NCBI GenBank assembly: GCA_964016885.1
Contig: OZ024741.1
Location: 2,790,001 to 2,854,000, forward strand
From: Eledone cirrhosa
Taxonomy: Eukaryota
Direction of reading: 5' to 3'
Length of the DNA stretch: 64,000 bases
Part shown: positions 1-64,000 of the stretch, piece by piece
Layout: each line of letters begins with the position of its first letter
How positions within the stretch are numbered: position 1 is the first letter of the stretch
Program-made: the position numbers and the translations under genes
The notes under the pieces: model-generated
The model's database searches: none
What the model was told of the DNA's origin: nothing
What the model saw: the letters and a program-made list of their open reading frames with translations, nothing else

Positions 1-2215
1 TCAAGTCTTTTTCCTCTCACGAAAATATCTGACTCCACATACACTTTCTCAACTGGTGGAGTGTACATGACCTTTATCTTTTGTAGACTAATATTTAGCC
101 CAAACACAGTACATTTTGTTAGCCACACAATCTGCATCATCAGCATACAGAAACTCCCTAACAAGAGCCTAACAAGTGTGCCAAATGTTTTGGACTTGGT
201 GTTAAACCGTCTTAGATTAATTACTTTGCCAGAGGTTCTAATTTGCAAGTATACTCCGGTTTCGAAATCTTGGAAGGCAGATGTCAGCAGCACGGCAAAG
301 TAGATGTATAACAGATTGAGTACATGTGCACCTTGTTTAAGACTGTTTTCCACTGAAATTGGCTCTGAAAGTGTCCCATTGAAGTTCACTTTTGCTTTCA
401 TATCTTGATGGAGTTTTCTGAATATTCCAACAAACTCATGAGGATAGGTTTCCCCAATACCACCCACAATACACTACTATTAAGTATTGAAGTTCCTTAT
501 ATAAGGTCCACGAATACTTGGTTAAGTGGCACTTGTTGCTCCACACACTTCTCCATAAGGTGACGGGCTGAGAAAATCATGTCCATAGTATCCTGTCCAG
601 CTCTGAATCCACATTGGGTCTCAGGGATAGCACCAGGACAGATTCATTCCATTAGACCACCCAGCAAGACCTTGGATAAGACTTTTCCTACCGATTCGAG
701 CAGACTTATATCACGATAATCACCACATTCCGACATAGAGCCCTTGTCCTTGTAAATCGAGAGAAAAATTGCATCTACCCAGTCTTGCGGGACAGGTTCA
801 CCGTGCCATACAGATAAGACTAACCCATGGCTAGCCATAGCAACATTATCTCCTTCTGTGTTTATCTCTTTGATAGTTGATCTTATCTCATTAAAGGTTG
901 GATCATTCATCATCTCTGTTACAGTCTCCTTTTGTAGCAGTGCTTTAATAATTTCCTCATCAACTACAGATGGGTTGTCAAACAGATCTTTGAAGTGTTC
1001 AGTCCACCAACTCATGATTCTTGCGGGATCATTGATGAGGACGTTCCCATCTTTTGACTTCAATGGTACCATTTGTGAGGGTTGTGGACCAAACACTTGC
1101 CTTATTGTGCTGTATAGTGTCTTCAGGTCTCTGCAGTTATAAGCCCTCTGCATCTCTGCTGAAATTTCAGACCACCAGTTGCTCTTTATCTTTCGTATTT
1201 TACTTTGCAGTTTTGATTTTGCTTCTTTGAAGGCTTTCTCAGAACTGGTCCTCACTTGACCTCTGCAACAAGGCACTTCTCATACAGCTTGTTCTCTTCA
1301 ATTAGTATTGTGATTGCAGCATCATTGTTATCGAACAAGTCTCTGTGTTTTGTCTTCTTAAGACCAAGTATATCAGCCCCAACACTGTAAACCTGTTTTA
1401 AAGTGTTCGCAAGTTCCATCAAAGACGACGATGTCAAGTTTATTTGAAGAACATCTCGTATTTCTACACTTTGTAGTTTTAACACATCTATAAGTTATGG
1501 CATTTGTACCCCAGCTGTCCTCGATTTTCTTCTGATCTGCACCTTCATCTTGCCACGCACAAGTTTATGATCTCTACCACATTATGTACTATGCATTACT
1601 CTTACAGAGCAGATATCCTGGAGGTCTTCCTTCCTGGTGATGATATAATCCAAGATGTCTCCATGTTTCGATCTTGGGTGTATCTATGTTGCCTTGTGGA
1701 TCTCCTTTTGTTGAAAAACGTATTGCACACAACCAGCTCAAACTCAGTTCATAATTGCAAAAGAAGACCATTGGCATTCAACTTACTCAAGCCAAGATGT
1801 CCTAAAACACTCCAGATGTGGTTGCCCTTTCCCACACGTGCATTAAAATCTCCAAGAGGCAAGATCTTGTCCGATGGGGAATTGATGTTATACACACTCG
1901 TAAATCTTGGTAAAAAGCCATGATTGGCTCCTGTCTAATGTGCAGGGTAAGAGCATAAAATGAGATGACATGAAACGTCCCCTTGAAAGAGAAACACTTA
2001 TGTGCATAATTCGATCACTAATGTCTTATGGTTGCTCCAGTCGTTTTGTGATCTCTATCCGAACAGAAAAACCTACTCCATTCCTTTTCTCCCCATTTGT
2101 TTCCCTTTCCAGAAGAACGTATAGCCAGCACTTCTCTCTGATATATGACCTTCCCCACTAAGACAGGTTTCAGAGAGTGCAGCTATATCAATATTATATC
2201 TGCTCAAAACAAAAG
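1..2215 (-). mobile_element. Degenerate RTE-clade LINE (APE endonuclease + RT), continues off the window start
   Basis: Minus-strand fragments: YNIDIAALSETCLSGEGHISERSAGYTFFWKGK (APE N-terminus), VPQDWVDAIFLSIYKDKGSMSECGDYRDISLL, and ETQCGFRAG..TMDMIFSAR..MEKCVEQQ (RT). Multiple frameshifts and stops. Confidence 0.9.
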
Positions 2216-2229
2216 GTAGCTCTAGAATT

Positions 2230-2525
2230 TCACGATTGATGCAAAGCCACGCTCTATCACACAATGAATATATGAGCCCTGTAAACTCCTCGGGGCAACC
2301 CAGCTTCAAGAAGTATGAGCCCTGTAAACTCCTCAGGGCAACCCAGCTTCAAGAATATACAGCAAAGGGCCTGCCTATTGACTGTGATCCCTTCCTGAGA
2401 TCAATAAAGCAATTGTACAGATCAAGCTGTTGCTCCTTACACTTCTCCTGCATTTGCCGCGCAGTGAAGATCATATCTACAGTACTCTGCTATGGACGGA
2501 AACCACACTGAGACGCCGGCAATTG
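2230..2525 (-). mobile_element. Second RTE-type RT fragment
   Basis: Minus strand reads PASQCGFRP*QSTVDMIFTARQMQEKCKEQQLDLYNCFIDL followed by KLGCPEEF. Contains a ~42-bp tandem duplication at 2272-2355. Confidence 0.8.
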
Positions 2526-2677
2526 TTTCTGAGGAAGACGGGAAGATGGATCTAGGATATCGGGACTAGTAATATGTGATGGTGTAACCACTCTCTATTA
2601 GTCAATATATCGATGGCCAAAACACTTAATCAATGAAAAGTAATTTCAATAAAACGTCAATCAAAGAAAAATCGCGG

Positions 2678-2707
<30 letters not shown>

Positions 2708-2710
<3 letters not shown>

Positions 2711-2984
2711 AACAAAAGATGGTTAAAGGAGTTCCATGTATTTTATTATGCGCATTTCAAAAACAAACATCATCATGCAATAATATTTGTGTTTTCATCA
2801 GATAAAACAGGAGGACATGATATGAAGGCTAAAAAACACTTGTGGATAGTGCAGTTTTAAATCAACATATAGTATAGTATAGTTTTGTTCTGATATATTA
2901 TGTATACTCCAGTCCTACAAACTGTAGAGTGCTTCTTATCCGATATCTGCATTGCTTCATTGTACTACAATAAAACTCACCTCC

Positions 2985-2987
<3 letters not shown>
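2708..2987. mobile_element. Short (TA)n-flanked PLE-derived module, a deletion derivative of the 20557-21385 element
   Basis: 2708-2870 matches 20557-20726 and 21104-21290 (inverted). 2903-2987 matches the tail at 21301-21385. (TA)n on both sides. Confidence 0.8.
2739..2808 (-). ncRNA. Type I hammerhead ribozyme motif
   Basis: Reverse complement: ttttat-CTGATGA-aaacacaaatattattgcatgatgatgtttgttttt-GAAA-tgcgca-TA-ataaaa. Confidence 0.75.
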
Positions 2988-3057
<70 letters not shown>

Positions 3058-3061
<4 letters not shown>

Positions 3062-3310
3062 GAAATTATAAGCTTTCACCGTATTTTAGACTAAAGAAAT
3101 TTCTAGCCTGATAGTGGGGTTTATAACCCTCGGAGAAATGGAGTCGAACATGGGAGTCGAACCCACATCTTTGGTTATCCAAAGATGTGGGTTCGACTCC
3201 CATGTACGGCAACACTCATCTTGTTCCATTTCTCCGAGGGTTATAAACCCCACTATCAGGCTAGAAATTTATTTAGTCTAAAATACGGTGAAAGCTTATA
3301 ATTTCTAATT
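3058..3310. repeat. Long palindrome (foldback) centred near 3176, containing a tRNA B-box-like GGGTTCGACTCCC
   Basis: 3058-3141 is the reverse complement of ~3224-3310. The inner catgggagtcgaacccacatctttgg pairs with ccaaagatgtgggttcgactcccatg. Confidence 0.9.
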
Positions 3311-3371
3311 TCTAATTTCAAACTCGCGCACCGTTTCAAAAACATACTTACATGTTTACGTTTATAATTTG

Positions 3372-3422
<51 letters not shown>

Positions 3423-3630
3423 CGTTTCTGAATTTGTTTAGCAAGATTCTTTATCTGAAATCGTGTGTTGAAACCGATATTGTTATACTTTGGGAGGGTC
3501 ATGTTGCCAATAAGAAACACACGCACCAGTTGCTTTCACTTCAATTTATTATAATAAATTTATAAATTTACAAATTTATAAATTTATGGTTGGTTGGTTG
3601 GTTCCACAACCAGATAGTTGTTTATATATT

Positions 3631-3673
3631 GTCATAGTTCTTTCGTCACACACTCTGTGACCTCTTCAGTGAC
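3631..3673 (-). ncRNA. Minimal type I hammerhead ribozyme in pLTR
   Basis: Reverse complement: gtca-CTGAAGA-g-gtcacagagtgtgtgac-GAAA-gaac-TA-tgac. Confidence 0.75.
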
Positions 3674-4435
3674 TGGGGATTCTTTTCTTCTTTGTTTTTG
3701 TGCCTCTCCTTTGTTCTGTCCTACGCCATTTTGTTTCTGTGTGTGTGTTGTGTGCTCAGTCTGCGCATGCGCCACATCCGGGTGTCTGTGTGTGTTTATG
3801 TTCATTTATTTATTTATTTGTTTATTTACATGTTACTGGTTGGTTGTTTGTTCTATGTGTGTGTGTGTTTTCATTTTGTCCTTAATTGTAAGTTGTGATG
3901 TTGCTGTTCCATTCATATTTTCTATTTAATTTTGGTTGTAATTCTTTTATGTTTATTGCCTCTGTGATTTGTCTAAACATTGCGTCTTTTCTGTGTGTAG
4001 ATTCTATTTTTATTTCTAAGTTCTCTAATTTACCGTTGTGTTCTATTTTAGCATGTTGGTAGAGTACAGATGATTCTTTACTATCTTGAAGGTCTCGCCA
4101 GTGTTCATTTATCCGTTCCCCTACACTACGAGCTGTCTCACCTATGTACACTCTATTTTTGTCTCTACATTGTCCTTCAGTACATCTTATGCTATACACT
4201 ACATTTCTAGTTTTACAGTTAATATGGGGGCTTATTTTACAGGTTATACATTTCTTATCTATACATGAGGGTCTTTGAAAAGGGTATGTCTTGCTAATAA
4301 GTGTTTTTACGGAGGTACCTGGTCTTTCTACTATCTTAATATTGAGTTTATGTTTATCTAGGGCCCACAACAGAAACAAAATGGCGTAGGACAGAACAAA
4401 GAAGAGGCACAAAAACAAAGAAAAAAGAATCCCCA

Positions 4436-4478
4436 GTCACTGAAGAGGTCACAGAGTGTGTGACGAAAGAACTATGAC
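4436..4478 (+). ncRNA. Minimal type I hammerhead ribozyme in the inverted pLTR
   Basis: gtca-CTGAAGA-g-gtcacagagtgtgtgac-GAAA-gaac-TA-tgac. Stem I is gtca/tgac and stem II is gtcac/gtgac. Confidence 0.75.
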
Positions 4479-4629
4479 AATATATAAACAACTATCTGGT
4501 TGTGGAACCAACCAACACACCAGAAATTTATAAATTTATAAATTTATTATAATAAATTGAAGTGAAAGCAAATGGTGCGTGTGTTTCTTATAGGGCTCGA
4601 TAAGAATAAATATATATCAAATATATAAG

Positions 4630-6070
4630 AACCGAAACATTGTCTACAAATGTGAGGTTGTACCACCCACGTCCCGTAGGGCTTACATAGGGTTAACCGC
4701 CAATAGATTCAAGCAGTGTCTTTACATGCATACCCATTCTTTTCGTTACCCTCTAAGAAGGAATATGACGTCACTTTCAGCTTATATCTGGAGTCTAAAA
4801 GACAACCACACCCAATATAAGTTACACTGGGAGATCCTAACTAGGGCTAGATCGTATAACGGAAATAAAAGACCATGTGACCTCTGCGCCGCTGAGGCCC
4901 TGGAAATACTCTACGCCACAGACCACATCTTAAACAAAAAATCTGAGGCAATTTCGGCTTGTAAACATAAATTGCACAAAACTTTCCTGTATTACAGCCC
5001 CACGTTATACCCTAACGGATAGTACGATCTATACGTGGATATTTTACGTCTTGATGTGGGAGCTAAGTATATGTTTTGTTTATACCATTACTTATTTGCA
5101 TAGGTATGTATATATTACCCGTATGTTTTGTAAAGGTACGTATACCTTCTCATACGTATATTTGATTGTTTATGTTATGGCGTATAATTTTTGTATATTC
5201 TGGTACATATGGTTTGGCTATGTGTATACGTGAGTTTCGCGTCTGTGTGAGTATGCAGGTTCGTACGTATGTAGGGTGTGTGTATATGTGTACTTCATGT
5301 TTTGGTTGGCTTATGTCTCCGAACATTCGTGTATTTACATGTAGGTATGTGTGTGCGCTTGTTATATACGTATTTATTTATTTATATACGTTTATATATT
5401 TATTTATTTATTTGTATACACGCATACACACACACACATATTTATATGTGCATGGTTTTGTATACCTATGGTAAGTGTTTTGCGTATGCTTGTGTATGTA
5501 CGTATTTGTTTGCGTGTATGTTTTCACTTATTTCTATTACTTCTGTATTGTATTTATTTACTTTGTTCTTAACTTTGTAGCGGAGATTCATTCGGTCTCC
5601 TAGTTAGAATTTTAGTCTACGACTTCTGCTATACCATTTACGTGGTTTTGTCTTTGCGTGCTATTGTTCTCCACGCTCCACATATGACTTATTATCTTCG
5701 TTTTTTCGTTCATTGCTAGAGAACGTCTCTATGAACCACCTAAGATAACATTAATCTACGACCTCTTTTATACCATAAACGTTGTTCCGTCTTTACGCGT
5801 AATTGTTTTTCACCGTTCCTATTAATGACGTATTATATTCGTTTTTCCCGTTCTTGGCCAGGGAACGTTCCCACGAACCAAAGTATCGTCTTCCTGTCTT
5901 CCTCCGGTTGCAACTATCCACTTCTGCGTTTACAGATTGACTTTGTTAGTTTCAGAAGATCCCGTTAAGGGTGAAAGCAGCGATTCTTTGCTTAAACTTT
6001 AATCTGTTATTTTAATAAATATATATCTATATATATCTTGCTATTCATATATCTATATATCTTCTATTCA
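4630..6070 (+). mobile_element. 3' fragment of a Penelope-like element (GIY-YIG endonuclease + long 3' region), possibly Naiad-type
   Basis: In-frame from 4630: NIVYKCEV..AYIGLTANRFKQ..HTHSF..TSLSAYIWSLK..WEIL..CDLCAAE..ILNKKSE..CKH, with stop at 5022. HHR-like motif downstream at 5948-5998. Clade assignment is from recalled motif style only. Confidence 0.85.
5948..5998 (+). ncRNA. Hammerhead-like motif with a variant core (CAGAAGA)
   Basis: agttt-CAGAAGA-tcccgttaagggt-GAAA-gca..tgc-TT-aaact. All three stems can form. Confidence 0.6.
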
Positions 6071-6464
6071 ACTATCTAGTTATCCATCTCCATCCTCCAA
6101 CTCATCAAGTTCTCCACTATGTCCCTCATGTTACCTACATAAGTAATTTGTGTTCTTCCATGTGTGTCGGCTTGTCACGGTTCCCTGATTGCTCATCCAT
6201 GACTGAAAGGTGACTGTAGTATACACAGAGAAAGGTATCACTTGTATTTCATGTCAATACAACCAGTGTGTAATTAATACAATTAACATAGCTGCTAATT
6301 ATCCACGAGATGACAGGAAAGGCTGTGGTCAGGTGACATATTCTCAAATATGGAAATATGTTTATCTCTTAGAAACAAGACGTTTCATTCCAAACATATT
6401 TCTAAGACTATTCCTGTCTTTTACTATGTAAAACTAACGGAGAGACTTGGTGGCAGCTTCGGAA

Positions 6465-7056
6465 TTGTGGTATGCTTAATGTTTAGTAGCCTATGGTATG
6501 TTAATACATGTTAGTACTTCTGGTATGTTGGTAGATGTTTAGTAGCTTATGGTATGTTAGTACATGTAGTACTTCTGGTATGTTGGTAGATGTTTAGTAG
6601 CCTATGGTATGTTACTACATGTTAGTACTTCTGGTATGTTGGTAGATGTTTAGTAGCCTATGGTATGTTGGTAGGTGTTTAGTAGCTATGGTATGTTGGT
6701 AGGTGTTTAGTACTTATGTACATGTTAGTACCTATGGTATTTTAGTAGGTGTTTAGTAGCTTATGGTATGTTGGTACATGTTAGTACCTATGGTGTGTTG
6801 GTACATGTTTAGTACTTATGGTATGTTGGTACATGTTTAATACTTATGGTATGTTGGTACATGTTTAGTACTTATGGTATGTTGGTACATGTTTAGTAGT
6901 CTATGGTACTTTGGTAGGTGTTTAGTAGTCTATGGTATGTTGGTACATGTTAGTAATTATGGTATGTTGGTACATGTTAGTACTAATGGTGTGTTGGTAG
7001 ATGTTAGTACTTATGGTACGTTGGTAGATGTTAGTACTTATGGTATGTTGGTACCT
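6465..7056. repeat. ~27-28-bp minisatellite (GTTTAGTACTTATGGTATGTTGGTACAT-like)
   Basis: About 20 tandem imperfect copies. Confidence 0.95.
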
Positions 7057-7119
7057 GTTGAGAGGAATCTGAAATAAAGATGACATACATACATAATTGC
7101 CCCCCACCACCCACCCGCT

Positions 7120-7335
7120 AGCAATAAAAACACACGCACCTGTTGGGTTTTCACTTTAATTTATAATAAATTTCCGCTTAGTTGGTTCGATAACTGGATG
7201 GTTGTTTATATATTGTCAAAGCTCTTTCGTCACACATTCTGTGACCTCCTCAGTGACTAGGTTTTTATTTTGTGTCTCTCTGTTGTTCTGTCCTACACCT
7301 TCTTGTTCTTGTCATAAAATAAAAACCTAGTCACA
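7120..7335 (-). mobile_element. Solo pseudo-LTR of the 3421-4590 PLE family, with HHR at 7215-7257
   Basis: Similar to 3510-3725. Reverse complement: gtca-CTGAGGA-g-gtcacagaatgtgtgac-GAAA-gagc-TT-tgac. Short inverted piece at 7316-7334. Confidence 0.8.
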
Positions 7336-7611
7336 ACTTTCATATGATCGTTACCAATGAAAGCGAAATTCATCACGTGGTTTATGGTCAACGAGAAGGG
7401 TAACAAATGGTGGACCATTGGCGGGTGACAGAGCTACGAGAAGAAGCAGTCTATTTCAGACTAATTTTTCACTCAACCGGAAGAGGGTACAGAACAATAT
7501 ATATATATATATATGTAGATAAATCTACCAAGAGTTTACGGTAGTGTCCAATCCGTATGAAGAACTCAATGTAATCCGGATATCATGGAAAGAAGAGATG
7601 CAATGAAAAAT

Positions 7612-7760
7612 CACTTTCTGAAGACGGCATATATATGTGTTGGTATGTATATTTAATTTTGATAGTTTGTATAATTTTGTATAATTTTGTACATAGATCT
7701 GTTGAATATGCATGCCAATTCTAACACATATATATCCTAGAAACGATCGTTAAATAATGA
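7612..7760 (+). ncRNA. Type I hammerhead motif with a long stem II
   Basis: ttt-CTGAAGA-cggc atatatatgtgttgg...ctaacacatatatat ccta-GAAA-cgatcg-TT-aaa. Stem III is the palindrome AACGATCGTT. Confidence 0.65.
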
Positions 7761-7815
7761 ACTTTTTTTGTTTAATATAAGGAACTGTTTCATTGTTTTA
7801 TTCATTATTTTTTTA

Positions 7816-7873
<58 letters not shown>

Positions 7874-8029
7874 CATTCGTGTATACATCGCTACTTCAGA
7901 GCACCAATCCTAATACCTAATTTTTGATTGATGGACCGGCAATCGTTCTGTATAATCCCCTCCTGATTATTACTGGAATTCTATAAGAATCCAGCTTCTA
8001 TAATTTTCGGCTAAAGCAGGGGTGTACGT

Positions 8030-8071
8030 GGCTGTGATGAACGCCAGCTAGCGTGAAACAGACTGTCAGCT
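8030..8071 (+). ncRNA. Type I hammerhead motif, C3G core variant
   Basis: ggct-GTGATGA-acgc cagcta gcgt-GAAA-cagactg-TC-agct, with a GUC cleavage triplet. Confidence 0.65.
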
Positions 8072-8190
8072 TCTCTCCCTTCTTTCGCCGAAAAGAAGTA
8101 AGTGACATAGTCACTACTTTAAAATTGATAGCTTAGGGTCTTCTAAATGTTTTTAATTAAGCATACGGTATATTGCCAAATATACATACA

Positions 8191-8272
<82 letters not shown>

Positions 8273-8345
8273 GGAGCTTCCAACAGAAATGGTCGCATTC
8301 TTTAAGGGTATGTCAATATTTATTTATAAAACTGATCTATATTAT

Positions 8346-8408
8346 ATTTTATCTGATGAAAGCACACCATAATTTAACTTGGTGTCCTTGAAATATGTAT
8401 AATGAAAT
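8346..8408 (+). ncRNA. Type I hammerhead motif
   Basis: ttttat-CTGATGA-aagcacacca taatttaact tggtgtcctt-GAAA-tatgta-TA-atgaaa. Confidence 0.7.
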
Positions 8409-8450
8409 AAATATGGTTTTATAAATATAGTTTCCATTTGTTAATATATC

Positions 8451-8508
<58 letters not shown>

Positions 8509-8589
8509 CAGAAGGAAGAGAAATTAATTAACACTAAAAATTGTATTTTTTTTTAATATAATGTCTAAGTTTTCATCATTATTTAAACT

Positions 8590-8712
8590 AGCAGATTGAG
8601 TTCAAATCCCGCCGAGGTTAACTTTTCCTTTCATCCTTACGGGGTCGATAAAATAAAGTACCAGTAATACACTGGGATAATTGCTGGTCTTGTGCCAAAA
8701 GTAGAAACAATT
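8590..8712 (+). mobile_element. tRNA-derived SINE, 5'-truncated
   Basis: B-box GAGTTCAAATCCC followed by gccgaggttaacttttcctttcatccttacggggtcgataaaataaagtaccag, a core shared with about 12 copies in the window. Confidence 0.85.
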
Positions 8713-8902
8713 ATTTAAACTATCAGAAAAACCACTCTGCAGGTGGTTTTCTGCTAGCATGTGTAGTGTGTATATTGATATTATACGCAGGCATATATAC
8801 ATGTAGATATGTTACATCAAATAAAATCGTAATTGACAATATATAATACATAGAAATTGAACGAAGACTACGTTACACTGTCTTATGTAATCAGTAACGT
8901 AA

Positions 8903-9804
8903 TCTATATATATAAAACTGTGGTTGTCTGTCTGTCTATCGATTTTTGGCACACATCTCCTCTTAGAATCTCTCACGGAATTGCACCGAAATTGCTATAC
9001 TTGTACATTGAGCCCTAGCGAAGACATCGGAAAAAAAATAATTTCAAATTGACCCGCCCTATCTGACGAAATCGAATATAATGTATCGATTTTTGAGCGT
9101 AAGTTATCAGTTATTTCCCTTTGTTCTGTTTACATTGAGCGTCTTACGTAAAAAATTACGCTGGCTTTACGAACAGTTGTCGAGCCAGCAAAATATTGAC
9201 CTGCAAAATTCATCAGTTCGAACACTAAGCTTCCGTTTTGCTTCATTTCCATTTAAAAGCATTTTAAAACAATATTTTTACTTGAAAACAAGTCTATTTA
9301 AAGACTACGTAAAACAAGCAAATATTTCGTCGTTAGGCGTGCAGACAGACAGTCGTGCAGAGAGGTGATATAGGCGTGCAGACAGACAGTCGTGCAGAGA
9401 GGTGATATAGGCGTGCAGACAGACAGTCGTGCAGAGAGGTGATATAGGCGTGCAGACAGACAGTCGTGCAGAGAGGTGATATAGGCGTGCAGACAGACAT
9501 AACTGATAATTTGGTTACGCTAATGTTTTTCTCTGCGTTGCAGTGTTTACATTTTCGATCTTTGTTAATAAATAACCAGTGCAGTTTTTATCCCCAGCAT
9601 CCTCTTTTGTTATAACATTCGGGTTATCGTTATGTTTTCTTAACTTCATAAGGCATATTGTTGGTTGAGGGAATATTAATCAAAAACACCACATGCAAGT
9701 CTGCACAGTAGACACTACAGTTTTTAAGCCAAAAAAGAAACTTAACATTGTAACTTTAACACAGCTACTGAGCGACCCCGAGCAACGCCGGGCTTTACTG
9801 CTAG
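8903..9804 (+). mobile_element. Non-autonomous Helitron
   Basis: 5' TC (TCTATATATATAAAA) after A. 3' GC-rich hairpin cccgagcaacgccggg followed by CTAG and then T. (GTCT)n near the 5' end. No TSD. Confidence 0.8.
9334..9499. repeat. 37-bp tandem repeat (~4.5 copies) inside the Helitron
   Basis: ggcgtgcagacagacagtcgtgcagagaggtgatata repeated perfectly. Confidence 0.95.
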
Positions 9805-10297
9805 TCCATGATACATTAAAAAAGACGATATTATATATAGAATGCATTAGGAGAAAATTAGTATGTTTATTTAAGCGATGGCCAACCGGTATTGTTGACA
9901 TTTCAGAAGTGAATATTTAAATAAACAAAATATATTTCATCAACAGCCACGAAATTTAGTAGATAAATTATGTAATATTCATTCATTATTTATTCACAGT
10001 AATCCAACTTATTTTACTAATAGGATAGAAAATTATAGACCGTACGCAGTTCCGCGCTCCTTACTTTATTATAGTTTAGATAGCGTTTACACTAACCAGT
10101 TTCGCTGAATGATTAGCTTTCAAAAGTTTCATTTTGATTTGTGTTGAGTATGAATATATATAAATGAATGTATGTATATATACATATTAAATATATGCGG
10201 AGGGGTAGTATACATATATAGAATCGAGACGTATGTGAGGACCTTGCGATTCCAGATTCAAGTTCGATCATTGCATCGATCGTGCCTCGAACTGGTC

Positions 10298-11283
10298 GCC
10301 ACCACCACCAATACCACCACCACCACCACCACCACCACCACCACCACCACCACCACCACGACCACCACCACTACCACCACCACTACCACCACCACTACCG
10401 CCACCACCACCACCACCACCACCACCACTACCACCACCACCACCACCACCACTACCACCACCACCACCACCACTACCACCACCACCACCACCACCACCAC
10501 CACCACCACCACCACCACTACCACCATCACTACCACGACCACCACCACTACCACCACCACCACCACCACCACCACCACCACCACCACCACCACCACCACT
10601 ACCACCACCACTACCACCACCACCACCACCACCACCACCGCCACCACCACCACCACCACTACCACCTTCACCACCACCACCACCACCAACACCACCACTA
10701 CCCCCCCCCCCCCCAGCACCACCACCAGCACCACCACCACCACCAGCACCACCACCACCACCACCACCACTATAACCACTACCAATACCACCACCACCAC
10801 TACCAACACCATCATCACCACCACCACCACCACCACTACCACCACTACCACCACCATCACCACCACCACCACCACTATAACCACTACCAATACCACCACC
10901 ACCACTACCAACACCATCATCACCACCACCACCACCACCACTACCACCACTACCACCACCATCACCACCACCACCACCACTATAACCACTACCAATACCA
11001 CCACCACCACCACCACCACCACTATAACCACTACCAATACCACCACCACCACTACCAACACCATCATCACCACCACCACCACCACCACTACCACCACTAC
11101 CACCACCATCACCACCACCACCACCACTATAACCACTACCAATACCACCACCACCACCACCACCACCACTACCACTACCACCACCACCACCACCACCACC
11201 ACTAAAACTACCACCACCACCACCACCACCACCATCACCACCACCACCACCACCACCACCACCACCATCACCACCACCACCAA
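10298..11283. repeat. (CAC)n compound microsatellite, ~1 kb
   Basis: ACC/CAC repeats with 120-bp higher-order units. Confidence 0.97.
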
Positions 11284-11456
11284 TGATGAATTTATTTGAA
11301 GGGTTGAAGACAGGTGGAGCCCTGTTGCACAATCTGGCGCTAACATCACATCCTGTTGTCTTGATAACACACGTGACCACACATACTTCTACCTCAGCCA
11401 CAGCACGTGTGACATCTTGACATTTGAGAAACAGCTATTTTATGACAGGAGGGACA

Positions 11457-12120
11457 GTGGTGGTGGTGGTAGTGGTGATGGCGGTGGTGGTGGTGGTGGT
11501 TGAAGTGGTGGCGGTGGTGGTGGTGGTGGTGGTGGCGGTGGTGGTGGCGGTGGTGGTGATAGTGGTGGTGATGGTGGTGGTGGTTGAAGTGGTGGTAGTG
11601 GTGATGGCGGTGGTGGTGGTGGTGGTTGAAGTGGTGGTGGTGGTGGTGGTGGTGGTGGTGGTCGTGGTCGTGGTAGTCGTAGTGGTGGTGGTGGTGGTAG
11701 TGGTAGTCGTAGTGGTGGTGGTGGTGGTGGTAGTGGTAGTGGTGGTGGTGGTCGTGGTCGTGGTAGTCGTAGTGGTGGTGGTGATGGTAGTGGTAGTCGT
11801 AGTGGTGGTGGTGGTGGTGGTAGTGGTAGTGGTGGTGGTGGTGGTCGTGGTCGTGGTAGTCGTAGTGGTGGTGGTGATGGTAGTGGTAGTCGTAGTGGTG
11901 GTAGTGGCGGTGGTGGTGGTAGTGGCGGTAGTGGTGGTGGTGGTGGTGGTAGTGGTAGTGGTGGTAGTGGTAGTGGTGGTGGTGGTGGTAGTGGTAGTGG
12001 TGGTGGTGGTGGTGGTGGTGGTATTGGTGGTGGTGGTTACAATAATAAACACAACAACAAGAACAACAACAGTAACAACAACAATAACAACAATAACAAA
12101 AATAACAACAACAACAGTAA
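11457..12120. repeat. (GTG)n compound microsatellite followed by (AAC)n
   Basis: Direct reading of the sequence. Confidence 0.97.
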
Positions 12121-12149
12121 TGTTTTTGTAGACACCAGCCTAGAAAGAG

Positions 12150-12975
12150 AGAGGAATTAGTCGTATACAGTCGAGTATATTACTGGTATTTGGTTGGTTA
12201 TCTCTTTACCAGAAGGATGACAAAGTTGAGATGGGCGGGATTTGAACTGAGAACATTGACGGAACAAATACTGCATTGGACACTCTACCGCCTCTCAACA
12301 TTCAGCGACCCTAGCAATAATAATAATGATTGAGGCACAATTTGCGAGGGAGGGGAAGTCGATTAAATTGACCCCAGTGCATTACTGGTGCTATATCGAC
12401 TCCGTAAGGATGAAAGGAAAACTAACCAGGAGAGAGCGAGTTGAACCCACAATGTAAAGGGCCGTCACTGAATACCACAAAACATATTACTCGATGCTCT
12501 ACCGATTAGTACCAAATAATGATTTCTAACTTTGGCACAAGGCCAGCAAATTACACAGTACATTACTGGTACTTAGACACAATCCAGCGACTTGAAGGGA
12601 GGGGGTCGAATATATCAACCCTAGTTCTTCACAGATACTTTATTTTATCAACCCACGAATGGATGAAAGACAAAGCTAACCTTAACAGAACTTGAACTCA
12701 GAACGTAAAAAGTCGAAATTGAACACCGCAAAATATCTTGCTCGGCGATTTAACAATGCTACTACTCCACAGGTCCTGTTGATAATGAAATAATAATTGT
12801 TTCTACTTTTGGCACAAGGCCAGCAATTACACAGTACATTACTGGTATTTTATTTTATCCACCACGTAAGGATGAAAGGCAAGGTTAACCTCGGCGGGAT
12901 TTGAACTCAGACCGTAAAGTGACGGTACTGTCTGCCACGGAGCTGGGTGTCCGACGCTCTACCGATTGCCAGCAA
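12150..12975 (-). mobile_element. Tandem cluster of ~4 tRNA-SINE copies
   Basis: Repeated tactggta...ggatgaaaggcaa...ctcggcgggatttgaactcag motifs at ~12180, 12380, 12630 and 12840. Confidence 0.8.
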
Positions 12976-13114
12976 ATAAAGCTGTGAAGTGTGTGGTTGT
13001 AACATCTGTTTTGTCTAAAAATGAGGCAATTAAATTGTCAGAAATCTGGGGAAGTTACCCACAGTTGGAGGTGATTTATCTAGTAATAGAGAGAAACTGG
13101 TCACGTGGACATCT

Positions 13115-13370
13115 AGTGTTGGTGGTGTTGGTGCTAGTGGTGCTGGTGGTGGTGGCGGTGGTGGTGTGGTAGTGCTGGTGGTGGTGGTGTGGTGGTGGTG
13201 GTATATGTAGTGGCGATGGTCGTATATGTGGTGATGGTGGTGGCGGTGTTGTAGTTGCTGTTGCTGTTGTTGGTGATAGTGGTGGGGGCGTTTTGTTGTT
13301 GTTACTGTTATTACTGCTGCTGTTGTTGTGTTTTGGCTGTTGCTATTATTGTTATTGTTGTTATTGTCGT
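13115..13370. repeat. (GGT)n/(GTT)n low-complexity tract
   Basis: Direct reading of the sequence. Confidence 0.9.
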
Positions 13371-13609
13371 ACAAGGCTCAATTATTTTATCATTCAATTT
13401 AGCAAATAAAACACCTATATTTATATTATGGGAGTATAAGGTGAGGCGGCGGCACAGCTGGAGCCCCAACCCACCATTAACAGTAGGTAATACACACCAA
13501 GCCTCCCCCCTCCTCCCCACTGTTTAATGTTTCCTAGATAAAGATGCCAGCGATGTGCCATGATAGACTCATCACTCGATTACCAATTAGTTGGGGGTAA
13601 AAACAAAAT

Positions 13610-13795
13610 AATTGTTTCTACTTTTGGCACAAGGCCAACAAATACCAGTGTATTACTGGTACTTTATTTTGCCGACCCCGTAAGGATGAAAGGCAAAGTT
13701 AACCTCGGCGGGATTTGAAATCAGACCGTAAAAGGCCGTAACTCTATGCGTCGAAGCATGGCGTCCGACCCTTTACTGATAATGCCAATCCAGCA
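13610..13795 (-). mobile_element. tRNA-derived SINE
   Basis: tactggtactttattttgccgaccccgtaaggatgaaaggcaaagttaacctcggcgggatttgaaatcag. Confidence 0.85.
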
Positions 13796-13829
13796 AAATA
13801 ATAATAATTATTATTATATTGGTTGTAAG

Positions 13830-14020
13830 GACGGTGGATTGGCAGTATCGGAAGAGTTACGGCCCTTTACGGTCTGAGATCTTATCCCGCCGAGGTTAAC
13901 TTTGCTTTCATCCTTACGGGGTCGATAAAATAAAGTACCAGTCACGTACTGGGGTAGATTTAATCGACTTTCTCCTCCCCCAAAATTGCTTGCCTTGTGC
14001 CTATATTAGAAACCATTATT
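13830..14020 (+). mobile_element. tRNA-derived SINE, near full length
   Basis: A-box-like TGGCAGTATCGG, the shared core, and tail ccttgtgcctatattagaaaccattatt. Confidence 0.85.
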
Positions 14021-14021
14021 T

Positions 14022-16650
14022 CTTTATTGGTCAGCAGACATAAAGGACAAATCCAGGTTGGGTGGGATTAAAACCTGTTAAGAAACAATTAACAATGAAT
14101 TAGGGGGAATACTACTGAAGGTTAACTAAGGAACCCCACAAATCCTAAACCAACCTAATCACCAAGAGCACCTTGAGAGGGTGCCTCTTTCCTCTCTAAA
14201 CTCTCCAGCCATGCGCATGCTCAGAGTTGGTCCATTCACACGGGCCATCCTCGCTATATTCACTGGAGTCAACAATTCCCTCTCCATCCTCACCTTAACT
14301 TCTAAGTGGAACTTGAAAGAGTTGGTGATGACTTGGCCAAGAGGAAAGTGTCTCCAGTCCATTCAGTCGTGTCCACCACACACCCTCTTTCACCACATCC
14401 ACCAGGCAGAGGAAAAACTGCCTGCCTTTACCAGCCAACACAAAGGCGGTCAAGTGATCTTCACAATGAATTCGGTCGATAGCCAGTTCTGTGTACACGT
14501 GATAATAGCTGTTCGACAAAACTTCACAAGTCAGCAATGCCCGGACACTGGACGAATGCACGCAGAACGGTTTCGGCGCTCTGCTTGCATCACGAACAAC
14601 TCCGTTTGACCGCACTTTCAAGCCCGGAGAGTTTGTCTTAAACTGGCAACGCTCCCCGGTAGGACTTCCAGACCAAGGATTTCCGGAAATCTCCATAGTC
14701 CCCAAACGAAAGATTCTCCGGAACAGATTGGCTAGTTCGTACACGTCGAAGTCCAGAGTCTCTCCGCCAAGCTGCACTTGCCCATCACCTTTCTAGAACG
14801 TTACCGTAGTTTTTCCAACGACCGCATTGCCCGATCGGTAGAGAGCAGCGAGCGCCTGGGAACATTCCAGATTTCAGGAGCCTAGTCTCGGTCTTCGCTT
14901 GACCCATGACTGCAGTTCAGACAAAGAAGCAAGATACAGAAAGACCTGCCCCACAAACAGCGATCACACCTGGAGATGATGTAGCCTCATCGCAAGTTTG
15001 CGCATCATCAGCCACGGCATTCCCAGCCACCCGTGTCAAGGGTGTTGGTAGCAGATGGACCACCACCCCAGTGGAATCTGTCCCCTCCACAAGAAGTGAA
15101 AGAGCAATCGTTCCAATCTAGTGAGGCACGGACTAGGGCAAGGTACAGCGGTAACAAATGGCGGGCATCATGTACGCGTTCACCACCTCCCCCCGACCTT
15201 TCAGGGATAGCTTCCTCTCGGTCCATTTCTGGGTGAGAGTGGCCACCCTGCTTGTTACCTCGTCCCAGTTCTTATCCACCTGGAGGTCCATCCGAACCAG
15301 ACCCCGAACAACTTCACCGGACCGCCCAGCGTCCAACGACACTGTTCAGCGACATGGATTTGCCTCTTCAGGGGCCGAGTTTCAAGTCTACTGACTTTTC
15401 GGGGTTGACCCTTGCTCTCGTCAATTTCAAAGAAGTTTCCGACCACCTTGATTTCCAAGATGTTCGACACCATCATGGTGATATCATCCGCATCTGCCGT
15501 CATACCCTTTCCACGTCCCGATTCGAACATGATATCTTGCAGTAACTCTAGCTTGTGTAGTAATTGCTCAAGAGTCAGCACATATGGCTCGGAGGAGATA
15601 GGGCATCCTTGGCGGACCGAGCGCGTGATCTGAAACAGTTCCAATAATTGGCCAAGTAATCTGAGAACCGGGAAGATGCCGCTGTCCATTGCAGAGTCTA
15701 GACTCTGAAGACAAGTTTAGATTGATCTAAATTGATTAGAGCCCCACTGAAGGCAGGTTTACTCCCTCCTCTTTCTATGATGTATCACATGAGATGGATC
15801 AAGTCGGGATTGCGCACGTTTGCGCTTCCTCTGGAAGGCTTTTGACAAGCGCCAACCTCGTTAATGCACATTGGCCAATGTCTTAAACTCTGTGTTGAGC
15901 AGAATTATGAGCCAGAAATTATCAAGAACATACTCCTTGTTCTCGTCTTTCCTCATCAGCGTTCGTAACCCCGACTTACAGAGCTGCGAATTCTCCTGTT
16001 CTCCTTCCAGTTGCAGTAGACAGATACGTAAAAATCGTAAGGTAGACCATCCAAAATAGACGATTTTCTCCTTATACAACCACTTAAAGTCTCCCAGAAC
16101 TCAGCTGATGTTATTTGATTTTCGAAAGCACTCGGCATCTTCCATCAAGAGTCGTGGTAAGTCGATGAGGTAGGAATTATAACCCGCCACCATCTTCTTG
16201 CCCCCGCTCGCCCTGAACAGATGTGTAAAGTGCCGCTGGCAAACCGCACGCATCTGCTTTAAATGGCGTAGTACTCATACATTTCAGTCCGTCAAAAACC
16301 GTATTGTAACTTTACTGTCACGTTGCCCTTCTACAACTCGGGTCCATCGAACAACTTTCATTCGTTCGTGTTTTAGAGTTGGTTCCTTATATATGACATT
16401 TCAACCTTCGTGTTTCTCATTGAAGAAATCGTCTGCAATTCTTGCACCTAGTCGATTTCAATGCCACCCCTAACGAGTATCACTTCAGGTGGGATCCTGC
16501 ATATCTTGGCCCTTACCATCCTTCACCCTAAATATGATGGCTAGAGAACATACTTGTCGCTCCGACAGGATACGACAGTCTGCCTGGCCCTCGCCGTGTG
16601 CTCCATGTCCAGCGTTGTCTCCTTCGGCCCTATCGTGTTTCTGGACACGC
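14022..16650 (-). mobile_element. Degenerate Tx1/L1-clade LINE ORF2 (RT + C-terminal Cys motif)
   Basis: Fragments LDGLPYDFY, TRSVRQGCPISSEPYVLTLEQLL, DADDIT, KWTERKLSLKGRGEVVNAYMMPAICYR and KVRMERELL. AATAAA near 14025. Confidence 0.88.
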
Positions 16651-16830
16651 ATTTGTATGTCTGTATGAGTGTGTGTGGGTGTGTGTATGTGTGGGTGTAT
16701 GTGTGTCTATGTGTGCCTGTGTGTATGTGTGAGTATGTGTATGTGTGTTTGTGTATGTGTGTGTATGTGTGTGTGTGTGTGAATGTGTGTGTGTATGTGT
16801 GTGTGTGTTTGTATGTGTATGTGTGTGTGT

Positions 16831-16869
<39 letters not shown>

Positions 16870-17072
16870 TATGTGTGAGAGTCCAACAAAAAGGGTTCAG
16901 TTTCGTCCGAAGACTCTCCATCCCAACATTAACATCTCTGTCAATGTTAATAGTTTATTCCTGGACATTTCTCTTTCTATGAACAAGTAACTGGAGGATT
17001 ACTTCACACACACACACACACATACACACACACACACACATACACACACACACACACATACACACAGATACA

Positions 17073-17131
<59 letters not shown>

Positions 17132-17293
17132 ACACACCCACACCCACACAGATACAGACACACACACACACACAGATACAGACACACACACACACACACA
17201 CACACAGATACAGACGCACAGACACACACACACACACACAGATACAGACACACACACACACACACACCCACACCCACACACACACAGATACAG

Positions 17294-17329
<36 letters not shown>

Positions 17330-17363
17330 ATACAGACACACAGATACAGACACACAGATACAG

Positions 17364-17397
<34 letters not shown>

Positions 17398-18585
17398 ACA
17401 CATACACACACAGATACAGACACACACACACAGATACAGACATACACACACACACACACAGGCACACACACACACACACACAGACACACACATACACACA
17501 CATGCACTCACACACACAGACACAGACAGACACACACAAACACACAGACACACACACATACATTCACACACATGCACTCACACACACACAAACACACTTA
17601 CACATACACACGCACACGCATACACACACACATTGTACTGTCTCTGTGTGTGTATTTTTGTGTATGTGTGTTTGTGTGTATTATATGTCTGTATGTAGGC
17701 GCGTGTGTGCATGTGTGTGTATATGCGTGTTTTTGTCTATGTGTGTACGTGTGTGTGTCTGAGTGTGTCTGTATGTGTGTGCTTTTGTATGTGTATGTCT
17801 GCTTGTGTCTGTACGTGTGTGTGAGAACGAGCGTGTGTGTGCATGTGTGTGTTTGTTTGTGTGTGTGTGAGTGTGTGTGTGTGAATGTGTGTGTGACTGT
17901 GTATGAGTATCTGTGTGTACGTGTGTGCGTGTGTGTGTGACTGTGTGTGAGTATGTGTGTGTACGTGTGTGTATGTGTGACTGTATGTGACTGTGTGTGA
18001 CTGTCTGTGTGTGTGACTGTGTGTATGTGTGTGTGTGTGTGACGGTGTGTGACTCTGTGTGTGTGTGTGACCGTGTGACTGTGTGTGTATGTGTGTGACT
18101 GTGTTACTGTGTGTATGTGTGTGACTGTGTGACCGTGTGTCTATGTGTGTGACTGTGTGACTGTGTGTGTGTGTGTGACTGTGTTACTGTGTGTGTGTGT
18201 GTGACTGTGTGACTGTGTGTGTGTGTGTGTGACTGGCTGTGTGTGTGTGTGATTGTGGATGTGACTGTGTGTGTGTGAGACTGTGTGACTATGTGTGTGT
18301 GTGACTGTGTATGTGTGTGTGTGAGTGTGTGTGACTGTGTGTGACTGTGTATGTGTGTGACTGTGTGTGACTGTGTGTGACTGTCTGTGTGTGTGTGTGT
18401 GACTGTGTGACTGTGTGTGTGATTGTGTTTGTGACTGCGTGTGTTTGTTTGTGACGGTGTGTGTGTGTGAGACTGTGTGACTATGTGTGTGTGTGACTGT
18501 GTATGTGTGTGTACGTGTGTGTGTGACTGTGTGTGTGTGACTGTGCGTGACTGTGTGTGTGTGTGTGTGTGTATGTGTGTGTATA
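16650..18585. repeat. Compound (GT)n-(CA)n-(GT/GACT)n microsatellite block
   Basis: GT at 16650-16880, CA at 17005-17632, GT at 17640-18585. Confidence 0.97.
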
Positions 18586-18711
18586 TATGCAGTAACAAGT
18601 ATATGCTATGTGAGAGTGTCCTCAACACACCAACGTATAAGTCTGCAGCGCCACCTAGATGTATGTTACTAAACACTAAACAGATGGTGTTAACATGTCC
18701 AGCATCAGTCG

Positions 18712-18791
18712 CTACATCTCTCACCCTCCCACTACATCTCTCACCCTCCCACTACATCTCTCACCCTCCCACTACATCTCTCACCCTCCCA
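18712..18791. repeat. 20-bp tandem repeat x4
   Basis: ctacatctctcaccctccca. Confidence 0.95.
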
Positions 18792-18914
18792 CCCCGCTAT
18801 ATATATTTTAATCTAAAATATTAATATATATTTTTCTCTATTTTTTGTTTAACTTCTGACAAGCTAGAATTCCCATTGTAATTGTTTTATAATTGTTATT
18901 TGATTTATTGAAGG

Positions 18915-19635
18915 GTATCGAATTGGCAGAGTCGGTAGAGCGCCCAGGGAAATATACATTTTGAGTTCAAAACACGCCAAGATCAACTTTGCCTTTCATC
19001 ATTTCGAGGTCGATAATATAAAGTAACAGTAAAATACTTCCAGAAAATCCTGAGTCGTAGGGGCCTCGTATTGTCTGACCTTGGCCATTTTAAAACCTGG
19101 CGGAGCTTGTCTATTGTCCAGGTCTGAATACAGTAGATTTATTCCAGAGAAAGATAGAATAAGTGAGAGAATGAAAGTGAGAGTTATAGAAGAAGAATCG
19201 ACCCCAGTATTAGACTGGTACTTTTTTTATCGACTTCGAATGTATGAAAGACAAAGTTGACCTCGGCGGGATTTGAACTCAGATGGCAGAGAGCCGGAAC
19301 GAATAGCACAAATCCTTCTATCTGACATTCAAACAACTCTGCCACTTCGCCGCTTCAGTACTAGGGTTGGTATAACCGACTTTCCCCTCCTCTAAATTGG
19401 TGGCTTTGTACCTAAATTAGACACCCTACTAGATGTTAGAGGGAGGTGTGTTGGCAGAGTGGTCAGAGCATCAGACAAATTGTGTATTTCTTCCAGCTCT
19501 TTACGTTCTGGGTTCAAATCCTGATGAGGTCAACTTTGCCTTTTGTTCTTTCGAAGTAGAGTAACAGTTAAGTACTTTAAGTACAACTTTCCCCTCCCTA
19601 TTAATTGCTGGCCTTGCGCCTAAATTATAAATTAT
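18915..19635. mobile_element. Cluster of tRNA-SINE copies (+18915-19035, -19195-19350, +19445-19635)
   Basis: A-boxes TGGCAGAGTCGG and TGGCAGAGTGG, B-boxes GAGTTCAAAAC and GGTTCAAATCC, and the shared core. Confidence 0.8.
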
Positions 19636-19939
19636 TATTTGATTTGGGACAGAGAGTGTGACATGGCTGGCCTTTCAACTACAGGTACAACTCCTTTGTC
19701 TCCCGTATACTGGACTGTAGTAACATGATATAAAGTATCATACTCAAGGATATAATATGCTTGTGTATATTATACACCTTCACACATAACGATACTATAT
19801 ACACACATGCATACTCAAGAACACAATATAATTATTCGAAGACACAATATACTTGTGTATAACACACACACATATATACTCAATGACACAATATACTTGT
19901 GTATAACACACCCACACTCACATACTCAATGATACAATA

Positions 19940-20522
19940 TATCCACACCATTATCCTTCTCTTCTCTACTTTTGCACAACCCCACCTTGAATACTGTTGT
20001 CCACTGTGGTCTGCTCACACGAAACAAAGTGAAATCGAAGTATTCCAGAGGTCAATTACAAAAGAGATAGACGGCATGACAAGTCTTGACTATAGGGGTC
20101 AAATAGAAACACTCTACTCTCTCCGACGCCGCTGTGAGCGCTACATCATCTGTATGATGTGAAAAATATTCCATCAACATTTCCCCAATGATGTTGGCAA
20201 CAACTTTAAAATCTAAACAAGACTTGGGCCCCGTACTTTCCGCCCACAACAATCAAACTCGCATCTCATAACAACATTACGCCACAATTATTGCACCTCA
20301 ACTGATAGTTAAAGGTTCTCTGGAGAAACTCCTCGAAGAAACTCGGTATAAACTCCCTGCACCCGGATATGTCTCTGAAAATAATAACTCTTTACTAATG
20401 TTAGGTAAAGTATCCAAAACAACATGATTGAGGTGCAAATCGTGATGTGAAAGACTCTGCTATGTGACGGCATTAAATTGTCCTAAGCCAGTACTAGCCG
20501 AACCCTATCAACGTTATAAACG

Positions 20523-20525
<3 letters not shown>
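19940..20525 (+). mobile_element. 3' fragment of a CR1/L2-group LINE
   Basis: LFSTFAQPHLEYCCPLWS..IEVFQRSITKEIDGMTSLDY..LYSLRRRCERYII is a typical C-terminal RT region. Short repeated tail aacgttata. Confidence 0.82.
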
Positions 20526-20559
<34 letters not shown>

Positions 20560-20592
20560 AAGAAATTAAAAGATGGTTAAAAAAGTTCCATG

Positions 20593-20663
20593 TATTTTAT
20601 TATGCGCATTTCAAAAACAAATATCACCCTGGGACGATATTTGCGTTCTCATCAGATAAAATA
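20593..20663 (-). ncRNA. Type I hammerhead ribozyme motif
   Basis: Reverse complement: tattttat-CTGATGA-gaacgcaaatatcgtcccagggtgatatttgttttt-GAAA-tgcgca-TA-ataaaata. Confidence 0.8.
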
Positions 20664-21190
20664 GGGAGACATGATATGAAGCTAAAAAAACACTTGTGAG
20701 CAAGGTAGTGTCTAATCAACATATGATAAATAAATTTAAAAGGATATAGGAGATTGGAAAAAAGGAAAGGAAGGGGAGAAAAGTAAGGAAGAGGTAGAAA
20801 GGAAATTAGAAAAAAGAAGGAAGGGATAACGGAGGAAGAGTATAAGAAGGAGGAAGGAGAGAGAAAGAGAGGAGAGAAAGAGAAAGAGATAAACATTTAA
20901 ACTGAGAAACGCTGTCTCAACAGAGAAATAACTGAAAAAACGGTTGTAAATTTATAAATAAATTAAATATCTTATTTCAATGCTTCCCTATCCAGAACTT
21001 ATAATTTATGCCTAGCGGAAAAATTTACCATTATCTCTAATTTTAACTCTAATTTTAACAGATTTATTTTCGCTTTGCATCCATAAATCGCTTAAGTCAT
21101 TTCACAGAATAGTGAAGCTTTAAATCAACATATGTTGATTTAAAACTTCACTATTCACAAGTGTTTTTTAAGCTTCATATCATGTCACCC

Positions 21191-21261
21191 TATTTTATCT
21201 GATGAGAACGCAGATATCATCCTATGATGATATTTGTTTTTGAAATGCGCATAATAAAATA
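21191..21261 (+). ncRNA. Type I hammerhead ribozyme motif
   Basis: tattttat-CTGATGA-gaacgcagatatcatcctatgatgatatttgttttt-GAAA-tgcgca-TA-ataaaata. 8-bp stem I and palindromic stem III (ATGCGCAT). Confidence 0.82.
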
Positions 21262-21383
21262 CTTGGAACTCTTTTAACCATCTTTTGATCTTATATTATT
21301 TATACTCCAGTCCTACAAAGTGTAGAGTGCTACTTATCCGATATTTCCATTGCTTTATTGTGCTACAATAAAACTCACCTCCT

Positions 21384-21443
<60 letters not shown>

Positions 21444-21519
21444 ATATATATATAACGTTTATAACGTTATATATATATATACATATATGTATATACACAC
21501 ACATATATATACATATATG

Positions 21520-22700
<1,181 letters not shown>

Positions 22701-22722
22701 TATATATATATATATATATATA

Positions 22723-26202
<3,480 letters not shown>

Positions 26203-26206
<4 letters not shown>

Positions 26207-26412
26207 AGATAAATCTACCAAAATGTACGGTAGTGTCCAATCCGTATGAAGAACTCAATGTAATCCGAATATCATGAAAAGAGAAGATGTATTCAAACAT
26301 TTTTTTTCCGATGAAAAATACAGGAAAACAGAGTCAAGATAAATTAATAAAAATAATGAATAAAAACAAACAGTTCCTTACATTAAAAAATTCATCATTT
26401 TACGATCGTATA
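26203..26412. repeat. Rearranged copy of the 7514-7820 module
   Basis: gtagataaatctacca...tatcatg is in direct orientation. 26350-26410 is the reverse complement of ~7743-7812. Confidence 0.75.
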
Positions 26413-27210
26413 ATCATAAACTGAGAAGAACTTTTAAATATTATAAACCTAATTAATATACACTTTAGAAATTATTATAATAACACTTTTTTTAAATTAG
26501 TTAACCTATAATTAATATTCTACTACTAATGAACTGCATAATTTTACTTCCCGTTTACAGCTATCTTTTCCTAAAATTTATACCAATAAGTATACATATA
26601 AACTATTTTAATTTCAGGTTATGATTCTATGTTCCTTATAATCTATATAAATTTGTTATTTCTCACTAATAAATTTACCCCCCCCCCCCAATAATTATTA
26701 TTATTATTTTTTTTTTTATTCTCCCTTCGTTTTTAACAGCACTCTTCAATTACATCTAACTCTTATTTATCATATCTATATGAATTAATATAAATTTATC
26801 AATATAAATATACCTATCAATTTAATTAATTTATTTTCTTTTTATAGATGTAAATTCCCTATATTTTGAATAAGATTGATATTTTTCACTAACACATTTA
26901 TCGTAAAATTTTATTCTCCTTAGATATTTACATTAGCATTATTCTTTTATAACATCAATTCGTCGTGTACCTTTTACCGACTTGACCTATTTTCATCCCT
27001 AAAATAATATTTTCATTCATCATACTCTTTCCATTCAAACTGAAATCTGCCTTCCTCTACCCCTAAATTAAAGTTCTATTACTTCTCTCTTATGCCTTCA
27101 CACAAATATAGAGTGTACTAGGGATTGGCCAAGGGAGAAAAATATAGAAAGGAGAGAAATAGTAAAATAGAAGAGAATAAGGACTGTTGTCCTTTGTAGA
27201 CAAAGAAGAT

Positions 27211-27637
27211 ATGTATATAAAAGGTAAACAGAAATAACAACACAATCGGTACAGTATATGGAAGGAATATATTAGGTTAACACTTGATATAGCAGGAAGA
27301 GGGTCTTAACGTTTCGGACGCTAGTCCTTTATCAGAAGAAAGAATGAGAAATAAAATAGATTGAGGGGACGGGCGGGATGGAATTGGAAAAATGTCTTTA
27401 GATAAAAATAACAGGTCCATTCCTGTTGACATCTCTTGGAAAACTGTTGGTGCTGGCGTTTTGTGTATGATTTGTTTTTTAGAAAAGTGGATGATGGAAC
27501 GCGTCTACCTGGAATGGAAAAAAGTGTTTTGGAAAAAGAGCTATACTTGAGCACGTGAGTAAGCATGTATGTGTGTATGTGTGTGTGTGTGTGTGTGTGT
27601 CTGTCTGTGTGGCTGTGTGTGTGTGTGTCTGTCTGTC

Positions 27638-27730
<93 letters not shown>

Positions 27731-30700
27731 ATCGGTCCGTACAAAGCTAAGAAGAAATGTGTGTGTATGTGTGAGTAAAAGAGTGTGTGTGCATGTAAGT
27801 ACGAAGCTATGAGCAAAAGTATGTTAATATAAGGGTGTGTATCGGCATGTATTAGTTGGAAGAGAAGCTGCTAATGATCAAGAGAGGGCGATAGGAATTT
27901 AGGGGTATGATAATGGACGAGGTATTAGAGAAATTGGGGAGGTGAGTTGAGTCCAAGAGGGGAATAGGACCCAAGGTGGTGAATCAGACTTTGTTCAGTC
28001 CTGGTGCGCGAAGCCTGTGATCCATGATGTAAAAGGACACCCAGGACTGAAACATGTAGGGAAGAATGACCAGGAGAACAGAAATGACGGGCAACAGGAG
28101 TATCCAAACCGAGTATGATGTCCCTCAAATGTTCGGCAAAACGGTCCGCCATACGGCGTCCCGTTTGTCCGATATATAAATACCCGCAAAGGGAACACCG
28201 GAGGGCATAGACAATGTGGGTGGATGTGCAGGTGAACGAATGGCGGATATGAAAGATCCGTTAATCCTGTAAGAGTGGTGAGGGTGGAAATAATGGGACA
28301 AGTGTTGCAGAGGGAACGGGAACAAGGATGAGAGCCGGGTAGAGTTGTGGGAGAGGACGAAAAGGAACTGTGAACCAGGAGGTCGCGGAGGTTGCGGGCG
28401 CGCTTAAAAGCAGTAATGGGTGGGTTTTGAAAAAAAGCGAGAAGTGACGGGGTCAGAAGAGAGGATACGGAAAGAACGGAGGATATGTCGCCGGAGTGGT
28501 AGGGTGATGGGGTGGTAGGTGAGAGGGAAAGGAACACGGGTGTTGGGAGGGCGGGGTGAGGTGAGAGGGCTGTGGTGCAGTCTGTTTCATGGGCGCGGGT
28601 GAGAGCAGCTTGGATGAGGGTGGGGGGATATCCAAGCTGGATGAAGCAGGAATCCATGCGAAGGGAATGGGTTTCGAAATCGTCGTCCTGGCTACAGAGT
28701 CGACGAATATGGAGGAATTGGGAATAAGGTATGGAGTGTTTGGTGTGGGTTGGATGGGAGGAGGTGAAGTCGAGGTAAGATTGGGAGTCTGTTGGTTTAA
28801 TGAAGATGGAAGTAGAGAGGGTGTGGTGAGAGTGATTAATAGATAGAGAGATATCTAGAAAAGCGACAGAAGAATCGGAGACTGAGGTGGTCAAATTGAG
28901 AACAGGATGGAAAGATTGGAAAAAAGAAAGAAAACAGTCGAGCTTTTCTCGTGATAGAGATGTGGCGCCGATACAGTCGTCGATATAACGACCGTATAGT
29001 TCAGGAGTCGGTCCAGCGTACTAGGAGAAGATCTGGGCTTCGACGCACCCGAAAAAGAAAATCCATTGAGGGTGAGAACAAGCTCAGCCAGAGGGAGAAG
29101 AGTGGTAATGCTGGGGTAAGGGGTAGGGCGTAAATCTATAAAAATGTTGGAGAGCGCGGAGGCCGTCATCATGAGGGATGACAGTGTAGAGAGAGGTGAT
29201 GTCCAGGGTAAAGAGAAGGCGGGAGGGACCAGGAGGGAAGGAGAAAGAGTTGAAGAGTCTAAGAGCATGATTTGTATCGTGGATGTGGGAGGGGAGATTG
29301 CCGACCAACAGAGCGAGGATGGTGTCTAAATATTCAGAAATTATCTCGGTGGGCAGTTGCACGCAGAAACGATAGGACGGCCAAGATTATTTTGTTTGTG
29401 TATTTTGGGGAGGAAGTAGATGGTGGGTGTGCGAGGGGTGCGTACAATAAGGTTGGTGGTTGTAGGGGTAGGAGAGAGGAGGAGATTAGCTCGTAGATGA
29501 TGGAGGACACGAGTTGTTGGTAGCCAGGAGTGGGGTCGAGGGATAAAGGGCGGTAAAAAAGGGTATTGCGAAGCTGGCGGAGAGCCTCAGCCCTATAGAG
29601 GTCAGCACTCCAAACCACCACAGCGCCACCTTTGTCAGCAGGTTTGATGACAATGTCATCACGACGCCGAAGGTTGCGAAGAACGGAGAGTTCAGTTCAC
29701 GTGATGTTAGTGCGACGAGAATGCTGGTGGAAACGGAACCGGTTCACAATACGCCGGCAAGTATCGACAAAGAAGCCGAGGGTGCTGAACTGGCCAGAGC
29801 TCGGCATCCAATGTGATTGCCAGTGACTGAGACGAGTGAAGTCGTCCGTCTGTGTCGATGATGGCGTGTCGTGGAAAAAAGCTTTGAGCTTTAATCAACG
29901 GAAGAACCCTTCAATATCGGCACGTGTGTGGAACTCGTCGCAGGTAGATGTGGTTGGTATAAAACGCAAACCCCGGGCGAGGAGGGAGCGCTCAGCTTCG
30001 GAGATTGGTAGGTTCTGGGGTATGGTGACTACAGTGGAGAGACGTGAGGGAGTGAAAGAGGTGGAGGAGGAAGGGTTAAGGTGGTTGGGAAAAGCGTGTG
30101 CAGAATCAGTGGTGAAGAGAGGAAAGGGGTGGTAGGTGACAGGATAGAGGGGTTAGGGTTGGAGGTGATATGAGTATGGGTGGTGACGGCAGGCGGGGAG
30201 CGGAGAGAGTCGAGTTTGTGTTTTTTTACGGAAGTGAGGAAATTGAAAAGGAGGCGATTGAGGTAAAGGATGAATTGGATAAGGGATTGGGCGAGGAAAG
30301 GGTGGCAAGTGGAGGAGAGATGGAAGTAGGCCTTGGGGAGATCTCGGTCGAGAGAACGGATTTAAGAGAGTGTAGAACGGATAGTCGCCCGCATGAGTTG
30401 GCGAGAGGAGCGGATAAGGATGGGCTCAGTGGTGGGAGCAGAGTAAGAGCTGGGATGAAACTTGAGGCGGAAACCGCGGGGAATGAAGTGGTGGTGGAGA
30501 CAGGGACTTAAAAATGTGATGTGATTGTTGTATCGTGTTTTGGTGAAGATGAGGTTGGAGAGATGCAAGGAGGATTGGATGCATATAGGAGGGGGTGGGT
30601 GGAGTAAGTGCTTGAGAGTAGACTGGAGCTGGCGGAGAAAAGATTTGAGATTGGGCATATTGAAGGTACTAGCGTGGGAATGAAAAATAGACGGGTGAGA

Positions 30701-31002
30701 AGAAGAAGGTGGTGTAAGAAGATTGTAGTATAGGAAAAGTGGTAGAGAGTCGTGGAATATTTAAATGCAAGAAGCAAAGAAAATTTCAATGATACGAAAG
30801 GTTTTCTGGTGGAAGTTCAGGTGTAATCAGGGTTGGTATCGAGTTTCGAGGTGAAAATCCAGTCAGAAAATTCAACGTATTTTGAGAGGTCCACGTAAGC
30901 GTTGATATATACAGTATATATGTATGTAAAAGGTAAACAGAAATAACAACACAATCGGTACAGTATATGGAAGGAATATATTAGGTTAACGCTTGATATA
31001 GC

Positions 31003-31003
<1 letters not shown>
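27211..31003 (-). mobile_element. Near-full-length, frameshifted Penelope-like element (Neptune-like) with direct terminal repeats
   Basis: N-terminal HITFLSPCLHHHFIPRGFRLKF; RT fragments LFTLDITSLYTVIPHDDG, LAELVLTLNGFSF, FLDISL and KPTDSQSYLDFTSSHP; linker CSRSLCNTC; GIY-YIG YIGQTGRRMADRFAEH. ~84-bp direct repeats at 27211-27294 and 30920-31003. Confidence 0.93.
27304..27339 (-). ncRNA. Minimal hammerhead motif (G8A) in the 3' pLTR
   Basis: Reverse complement: tctt-CTGATAA-a-ggac tagc gtcc-GAAA-cg-TT-aaga. Palindromic AACGTT. Confidence 0.7.
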
Positions 31004-31039
<36 letters not shown>

Positions 31040-31179
31040 CGGTACGGTAGAAATATTATGTAGAGAACTTTCTTGTGAAGCTGCCTGGTTTACTGTTTAG
31101 GCTGTTTAGCTCATGATTGCTGGTGGTGCGTTATGATGTGACCAAAGCAATTTATTCACACTACTCCAGCCCACGCTCC

Positions 31180-31275
31180 TTCTGTGGAACTCCATTCACA
31201 TGTAGAGGGCACTGTGCAGGCTTCCTTGAGAGGACGAGTGTCTCAGTTTTTGCAACACTGACTTTCATTCCAGCC
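31180..31275 (-). mobile_element. Small RTE-type RT fragment
   Basis: AGMKVSVAKTETLVLSRKPAQCPLHVNGVP resembles the post-YADD region of RTE RTs. Confidence 0.55.
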
Positions 31276-31329
31276 CCCCAAAATTGTTGGCCTTATGCCC
31301 AAAACAGAAACTGTTATTATTTCAATAGT

Positions 31330-31500
31330 GGGTTAATAGCATCAGTAGAGCGCCGAATAAAATGTTCTGTGGTATATAGTTACAAATTTTCTAGGCTATG
31401 AGTTCAAATCACACTGTCGTCAACGTTGCCTTTCCCCCTCCTGGGTCGATATAATCAACTTTCATCAAATAGCTGGTTTTGCGCCAGTTTTAGAAAGAAT
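31330..31500 (+). mobile_element. Diverged tRNA-derived SINE
   Basis: GAGTTCAAATC B-box, gtcaacgttgcctttc...ggtcgata core, and tail tttagaaagaatt. Confidence 0.65.
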
Positions 31501-31781
31501 TAATATTTCTATGGTACGATACTTCTACAGATCGATATCTGCGTTAATCGATAAATTGAAGTCATAATTTGGTTTTCTGTCTAAAGCAGGAACACCCTAA
31601 TTTTTTAGACCATCAACCACGTCATGGAATCCTTGACCCTACATCAAAACCAGAAACGTACTAAAACAAATAAGTAAATAAATAAAGAGGTAAACAGAAT
31701 ATCAAATTATAGACGAACAATGATGGATCTAAGACGAGAGGAATGATGAATGAAAGGGCCGAAACAATTGAGTGAGGAGGT

Positions 31782-34700
31782 TTTCTTCTCTGAAGATCTG
31801 CTGCCCAGCTCTCCTCACAGTTTCTTCTCTGAAGATCTTCTACTGTCCAGCTCTCCTCATCATTTCTTCTCTGAAGACCTTCTGCTGTCCAGCTCTCCTC
31901 ACAGTTTCTTCTCTGAAGACCTTCTACTGTCTAGGTCTCCTCACAATTTCTTCTCTGAAGACCTTCTGCTGTCCAGCTCTCCTCACAGTTTCTTCTCTGA
32001 AGACCTTCTGCTCTCCAGCTCTCCTCACAGTTTCTTGTCTGAAGACATTCTGCTGTCCAGCTCTCCTCACAGTTTCTTCTCTGAAGACATTCTTCTGTCC
32101 AGCTCTCCTCACAGTTTCTTCGCTGAAGACCTTCTACTGTCCAGTTCTCCTCACACTGTCTTCTCTGAAGACATTCTGCTCTCCAGCTCTCCTCACAGTT
32201 TCTTCTCTGAAGACCTTCTACTGTCCAGCTCTCCTCACAGTTTCTGCTCTGAAGACCTTCTACTGTCCAGCTCGCCAGGCAGTTTCTTCTCTAGGGACCT
32301 TCCACTGTCCAGCTCTCCTGACAGTTTCTTCTCTGAAAATCTTCTACTGTCCAGCTCCTCTCTCAGATTCTTCTCTGAAATTCTACTACTGTCCAGTTCT
32401 CCTCACAGTTTCTTCTATGAAGACCTTCTACTGTCTAGCTCTCCTCACAGTTTCATCTCTGAAGACCTTCTGTTGTCCAGCTCTCCTCACAGTTTCTTCC
32501 CTGAAGATTTTCTACTGTCCAGTTCTCTTCACATTTTCTTCTCTGAAGACCTTCTACTGTCCAGCTGTCCTCACAGTTTCTTCTCTGAAGACCTTCTACT
32601 GTCCAGCTCTCCTCACAGTTTCTTCTCTGAAGACCTTCAACTGTCCAGTTCTCCTCACAGTGTCTTCTCTAAAGACCTTCTACTGTCCAGCTCTCTGGAC
32701 AGTTTCTTCCCTGAAGAGCTTCTACTCTCCAGCTCTCCTCAGTTTCTTCTCTGAAGACCTTCTGCTGTCCAGCTCTCCTCATCATTTCTTCACTGAAGAC
32801 CTTCTACTGTCCAGCTCTCCTCACAGTTTCAGTTCAGAAGACCTTCTACTGTCCAGCTCTCCTCACAGTTTCTTCTCTGAAGACCTTCTACTGTCCATCT
32901 CTCCTCATCATTTCTTCACTGAAGACCTTCTACTGTCCAGCTCTCCTCACAGTTTCAGTTCTGAAGACCTTCTACTGTCCAGCTCTCCTCACAGTTTCAG
33001 TTCTGAAGACCTTCTACTGTCCAGCTCTCCTCACAGTTTCAGTTCTGAAGACCTTCTACTGTCCAGCTCTCCTCACAGTTTAAGCCCTGAAGACCTTCTA
33101 CTGTCCAGCTCTCCTCACAGTTTCTTCTCTGAAGACCTTCTGCTGTCAAGCTCTCCTCACAGTTTCTTCTCTGAAGACCTTCTGCTGTCCAGCTCTCCTC
33201 ACAGTTTCTTCTCTGAAGACCTTTTGCTGAAATCTCTCCTCACAGTTTCTGCTCTGAAGACCTTCTACTGTCCAGCTCGCCTGGCAGTTTCTTCTCTGGA
33301 GACTTCCACTGTCCAGCTCTCCTGACAGTTTCTTCTCTGAAAATCTTCTACTGTCCAGCTCCTCTCTCAGATTCTTCTCTGAAATTCTACTACTGTCTAG
33401 CTCTCCTCACAGTTTCTTCTATGAAGACCTTCTACTGTCTAGCTCTCCTCACAGTTTCATCTCTGAAGTTCTTCTGTTGTCCAGCTCTGCTCACAGTTTC
33501 TTCTATGAAGACCTTCTACTGTCCAGCTATCCCCACAGTTTCTTCTCTGAAGATTTTCTACTGTCCAGTTCTCTTCACACTTTCTTCTCTGAAGACCTTC
33601 TACTGTCCAGCTGTCCTCACAGTTTCTTCTCTGAAGACCTTCTGCTGTCCAGCTCTCCTCACAGTTTCTTCTCTGAAGACCTTCAACTGTCCAGCTCTCA
33701 TCACAGTGTCTTCTCTAAAGACCTTCTACTGTCCAGCTCTCCGGACAGTTTCTTCCCTGAAGAGCTTCTACTCTCCAGCTCTCCTCACAGTTTCTTCTCT
33801 GAAGACCTTCTACTGTCCAGCTCTCCTCATCATTTCTTCACTGAAGACCTTCTACTGTCCAGCTCTCCTCACAGTTTCTTCTCAAGAAGAGCTTAGAGCT
33901 TCTACTGTCCAGCTCAGCTCACAGTTTCTTCTCTGAAGACCTTCCACTGTCCAGCTCTCCTCACAGTTTCTTCTCTGAACACCTTCTACAGTCCAGCTCC
34001 TCTCACAGTTTCTTCTCTGAAGTTCTACTACTGTCCAGCTCTCCTCACACTGTCTTCTCTGAAGACCTTCTGCTGTCCAGTTCTCCTCACACTTTCTTCT
34101 CTGAAGACCTTCTGCTGTCCAGCTCTCCTCACAGTTTCTTCTCTGAAGACCTTGTGCTGCCCAGCTCTCCTCACAGTTTCATCTCTGAAGACCTTCTGCT
34201 GACATCTCTCCTCACAGTTTCAGCTCTGAAGACCTTCTACTGTCCAGCTCTCCTCACAGTTTCTTCTCTGAAGACCTTCTACTGACCAGCTCTCCTCACA
34301 GTTTCTTCTCTGAAGATTTTCTACTGTCCAGTTCTCCTCAAACTTTCTTCTCTGAAGACCTTCTACTGTCCAGCTCTCCTCACAGTTTCTTCTCTGAAGA
34401 TCTTCTTCTGTCCAGCTCTCCTCAATGTTTCTTCTCTGAAGACCTTCTACTGTTCAGCTCTCTTCACAGTTTCTTCTCTGAAGATCTCCTTATGTCCAGC
34501 TCGCCTGGCAGTTTCTTCTCTGAAGACCTTCCACTGTCCAGCTCTCCTCAGAGTTTCTTCTCTGAAGACCTTCCGCTGTACAGCTCTCCTCACAGATTCT
34601 TCTCTGAAGTCCTTCTAATGTCCAGCTCTCCTCACAGTTTCTTCTCTCAAGACCTTCTACTGTCCAGCTCTCCTCACAGTTTCTTCTCTGAAGACCTTCT

Positions 34701-37700
34701 GCTGTCCAGCTATCCTCACAGTTTCTTCTCTGAAGACCTTCTACTGTCCAGCTCTCCTCACAGTTTCTTCTCTGAAGACCTTCTACTGTCCAGCTCTCCT
34801 CACAGTTTCTTTTCTGAAGATCTTCTACTGTCCAGCTCTCCTCACAGTTTCTTCTGTGAAGACATCTACTGTCCAGCTCTCCGGACAGATTCTTCTCTGA
34901 AGAGCATCTACTCTCCAGCTCTCCTCACAGTTTCTTCTCTGAAGACCTTCTACCCTCCAGCTCTCCTCATCATTTCTTCTCTGAAGACCTTCTACTGTGC
35001 AGCTCTCCTCAGTTTCTTCTCTGAAGAGCTTCTACTGTCCAGCTCTCCTCACAGTTTCTTCTCTAAAGATCTTCTACTGTCCAGCTCTCCGGACAGTTTC
35101 TTCTCTGAAGAGCTTCTACTCTCCAGCTCTCCTCACAGTTTCTTCTCTGAAGTTCTACTACTGTCCAGCTCTCCTCACAGTTTCTTCTCTGAAGACCTTC
35201 TACTGTCCAGCTCTCCTCACAGTTTCTTCTCTGAAGACCTTCTGCTGTCCAGCTCTCCTCACAGTTTCTTCTCTGAAGATCTTCTACTGTCCAGCTCTCC
35301 GGACAGATTCTTCTCTGAAGAGCATCTACTCTCCAGCTCTCCTCACAGTTTCTTCTCTGAAGACCTTCTACTCTCCAACTGTCCTCATCATTTCTTCACT
35401 GAAGACCTTCTACTGTGCAGCACTCCTCAGTTTCTTCTCTGAAGAGCTTCTACTGTCCAGCTCTCCTCACAGTTTCTTCTCTAAAGATCTTCTACTGTCC
35501 AGCTCTCCGGACAGTTTCTTCTCTGAAGAGCTTCTACTCTCCAGCACTCCTCACAGTTTCTTCTCTGAAGTTCTACTACTGTCCAGCTCTCCTCACAGTT
35601 TCTTCTCTGACGACGTCCTGCTGTCCAGCTCTCCTCACAGTTTCTTCTCTGAAGACCTTCTACTGTCCAGCTCTCCTCACAGTTTCTTCTCTGAAGAAAT
35701 TCTACTGTCCAGCTCTCCTCACAGATTCTTCTCTGAAAATTTTCTACTGTCCAGTTCTCCTCACCCTTTCTTCTCTGAAGACCTTCTACTGTCCAGCTCC
35801 CCTCAGTGTTTCTTCTCTGAAGACCTTCTCCTGTCCAGCTCTCCTCATCATTTCTTCTCTGAAGACCTTCTACTGTCCAGTTCTCCTCACCCTTTCTTCT
35901 CTGAAGACCTTCTACTGTCCAGCTCTCCTCACAGTTTCTTTTCTGAAGATCTTCTACTGTCCAGCTCTCCTCACAGTTTCTTCTGTGAAGACCTTCTACT
36001 GTCCAGCTCTCCTCACAGTTTCTTCTGTGAAGATCTTCTACTGTCCAGCTCTCCTCACAGTTTCTTCTGTGAAGACCTTCTACTGTCCAGCTATCCTCAA
36101 TGTTTCTTCTCTGAAGACCTTCTACTGTTCAGCTCTCTTCACAGTTTCTTCTCTGAAGATCTCCTTATGTCCAGCTCGCCTGGCAGTTTCTTCTCTGAAG
36201 ACCTTCCACTGTCCAGCTCTCCTCAGAGTTTCTTCTCTGAAGACCTTCCGCTGTACAGCTCTCCTCACAGATTCTTCTCTGAAGTCCTTCTAATGTCCAG
36301 CTCTCCTCACAGTTTCTTCTCTCAAGACCTTCTACTGTCCAGCTCTCCTCACAGTTTCTTCTCTGAAGACCTTCTGCTGTCCAGCTATCCTCACAGTTTC
36401 TTCTCTGAAGACCTTCTACTGTCCAGCTCTCCTCACAGTTTCTTCTCTGAAGACCTTCTACTGTCCAGCTCTCCTCACAGTTTCTTTTCTGAAGATCTTC
36501 TACTGTCCAGCTCTCCTCACAGTTTTCTGTGAAGACATCTACTGTCCAGCTCTCCGGACAGATTCTTCTCTGAAGAGCATCTACTCTCCAGCTCTCCTCA
36601 CAGTTTCTTCTCTGAAGACCTTCTACCCTCCAGCTCTCCTCATCATTTCTTCTCTGAAGACCTTCTACTGTGCAGCTCTCCTCAGTTTCTTCTCTGAAGA
36701 GCTTCTACTGTCCAGCTCTCCTCACAGTTTCTTCTCTAAAGATCTTCTACTGTCCAGCTCTCCGGACAGTTTCTTCTCTGAAGAGCTTCTACTCTCCAGC
36801 TCTCCTCACAGTTTCTTCTCTGAAGTTCTACTACTGTCCAGCTCTCCTCACAGTTTCTTCTCTGAAGACCTTCTACTGTCCAGCTCTCCTCACAGTTTCT
36901 TCTCTGAAGACCTTCTGCTGTCCAGCTCTCCTCACAGTTTCTTCTCTGAAGATCTTCTACTGTCCAGCTCTCCGGACAGATTCTTCTCTGAAGAGCATCT
37001 ACTCTCCAGCCCTCCTCACAGTTTCTTCTCTGAAGACCTTCTACTCTCCAACTGTCCTCATCATTTCTTCACTGAAGACCTTCTACTGTGCAGCACTCCT
37101 CAGTTTCTTCTCTGAAGAGCTTCTACTGTCCAGCTCTCCTCACAGTTTCTTCTCTAAAGATCTTCTACTGTCCAGCTCTCCGGACAGTTTCTTCTCTGAA
37201 GAGCTTCTACTCTCCAGCACTCCTCACAGTTTCTTCTCTGAAGTTCTACTACTGTCCAGCTCTCCTCACAGTTTCTTCTCTGACGACCTCCTGCTGTCCA
37301 GCTCTCCTCACAGTTTCTTCTCTGAAGACCTTCTACTGTCCAGCTCTCCTCACAGTTTCTTCTCTGAAGAAATTCTACTGTCCAGCTCTCCTCACAGATT
37401 CTTCTCTGAAAATTTTCTACTGTCCAGTTCTCCTCACCCTTTCTTCTCTGAAGACCTTCTACTGTCCAGCTCCCCTCAGTGTTTCTTCTCTGAAGACCTT
37501 CTCCTGTCCAGCTCTCCTCATCATTTCTTCTCTGAAGACCTTCAACTGTCCAGTTCTCCTCACAGTGTCTTCTCTAAAGACCTTCTACTGTCCAGCTCTC
37601 TGGACAGTTTCTTCCCTGAAGAGCTTCTACTCTCCAGCTCTCCTCAGTTTCTTCTCTGAAGACCTTCTGCTGTCCAGCTCTCCTCATCATTTCTTCACTG

Positions 37701-40700
37701 AAGACCTTCTACTGTCCAGCTCTCCTCACAGTTTCAGTTCAGAAGACCTTCTACTGTCCAGCTCTCCTCACAGTTTCTTCTCTGAAGACCTTCTACTGTC
37801 CATCTCTCCTCATCATTTCTTCACTGAAGACCTTCTACTGTCCAGCTCTCCTCACAGTTTCAGTTCTGAAGACCTTCTACTGTCCAGCTCTCCTCACAGT
37901 TTCAGTTCTGAAGACCTTCTACTGTCCAGCTCTCCTCACAGTTTCAGTTCTGAAGACCTTCTACTGTCCAGCTCTCCTCACAGTTTAAGCCCTGAAGACC
38001 TTCTACTGTCCAGCTCTCCTCACAGTTTCTTCTCTGAAGACCTTCTGCTGTCAAGCTCTCCTCACAGTTTCTTCTCTGAAGACCTTCTGCTGTCCAGCTC
38101 TCCTCACAGTTTCTTCTCTGAAGACCTTTTGCTGAAATCTCTCCTCACAGTTTCTGCTCTGAAGACCTTCTACTGTCCAGCTCGCCTGGCAGTTTCTTCT
38201 CTGGAGACTTCCACTGTCCAGCTCTCCTGACAGTTTCTTCTCTGAAAATCTTCTACTGTCCAGCTCCTCTCTCAGATTCTTCTCTGAAATTCTACTACTG
38301 TCTAGCTCTCCTCACAGTTTCTTCTATGAAGACCTTCTACTGTCTAGCTCTCCTCACAGTTTCATCTCTGAAGTTCTTCTGTTGTCCAGCTCTGCTCACA
38401 GTTTCTTCTATGAAGACCTTCTACTGTCCAGCTATCCCCACAGTTTCTTCTCTGAAGATTTTCTACTGTCCAGTTCTCTTCACACTTTCTTCTCTGAAGA
38501 CCTTCTACTGTCCAGCTGTCCTCACAGTTTCTTCTCTGAAGACCTTCTGCTGTCCAGCTCTCCTCACAGTTTCTTCTCTGAAGACCTTCAACTGTCCAGC
38601 TCTCATCACAGTGTCTTCTCTAAAGACCTTCTACTGTCCAGCTCTCCGGACAGTTTCTTCCCTGAAGAGCTTCTACTCTCCAGCTCTCCTCACAGTTTCT
38701 TCTCTGAAGACCTTCCACTGTCCAGCTCTCCTCACAGTTTCTTCTCTGAACACCTTCTACAGTCCAGCTCCTCTCACAGTTTCTTCTCTGAAGTTCTACT
38801 ACTGTCCAGCTCTCCTCACACTGTCTTCTCTGAAGACCTTCTGCTGTCCAGTTCTCCTCACACTTTCTTCTCTGAAGACCTTCTGCTGTCCAGCTCTCCT
38901 CACAGTTTCTTCTCTGAAGACCTTGTGCTGCCCAGCTCTCCTCACAGTTTCATCTCTGAAGACCTTCTGCTGACATCTCTCCTCACAGTTTCAGCTCTGA
39001 AGACCTTCTACTGTCCAGCTCTCCTCACAGTTTCTTCTCTGAAGACCTTCTACTGACCAGCTCTCCTCACAGTTTCTTCTCTGAAGATTTTCTACTGTCC
39101 AGTTCTCCTCAAACTTTCTTCTCTGAAGACCTTCTACTGTCCAGCTCTCCTCACAGTTTCTTCTCTGAAGATCTTCTTCTGTCCAGCTCTCCTCAATGTT
39201 TCTTCTCTGAAGACCTTCTACTGTTCAGCTCTCTTCACAGTTTCTTCTCTGAAGATCTCCTTATGTCCAGCTCGCCTGGCAGTTTCTTCTCTGAAGACCT
39301 TCCACTGTCCAGCTCTCCTCAGAGTTTCTTCTCTGAAGACCTTCCGCTGTACAGCTCTCCTCACAGATTCTTCTCTGAAGTCCTTCTAATGTCCAGCTCT
39401 CCTCACAGTTTCTTCTCTCAAGACCTTCTACTGTCCAGCTCTCCTCACAGTTTCTTCTCTGAAGACCTTCTGCTGTCCAGCTATCCTCACAGTTTCTTCT
39501 CTGAAGACCTTCTACTGTCCAGCTCTCCTCACAGTTTCTTCTCTGAAGACCTTCTACTGTCCAGCTCTCCTCACAGTTTCTTTTCTGAAGATCTTCTACT
39601 GTCCAGCTCTCCTCACAGTTTCTTCTGTGAAGACATCTACTGTCCAGCTCTCCGGACAGATTCTTCTCTGAAGAGCATCTACTCTCCAGCTCTCCTCACA
39701 GTTTCTTCTCTGAAGACCTTCTACCCTCCAGCTCTCCTCATCATTTCTTCTCTGAAGACCTTCTACTGTGCAGCTCTCCTCAGTTTCTTCTCTGAAGAGC
39801 TTCTACTGTCCAGCTCTCCTCACAGTTTCTTCTCTAAAGATCTTCTACTGTCCAGCTCTCCGGACAGTTTCTTCTCTGAAGAGCTTCTACTCTCCAGCTC
39901 TCCTCACAGTTTCTTCTCTGAAGTTCTACTACTGTCCAGCTCTCCTCACAGTTTCTTCTCTGAAGACCTTCTACTGTCCAGCTCTCCTCACAGTTTCTTC
40001 TCTGAAGACCTTCTGCTGTCCAGCTCTCCTCACAGTTTCTTCTCTGAAGATCTTCTACTGTCCAGCTCTCCGGACAGATTCTTCTCTGAAGAGCATCTAC
40101 TCTCCAGCTCTCCTCACAGTTTCTTCTCTGAAGACCTTCTACTCTCCAACTGTCCTCATCATTTCTTCACTGAAGACCTTCTACTGTGCAGCACTCCTCA
40201 GTTTCTTCTCTGAAGAGCTTCTACTGTCCAGCTCTCCTCACAGTTTCTTCTCTAAAGATCTTCTACTGTCCAGCTCTCCGGACAGTTTCTTCTCTGAAGA
40301 GCTTCTACTCTCCAGCACTCCTCACAGTTTCTTCTCTGAAGTTCTACTACTGTCCAGCTCTCCTCACAGTTTCTTCTCTGACGACGTCCTGCTGTCCAGC
40401 TCTCCTCACAGTTTCTTCTCTGAAGACCTTCTACTGTCCAGCTCTCCTCACAGTTTCTTCTCTGAAGAAATTCTACTGTCCAGCTCTCCTCACAGATTCT
40501 TCTCTGAAAATTTTCTACTGTCCAGTTCTCCTCACCCTTTCTTCTCTGAAGACCTTCTACTGTCCAGCTCCCCTCAGTGTTTCTTCTCTGAAGACCTTCT
40601 CCTGTCCAGCTCTCCTCATCATTTCTTCTCTGAAGACCTTCTACTGTCCAGTTCTCCTCACCCTTTCTTCTCTGAAGACCTTCTACTGTCCAGCTCTCCT

Positions 40701-43700
40701 CACAGTTTCTTTTCTGAAGATCTTCTACTGTCCAGCTCTCCTCACAGTTTCTTCTGTGAAGACCTTCTACTGTCCAGCTCTCCTCACAGTTTCTTCTGTG
40801 AAGATCTTCTACTGTCCAGCTCTCCTCACAGTTTCTTCTGTGAAGACCTTCTACTGTCCAGCTATCCTCAATGTTTCTTCTCTGAAGACCTTCTACTGTT
40901 CAGCTCTCTTCACAGTTTCTTCTCTGAAGATCTCCTTATGTCCAGCTCGCCTGGCAGTTTCTTCTCTGAAGACCTTCCACTGTCCAGCTCTCCTCAGAGT
41001 TTCTTCTCTGAAGACCTTCCGCTGTACAGCTCTCCTCACAGATTCTTCTCTGAAGTCCTTCTAATGTCCAGCTCTCCTCACAGTTTCTTCTCTCAAGACC
41101 TTCTACTGTCCAGCTCTCCTCACAGTTTCTTCTCTGAAGACCTTCTGCTGTCCAGCTATCCTCACAGTTTCTTCTCTGAAGACCTTCTACTGTCCAGCTC
41201 TCCTCACAGTTTCTTCTCTGAAGACCTTCTACTGTCCAGCTCTCCTCACAGTTTCTTTTCTGAAGATCTTCTACTGTCCAGCTCTCCTCACAGTTTTCTG
41301 TGAAGACATCTACTGTCCAGCTCTCCGGACAGATTCTTCTCTGAAGAGCATCTACTCTCCAGCTCTCCTCACAGTTTCTTCTCTGAAGACCTTCTACCCT
41401 CCAGCTCTCCTCATCATTTCTTCTCTGAAGACCTTCTACTGTGCAGCTCTCCTCAGTTTCTTCTCTGAAGAGCTTCTACTGTCCAGCTCTCCTCACAGTT
41501 TCTTCTCTAAAGATCTTCTACTGTCCAGCTCTCCGGACAGTTTCTTCTCTGAAGAGCTTCTACTCTCCAGCTCTCCTCACAGTTTCTTCTCTGAAGACCT
41601 TCTACTGTCCAGCTCTCCTCACAGTTTCTTCTCTGAAGACCTTCTGCTGTCCAGCTCTCCTCACAGTTTCTTCTCTGAAGATCTTCTACTGTCCAGCTCT
41701 CCGGACAGATTCTTCTCTGAAGAGCATCTACTCTCCAGCCCTCCTCACAGTTTCTTCTCTGAAGACCTTCTACTCTCCAACTGTCCTCATCATTTCTTCA
41801 CTGAAGACCTTCTACTGTGCAGCACTCCTCAGTTTCTTCTCTGAAGAGCTTCTACTGTCCAGCTCTCCTCACAGTTTCTTCTCTAAAGATCTTCTACTGT
41901 CCAGCTCTCCGGACAGTTTCTTCTCTGAAGAGCTTCTACTCTCCAGCACTCCTCACAGTTTCTTCTCTGAAGTTCTACTACTGTCCAGCTCTCCTCACAG
42001 TTTCTTCTCTGACGACCTCCTGCTGTCCAGCTCTCCTCACAGTTTCTTCTCTGAAGACCTTCTACTGTCCAGCTCTCCTCACAGTTTCTTCTCTGAAGAA
42101 ATTCTACTGTCCAGCTCTCCTCACAGATTCTTCTCTGAAAATTTTCTACTGTCCAGTTCTCCTCACCCTTTCTTCTCTGAAGACCTTCTACTGTCCAGCT
42201 CCCCTCAGTGTTTCTTCTCTGAAGACCTTCTCCTGTCCAGCTCTCCTCATCATTTCTTCTCTGAAGACCTTCTACTGTCCAGTTCTCCTCACCCTTTCTT
42301 CTCTGAAGACCTTCTACTGTCCAGCTCTCCTCACAGTTTCTTTTCTGAAGATCTTCTACTGTCCAGCTCTCCTCACAGTTTCTTCTGTGAAGACCTTCTA
42401 CTGTCCAGCTCTCCTCACAGTTTCTTCTCTGAAGACCTTCTGCTGTCCAGCTCTCCTCACAGATTCTTCTCTGAAGTCCTTCTACTGTCCAGCTCTCCTC
42501 ACAGTTTCTTCTCGCAAGACCTTCTACTGTACAGCTCTCCTCACATTTTCTTCTCTGAAGATCTTCTACTGTCCAGCTCTCCTCACAGTTTCTTCTCTGA
42601 AGACCTTCTGCTGTCCAGCTCTCCTCACAGTTTCTTCTCTGAAAACCTTCTACTGTGCATCTCTCCTCAGTTTCTTCTCTGAAGAGCTCCTATTGTCCAG
42701 CTCTCCTCACAGTTTCTTCTCTAAAGATCTTCTACTGTCCAGCTCTCCTCATCATTTCTTCTCTGAAGACCTTCTACTGTCCAGCTCTCCTCACAGATTC
42801 TTCTCTGAAAATTTTCTACTGTCCAGTTCTCCTCACCCTTTCTTTTCTGAAGACCTTCTACTGTCCAGCTCTCCTCACGGTTTCTTCTCTGAAGACCTTC
42901 TGCTGTCCACATCTCCTCACACTTTCTTCTCGGAAGACCTTCTACTCTCCAGTTCTCCTCACAGTTTCTTCACTGAAGACCTTCTACTGTCCAGCTCTCT
43001 TCGATATTTCTTCTCTGATGACCTTCTACTGTCCAGCTCTCTTCACAGTTTCTTCTCTGAAGACCTTCTACTGTCCAGCTCTCCTCATCATTTCTTCTCT
43101 GAAGACGTTCTGCTGTCCAGCTCTCCTCACAGTTTCTTCTCTGAAGACCTTCTGCTGTCCAGCTCTCCTCACAGTTTCTTCTCTGAAGACATTCTGCTGT
43201 CCAGCTCTCCTCACAGTTTCTTCTCTGAAGACCTTCTGCTGACATCTTTCGTCACAGTTTCTGCTCTGAAGACCTTCTACTGTCCAGCTCTCCTCACAGT
43301 TTCTTATCTGAAGATCTTCTATCCAGCTCTCCTCAATGTTTCTTCTCTGAAGACCTTCTACTGTTCAGCTCTCCTCACAGTTTATTCTCTGAAGATCTTC
43401 TACTGTCCAGCTCGCCTGGCAGTTTCTTCTCTGAAGACCTTCCACTGTCCAGCTCTCCTGACAGTTTCTTCTCTGAAGAACTTCTGTTGTCCAGCTCTCC
43501 TAACAGTTTCTTCTCTGAAGACCTTCTACTGTCCAGCTCTCCTCATCATTTCTTCTCTGAAGACCTTCTACCGTCCAACTGTACTCACAGTTTCTTCTCT
43601 AAAGACCTTCTGCTGGCCAGCTCTCCTCACAGATTCTTCTCTGAAGTCCTTCTACTGTCCAGCTCTCCTCACAGTTTCGTCTCTGAAGACCTTCTAATGT

Positions 43701-46700
43701 CCAGCTCTCCTCACAGTTTCTTCTCTGAAGACTTTCTACTCTCCAGCTCTCCTCATCATTTCTTCTCTGAAGACATTCTACTGTCCAGCCCTCCTCAGTT
43801 TGTTCTCTGAAGAGCTTCTACTGTCCAGCTCTCCTCAAACTTTCTTCTCTGAAGATCTTCTACTGTCCAGCTCACCTCACAGTTTCTTCTCTGAAGAGCT
43901 TCTACTCTCCAGCTCTCCTCACAGTTTCTTCTCTGAAGACCTTCTACTGTCCAGCTCTCCTCATTATTTCTTCTCTGAAGACCTTCTACTGTCCGGCTCT
44001 CCTCATAGTTTCATCTCTGAACACCTTCTACTGTCCAGCTCTCCTCACAGTTTCTTCTCTGAAGACGTTCTGCTGTCCAGCTCGCCTCACAGTTTCTTCT
44101 CTGAAGACCTTCTACTGTCCAGCTCTCCGGACAGTTTCTTGTCTGAAGAGCTTCTTCTCTCCAGCTCTCCTCACAGTTTCTTCTCTCAAGACCTTCAACT
44201 GTCCAGCTCTCCGGACAATTTCTCTCTGTAGAGCTTCTACTGTCCAGCTCTCCTCATAGATTATTCTCTGAAGATCTACTGTCCAGCTCGCCTGGCAGTT
44301 TCTTTTCTGAAGACGTTCTACTGTCCAGCTCTCCTGACAGTTTCTTCTCTGAACACATTCTACTGTCCAGCTCCTCTCACAGTTTCTTCTCTGAAGTTCT
44401 ACTACTGTCCAGATTTCCTCACACTGTCTTCTCTGAAGACCTTCTGCTGTCCAGCTCTCCTCACAGTTTCTTCTCTGAAGACCTTCTGCTGTCCAGCTCT
44501 CCTCACAGTTTCTTTTCTAAGGACCTTCTACTGTCCAGCTCTCCTCACAGTTTCTTCTCTGAAGACCTTCTCCTGTCCAGCTCTCCTCATCATTTCTTCT
44601 CTGAAGACCTTCTACTCTCCAGCTCTCCTCACAGATTCTTCTCTGAAAATTTTCTACTGTCCAGTTCTCCTCACCCTTTCTTCTCTGAAGACCTTCTACT
44701 GTCCAGCCCTCCTCACGGTTTCTTCTCTGAAGACCTTCTGCTGTCCACATCTCCTCACACTTTCTTCTCTGAAGACCTTCTACTCTCCAGTTCTCCTCAC
44801 AGTTTCTTCACTGAAGACCTTCTGCTGTCCAGCTCTCCTCAATATTTCTTCTCTGATGACCTTCTACTGTCCAGCTCTCTGCACAGTTTCTTCTCTGAAG
44901 ATTTCTGCTGTCCAGCTCTCCTAACAGTTTCTTCTCTGAAGACCTTCTACTGTCCAGCTCTCCTAACAGTTTCTTCTCTGAAGACCTTCTACTGTCCAGC
45001 TCTCCTCACAGATTCTTCTCTGAAGACCTTCTGCTGTCCAGCTCTCCTCACAGTTTCTTCTCTGAAGACATTCTGCTGTCCAGCTCTCCTCACAGTTTCT
45101 TCTCTGAAGACCTTCTGCTGACATCTTTCATCACAGTTTCTGCTCTGAAGACCTTCTACTGTCCAGCTCTCCTCACAGTTTCTTATCTGAAGATCTTCTA
45201 TCCAGCTCTCCTCACAGTTTCTTCTCTGAAGACGTTCTGCTGTCCAGCTCGCCTCACAGTTTCTTCTCTGAAGACCTTCTACTGTCCAGCTCTCCGGACA
45301 ATTTCTCTCTGTAGAGCTTCTACTGTCCAGCTCTCCTCATAGATTATTCTCTGAAGATCTACTGTCCAGCTCGCCTGGCAGTTTCTTCTCTGAAGACGTT
45401 CCACTGTCCAGCTCTCCTGACAGTTTCTTCTCTGAACACATTCTACTGTCCAGCTCCTCTCACAGTTTCTTCTCTGAAGTTCTACTACTGTCCAGATTTC
45501 CTCACACTGTCTTCTCTGAAGACCTTCTGCTGTCCAGCTCTCCTCACAGTTTCTTCTCTGAAGACCTTCTGCTGTCCAGCTCTCCTCACAGTTTCTTTTC
45601 TAAGGACCTTCTACTGTCCAGCTCTCCTCACAGTTTCTTCTCTGAAGACCTTCTGCTGTCCAGCTCTCCTAACAGTTTCTTCTCTGAAGACCTTCTACTG
45701 TCCAGCTCTCCTAACAGTTTCTTCTCTGAAGACCTTCTACTGTCCAGCTCTCCTCACAGTTTCTTCTCTGATGACCTTCTACTGTCCAGCTCTCTTCACA
45801 GTTTCTTCTCTGAAGACCTTCTGCTGTCCAGCTCTCCTAACAGTTTCTTCTCTGAAGACCTTCTACTGTCCAGCTCTCCTAACAGTTTCTTCTCTGAAGA
45901 CCTTCTACTGTCCAGCTCTCCTCACAGTTTCTTCTCTGAAGACCTTCTGCTGTCCAGCTCTCCTCACAGTTTCTTCTCTGAAGACATTCTGCTGTCCAGC
46001 TCTCCTCACAGTTTCTTCTCTGAAGACCTTCTGCTGACATCTTTCGTCACAGTTTCTGCCCTGAAGACCTTCTACTGTCCAGCTCTCCTCACAGTTTCTT
46101 ATCTGAAGATCTTCTATCCAGCTCTCCTCAATGTTTCTTCTCTGAAGACCATCTACTGTTCAGCTCTCCTCACAGTTTATTCTCTGAAGATCTTCTATTG
46201 TCCAGCTCGCCTGGCAGTTTCTTCTCTGAAGACGTTCCACTGTCCAGCTCTCCTGACAGTTTCTTCTCTGAACACATTCTACTATCCAGCTCGTCTCACA
46301 GTTTCTTCTCTGAAGTTCTACTACTGTCCAGCTTTCCTCACACTGTCTTCTCTTAAGACCTTCTGCTGTCCAGCTCTCCTCACAGTTTCTTCTCTGAAGA
46401 CCTTCTGCTGTCCAGCTCTCCTCACAGTTTCTTTTCTAAGGACCTTCTCCTGTCCAGCTCTCCTCATCATTTCTTCTCTGAAGACCTTCTACTGTCCAGC
46501 TCTCCTCACAGATTCTTCTCTGAAAATTTTCTACTGTCCAGTTCTCCTCACCCTTTCTTCTCTGAAGACCTTCTACTGTCCAGCTCTCCTCACGGTTACT
46601 TCTCTGAAGACCTTCTGCTGTCCACATCTCCTCACACTTTCTTCTCTGAAGACCTTCTACTCTCCAGTTCTCCTCACAGTTTCTTCACTGAAGACCTTCT

Positions 46701-49700
46701 ACTGTCCAGCTCTCTTCGATATTTCTTCTCTGATGACCTACTACTGTCCAGCTCTCTGCACAGTTTCTTCTCTGAAGACCTTCTGCTGTCCAGCTCTCCT
46801 AACAGTTTCTTCTCTGAAGACCTTCTACTGTCCAGCTCTCCTTATCATTTCTTCTCTGAAGACGTTCTGCTGTCCAGCTCTCCTCACAGTTTCTTCTCTG
46901 AAGACCTTCTGCTGTCCAGCTCTCCTCACAGTTTCTTCTCTGAAGACCTTCTGCTGTCCAGCTCTCCTCACAGTTTCTTTTCTAAGGACCTTCTACTGTC
47001 CAGCTCTCCTCACAGTTTCTTCTCTGAAGACCTTCTCCTGTCCAGCTCTCCTCATCATTTCTTCTCTGAAGACCTTCTACTGTCCAGCTCTCCTCACAGA
47101 TACTTCTCTGAAAATTTTCTACTGTCCAGTTCTCCTCACCCTTTCTTCTCTGAAGACCTTCTACTGTCCAGCTCTCCTCACGGTTTCTTCTCTGAAGACC
47201 TTCTGCTGTCCACATCTCCTCACACTTTCTTCTCTGAAGACCTTCTACTCTCCAGTTCTCCTCACAGTTTCTTCACTGAAGACCTTCTACTGTCCAGCTC
47301 TCTTCGATATTTCTTCTCTGATGACCTTCTACTGTCCAGCTCTCTGCACAGTTTCTTCTCTGAAGACCTTCTGCTGTCCAGCTCTCCTAACAGTTTCTTC
47401 TCTGAAGACCTTCTACTGTCCAGCTCTCCTCATCATTTCTTCTCTGAAGACGTTCTGCTGTCCAGCTCTCCTCACAGTTTCTTCTCTGAAGACCTTCTGC
47501 TGTCCAGCTCTCCTCACAGTTTCTTCTCTGAAGACCTGCTGCTGTCCAGCTCTCCTCACAGTTTCTTCTCTGAAGACCTTCTGCTGACATCTTTCGTCAC
47601 AGTTTCTGCTCTGAAGACCTTCTACTGTCCAGCTCTCCTCACAGTTTCTTCTCTGAAGACATTCTACTGTCCAGCTCTCCTCAGTTTGTTCTCTGAAGAG
47701 CTTCTACTGTCCAGCTCTCCTGAAACTTTCTTTTCTGAAGATCTTCTACTGTCCAGCTCTCCTCACAGTTTCTTCTCAGAAGACCTTCCACTGTCCGGCT
47801 CTCCTGACAGTTTCTTCTCTGAAGAACTTCTACTGTCCAGCTCTCCTCATCATTTCTTCTCTGAAGACCTTCTACTGGCCAGCTCTCCTCACAGTTTCTT
47901 CTCTGAAGACATTCTACTGTCCAGCTCTCCTCACAGTTTCTTCTATGAAGACCTTCTACTGTCCAGCTCTCCTCAGTTTCTTCTCTGAAGACCTTCTACT
48001 GTCCAGCTCTCCTCACAGTTTCTTCCCTGAAGATCTTCTACTGTCCAGCTCTCCGGACAGTTTCTTCTCTGATGACCTTCTACTCTCCAGCTCTCCAAAC
48101 AGTTTCTTCTCTGAAGACGTTCTACGCTCCAGCTCTCCTCATTATTTCTTCTCTGAAGACCTACTGTCCAGCTCTCCTCAGTTTCTTCTCTGAAGAGCTT
48201 CTACTGTCCAGCTCTCCTCACAATTTCTTCTATGAAGATCTTCTACTGTCCAGCTCTCCGGACAGTTTTTTCTCTGAAGAGCTTCTACTCTCCAGCTCTC
48301 CTCACAGTTTCTTCTCTGAAGTTCTACTACTGTCCAGCTCTCCTCACATTTTCTTCTCTGAAGACCTCCTGCTGTCCAGCTCACCTCACAGTTTCTTCTC
48401 TGAAGAGCTTCTACTCTCCAGCTCTCATCACAGTTTCTTCTCTGAAGACCTTCTACTGTCCAGCTCGCCTCATTATTTCTTCTCTGAAGACCTTCTACTG
48501 TCCAGCTCTCCTCACAGTTTCTTCTCTGAACACCTTCTACTGTCCGGGTCTCAGGACAATTTCTTCTCTGAAGAGCTTCTACTGTCCAGCTCTCCTCATA
48601 GATTATTCTCTGAACACCTTCTACTGTCCAGCTCCTCTCACAGTTTCTTCTCTGAAGTTCTACTACTGTCCAGCTCTCCTCACAGTTTCTTCTCTGAAAC
48701 CCTTCTACTGTCCAGCTCTCCTCACAGTTTCTTCTCTGAAGACATTCTGCTGTCCAGCTCTCCTCACAGTTTCTTCTCTGAAGAACTTCTACTGTCCAGC
48801 TCTCCTCACAGTTTCTGCTCTGAAGACCTTCTACTGTCCAGCTCCTCTCACAGTTTTTTCTCTGAAGTTCTACTACTGTCCAGCTCTCCTCAGACTGTCT
48901 TCTCTGAAGACCTTCTGCTGTCCAGCTCTCCTCACTGTTTCTTCTCTGAAGAACTTCTACTGTCCAGCTCTCCTCACAGTTTCTTCTCTGAAGACCTTCT
49001 ACTGTCCAGCTCTCCTCATCATTTCTTCTCTGAAGACATTCTGCTGTCCAGCTCTCCTCACAGTTTCTTCTCTGAAGACCTTCTACTGTCCAGCTCCCCT
49101 CTGTGTTTCTTCTCTGAAGACCTTCTACTGTCCAGCTCTCCTCACAGTTTCTTGTCTCAAGACGTTTTACTGTCCAGCTCTCCTCACAGTTTCTGCTATG
49201 AAGACCTTCTCCTGTCCAGCTCTCCTCATCATTTCTTCTCTGAAGACATTCTACTGTCCAGCACTCTTCATCATTTCTTCTCTGAAGACATTCTGCTGTC
49301 CAGCTCTCCTCACAGTTTCTTCTCTGAAGACCTTCTACTGTCCAGCTCTCCTCACAGTTGATTCTCTGAACATTTTCTACTGTCCAGTTCTCCTCACACT
49401 TTCTTCTCTGAAGACCTTCTACTGTCCAGCTCTCCTCACGGTTTCTTCTCTGAAGACCTTCTGCTGTCCACCTCTCCTCACACTTTTTTCTCTGAAGACC
49501 TTCTGCTCTCCAGTTCTCCTCACATTTTCTTCACTGAAGACCTTCTACTGTCCAGCTCTCCTCAATGTTTCTTCTCTGAAGACATTCTGCTGTCCAGCTC
49601 TCCTCACAGTTTCTTCGCTGAAGACCTTCTGCTGTCCAGCTCTCCTCACAGTTTCTTCTCTGAAGACATTCTGCTGTCCAGCTCTCCTCAGAGTTTCTTC

Positions 49701-52700
49701 CCTGAAGACCTTCTGCTGACATCTCTCCTCACAGTTTCTGCTCTGAAGACCTTCTCCTTTCCAGCTGTCCTCACATCTTCTTCTCTGAAGACGTTCTGCT
49801 GTCCAGCTCGCCTCACAATTTCTTCTCTGAAGACCTTCTACTGTCCAGCTCTCCGGACATTTTCTTGTCTGAAGAGCTTCTACTCTCCAGCTCTCCTCTC
49901 AGTTTCTTCTCTCAAGACCTTCTACTGTCCAGTTCTCCTCATCATTTCTTCACCGAAGACCTTCTGCTGTCCAGCTCTCCTCACAGTTTCTTCTCTGAAG
50001 ACATTCTACTGTCCAGCTCTCCGGACAATTTCTCTCTGAAAGCTTCTACTGTCCAGCTTTCCTGACAGTTTCTTCTCTGAAGCATTCTACTGTCCAGCTC
50101 CTTTCACAGTTTCTTCTCTGAAGTTCTACTACTGTCCAGCTCTCCTCACACTGTCTTCTCTGAAGACCTTCTGCTGTCCAGCTCTCCTCACAGTTTCTTC
50201 TCTGAAGAGCTTCTGCTGTCCAGCTCTCCTCAAAGTTTCTTTTGTAAAGACCTTCTACTGTCCAGCTCTCCTCACAGTTTCTTCTCTGAAGAACTTCTAC
50301 TGTCCAGCTCTCCTCACAGTTTCTTCTCTGAAGACCTTCTACTGTCTAGCTCTCCTCATCATTTCTTCTCTGAAGACCTTCTGCTGTCCAGCTCTCCTCA
50401 CAGTTTCTTCTCTGAAGACCTTCTACTGTCCAGCTCCCCTCAGTGTTTCTTCTCTGAAGACCTTCTCCTGTCCAGCTCTCCTCATCATTTCTTCTCTGAA
50501 GACCTTCTACTGTCCAGCTCTCTTCATCATTTCTTCTCTGAAGACCTTCTGCTGTCCAGCTCTCCTCACAGTTTCTTCTCTGAAGAACTTCTACTGTCCA
50601 GCTCTCCTCACAGTTTCTTCTCTGAAGAAATTCTACTGTCCAACTGTACTCACAGTTTCTTCTCTAAAGACCTTCTGCTGGCCAGCTCTCCTCACAGATT
50701 CTTCTCTGAAGTCCTTCTACTGTCCAGCTCTCCTCACAGTTTCTTCTCTGAAGACCTTCTAATGTCCAGCTCTCCTCACATTTTCTTCTCTGAAGACCTT
50801 CTACTGTCCAGCTCTGCTCACAGTTTCTTCTCTGAAGACCTTCTACTGTCCAGCTCTCCTCACAGATTCTTCTCTGAAAATTTTCTACTGTCCAGTTCTC
50901 CTCACCCTTTCTTCTCTGAAGACCTTCTACTGTCCAGCTCCCCTCAGTGTTTCTTCTCTGAAAACCTTCTCCTGTCCAGCTCTCCTCATCATTTCTTCTC
51001 TGAAGACCTTCTACTGTCCAGTTCTCCTCACCCTTTCTTCTCTGAAGAACTTCTGTTGTCCAGCTCTCCTAACAGTTTCTTCTCTGAAGACCTTCTACTG
51101 TCCAGCTCTCCTCATCATTTCTTCTCTGAAGACCTTCTACTGTCCAACTGTACTCACAGTTTCTTCTCTAAAGACCTTCTGCTGGCCAGCTCTCCTCACA
51201 GTTTCTTCTCTGAAGACCTTCTAATGTCCAGCTCTCCTCACATTTTCTTCTCTGAAGACCTTCTACTGTCCAGCTCTGCTCACAGTTTCTTCTCTGAAGA
51301 CCTTCTACTGTCCAGCTCTCCTCACAGTTTCTTCTCTGAAGACTTTCTACTCTCCAGCTCTCCTCATCATTTCTTCTCTGAAGACATTCTACTGTCCAGC
51401 TCTCCTCAGTTTGTTTTCTGAAGAGCTTCTACTGTCCAGCTCTCCTCAAACTTTCTTCTCTGAAGATCTTCTACTGTCCAGCTCTCCTCACAGTTTCTTC
51501 TCAGAAGACCTTCCACTGTCCAGCTCTCCTGACAGTTTCTTCTCTGAAGACCTTCTACTGTCCAGCTCTCCTCATCATTTCTTCTCTGAAGACCTTCTGC
51601 TGGCCAGCTCTCCTCACAGATTCTTCTCTGAAGTCCTTCTACTGTCCAGCTCTCCTCACAGTTTCTTCTCTGAAGACCTTCTACTATCCAGTTCTCCTCA
51701 CATTTTCTTCTCTGAAGACATTCTACTGTCCAGCTCTCCTCACAGTTTCTTCTATGAAGACCTTCTACTGTCCAGCTCTCCTCAGTTTCTTCTCTGAAGA
51801 CCTTCTACTGTCCAGCTCTCCTCACAGTTTCTTCCCTGAAGATCTTCTACTGTCCAGCTCTCCGGACAGTTTCTTCTCTGATGACCTTCTACTCTCCAGC
51901 TCTCCTCACAGTTTCTTCTCTGAAGACGTTCTACGCTCCAGCTCTCCTCATTATTTCTTCTCTGAAGACCTACTGTCCAGCTCTCCTCAGTTTCTTCTCT
52001 GAAGAGCTTCTACTGTCCAGCTCTCCTCACAATTTCTTCTATGAAGATCTTCTACTGTCCAGCTCTCCGGACAGTTTCTTCTCTGAAGAGCTTCTACTCT
52101 CCAGCTCTCCTCACAGTTTCTTCTCTGAAGTTCTACTACTGTCCAGCTCTCCTCACAGTTTCTTCTCCGAAGACCTCCTGCTGTCCAGCTCACCTCACAG
52201 TTTCCTCTCTGAAGAGCTTCTACTCTCCAGCTCTCCTCACAGTTTCTTCCCTGAAGACCTTCTACTGTCCAGCTCGCCTCATTATTTCTTCTCTGAAGAC
52301 CTTCTACTGTCCAGCTCTCCTCACAGTTTCTTCTCTGAACACCTTCTACTGTCTGGCTCTCAGGACAATTTCTTCTCTGAAGAGCTTCTACTGTCCAGCT
52401 CTCCTCATAGATTATTCTCTGAACACCTTCTACTGTCCAGCTCCTCTCACAGTTTCTTCTCTGAAGTTCTACTACTGTCCAGCTCTCCTCACAGTTTCTT
52501 CTCTGAAACCCTTCTACTGTCCAGCTCTCCTCACAGTTTCTTCTCTGAAGACATTCTGCTGTCCAGCTCTCCTCACAGTTTCTTCTCTGAAGAACTTCTA
52601 CTGTCCAGCTCTCCTCACAGTTTCTGGTCTGAAGACCTTCTACTGTCCAGCTCCTCTCACAGTTTCTTCTCTGAAGTTCTACTACTGTCCAGCTCTCCTC

Positions 52701-55700
52701 AGACTGTCTTCTCTGAAGACCTTCTGCTGTCCAGCTCTCCTCACTGTTTCTTCTCTGAAGAACTCCTACTGTCCAGCTCTCCTCACAGTTTCTTCTCTGA
52801 AGACCTTCTACTGTCCAGCTCTCCTCATCATTTCTTCTCTGAAGACATTCTGCTGTCCAGCTCTCCTCACAGTTTCTTCTCTGAAGACCTTCTACTGTCC
52901 AGCTCCCCTCTGTGTTTCTTCTCTGAAGACCTTCTACTGTCCAGCTCTCCTCACAGTTTCTTGTCTGAAGACGTTTTACTGTCCAGCTCTCCTCACAGTT
53001 TCTGCTATGAAGACCTTCTCTTGTCCAGCTCTCCTCATCATTTCTTCTCTGAAGACATTCTACTGTCCAGCACTCTTCATCATTTCTTCTCTGAAGACAT
53101 TCTGCTGTCCAGCTCTCCTCACAGTTTCTTCTCTGAAGACCTTCTACTGTCCAGCTCTCCTCACGGTTTCTTCTCTGAAGACCTTCTGCTGTCCACCTCT
53201 CCTCACACTTTTTTCTCTGAAGACCTTCTGCTCTCCAGTTCTCCTCACATTTTCTTCACTGACGACCTTCTACTGTCCAGCTCTCCTCAATGTTTCTCCT
53301 CTGAAGACATTCTGCTGTCCAGCTCTCCACACAGTTTCTTCGCTGAAGACCTTCAGCTGTCCAGCTCTCCTCACAGTTTCTTCTCTGAAGACATTCTGCT
53401 GTCCAGCTCTCCTCACAATTTCTTCTCTGAAGACCTTCTGCTGACTTCTCTCCTCACAATCTCTTCTCTGAAGATCTTCTACTGTCCAGCACTCCTCACA
53501 GTTTCTTATCTGAAGATCTTCTATCCAGCTCTCCTCACAGTTTCTTCCCTGAAGTCCTTCTGCTGACATCTCTTCTAACAGTTTCTGTTCTGTAGACCTT
53601 CTCCTGTCCAGCTCTCCTCACAGTTTCTTCCCTGAAGACCTTCTGCTGACATCTCTCCTCACAGTTTCTGCTCTGAAGATCTTCTACTGTCCATCTCGCC
53701 TGGCAGTTTCTTCTCTGAAGACCTTCCACTGTCCACCTCTCCAGAGAGTTCCTGCTCTGAAAACATTCTACTCTCCATCTATCCTCACAATTTCTTCTCT
53801 GAAGACCTTCTGTTGTCCAGCTCTCCTCACAGTTTCTTCTCTGAAGACATTCTGCTGTCCAGCTCTCCTCACAGTTTCTTCCCTGAAGACCTTCTGTTGA
53901 CATCTCTCCTAACAGTTTCTGCTCTGAAGACCTTCTCCTGTCCAGCTCTCCTCACATTTTCTTCTCTGAAGACGTTCTGCTGTCCAGCTCGCCTCACAGT
54001 TTCTTCTCTGAAAACCTTCTACTTTCCAGCTCGCCGGACAGGTTCTTGTCTGAAGAGCTTCTACTCTCCAGCTCCACTCACAGTTTCTGCTCTGAAGACC
54101 TTCTGCTGTCCAGCTCTCCTCAAAGTTTCTTCTCAGAAGACCTTCTGCTGTCCAGCTCTCCTCACAGTTTCTTCTCTGAAGACATTCTGCTGTCCAGCTC
54201 TCCTCACAATTTCTTCTCTGAAGACCTTCTGCTGACATCTCTCCTCACAGTTTCTGCTCTGAAGACCTTATCCTGTCCAGCTCTCCTCACGGTTTCTTCT
54301 CTGAAGACCTTCTACTGTCCACTTCTCCTCAAACTTTCTTCTCTGAAGATCTTCTACTGTCCAGCTCTCCTCACAGTTTCTTATCTGAAGATCTTCTATC
54401 CAGCTCTCCTCAATGTTTATTCTCTGAAGATCTTCTACTGTCCAGCTCTCCGGACAGTTTCTTCTCTGAAGAGCTTCTACTCTCCAGCTCTCCTCACAGT
54501 TTCTTCTCTGAAGTTCTACTACTGTCCAGCTCTCCTCACAGTTTCTTCTCTGAAGACCTTCTGCTGTCCAGCTCACCTCACAGTTTCTTCTCTGAAGAGC
54601 TTCTACTCTCCAGCTCTCCTCACAGTTTCTTCTCTGAAGACCTTCTACTGTCCAGCTCGCCTCATTATTTCTTCTCTGAAGACCTTCTACTGTCCAGCTC
54701 TCCTCATCATTTCTTCTCTGAAGACCTTCTACTCTACAGTTCTCCTCACAGTTTCTTCACTGAAGACCTTCTACTGTCCAGCTCTCCTCAATGTTTCTTC
54801 TCTGATGACCTTCTACTGTCAAGCTCTCTTCACAGATTCTTCTCTGAAGACCTTCTACTGTCCAGCTCTCCTCACAGTTTCTTCTCTGAAGACATTCTAC
54901 TGTCCAGCTTGCCTCATCATTTCTTCACTGAAGACCTTCTACTTTCCAGCTCTCCTCACAGTTTCAGTTCTGAAGACATTCTGCTATCCAGTTCTCCTCA
55001 CAGTTTCTTCTCTGAAGACCTTCTGCTGACATCTCTCCTCACAGTTTCTGCTCTGAAGACCTTCTGCTGTCCAGCTCTCCTCAAAGTTTCTTCTCTGAAG
55101 ACCTTCAGCTGTCCAGCTCTCCTCACAGTTTCTTCTCTGAAGACATTCTGCTGTCCAGCTCTCCTCACAATTTCTTCTCTGAAGACCTTCTGCTGACATC
55201 TCTCCTCACAGTTTCTGCTCTGAAGATCTTATCCTGTCCAGCTCTCCTCACAGTTTCTTCTCTGAAGACCTTCTACTGTCCACTTCTCCTCAAACTTTCT
55301 TCTCTGAAGATCTTCTACTGTCCAGCACTCCTCACAGTTTCTTATCTGAAGATCTTCTATCCAGCTCTCCTCACAGTTTCTTCCCTGAAGACCTTCTGCT
55401 GACATCTCTCCTAACAGTTTCTGCTCTGTAGACCTTCTCCTGTCCAGTTCTCCTCACAGTTTCTTCCCTGAAGACCTTCTGCTGACATCTCTCCTCACAG
55501 TTTCTGCTCTGAAGACCTTCCACTGTCCAGCTTTCCAGAGAGTTTCTTCTCTGAAAACATTCTACTGTCCAGCTCTTCTCACAGTTTCTTCTCTGAAGTT
55601 CTACGACTGTCCAGCTCTCCTCACAGTTTCTCCTCTGAAGACCTTCTACTCTCCATCTATCCTCACAATTTCTTCTCTGAAGACCTTCTGTTGTCCAGCT

Positions 55701-58700
55701 CTCCTCACAGTTTCTCCTCTGAAGACCTTCTACTGTCTAGTTCTCCTCACACTTTCTTCTCTGAAGACCTTCTACTGTCCAGCTCTCCTCACAGTTTCTT
55801 CTCTGAAGACCTTCTGCTGTCCAGCTCTCCTCACAGTTTCTTCTCTGAAGACATTCTGCTGTCCAGCTCTCCTCACAGTTTCTTCCCTGAAGACCTTCTG
55901 TTGACATCTCTCCTAACAGTTTCTGCTCTGAAGACCTTCTCCTGTCCAGCTCTCCTCACATTTTCTTCTCTGAAGACGTTCTGCTGTCCAGCTCGCCTCA
56001 CAGTTTCTTCTCTGAAAACCTTCTACTTTCCAGCTCTCCGGACAGTTTCTTGTCTGAAGAGATTCTACTCTCCAGCTCCACTCACAGTTTCTGCTCTGAA
56101 GACCTTCTGCTGTCCAGCTCTCCCCAAAGTTTCTTCTCTGAAGACCTTCTGCTGTCCAGCTCTCCTCACAGTTTCTTCTCTGAAGACATTCTGCTGTCCA
56201 GCTCTCCTCACAATTTCTTCTCTGAAGACCTTCTGCTGACATCTCTCCTCACAGTTTCTGCTCTGAAGACCTTATCCTGTCCAGCTCTCCTCACAGTTTC
56301 TTCTCTGAAGACCTTCTACTGTCCACTTCTCCTCAAACTTTCTTCTCTGAAGATCTTCTACTGTCCAGCTCTCCTCACAGTTTCTTATCTGAAGATCTTC
56401 TATCCAGCTCTCCTCAATGTTTATTCTCTGAAGATCTTCTACTGTCCAGCTCTCCGGACAGTTTCTTCTCTGATGACCTTCTACTCTCCAGCTCTCCTCA
56501 CAGTTTCTTCTCTGAAGACGTTCTACGCTCCAGCTCTCCTCATTATTTCTTCTCTGAAGACCTACTGTCCAGCTCTCCTCAGTTTCTTCTCTGAAGAGCT
56601 TCTACTGTCCAGCTCTCCTCACAATTTCTTCTATGAAGATCTTCTACTGTCCAGCTCTCCGGACAGTTTCTTCTCTGAAGAGCTTCTACTCTCCAGCTCT
56701 CCTCACAGTTTCTTCTCTGAAGTTCTACTACTGTCCAGCTCTCCTCACAGTTTCTTCTCCGAAGACCTCCTGCTGTCCAGCTCACCTCACAGTTTCCTCT
56801 CTGAAGAGCTTCTACTCTCCAGCTCTCCTCACAGTTTCTTCCCTGAAGACCTTCTACTGTCCAGCTCGCCTCATTATTTCTTCTCTGAAGACCTTCTACT
56901 GTCCAGCTCTCCTCACAGTTTCTTCTCTGAACACCTTCTACTGTCTGGCTCTCAGGACAATTTCTTCTCTGAAGAGCTTCTACTGTCCAGCTCTCCTCAT
57001 AGATTATTCTCTGAACACCTTCTACTGTCCAGCTCCTCTCACAGTTTCTTCTCTGAAGTTCTACTACTGTCCAGCTCTCCTCACAGTTTCTTCTCTGAAA
57101 CCCTTCTACTGTCCAGCTCTCCTCACAGTTTCTTCTCTGAAGACATTCTGCTGTCCAGCTCTCCTCACAGTTTCTTCTCTGAAGAACTTCTACTGTCCAG
57201 CTCTCCTCACAGTTTCTGGTCTGAAGACCTTCTACTGTCCAGCTCCTCTCACAGTTTCTTCTCTGAAGTTCTACTACTGTCCAGCTCTCCTCAGACTGTC
57301 TTCTCTGAAGACCTTCTGCTGTCCAGCTCTCCTCACTGTTTCTTCTCTGAAGAACTCCTACTGTCCAGCTCTCCTCACAGTTTCTTCTCTGAAGACCTTC
57401 TACTGTCCAGCTCTCCTCATCATTTCTTCTCTGAAGACATTCTGCTGTCCAGCTCTCCTCACAGTTTCTTCTCTGAAGACCTTCTACTGTCCAGCTCCCC
57501 TCTGTGTTTCTTCTCTGAAGACCTTCTACTGTCCAGCTCTCCTCACAGTTTCTTGTCTGAAGACGTTTTACTGTCCAGCTCTCCTCACAGTTTCTGCTAT
57601 GAAGACCTTCTCTTGTCCAGCTCTCCTCATCATTTCTTCTCTGAAGACATTCTACTGTCCAGCACTCTTCATCATTTCTTCTCTGAAGACATTCTGCTGT
57701 CCAGCTCTCCTCACAGTTTCTTCTCTGAAGACCTTCTACTGTCCAGCTCTCCTCACGGTTTCTTCTCTGAAGACCTTCTGCTGTCCACCTCTCCTCACAC
57801 TTTTTTCTCTGAAGACCTTCTGCTCTCCAGTTCTCCTCACATTTTCTTCACTGACGACCTTCTACTGTCCAGCTCTCCTCAATGTTTCTCCTCTGAAGAC
57901 ATTCTGCTGTCCAGCTCTCCACACAGTTTCTTCGCTGAAGACCTTCAGCTGTCCAGCTCTCCTCACAGTTTCTTCTCTGAAGACATTCTGCTGTCCAGCT
58001 CTCCTCACAATTTCTTCTCTGAAGACCTTCTGCTGACATCTCTCCTCACAATCTCTTCTCTGAAGATCTTCTACTGTCCAGCACTCCTCACAGTTTCTTA
58101 TCTGAAGATCTTCTATCCAGCTCTCCTCACAGTTTCTTCCCTGAAGTCCTTCTGCTGACATCTCTCCTAACAGTTTCTGTTCTGTAGACCTTCTCCTGTC
58201 CAGCTCTCCTCACAGTTTCTTCCCTGAAGACCTTCTGCTGACATCTCTCCTCACAGTTTCTGCTCTGAAGATCTTCTACTGTCCATCTCGCCTGGCAGTT
58301 TCTTCTCTGAAGACCTTCCACTGTCCACCTCTCCAGAGAGTTCCTGCTCTGAAAACATTCTACTCTCCATCTATCCTCACAATTTCTTCTCTGAAGACCT
58401 TCTGTTGTCCAGCTCTCCTCACAGTTTCTTCTCTGAAGACATTCTGCTGTCCAGCTCTCCTCACAGTTTCTTCCCTGAAGACCTTCTGTTGACATCTCTC
58501 CTAACAGTTTCTGCTCTGAAGACCTTCTCCTGTCCAGCTCTCCTCACATTTTCTTCTCTGAAGACGTTCTGCTGTCCAGCTCGCCTCACAGTTTCTTCTC
58601 TGAAAACCTTCTACTTTCCAGCTCGCCGGACAGGTTCTTGTCTGAAGAGCTTCTACTCTCCAGCTCCACTCACAGTTTCTGCTCTGAAGACCTTCTGCTG

Positions 58701-61700
58701 TCCAGCTCTCCTCAAAGTTTCTTCTCAGAAGACCTTCTGCTGTCCAGCTCTCCTCACAGTTTCTTCTCTGAAGACATTCTGCTGTCCAGCTCTCCTCACA
58801 ATTTCTTCTCTGAAGACCTTCTGCTGACATCTCTCCTCACAGTTTCTGCTCTGAAGACCTTATCCTGTCCAGCTCTCCTCACGGTTTCTTCTCTGAAGAC
58901 CTTCTACTGTCCACTTCTCCTCAAACTTTCTTCTCTGAAGATCTTCTACTGTCCAGCTCTCCTCACAGTTTCTTATCTGAAGATCTTCTATCCAGCTCTC
59001 CTCAATGTTTATTCTCTGAAGATCTTCTACTGTCCAGCTCTCCGGACAGTTTCTTCTCTGAAGAGCTTCTACTCTCCAGCTCTCCTCACAGTTTCTTCTC
59101 TGAAGTTCTACTACTGTCCAGCTCTCCTCACAGTTTCTTCTCTGAAGACCTTCTGCTGTCCAGCTCACCTCACAGTTTCTTCTCTGAAGAGCTTCTACTC
59201 TCCAGCTCTCCTCACAGTTTCTTCTCTGAAGACCTTCTACTGTCCAGCTCGCCTCATTATTTCTTCTCTGAAGACCTTCTACTGTCCAGCTCTCCTCATC
59301 ATTTCTTCTCTGAAGACCTTCTACTCTACAGTTCTCCTCACAGTTTCTTCACTGAAGACCTTCTACTGTCCAGCTCTCCTCAATGTTTCTTCTCTGATGA
59401 CCTTCTACTGTCAAGCTCTCTTCACAGATTCTTCTCTGAAGACCTTCTACTGTCCAGCTCTCCTCACAGTTTCTTCTCTGAAGACATTCTACTGTCCAGC
59501 TTGCCTCATCATTTCTTCACTGAAGACCTTCTACTTTCCAGCTCTCCTCACAGTTTCAGTTCTGAAGACATTCTGCTATCCAGTTCTCCTCACAGTTTCT
59601 TCTCTGAAGACCTTCTGCTGACATCTCTCCTCACAGTTTCTGCTCTGAAGACCTTCTGCTGTCCAGCTCTCCTCAAAGTTTCTTCTCTGAAGACCTTCAG
59701 CTGTCCAGCTCTCCTCACAGTTTCTTCTCTGAAGACATTCTGCTGTCCAGCTCTCCTCACAATTTCTTCTCTGAAGACCTTCTGCTGACATCTCTCCTCA
59801 CAGTTTCTGCTCTGAAGATCTTATCCTGTCCAGCTCTCCTCACAGTTTCTTCTCTGAAGACCTTCTACTGTCCACTTCTCCTCAAACTTTCTTCTCTGAA
59901 GATCTTCTACTGTCCAGCACTCCTCACAGTTTCTTATCTGAAGATCTTCTATCCAGCTCTCCTCACAGTTTCTTCCCTGAAGACCTTCTGCTGACATCTC
60001 TCCTAACAGTTTCTGCTCTGTAGACCTTCTCCTGTCCTGTTCTCCTCACAGTTTCTTCCCTGAAGACCTTCTGCTGACATCTCTCCTCACAGTTTCTGCT
60101 CTGAAGACCTTCCACTGTCCAGCTTTCCAGAGAGTTTCTTCTCTGAAAACATTCTACTGTCCAGCTCTTCTCACAGTTTCTTCTCTGAAGTTCTACGACT
60201 GTCCAGCTCTCCTCACAGTTTCTCCTCTGAAGACCTTCTACTCTCCATCTATCCTCACAATTTCTTCTCTGAAGACCTTCTGTTGTCCAGCTCTCCTCAC
60301 AGTTTCTCCTCTGAAGACCTTCTACTGTCTAGTTCTCCTCACACTTTCTTCTCTGAAGACCTTCTACTGTCCAGCTCTCCTCACAGTTTCTTCTCTGAAG
60401 ACCTTCTGCTGTCCAGCTCTCCTCAAGGTTTCTTCTCTGAAGACATTCTGCTGTCCAGCTCTCCTCACAGTTTCTTCCCTGAAGACCTTCTGTTGACATC
60501 TCTCCTAACAGTTTCTGCTCTGAAGACCTTCTCCTGTCCAGCTCTCCTCACATTTTCTTCTCTGAAGACGTTCTGCTGTCCAGCTCGCCTCACAGTTTCT
60601 TCTCTGAAAACCTTCTACTTTCCAGCTCTCCGGACAGTTTCTTGTCTGAAGAGATTCTACTCTCCAGCTCCACTCACAGTTTCTGCTCTGAAGACCTTCT
60701 GCTGTCCAGCTCTCCCCAAAGTTTCTTCTCTGAAGACCTTCTGCTGTCCAGCTCTCCTCACAGTTTCTTCTCTGAAGACATTCTGCTGTCCAGCTCTCCT
60801 CACAATTTCTTCTCTGAAGACCTTCTGCTGACATCTCTCCTCACAGTTTCTGCTCTGAAGACCTTATCCTGTCCAGCTCTCCTCACAGTTTCTTCTCTGA
60901 AGACCTTCTACTGTCCACTTCTCCTCAAACTTTCTTCTCTGAAGATCTTCTACTGTCCAGCTCTCCTCACAGTTTCTTATCTGAAGATCTTCTATCCAGC
61001 TCTCCTCAATGTTTATTCTCTGAAGATCTTCTACTGTCCAGCTCTCCGGACAGTTTCTTCTCTGAAGAGCTTCTACTCTCCAGCTCTCCTCACAGTTTCT
61101 TCTCTGAAGTTCTACTACTGTCCAGCTCTCCTCACAGTTTCTTCTCTGAAGACCTCCTGCTGTCCAGCTCACCTCACAGTTTCTTCTCTGAAGAGCTTCT
61201 ACTCTCCAGCTCTCCTCACAGTTTCTTCTCTGAAGACCTTCTACTGTCAAGCTCGCCTCATTATTTCTTCTCTGAAGACCTTCTACTGTCCAGCTCTCCT
61301 CACAGTTTCTTCTCTGAACACCTTCTACTGTCCGGCTCTCAGGACAATTTCTTCTCTGAAGAGCTTCTACTGTCCAGCTCTCCTCATAGATTATTCTCTG
61401 AACACCTTCTACTGTCCAGCTCCTCTCACAGTTTCTTCTCTGAAGTTCTACTACTGTCCAGCTCTCCTCACAGTTTCTTCTCTGAAACCCTTCTACTGTC
61501 CAGCTCTCCTCACAGTTTCTTCTCTGAAGACATTCTGCTGTCCAGCTCTCCTCACAGTTTCTTCTCTGAAGAACTTCTACTGTCCAGCTCTCCTCACAGT
61601 TTCTGCTCTGAAGACCTTCTACTGTCCAGCTCCTCTCACAGTTTCTTCTCTGAAGTTCTACTACTGTCCAGCTCTCCTCATACTGTCTTCTCTGAAGACC

Positions 61701-64000
61701 TTCTGCTGTCCAGCTCTCCTCACTGTTTCTTCTCTGAAGACCTTCTACTGTCCAGCTCTCCTCATCATTTCTTCTCTGAAGACATTCTGATTTCCAGCTC
61801 TCCTCACAGTTTCTTCTCTGAAGACCTTCTACTGTCCAGCTCCCCTCTGTGTTTCTTCTCTGAAGACCTTCTACTGTCCAGCTCTCCTCACAGTTTCTTG
61901 TCTGCAGACGTTTTACTCTCCAGCTCTCCTCACAGTTTCTGCTATGAAGACCTTCTCCTGTCCAGCTCTCCTCATCATTTCTTCTCTGAAGACATTCTAC
62001 TGTCCAGCACTCTTCATCATTTCTTCTCTGAAGACATTCTGATGTCCTGCTCTCCTCACAGTTTCTTCTCTGAAGACCTTCTACTGTCCAGCTCTCCTCA
62101 CAGTTGATTCTCTGAACATTTTCTACTGTCCAGTTCTCCTCACACTTTCTTCTCTGAAGACCTTCTACTGTCCAGCTCTCCTCACGGTTTCTTCTCTGAA
62201 GACCTTCTGCTGTCCACCTCTCCTCACACTTTTTTCTCTGAAGACCTTCTGCTCTCCAGTTCTCCTCACATTTTCTTCACTGAAGACCTTCTCCTGTCCA
62301 GCTCTCCTCACATTTTCTTCTCTGAAGACGTTCTGCTGTCCAGCTCGCCTCACAGTTTCTTCTCTGAAAACCTTCTACTTTCCAGCTCTCCGGACAGTTT
62401 CTTGTCTGAAGAGCTTCTACTCTCCAGCTCCACTCACAGTTTCTGCTCTGAAGACCTTCTGCTGTCCAGCTCTCCTCAAAGTTTCTTCTCTGAAGACCTT
62501 CTGCTGTCCAGCTCTCCTCACAGTTTCTTCTCTGAAGACCTTCTGCTGACATCTCTCCTCACAGTTTCTGCTCTGAAGACCTTATCCTGTCCAGCTCTCC
62601 TCACAGTTTCTTCTCTGAAGACCTTCTACTGTCCACTTCTCCTCAAACTTTCTTCTCTGAAGATCTTCTACTGTCCAGCTCTCCTCACAGTTTCTAATCT
62701 GAAGATCTTCTATCCAGCTCTCCTCAATGTTTATTCTCTGAAGATCTTCTACTGTCCAGCTCTCCGGACAGTTTCTTCTCTGAAGAGCTTCTACTCTCCA
62801 GCTCTCCTCACAGTTTCTTCTCTGAAGTTCTACTACTGTCCAGCTCTCCTCACAGTTTCTTCTCTGAAGACCTCCTGCTGTCCAGCTCACCTCACAGTTT
62901 CTTCTCTGAAGAGCTTCTACTCTCCAGCTCTCCTCACAGTTTCTTCTCTGAAGACCTTCTACTGTCCAGCTCGCCTCATTATTTCTTCTCTGAAGACCTT
63001 CTACTGTCCAGCTCTCCTCACAGTTTCTTCTCTGAACACCTTCTACTGTCCGGCTCTCAGGACAATTTCTTCTCTGAAGAGCTTCTACTGTCCAGCTCTC
63101 CTCATAGATTATTCTCTGAACACCTTCTACTGTCCAGCTCCTCTCACAGTTTCTTCTCTGAAGTTCTACTACTGTCCAGCTCTCCTCACAGTTTCTTCTC
63201 TGAAACCCTTCTACTGTCCAGCTCTCCTCACAGTTTCTTCTCTGAAGACATTCTGCTGTCCAGCTCTCCTCACAGTTTCTTCTCTGAAGACCTTCTACTG
63301 TCCAGCTCCCCTCTGTGTTTCTTCTCTGAAGACCTTCTACTGTCCAGCTCTCCTCACAGTTGATTCTCTGAACATTTTCTACTGTCCAGTTCTCCTCACA
63401 CTTTCTTCTCTGAAGACCTTCTACTGTCCAGCTCTCCTCACACTTTTTTCTCTGAAGACCTTCTGCTCTCCAGTTCTCCTCATATTTTCTTCACTGAAGA
63501 CCTTCTACTGTCCAGCTCTCCTCAATGTTTCTTCTCTGAAGACATTCTGCTATCCAGCTCTCCTCACAGTTTCTTCGCTGAAGACCTTCTGCTGTCCAGC
63601 TCTCCTCACAGTTTCTTGTCTGAAGACGTTTTACTGACCAGCTCTCCTCACAGTTTCTGCTATGAAGACCTTCTCCTGTCCAGCTCTCCTCATCATTTCT
63701 TCTCTGAAGACATTCTACTGTCCAGCACTCTTCATCATTTCTTCTCTGAAGACATTCTGCTGTCCAGCTCTCCTCACAGTTTCTTCTCTGAAGACCTTCT
63801 ACTGTCCAGCTCTCCTCACAGTTGATTCTCTGAACATTTTCTACTGTCCAGTTCTCCTCACACTTTCTTCTCTGAAGACCCTCTACTGTCCAGCTCTCCT
63901 CACACTTTTTTCTCTGAAGACCTTCTGCTCTCCAGTTCTCCTCACGTTTTCTTCACTGAAGACCTTCTACTGTCCAGCTCTCCTCAATGTTTCTTCTCTG
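31782..64000. repeat. 42-bp satellite array (>32 kb, ~770 monomers), runs off the window end
   Basis: Consensus TCTGAAGACCTTCTACTGTCCAGCTCTCCTCACAGTTTCTTC. Single orientation, with occasional shorter (mostly 40-41-bp) monomers. Confidence 0.99.

Follow-up and report, generated by a model that had tools for sequence, protein, structure and literature searches.

Do three short hammerhead-bearing sequences, lying one after another in a single TA repeat of the Eledone cirrhosa genome, form a mobile system of their own, or are they unrelated insertions that came to share a target? The question was raised by a preliminary description of the window, by which we mean the whole 64,000-nucleotide stretch analysed here (contig OZ024741.1, positions 2,790,001 to 2,854,000) within a 3.0-Gb genome. 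That description read the three modules as retrozyme-like or solo pseudo-LTR (pLTR) mini-elements mobilised by Penelope-like elements (PLEs), and as a candidate for an undescribed system. We find that the stretch brings together mobile elements of kinds already known and is not a new system, and that the three modules are unrelated repeat copies in one TA tract. With good confidence, modules 1 and 3 can be regarded as short pLTR ends of PLEs whose reverse transcriptase (RT)/endonuclease parents are present in the genome, and module 2 as an ORF-less tandem hammerhead (HHR) unit, likely a product of copying in trans. As a cluster the locus is ordinary; the families that compose it are useful for the study of PLE integration and for the question of what role the hammerhead plays.

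Three modules and their hammerheads

Inspection of the window places the modules between four TA tracts within one TA repeat (Table 1). Pairwise comparison of modules 1, 2 and 3 gave no match longer than 15 nt, and the ORF list of the window contains no frame of 120 aa or more overlapping them. Together with the tract positions, this bears out the earlier picture of three consecutive, non-coding and mutually dissimilar modules bounded by TA. Positions written -n or +n are counted relative to the first base of each family's HHR core.

Table 1. Coordinates of the TA tracts, modules, module parts and hammerhead boxes in the window.
Feature	Position	Strand	Description
(TA)n tract 1	7498-7514	.	sequence
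Module 1	7515-7821	inverted arm (-), direct arm (+)	27% GC
Module 1, inverted arm	7515-7618	-	last 104 nt of the family 1 optional tail; identity with the L239 tail 98.2% (L239 is a full-length copy)
Module 1, direct arm	7615-7821	+	family 1 pLTR, -3 to first fixed 3′ end (+207); 97.6% identical to both L239 pLTRs
Module 1, HHR core	7618-7624	+	GAAA at 7740-7743; GUU cut triplet
(TA)n tract 2	7822-7869	.	sequence
Module 2	7870-8193	+	39% GC; nearest other copy 93% identical; one unit of the 316-bp ORF-less head-to-tail family plus 9-nt terminal redundancy
Module 2, HHR core	8034-8040	+	GAAA at 8055-8058
(TA)n tract 3	8194-8269	.	last 3 bases common to the 5′ end of module 3
Module 3	8270-8451	+	27% GC; nearest-copy identity 99-100%; family 3 pLTR, -86 (in the family's preferred start range) to first fixed 3′ end
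Module 3, HHR core	8353-8359	+	GAAA at 8390-8393
(TA)n tract 4	8452-8505	.	sequence

Each module had been credited with its own hammerhead, and the predicted cuts after 7751, 8067 and 8401 (modules 1, 2 and 3) had been correctly read from the sequence; the motifs differ in their state. Core positions are numbered by general convention, consistent with PMC4209133. Only module 3, with an intact type I motif and a helix I of 8 bp, is predicted to be able to form an intact ribozyme at the locus. Module 2 carries a G at core position 3 (C3G, at 8034), a change reported to abolish cleavage by a PLE HHR in an in vitro test (PMC11167929); among 72 distinct copies of its family, 63 have the normal core and two a U3-A8 core. 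In module 1 the two core boxes persist on either side of a helix II that is about 115 nt long. This helix has a C.A mismatch at its base, and only 3 of the 10 helix I pairs of the parent are kept because the 5′ end of this HHR is the inversion junction described below.

The HHR descriptors used on the window did not pick up the module 1 motif. Rfam reported no HHR at the gathering threshold over the whole window, nor at E≤10 over 7000-9000, where its output was limited to TA-driven microRNA noise. A strict HHR descriptor gave four matches in positions 1-31700 of the window and none in 10 shuffles, and reversed-pattern controls had no match genome-wide; HHR matches thus exceed the chance expectation.

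Modules 1 and 3 and their coding parents

A DNA search with module 3 returned nothing, the module itself included (common words are skipped), and a pattern search was used instead, which gave 4,005 exact matches genome-wide and none for the control. When 30 of the 40 scored matches to a far-upstream piece of family 3 were examined, the module was found downstream in 25, and all 10 long copies fetched carry RT/endonuclease coding sequence upstream of the module on the same strand. Eight family 3 copies with long frames were retrieved, among them L310, which is organised as pLTR and tail, a 743-aa ORF and a pLTR. Where the full-length ORF is unbroken, the pLTRs reach only 85-87% identity with module 3; among the copies examined, the long ones that are 97-98% identical to it have broken or partial ORFs. 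Module 3 is identified, by homology, as the pLTR end of an ORF-bearing PLE family, here family 3. An RT remnant upstream of module 3 in locus L088 belongs to another PLE type and was dropped as a parent.

Module 1 is not a simple unit, since it consists of an inverted tail joined to a direct pLTR arm across a 4-nt overlap. The direct arm is 100% identical to other short copies, and a 27-nt pattern from the module has 6,716 exact matches genome-wide (control, 0). Three further loci, of which one is 91% identical, have the same junction, and this suggests recurrent microhomology switching. The 26 candidates of the module 1 DNA search do not measure copy number, as copies containing rare junction words passed the filter preferentially; a clustering of breakpoints among them was discarded for this bias and retested on pattern-picked loci. 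Walking upstream from locus L042 led to the parent, the copies L238/L239, which comprise a pLTR with HHR and tail, an 830-aa stop-to-stop frame, a low-complexity 3′ region of about 3.5 kb, and a second pLTR with tail followed by (TA)n, with a period of 6,421 bp (6.4 kb). The 830-aa protein has no Pfam match at E≤0.1, and it weakly matches a Pfam-positive PLE ORF of the same genome (BLASTP, E 5e-9). Module 1 is thereby assigned as a short pLTR end of this second ORF-bearing family, family 1. Elsewhere in the window, a diverged family 1 pLTR end with tail (26154-26450, minus strand) adjoins (TA)n and is directly followed by a 5′-truncated copy of another PLE (24312-26136), forming a second chain across a TA tract.

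To which PLEs do these parents belong? Their proteins are 45-47% identical to each other. In both frames YRDD is followed by YIG/YVG, that is, an RT plus a GIY-YIG-type endonuclease at the C-terminus in a single ORF; both carry DKT instead of DKG, RWR at the RWK motif position, a CxCX5C linker, and CxxC and CxH near the C-terminus. In L239 and L310 the HHR lies in the pLTR flanking the ORF, the tail is optional and 5′ copies are inverted. The published marks of the Hydra clade are DKT, RWK, CxCX5C, CxxC/CxH, HHRs and (TA)n insertion (PMC8557442), and by these motifs, rather than by placement in an RT tree, the parents of modules 1 and 3 appear Hydra-like. A protein search gave mostly unnamed relatives and no clade label. 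The single RT and endonuclease ORF, pLTR hammerhead, partial tandems, inverted 5′ copies, optional tail and (TA)n target all agree with the description of Hydra-clade PLEs in PMC8557442. The families differ from that description in their units (6.4 kb for one and about 4.0-4.3 kb for the other, where the description has "generally <3 kb"), their tails (about 137 and 87 nt, against 30-40 bp), RWR in place of RWK and thousands of young copies, as well as in the clustered 5′ ends of short copies, of which we found no description in the parts of that source consulted. As in the minimal metazoan PLE hammerheads of PMC4209133, helix III is short and palindromic and the ribozyme is predicted to work as a dimer, motifs are mostly single and dispersed with opposite-strand pairs 100-700 bp apart, and a U3-A8 variant occurs; family 1 is unlike them in having a helix II of about 115 nt without the usual G-C pair at its base.

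Two other PLE groups were noted in the genome. A young family (L128-L145, e.g. L130 4928-7255, minus strand) has many unbroken 775-aa ORFs (RVT_1 and GIY-YIG) and, at its 3′ end, an HHR-like motif that reads as a U3-A8 core variant; it was rejected as parent of any module. A third Hydra-like ORF (L263 6296-8351, plus strand) is about 37% identical to that of family 1 and has a different upstream pLTR.

Module 2 belongs to an ORF-less 316-bp family

The DNA search with module 2 gave 3,242 first-look candidates, of which 40 were scored. A strict intact-HHR pattern matched 244 places genome-wide, so that the family numbers at least that many, and 70 of these loci were examined. Homology is confined to a closed 316-bp unit, with a longest run of about two units; the head-to-tail join is crossed in 41 of the 70 loci, and 25 have an adjacent inverted arm. 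These 70 loci contain no ORF-bearing parent and no family-specific upstream sequence in common: three pairs of loci share upstream sequence, at unmatched unit positions and derived from other repeats, and PLE protein matches, present in six, lie at least 500 nt from the HHR and outside the module. The proposed linkage to PLE ORFs thus holds for modules 1 and 3, with their 830-aa and 743-aa parents, and was not seen for module 2 in the 70 loci; the multiplicity that had been expected is found for all three.

How the 316-bp family moves can be approached through its ends. Most of its 3′ ends lie at unit position 9 or at about 46-48, each then followed by (TA)n, and the two are 39 nt apart, the classical length of a PLE tail (PMC8557442). 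The 5′ ends are spread from 0 to -344; four lie beyond the upstream cut position at about -280, and therefore the template was likely a circle or an uncleaved multimer, which is to say that module 2 was likely copied from circular or multimeric RNA. The 5′ ends are also slightly enriched at -62 to -73 (10/70; unit positions 88-99) in a context resembling the family 1 start, with a significance too low to claim. In a tandem subfamily 72-76% identical to module 2, C3-G8 is replaced by U3-A8, a known variant of PLE HHRs (PMC4209133), and this covariation reads as a sign of selection on the ribozyme.

Module 2 fits a non-LTR retrozyme, the part of the earlier reading as retrozyme-like elements that stands. 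It shares with the animal non-LTR retrozymes of PMC7229834 and bioRxiv 10.64898/2026.07.22.740005 an ORF-less unit within 150-450 bp, a GC content below 50%, a type I HHR, head-to-tail copies, a self-paired predicted circle (here strongly so, z -5.8 against mononucleotide shuffles) and the presence of PLEs in the same genome. Two consecutive complete HHRs serve as the mark of an "active" retrozyme (bioRxiv 10.64898/2026.07.22.740005); same-strand motifs 303 and 316 bp apart occur at a few places of the family and are absent from the window copy. The copies of module 2 are dispersed and reach at most about two units, in contrast to the long arrays of animal retrozymes (PMC7229834), and they have a PLE-type tail, 5′ inversions and TA targeting, the words "tail", "inverted" and "microsatellite" being absent from the main text of PMC7229834. 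The window copy also differs from animal non-LTR retrozymes by its C3G.

What mobilises animal retrozymes? A role of PLEs has been argued from co-occurrence and pLTR similarity (PMC7229834; bioRxiv 10.64898/2026.07.22.740005), and the insertion anatomy of module 2 points to PLEs as well: the module was likely moved in trans by PLE proteins. ORF-less type I HHR tandem repeats with likely PLE dependence are already published in the same two sources, as is (TA)n insertion for Hydra PLEs (PMC8557442). In consequence the idea of an undescribed system is not upheld. Modules 1 and 3 are pieces of ORF-bearing PLEs with Hydra motifs, and this is to a large extent what the preliminary description had named as the finding that would speak against it, namely that the modules are ends of known autonomous PLEs.

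Insertion into TA tracts and formation of chains

Among pattern-picked loci, a (TA)≥5 tract within 400 nt after the anchor was present at 30/30 in family 1, 29/30 in family 3 and 26/30 in family 2, 85 of 90 altogether, in agreement with the TA flanks expected earlier. Across the tract, 27 of these 85 copies adjoin another repeat, a repeat being called when the far-side sequence adjoins TA elsewhere in a library of about 345 loci, with a few positives of low complexity. From this frequency, about one copy in ten would be predicted to belong to a chain of three. Clustering across TA tracts is therefore ordinary in this genome. The density of foreign HHRs is not raised near the modules (0.07-0.23 per kb within 500 bp versus 0.17-0.30 per kb at 500-1500 bp), and we claim no special enrichment of HHR neighbours.

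Short copies start at preferred 5′ positions

The first 30 matches to the family 1 pattern represent 20-22 insertions, of which 9 start at -5 to -9, mostly at -7. Of those ending between -150 and +19, 9/13 do so (crude corrected p 4e-10, a value computed without the long copies and without starts at +96 and +111). Among the nine, seven consist of two arms placed head to head, one ending at +207 and the second at +344, and some family 1 pairs carry re-copied terminal bases at the join. Over 100 listed family 1 places, 12 of the 19 head-to-head pairs shorter than 1.5 kb are spaced 260-310 bp, where 279 is expected for two -7 arms, and a pattern taken downstream of the cut gave the same -7 peak (30 loci, largely overlapping the first set). 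Family 3 starts at -80 to -88 in 11 of 30 loci, at -89 to -150 in one and at -33 to -70 in 11. Sequence extends far upstream at about 8/30 family 3 loci, in 7/30 family 1 arms and at 0/70 module 2 loci. All four ORF-bearing family 1 copies examined continue upstream beyond -7, which means that RNA must also start elsewhere than at the fixed position. Short copies of families 1 and 3 do not have random 5′ ends, and because these cluster, the solo-pLTR reading proposed earlier suits modules 1 and 3 better than random truncation does.

Two possible causes of the fixed 5′ ends were rejected. Hammerhead cleavage would place them at the cut, +135, where none of 30 family 1 arms selected by the downstream pattern starts (the nearest are at +124, +125 and +146), and a splice acceptor is contradicted by the lack of an AG before -7 or -88. 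Likely, the ends reflect an RT that was primed inside the pLTR and ran off the RNA where its 5′ end is fixed. No account of short PLE copies with fixed 5′ ends was found in the literature covered, mostly that outside subscription papers and repeat databases. Contigs assembled from unlabelled sequencing runs, possibly of the same source, have loose TA ends at the fixed 3′ ends, and RNA ends cannot be read from them.

A model for the short copies and its alternatives

Each family has two fixed 3′ ends adjoining (TA)n, 5′ arms may be inverted, and in families 1 and 3 the 5′ ends cluster; the following model would account for this anatomy. The PLE endonuclease would nick (TA)n, and RT would prime on an uncleaved template at either of two internal RNA sites, giving tail-less or tailed ends. 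Priming in the pLTR near the RNA 5′ end would lead to run-off and leave an HHR module of 180-350 bp, in many cases paired head to head with a second one. As TA would remain on both sides of each insertion, the target would be remade and chains could accumulate. Module 2 would use the same PLE chemistry in trans, probably from a circular or multimeric RNA. The steps resemble those reported in vitro for Poseidon, a PLE of the lizard Anolis, in which AT-rich DNA is cut, both strands are extended, two internal RT start sites bound the tail and uncleaved RNA is the main template (PMC11167929); Poseidon belongs to another clade and its HHR overlaps the ORF start, compared with about 200-490 nt upstream of the ATG here. 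In Drosophila, the Penelope promoter is located in the pLTR (PMC2377424).

Taken further, the short HHR modules may be a regular class of by-product of Hydra-type PLEs, in which two-site internal priming on an uncleaved RNA begun in the pLTR, and run-off at its fixed 5′ end closely upstream of the hammerhead, generate mini-copies of fixed length and head-to-head twins with one tailed and one tail-less arm; beside them stands the 316-bp family, with its PLE tail, inversions and TA targeting. For this broader proposal we see an even chance. If true, short HHR modules would be the genomic footprint of twin target-primed reverse transcription, and the 316-bp family would provide direct anatomical evidence that animal retrozymes move by PLE proteins. 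The internal-priming model could also be put to a genomic test with these Hydra-type families, which are young, present in high copy number and equipped with unbroken ORFs, and whose copies have two fixed 3′ ends and 5′ ends that cluster.

Could the 5′ ends instead arise where RT stalls, or where the cDNA folds back, at HHR helix I or its extension? The -7 end of family 1 does lie inside the 5′ strand of a 10-bp helix I, an extended inverted repeat surrounds the module 3 HHR, and contig depth in the unlabelled runs, which is not copy number, declines from about -10 to -140 with no sharp step at -7. However, fold-back at helix I predicts an inverted arm without HHR, and both arms usually reach -7 (L267, L283), with short re-copied terminal bases between them at these two loci; the family 3 peak lies upstream of the inverted repeat of that family, and the starts of families 1 and 3 share a similar C-A-(C/T)-T-A-T context. 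We regard stalling or fold-back as rather unlikely.

More doubtful still is that all three modules are randomly 5′-truncated ends of autonomous PLEs, the parent of module 2 being unsampled. Truncation at the 5′ end is the rule for PLEs (PMC8557442), ORF-bearing parents were found for two of the three modules, and a rare autonomous parent of module 2 could escape a sample of 70 out of at least 244 motif-matching places. Against this, starts are concentrated at -5 to -9 in family 1 and, in family 3, at -80 to -88, where the upstream edge is sharp, and the sequence upstream of module 2 is always the end of its own unit. That the modules are one undescribed composite multi-ribozyme cassette, as the position of all three HHRs on the plus strand within 740 bp might suggest, is scarcely credible, since the families are found apart from one another, each next to other sequences at hundreds to thousands of places, nearest-copy identities are unequal (100%, 93% and 99-100%), two of the three ribozymes are damaged at the locus and nearly a third of copies (27/85) adjoin some other repeat across TA. 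The preferred reading thus remains that of separate insertions, two of PLE pLTR ends and one of a retrozyme-like unit probably copied in trans.

Other repeats of the window

The first 31.7 kb of the window is dense in PLE debris, with RT or GIY-YIG motifs in at least three remnants. About 190 bp to the left of the cluster lies a fourth, degraded HHR-bearing pLTR remnant (7122-7312, minus strand), 73-77% like the pLTRs of a PLE remnant at 3500-4600, and the cluster is flanked by tandem arrays of 27-29-bp and 37-bp units at 6479-7059 and 9334-9499. Three further intact type I HHRs, at 2801 (-), 20655 (-) and 21199 (+), belong to another TA-flanked family, the last two forming a head-to-head pair. 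A further broken PLE with RT and GIY-YIG motifs occupies 27995-30014 (minus strand), with a degraded HHR near 27270, and the second half of the window (31782-64000) is a 42-bp satellite of about 770 copies with the heptamer CTGAAGA in every unit.
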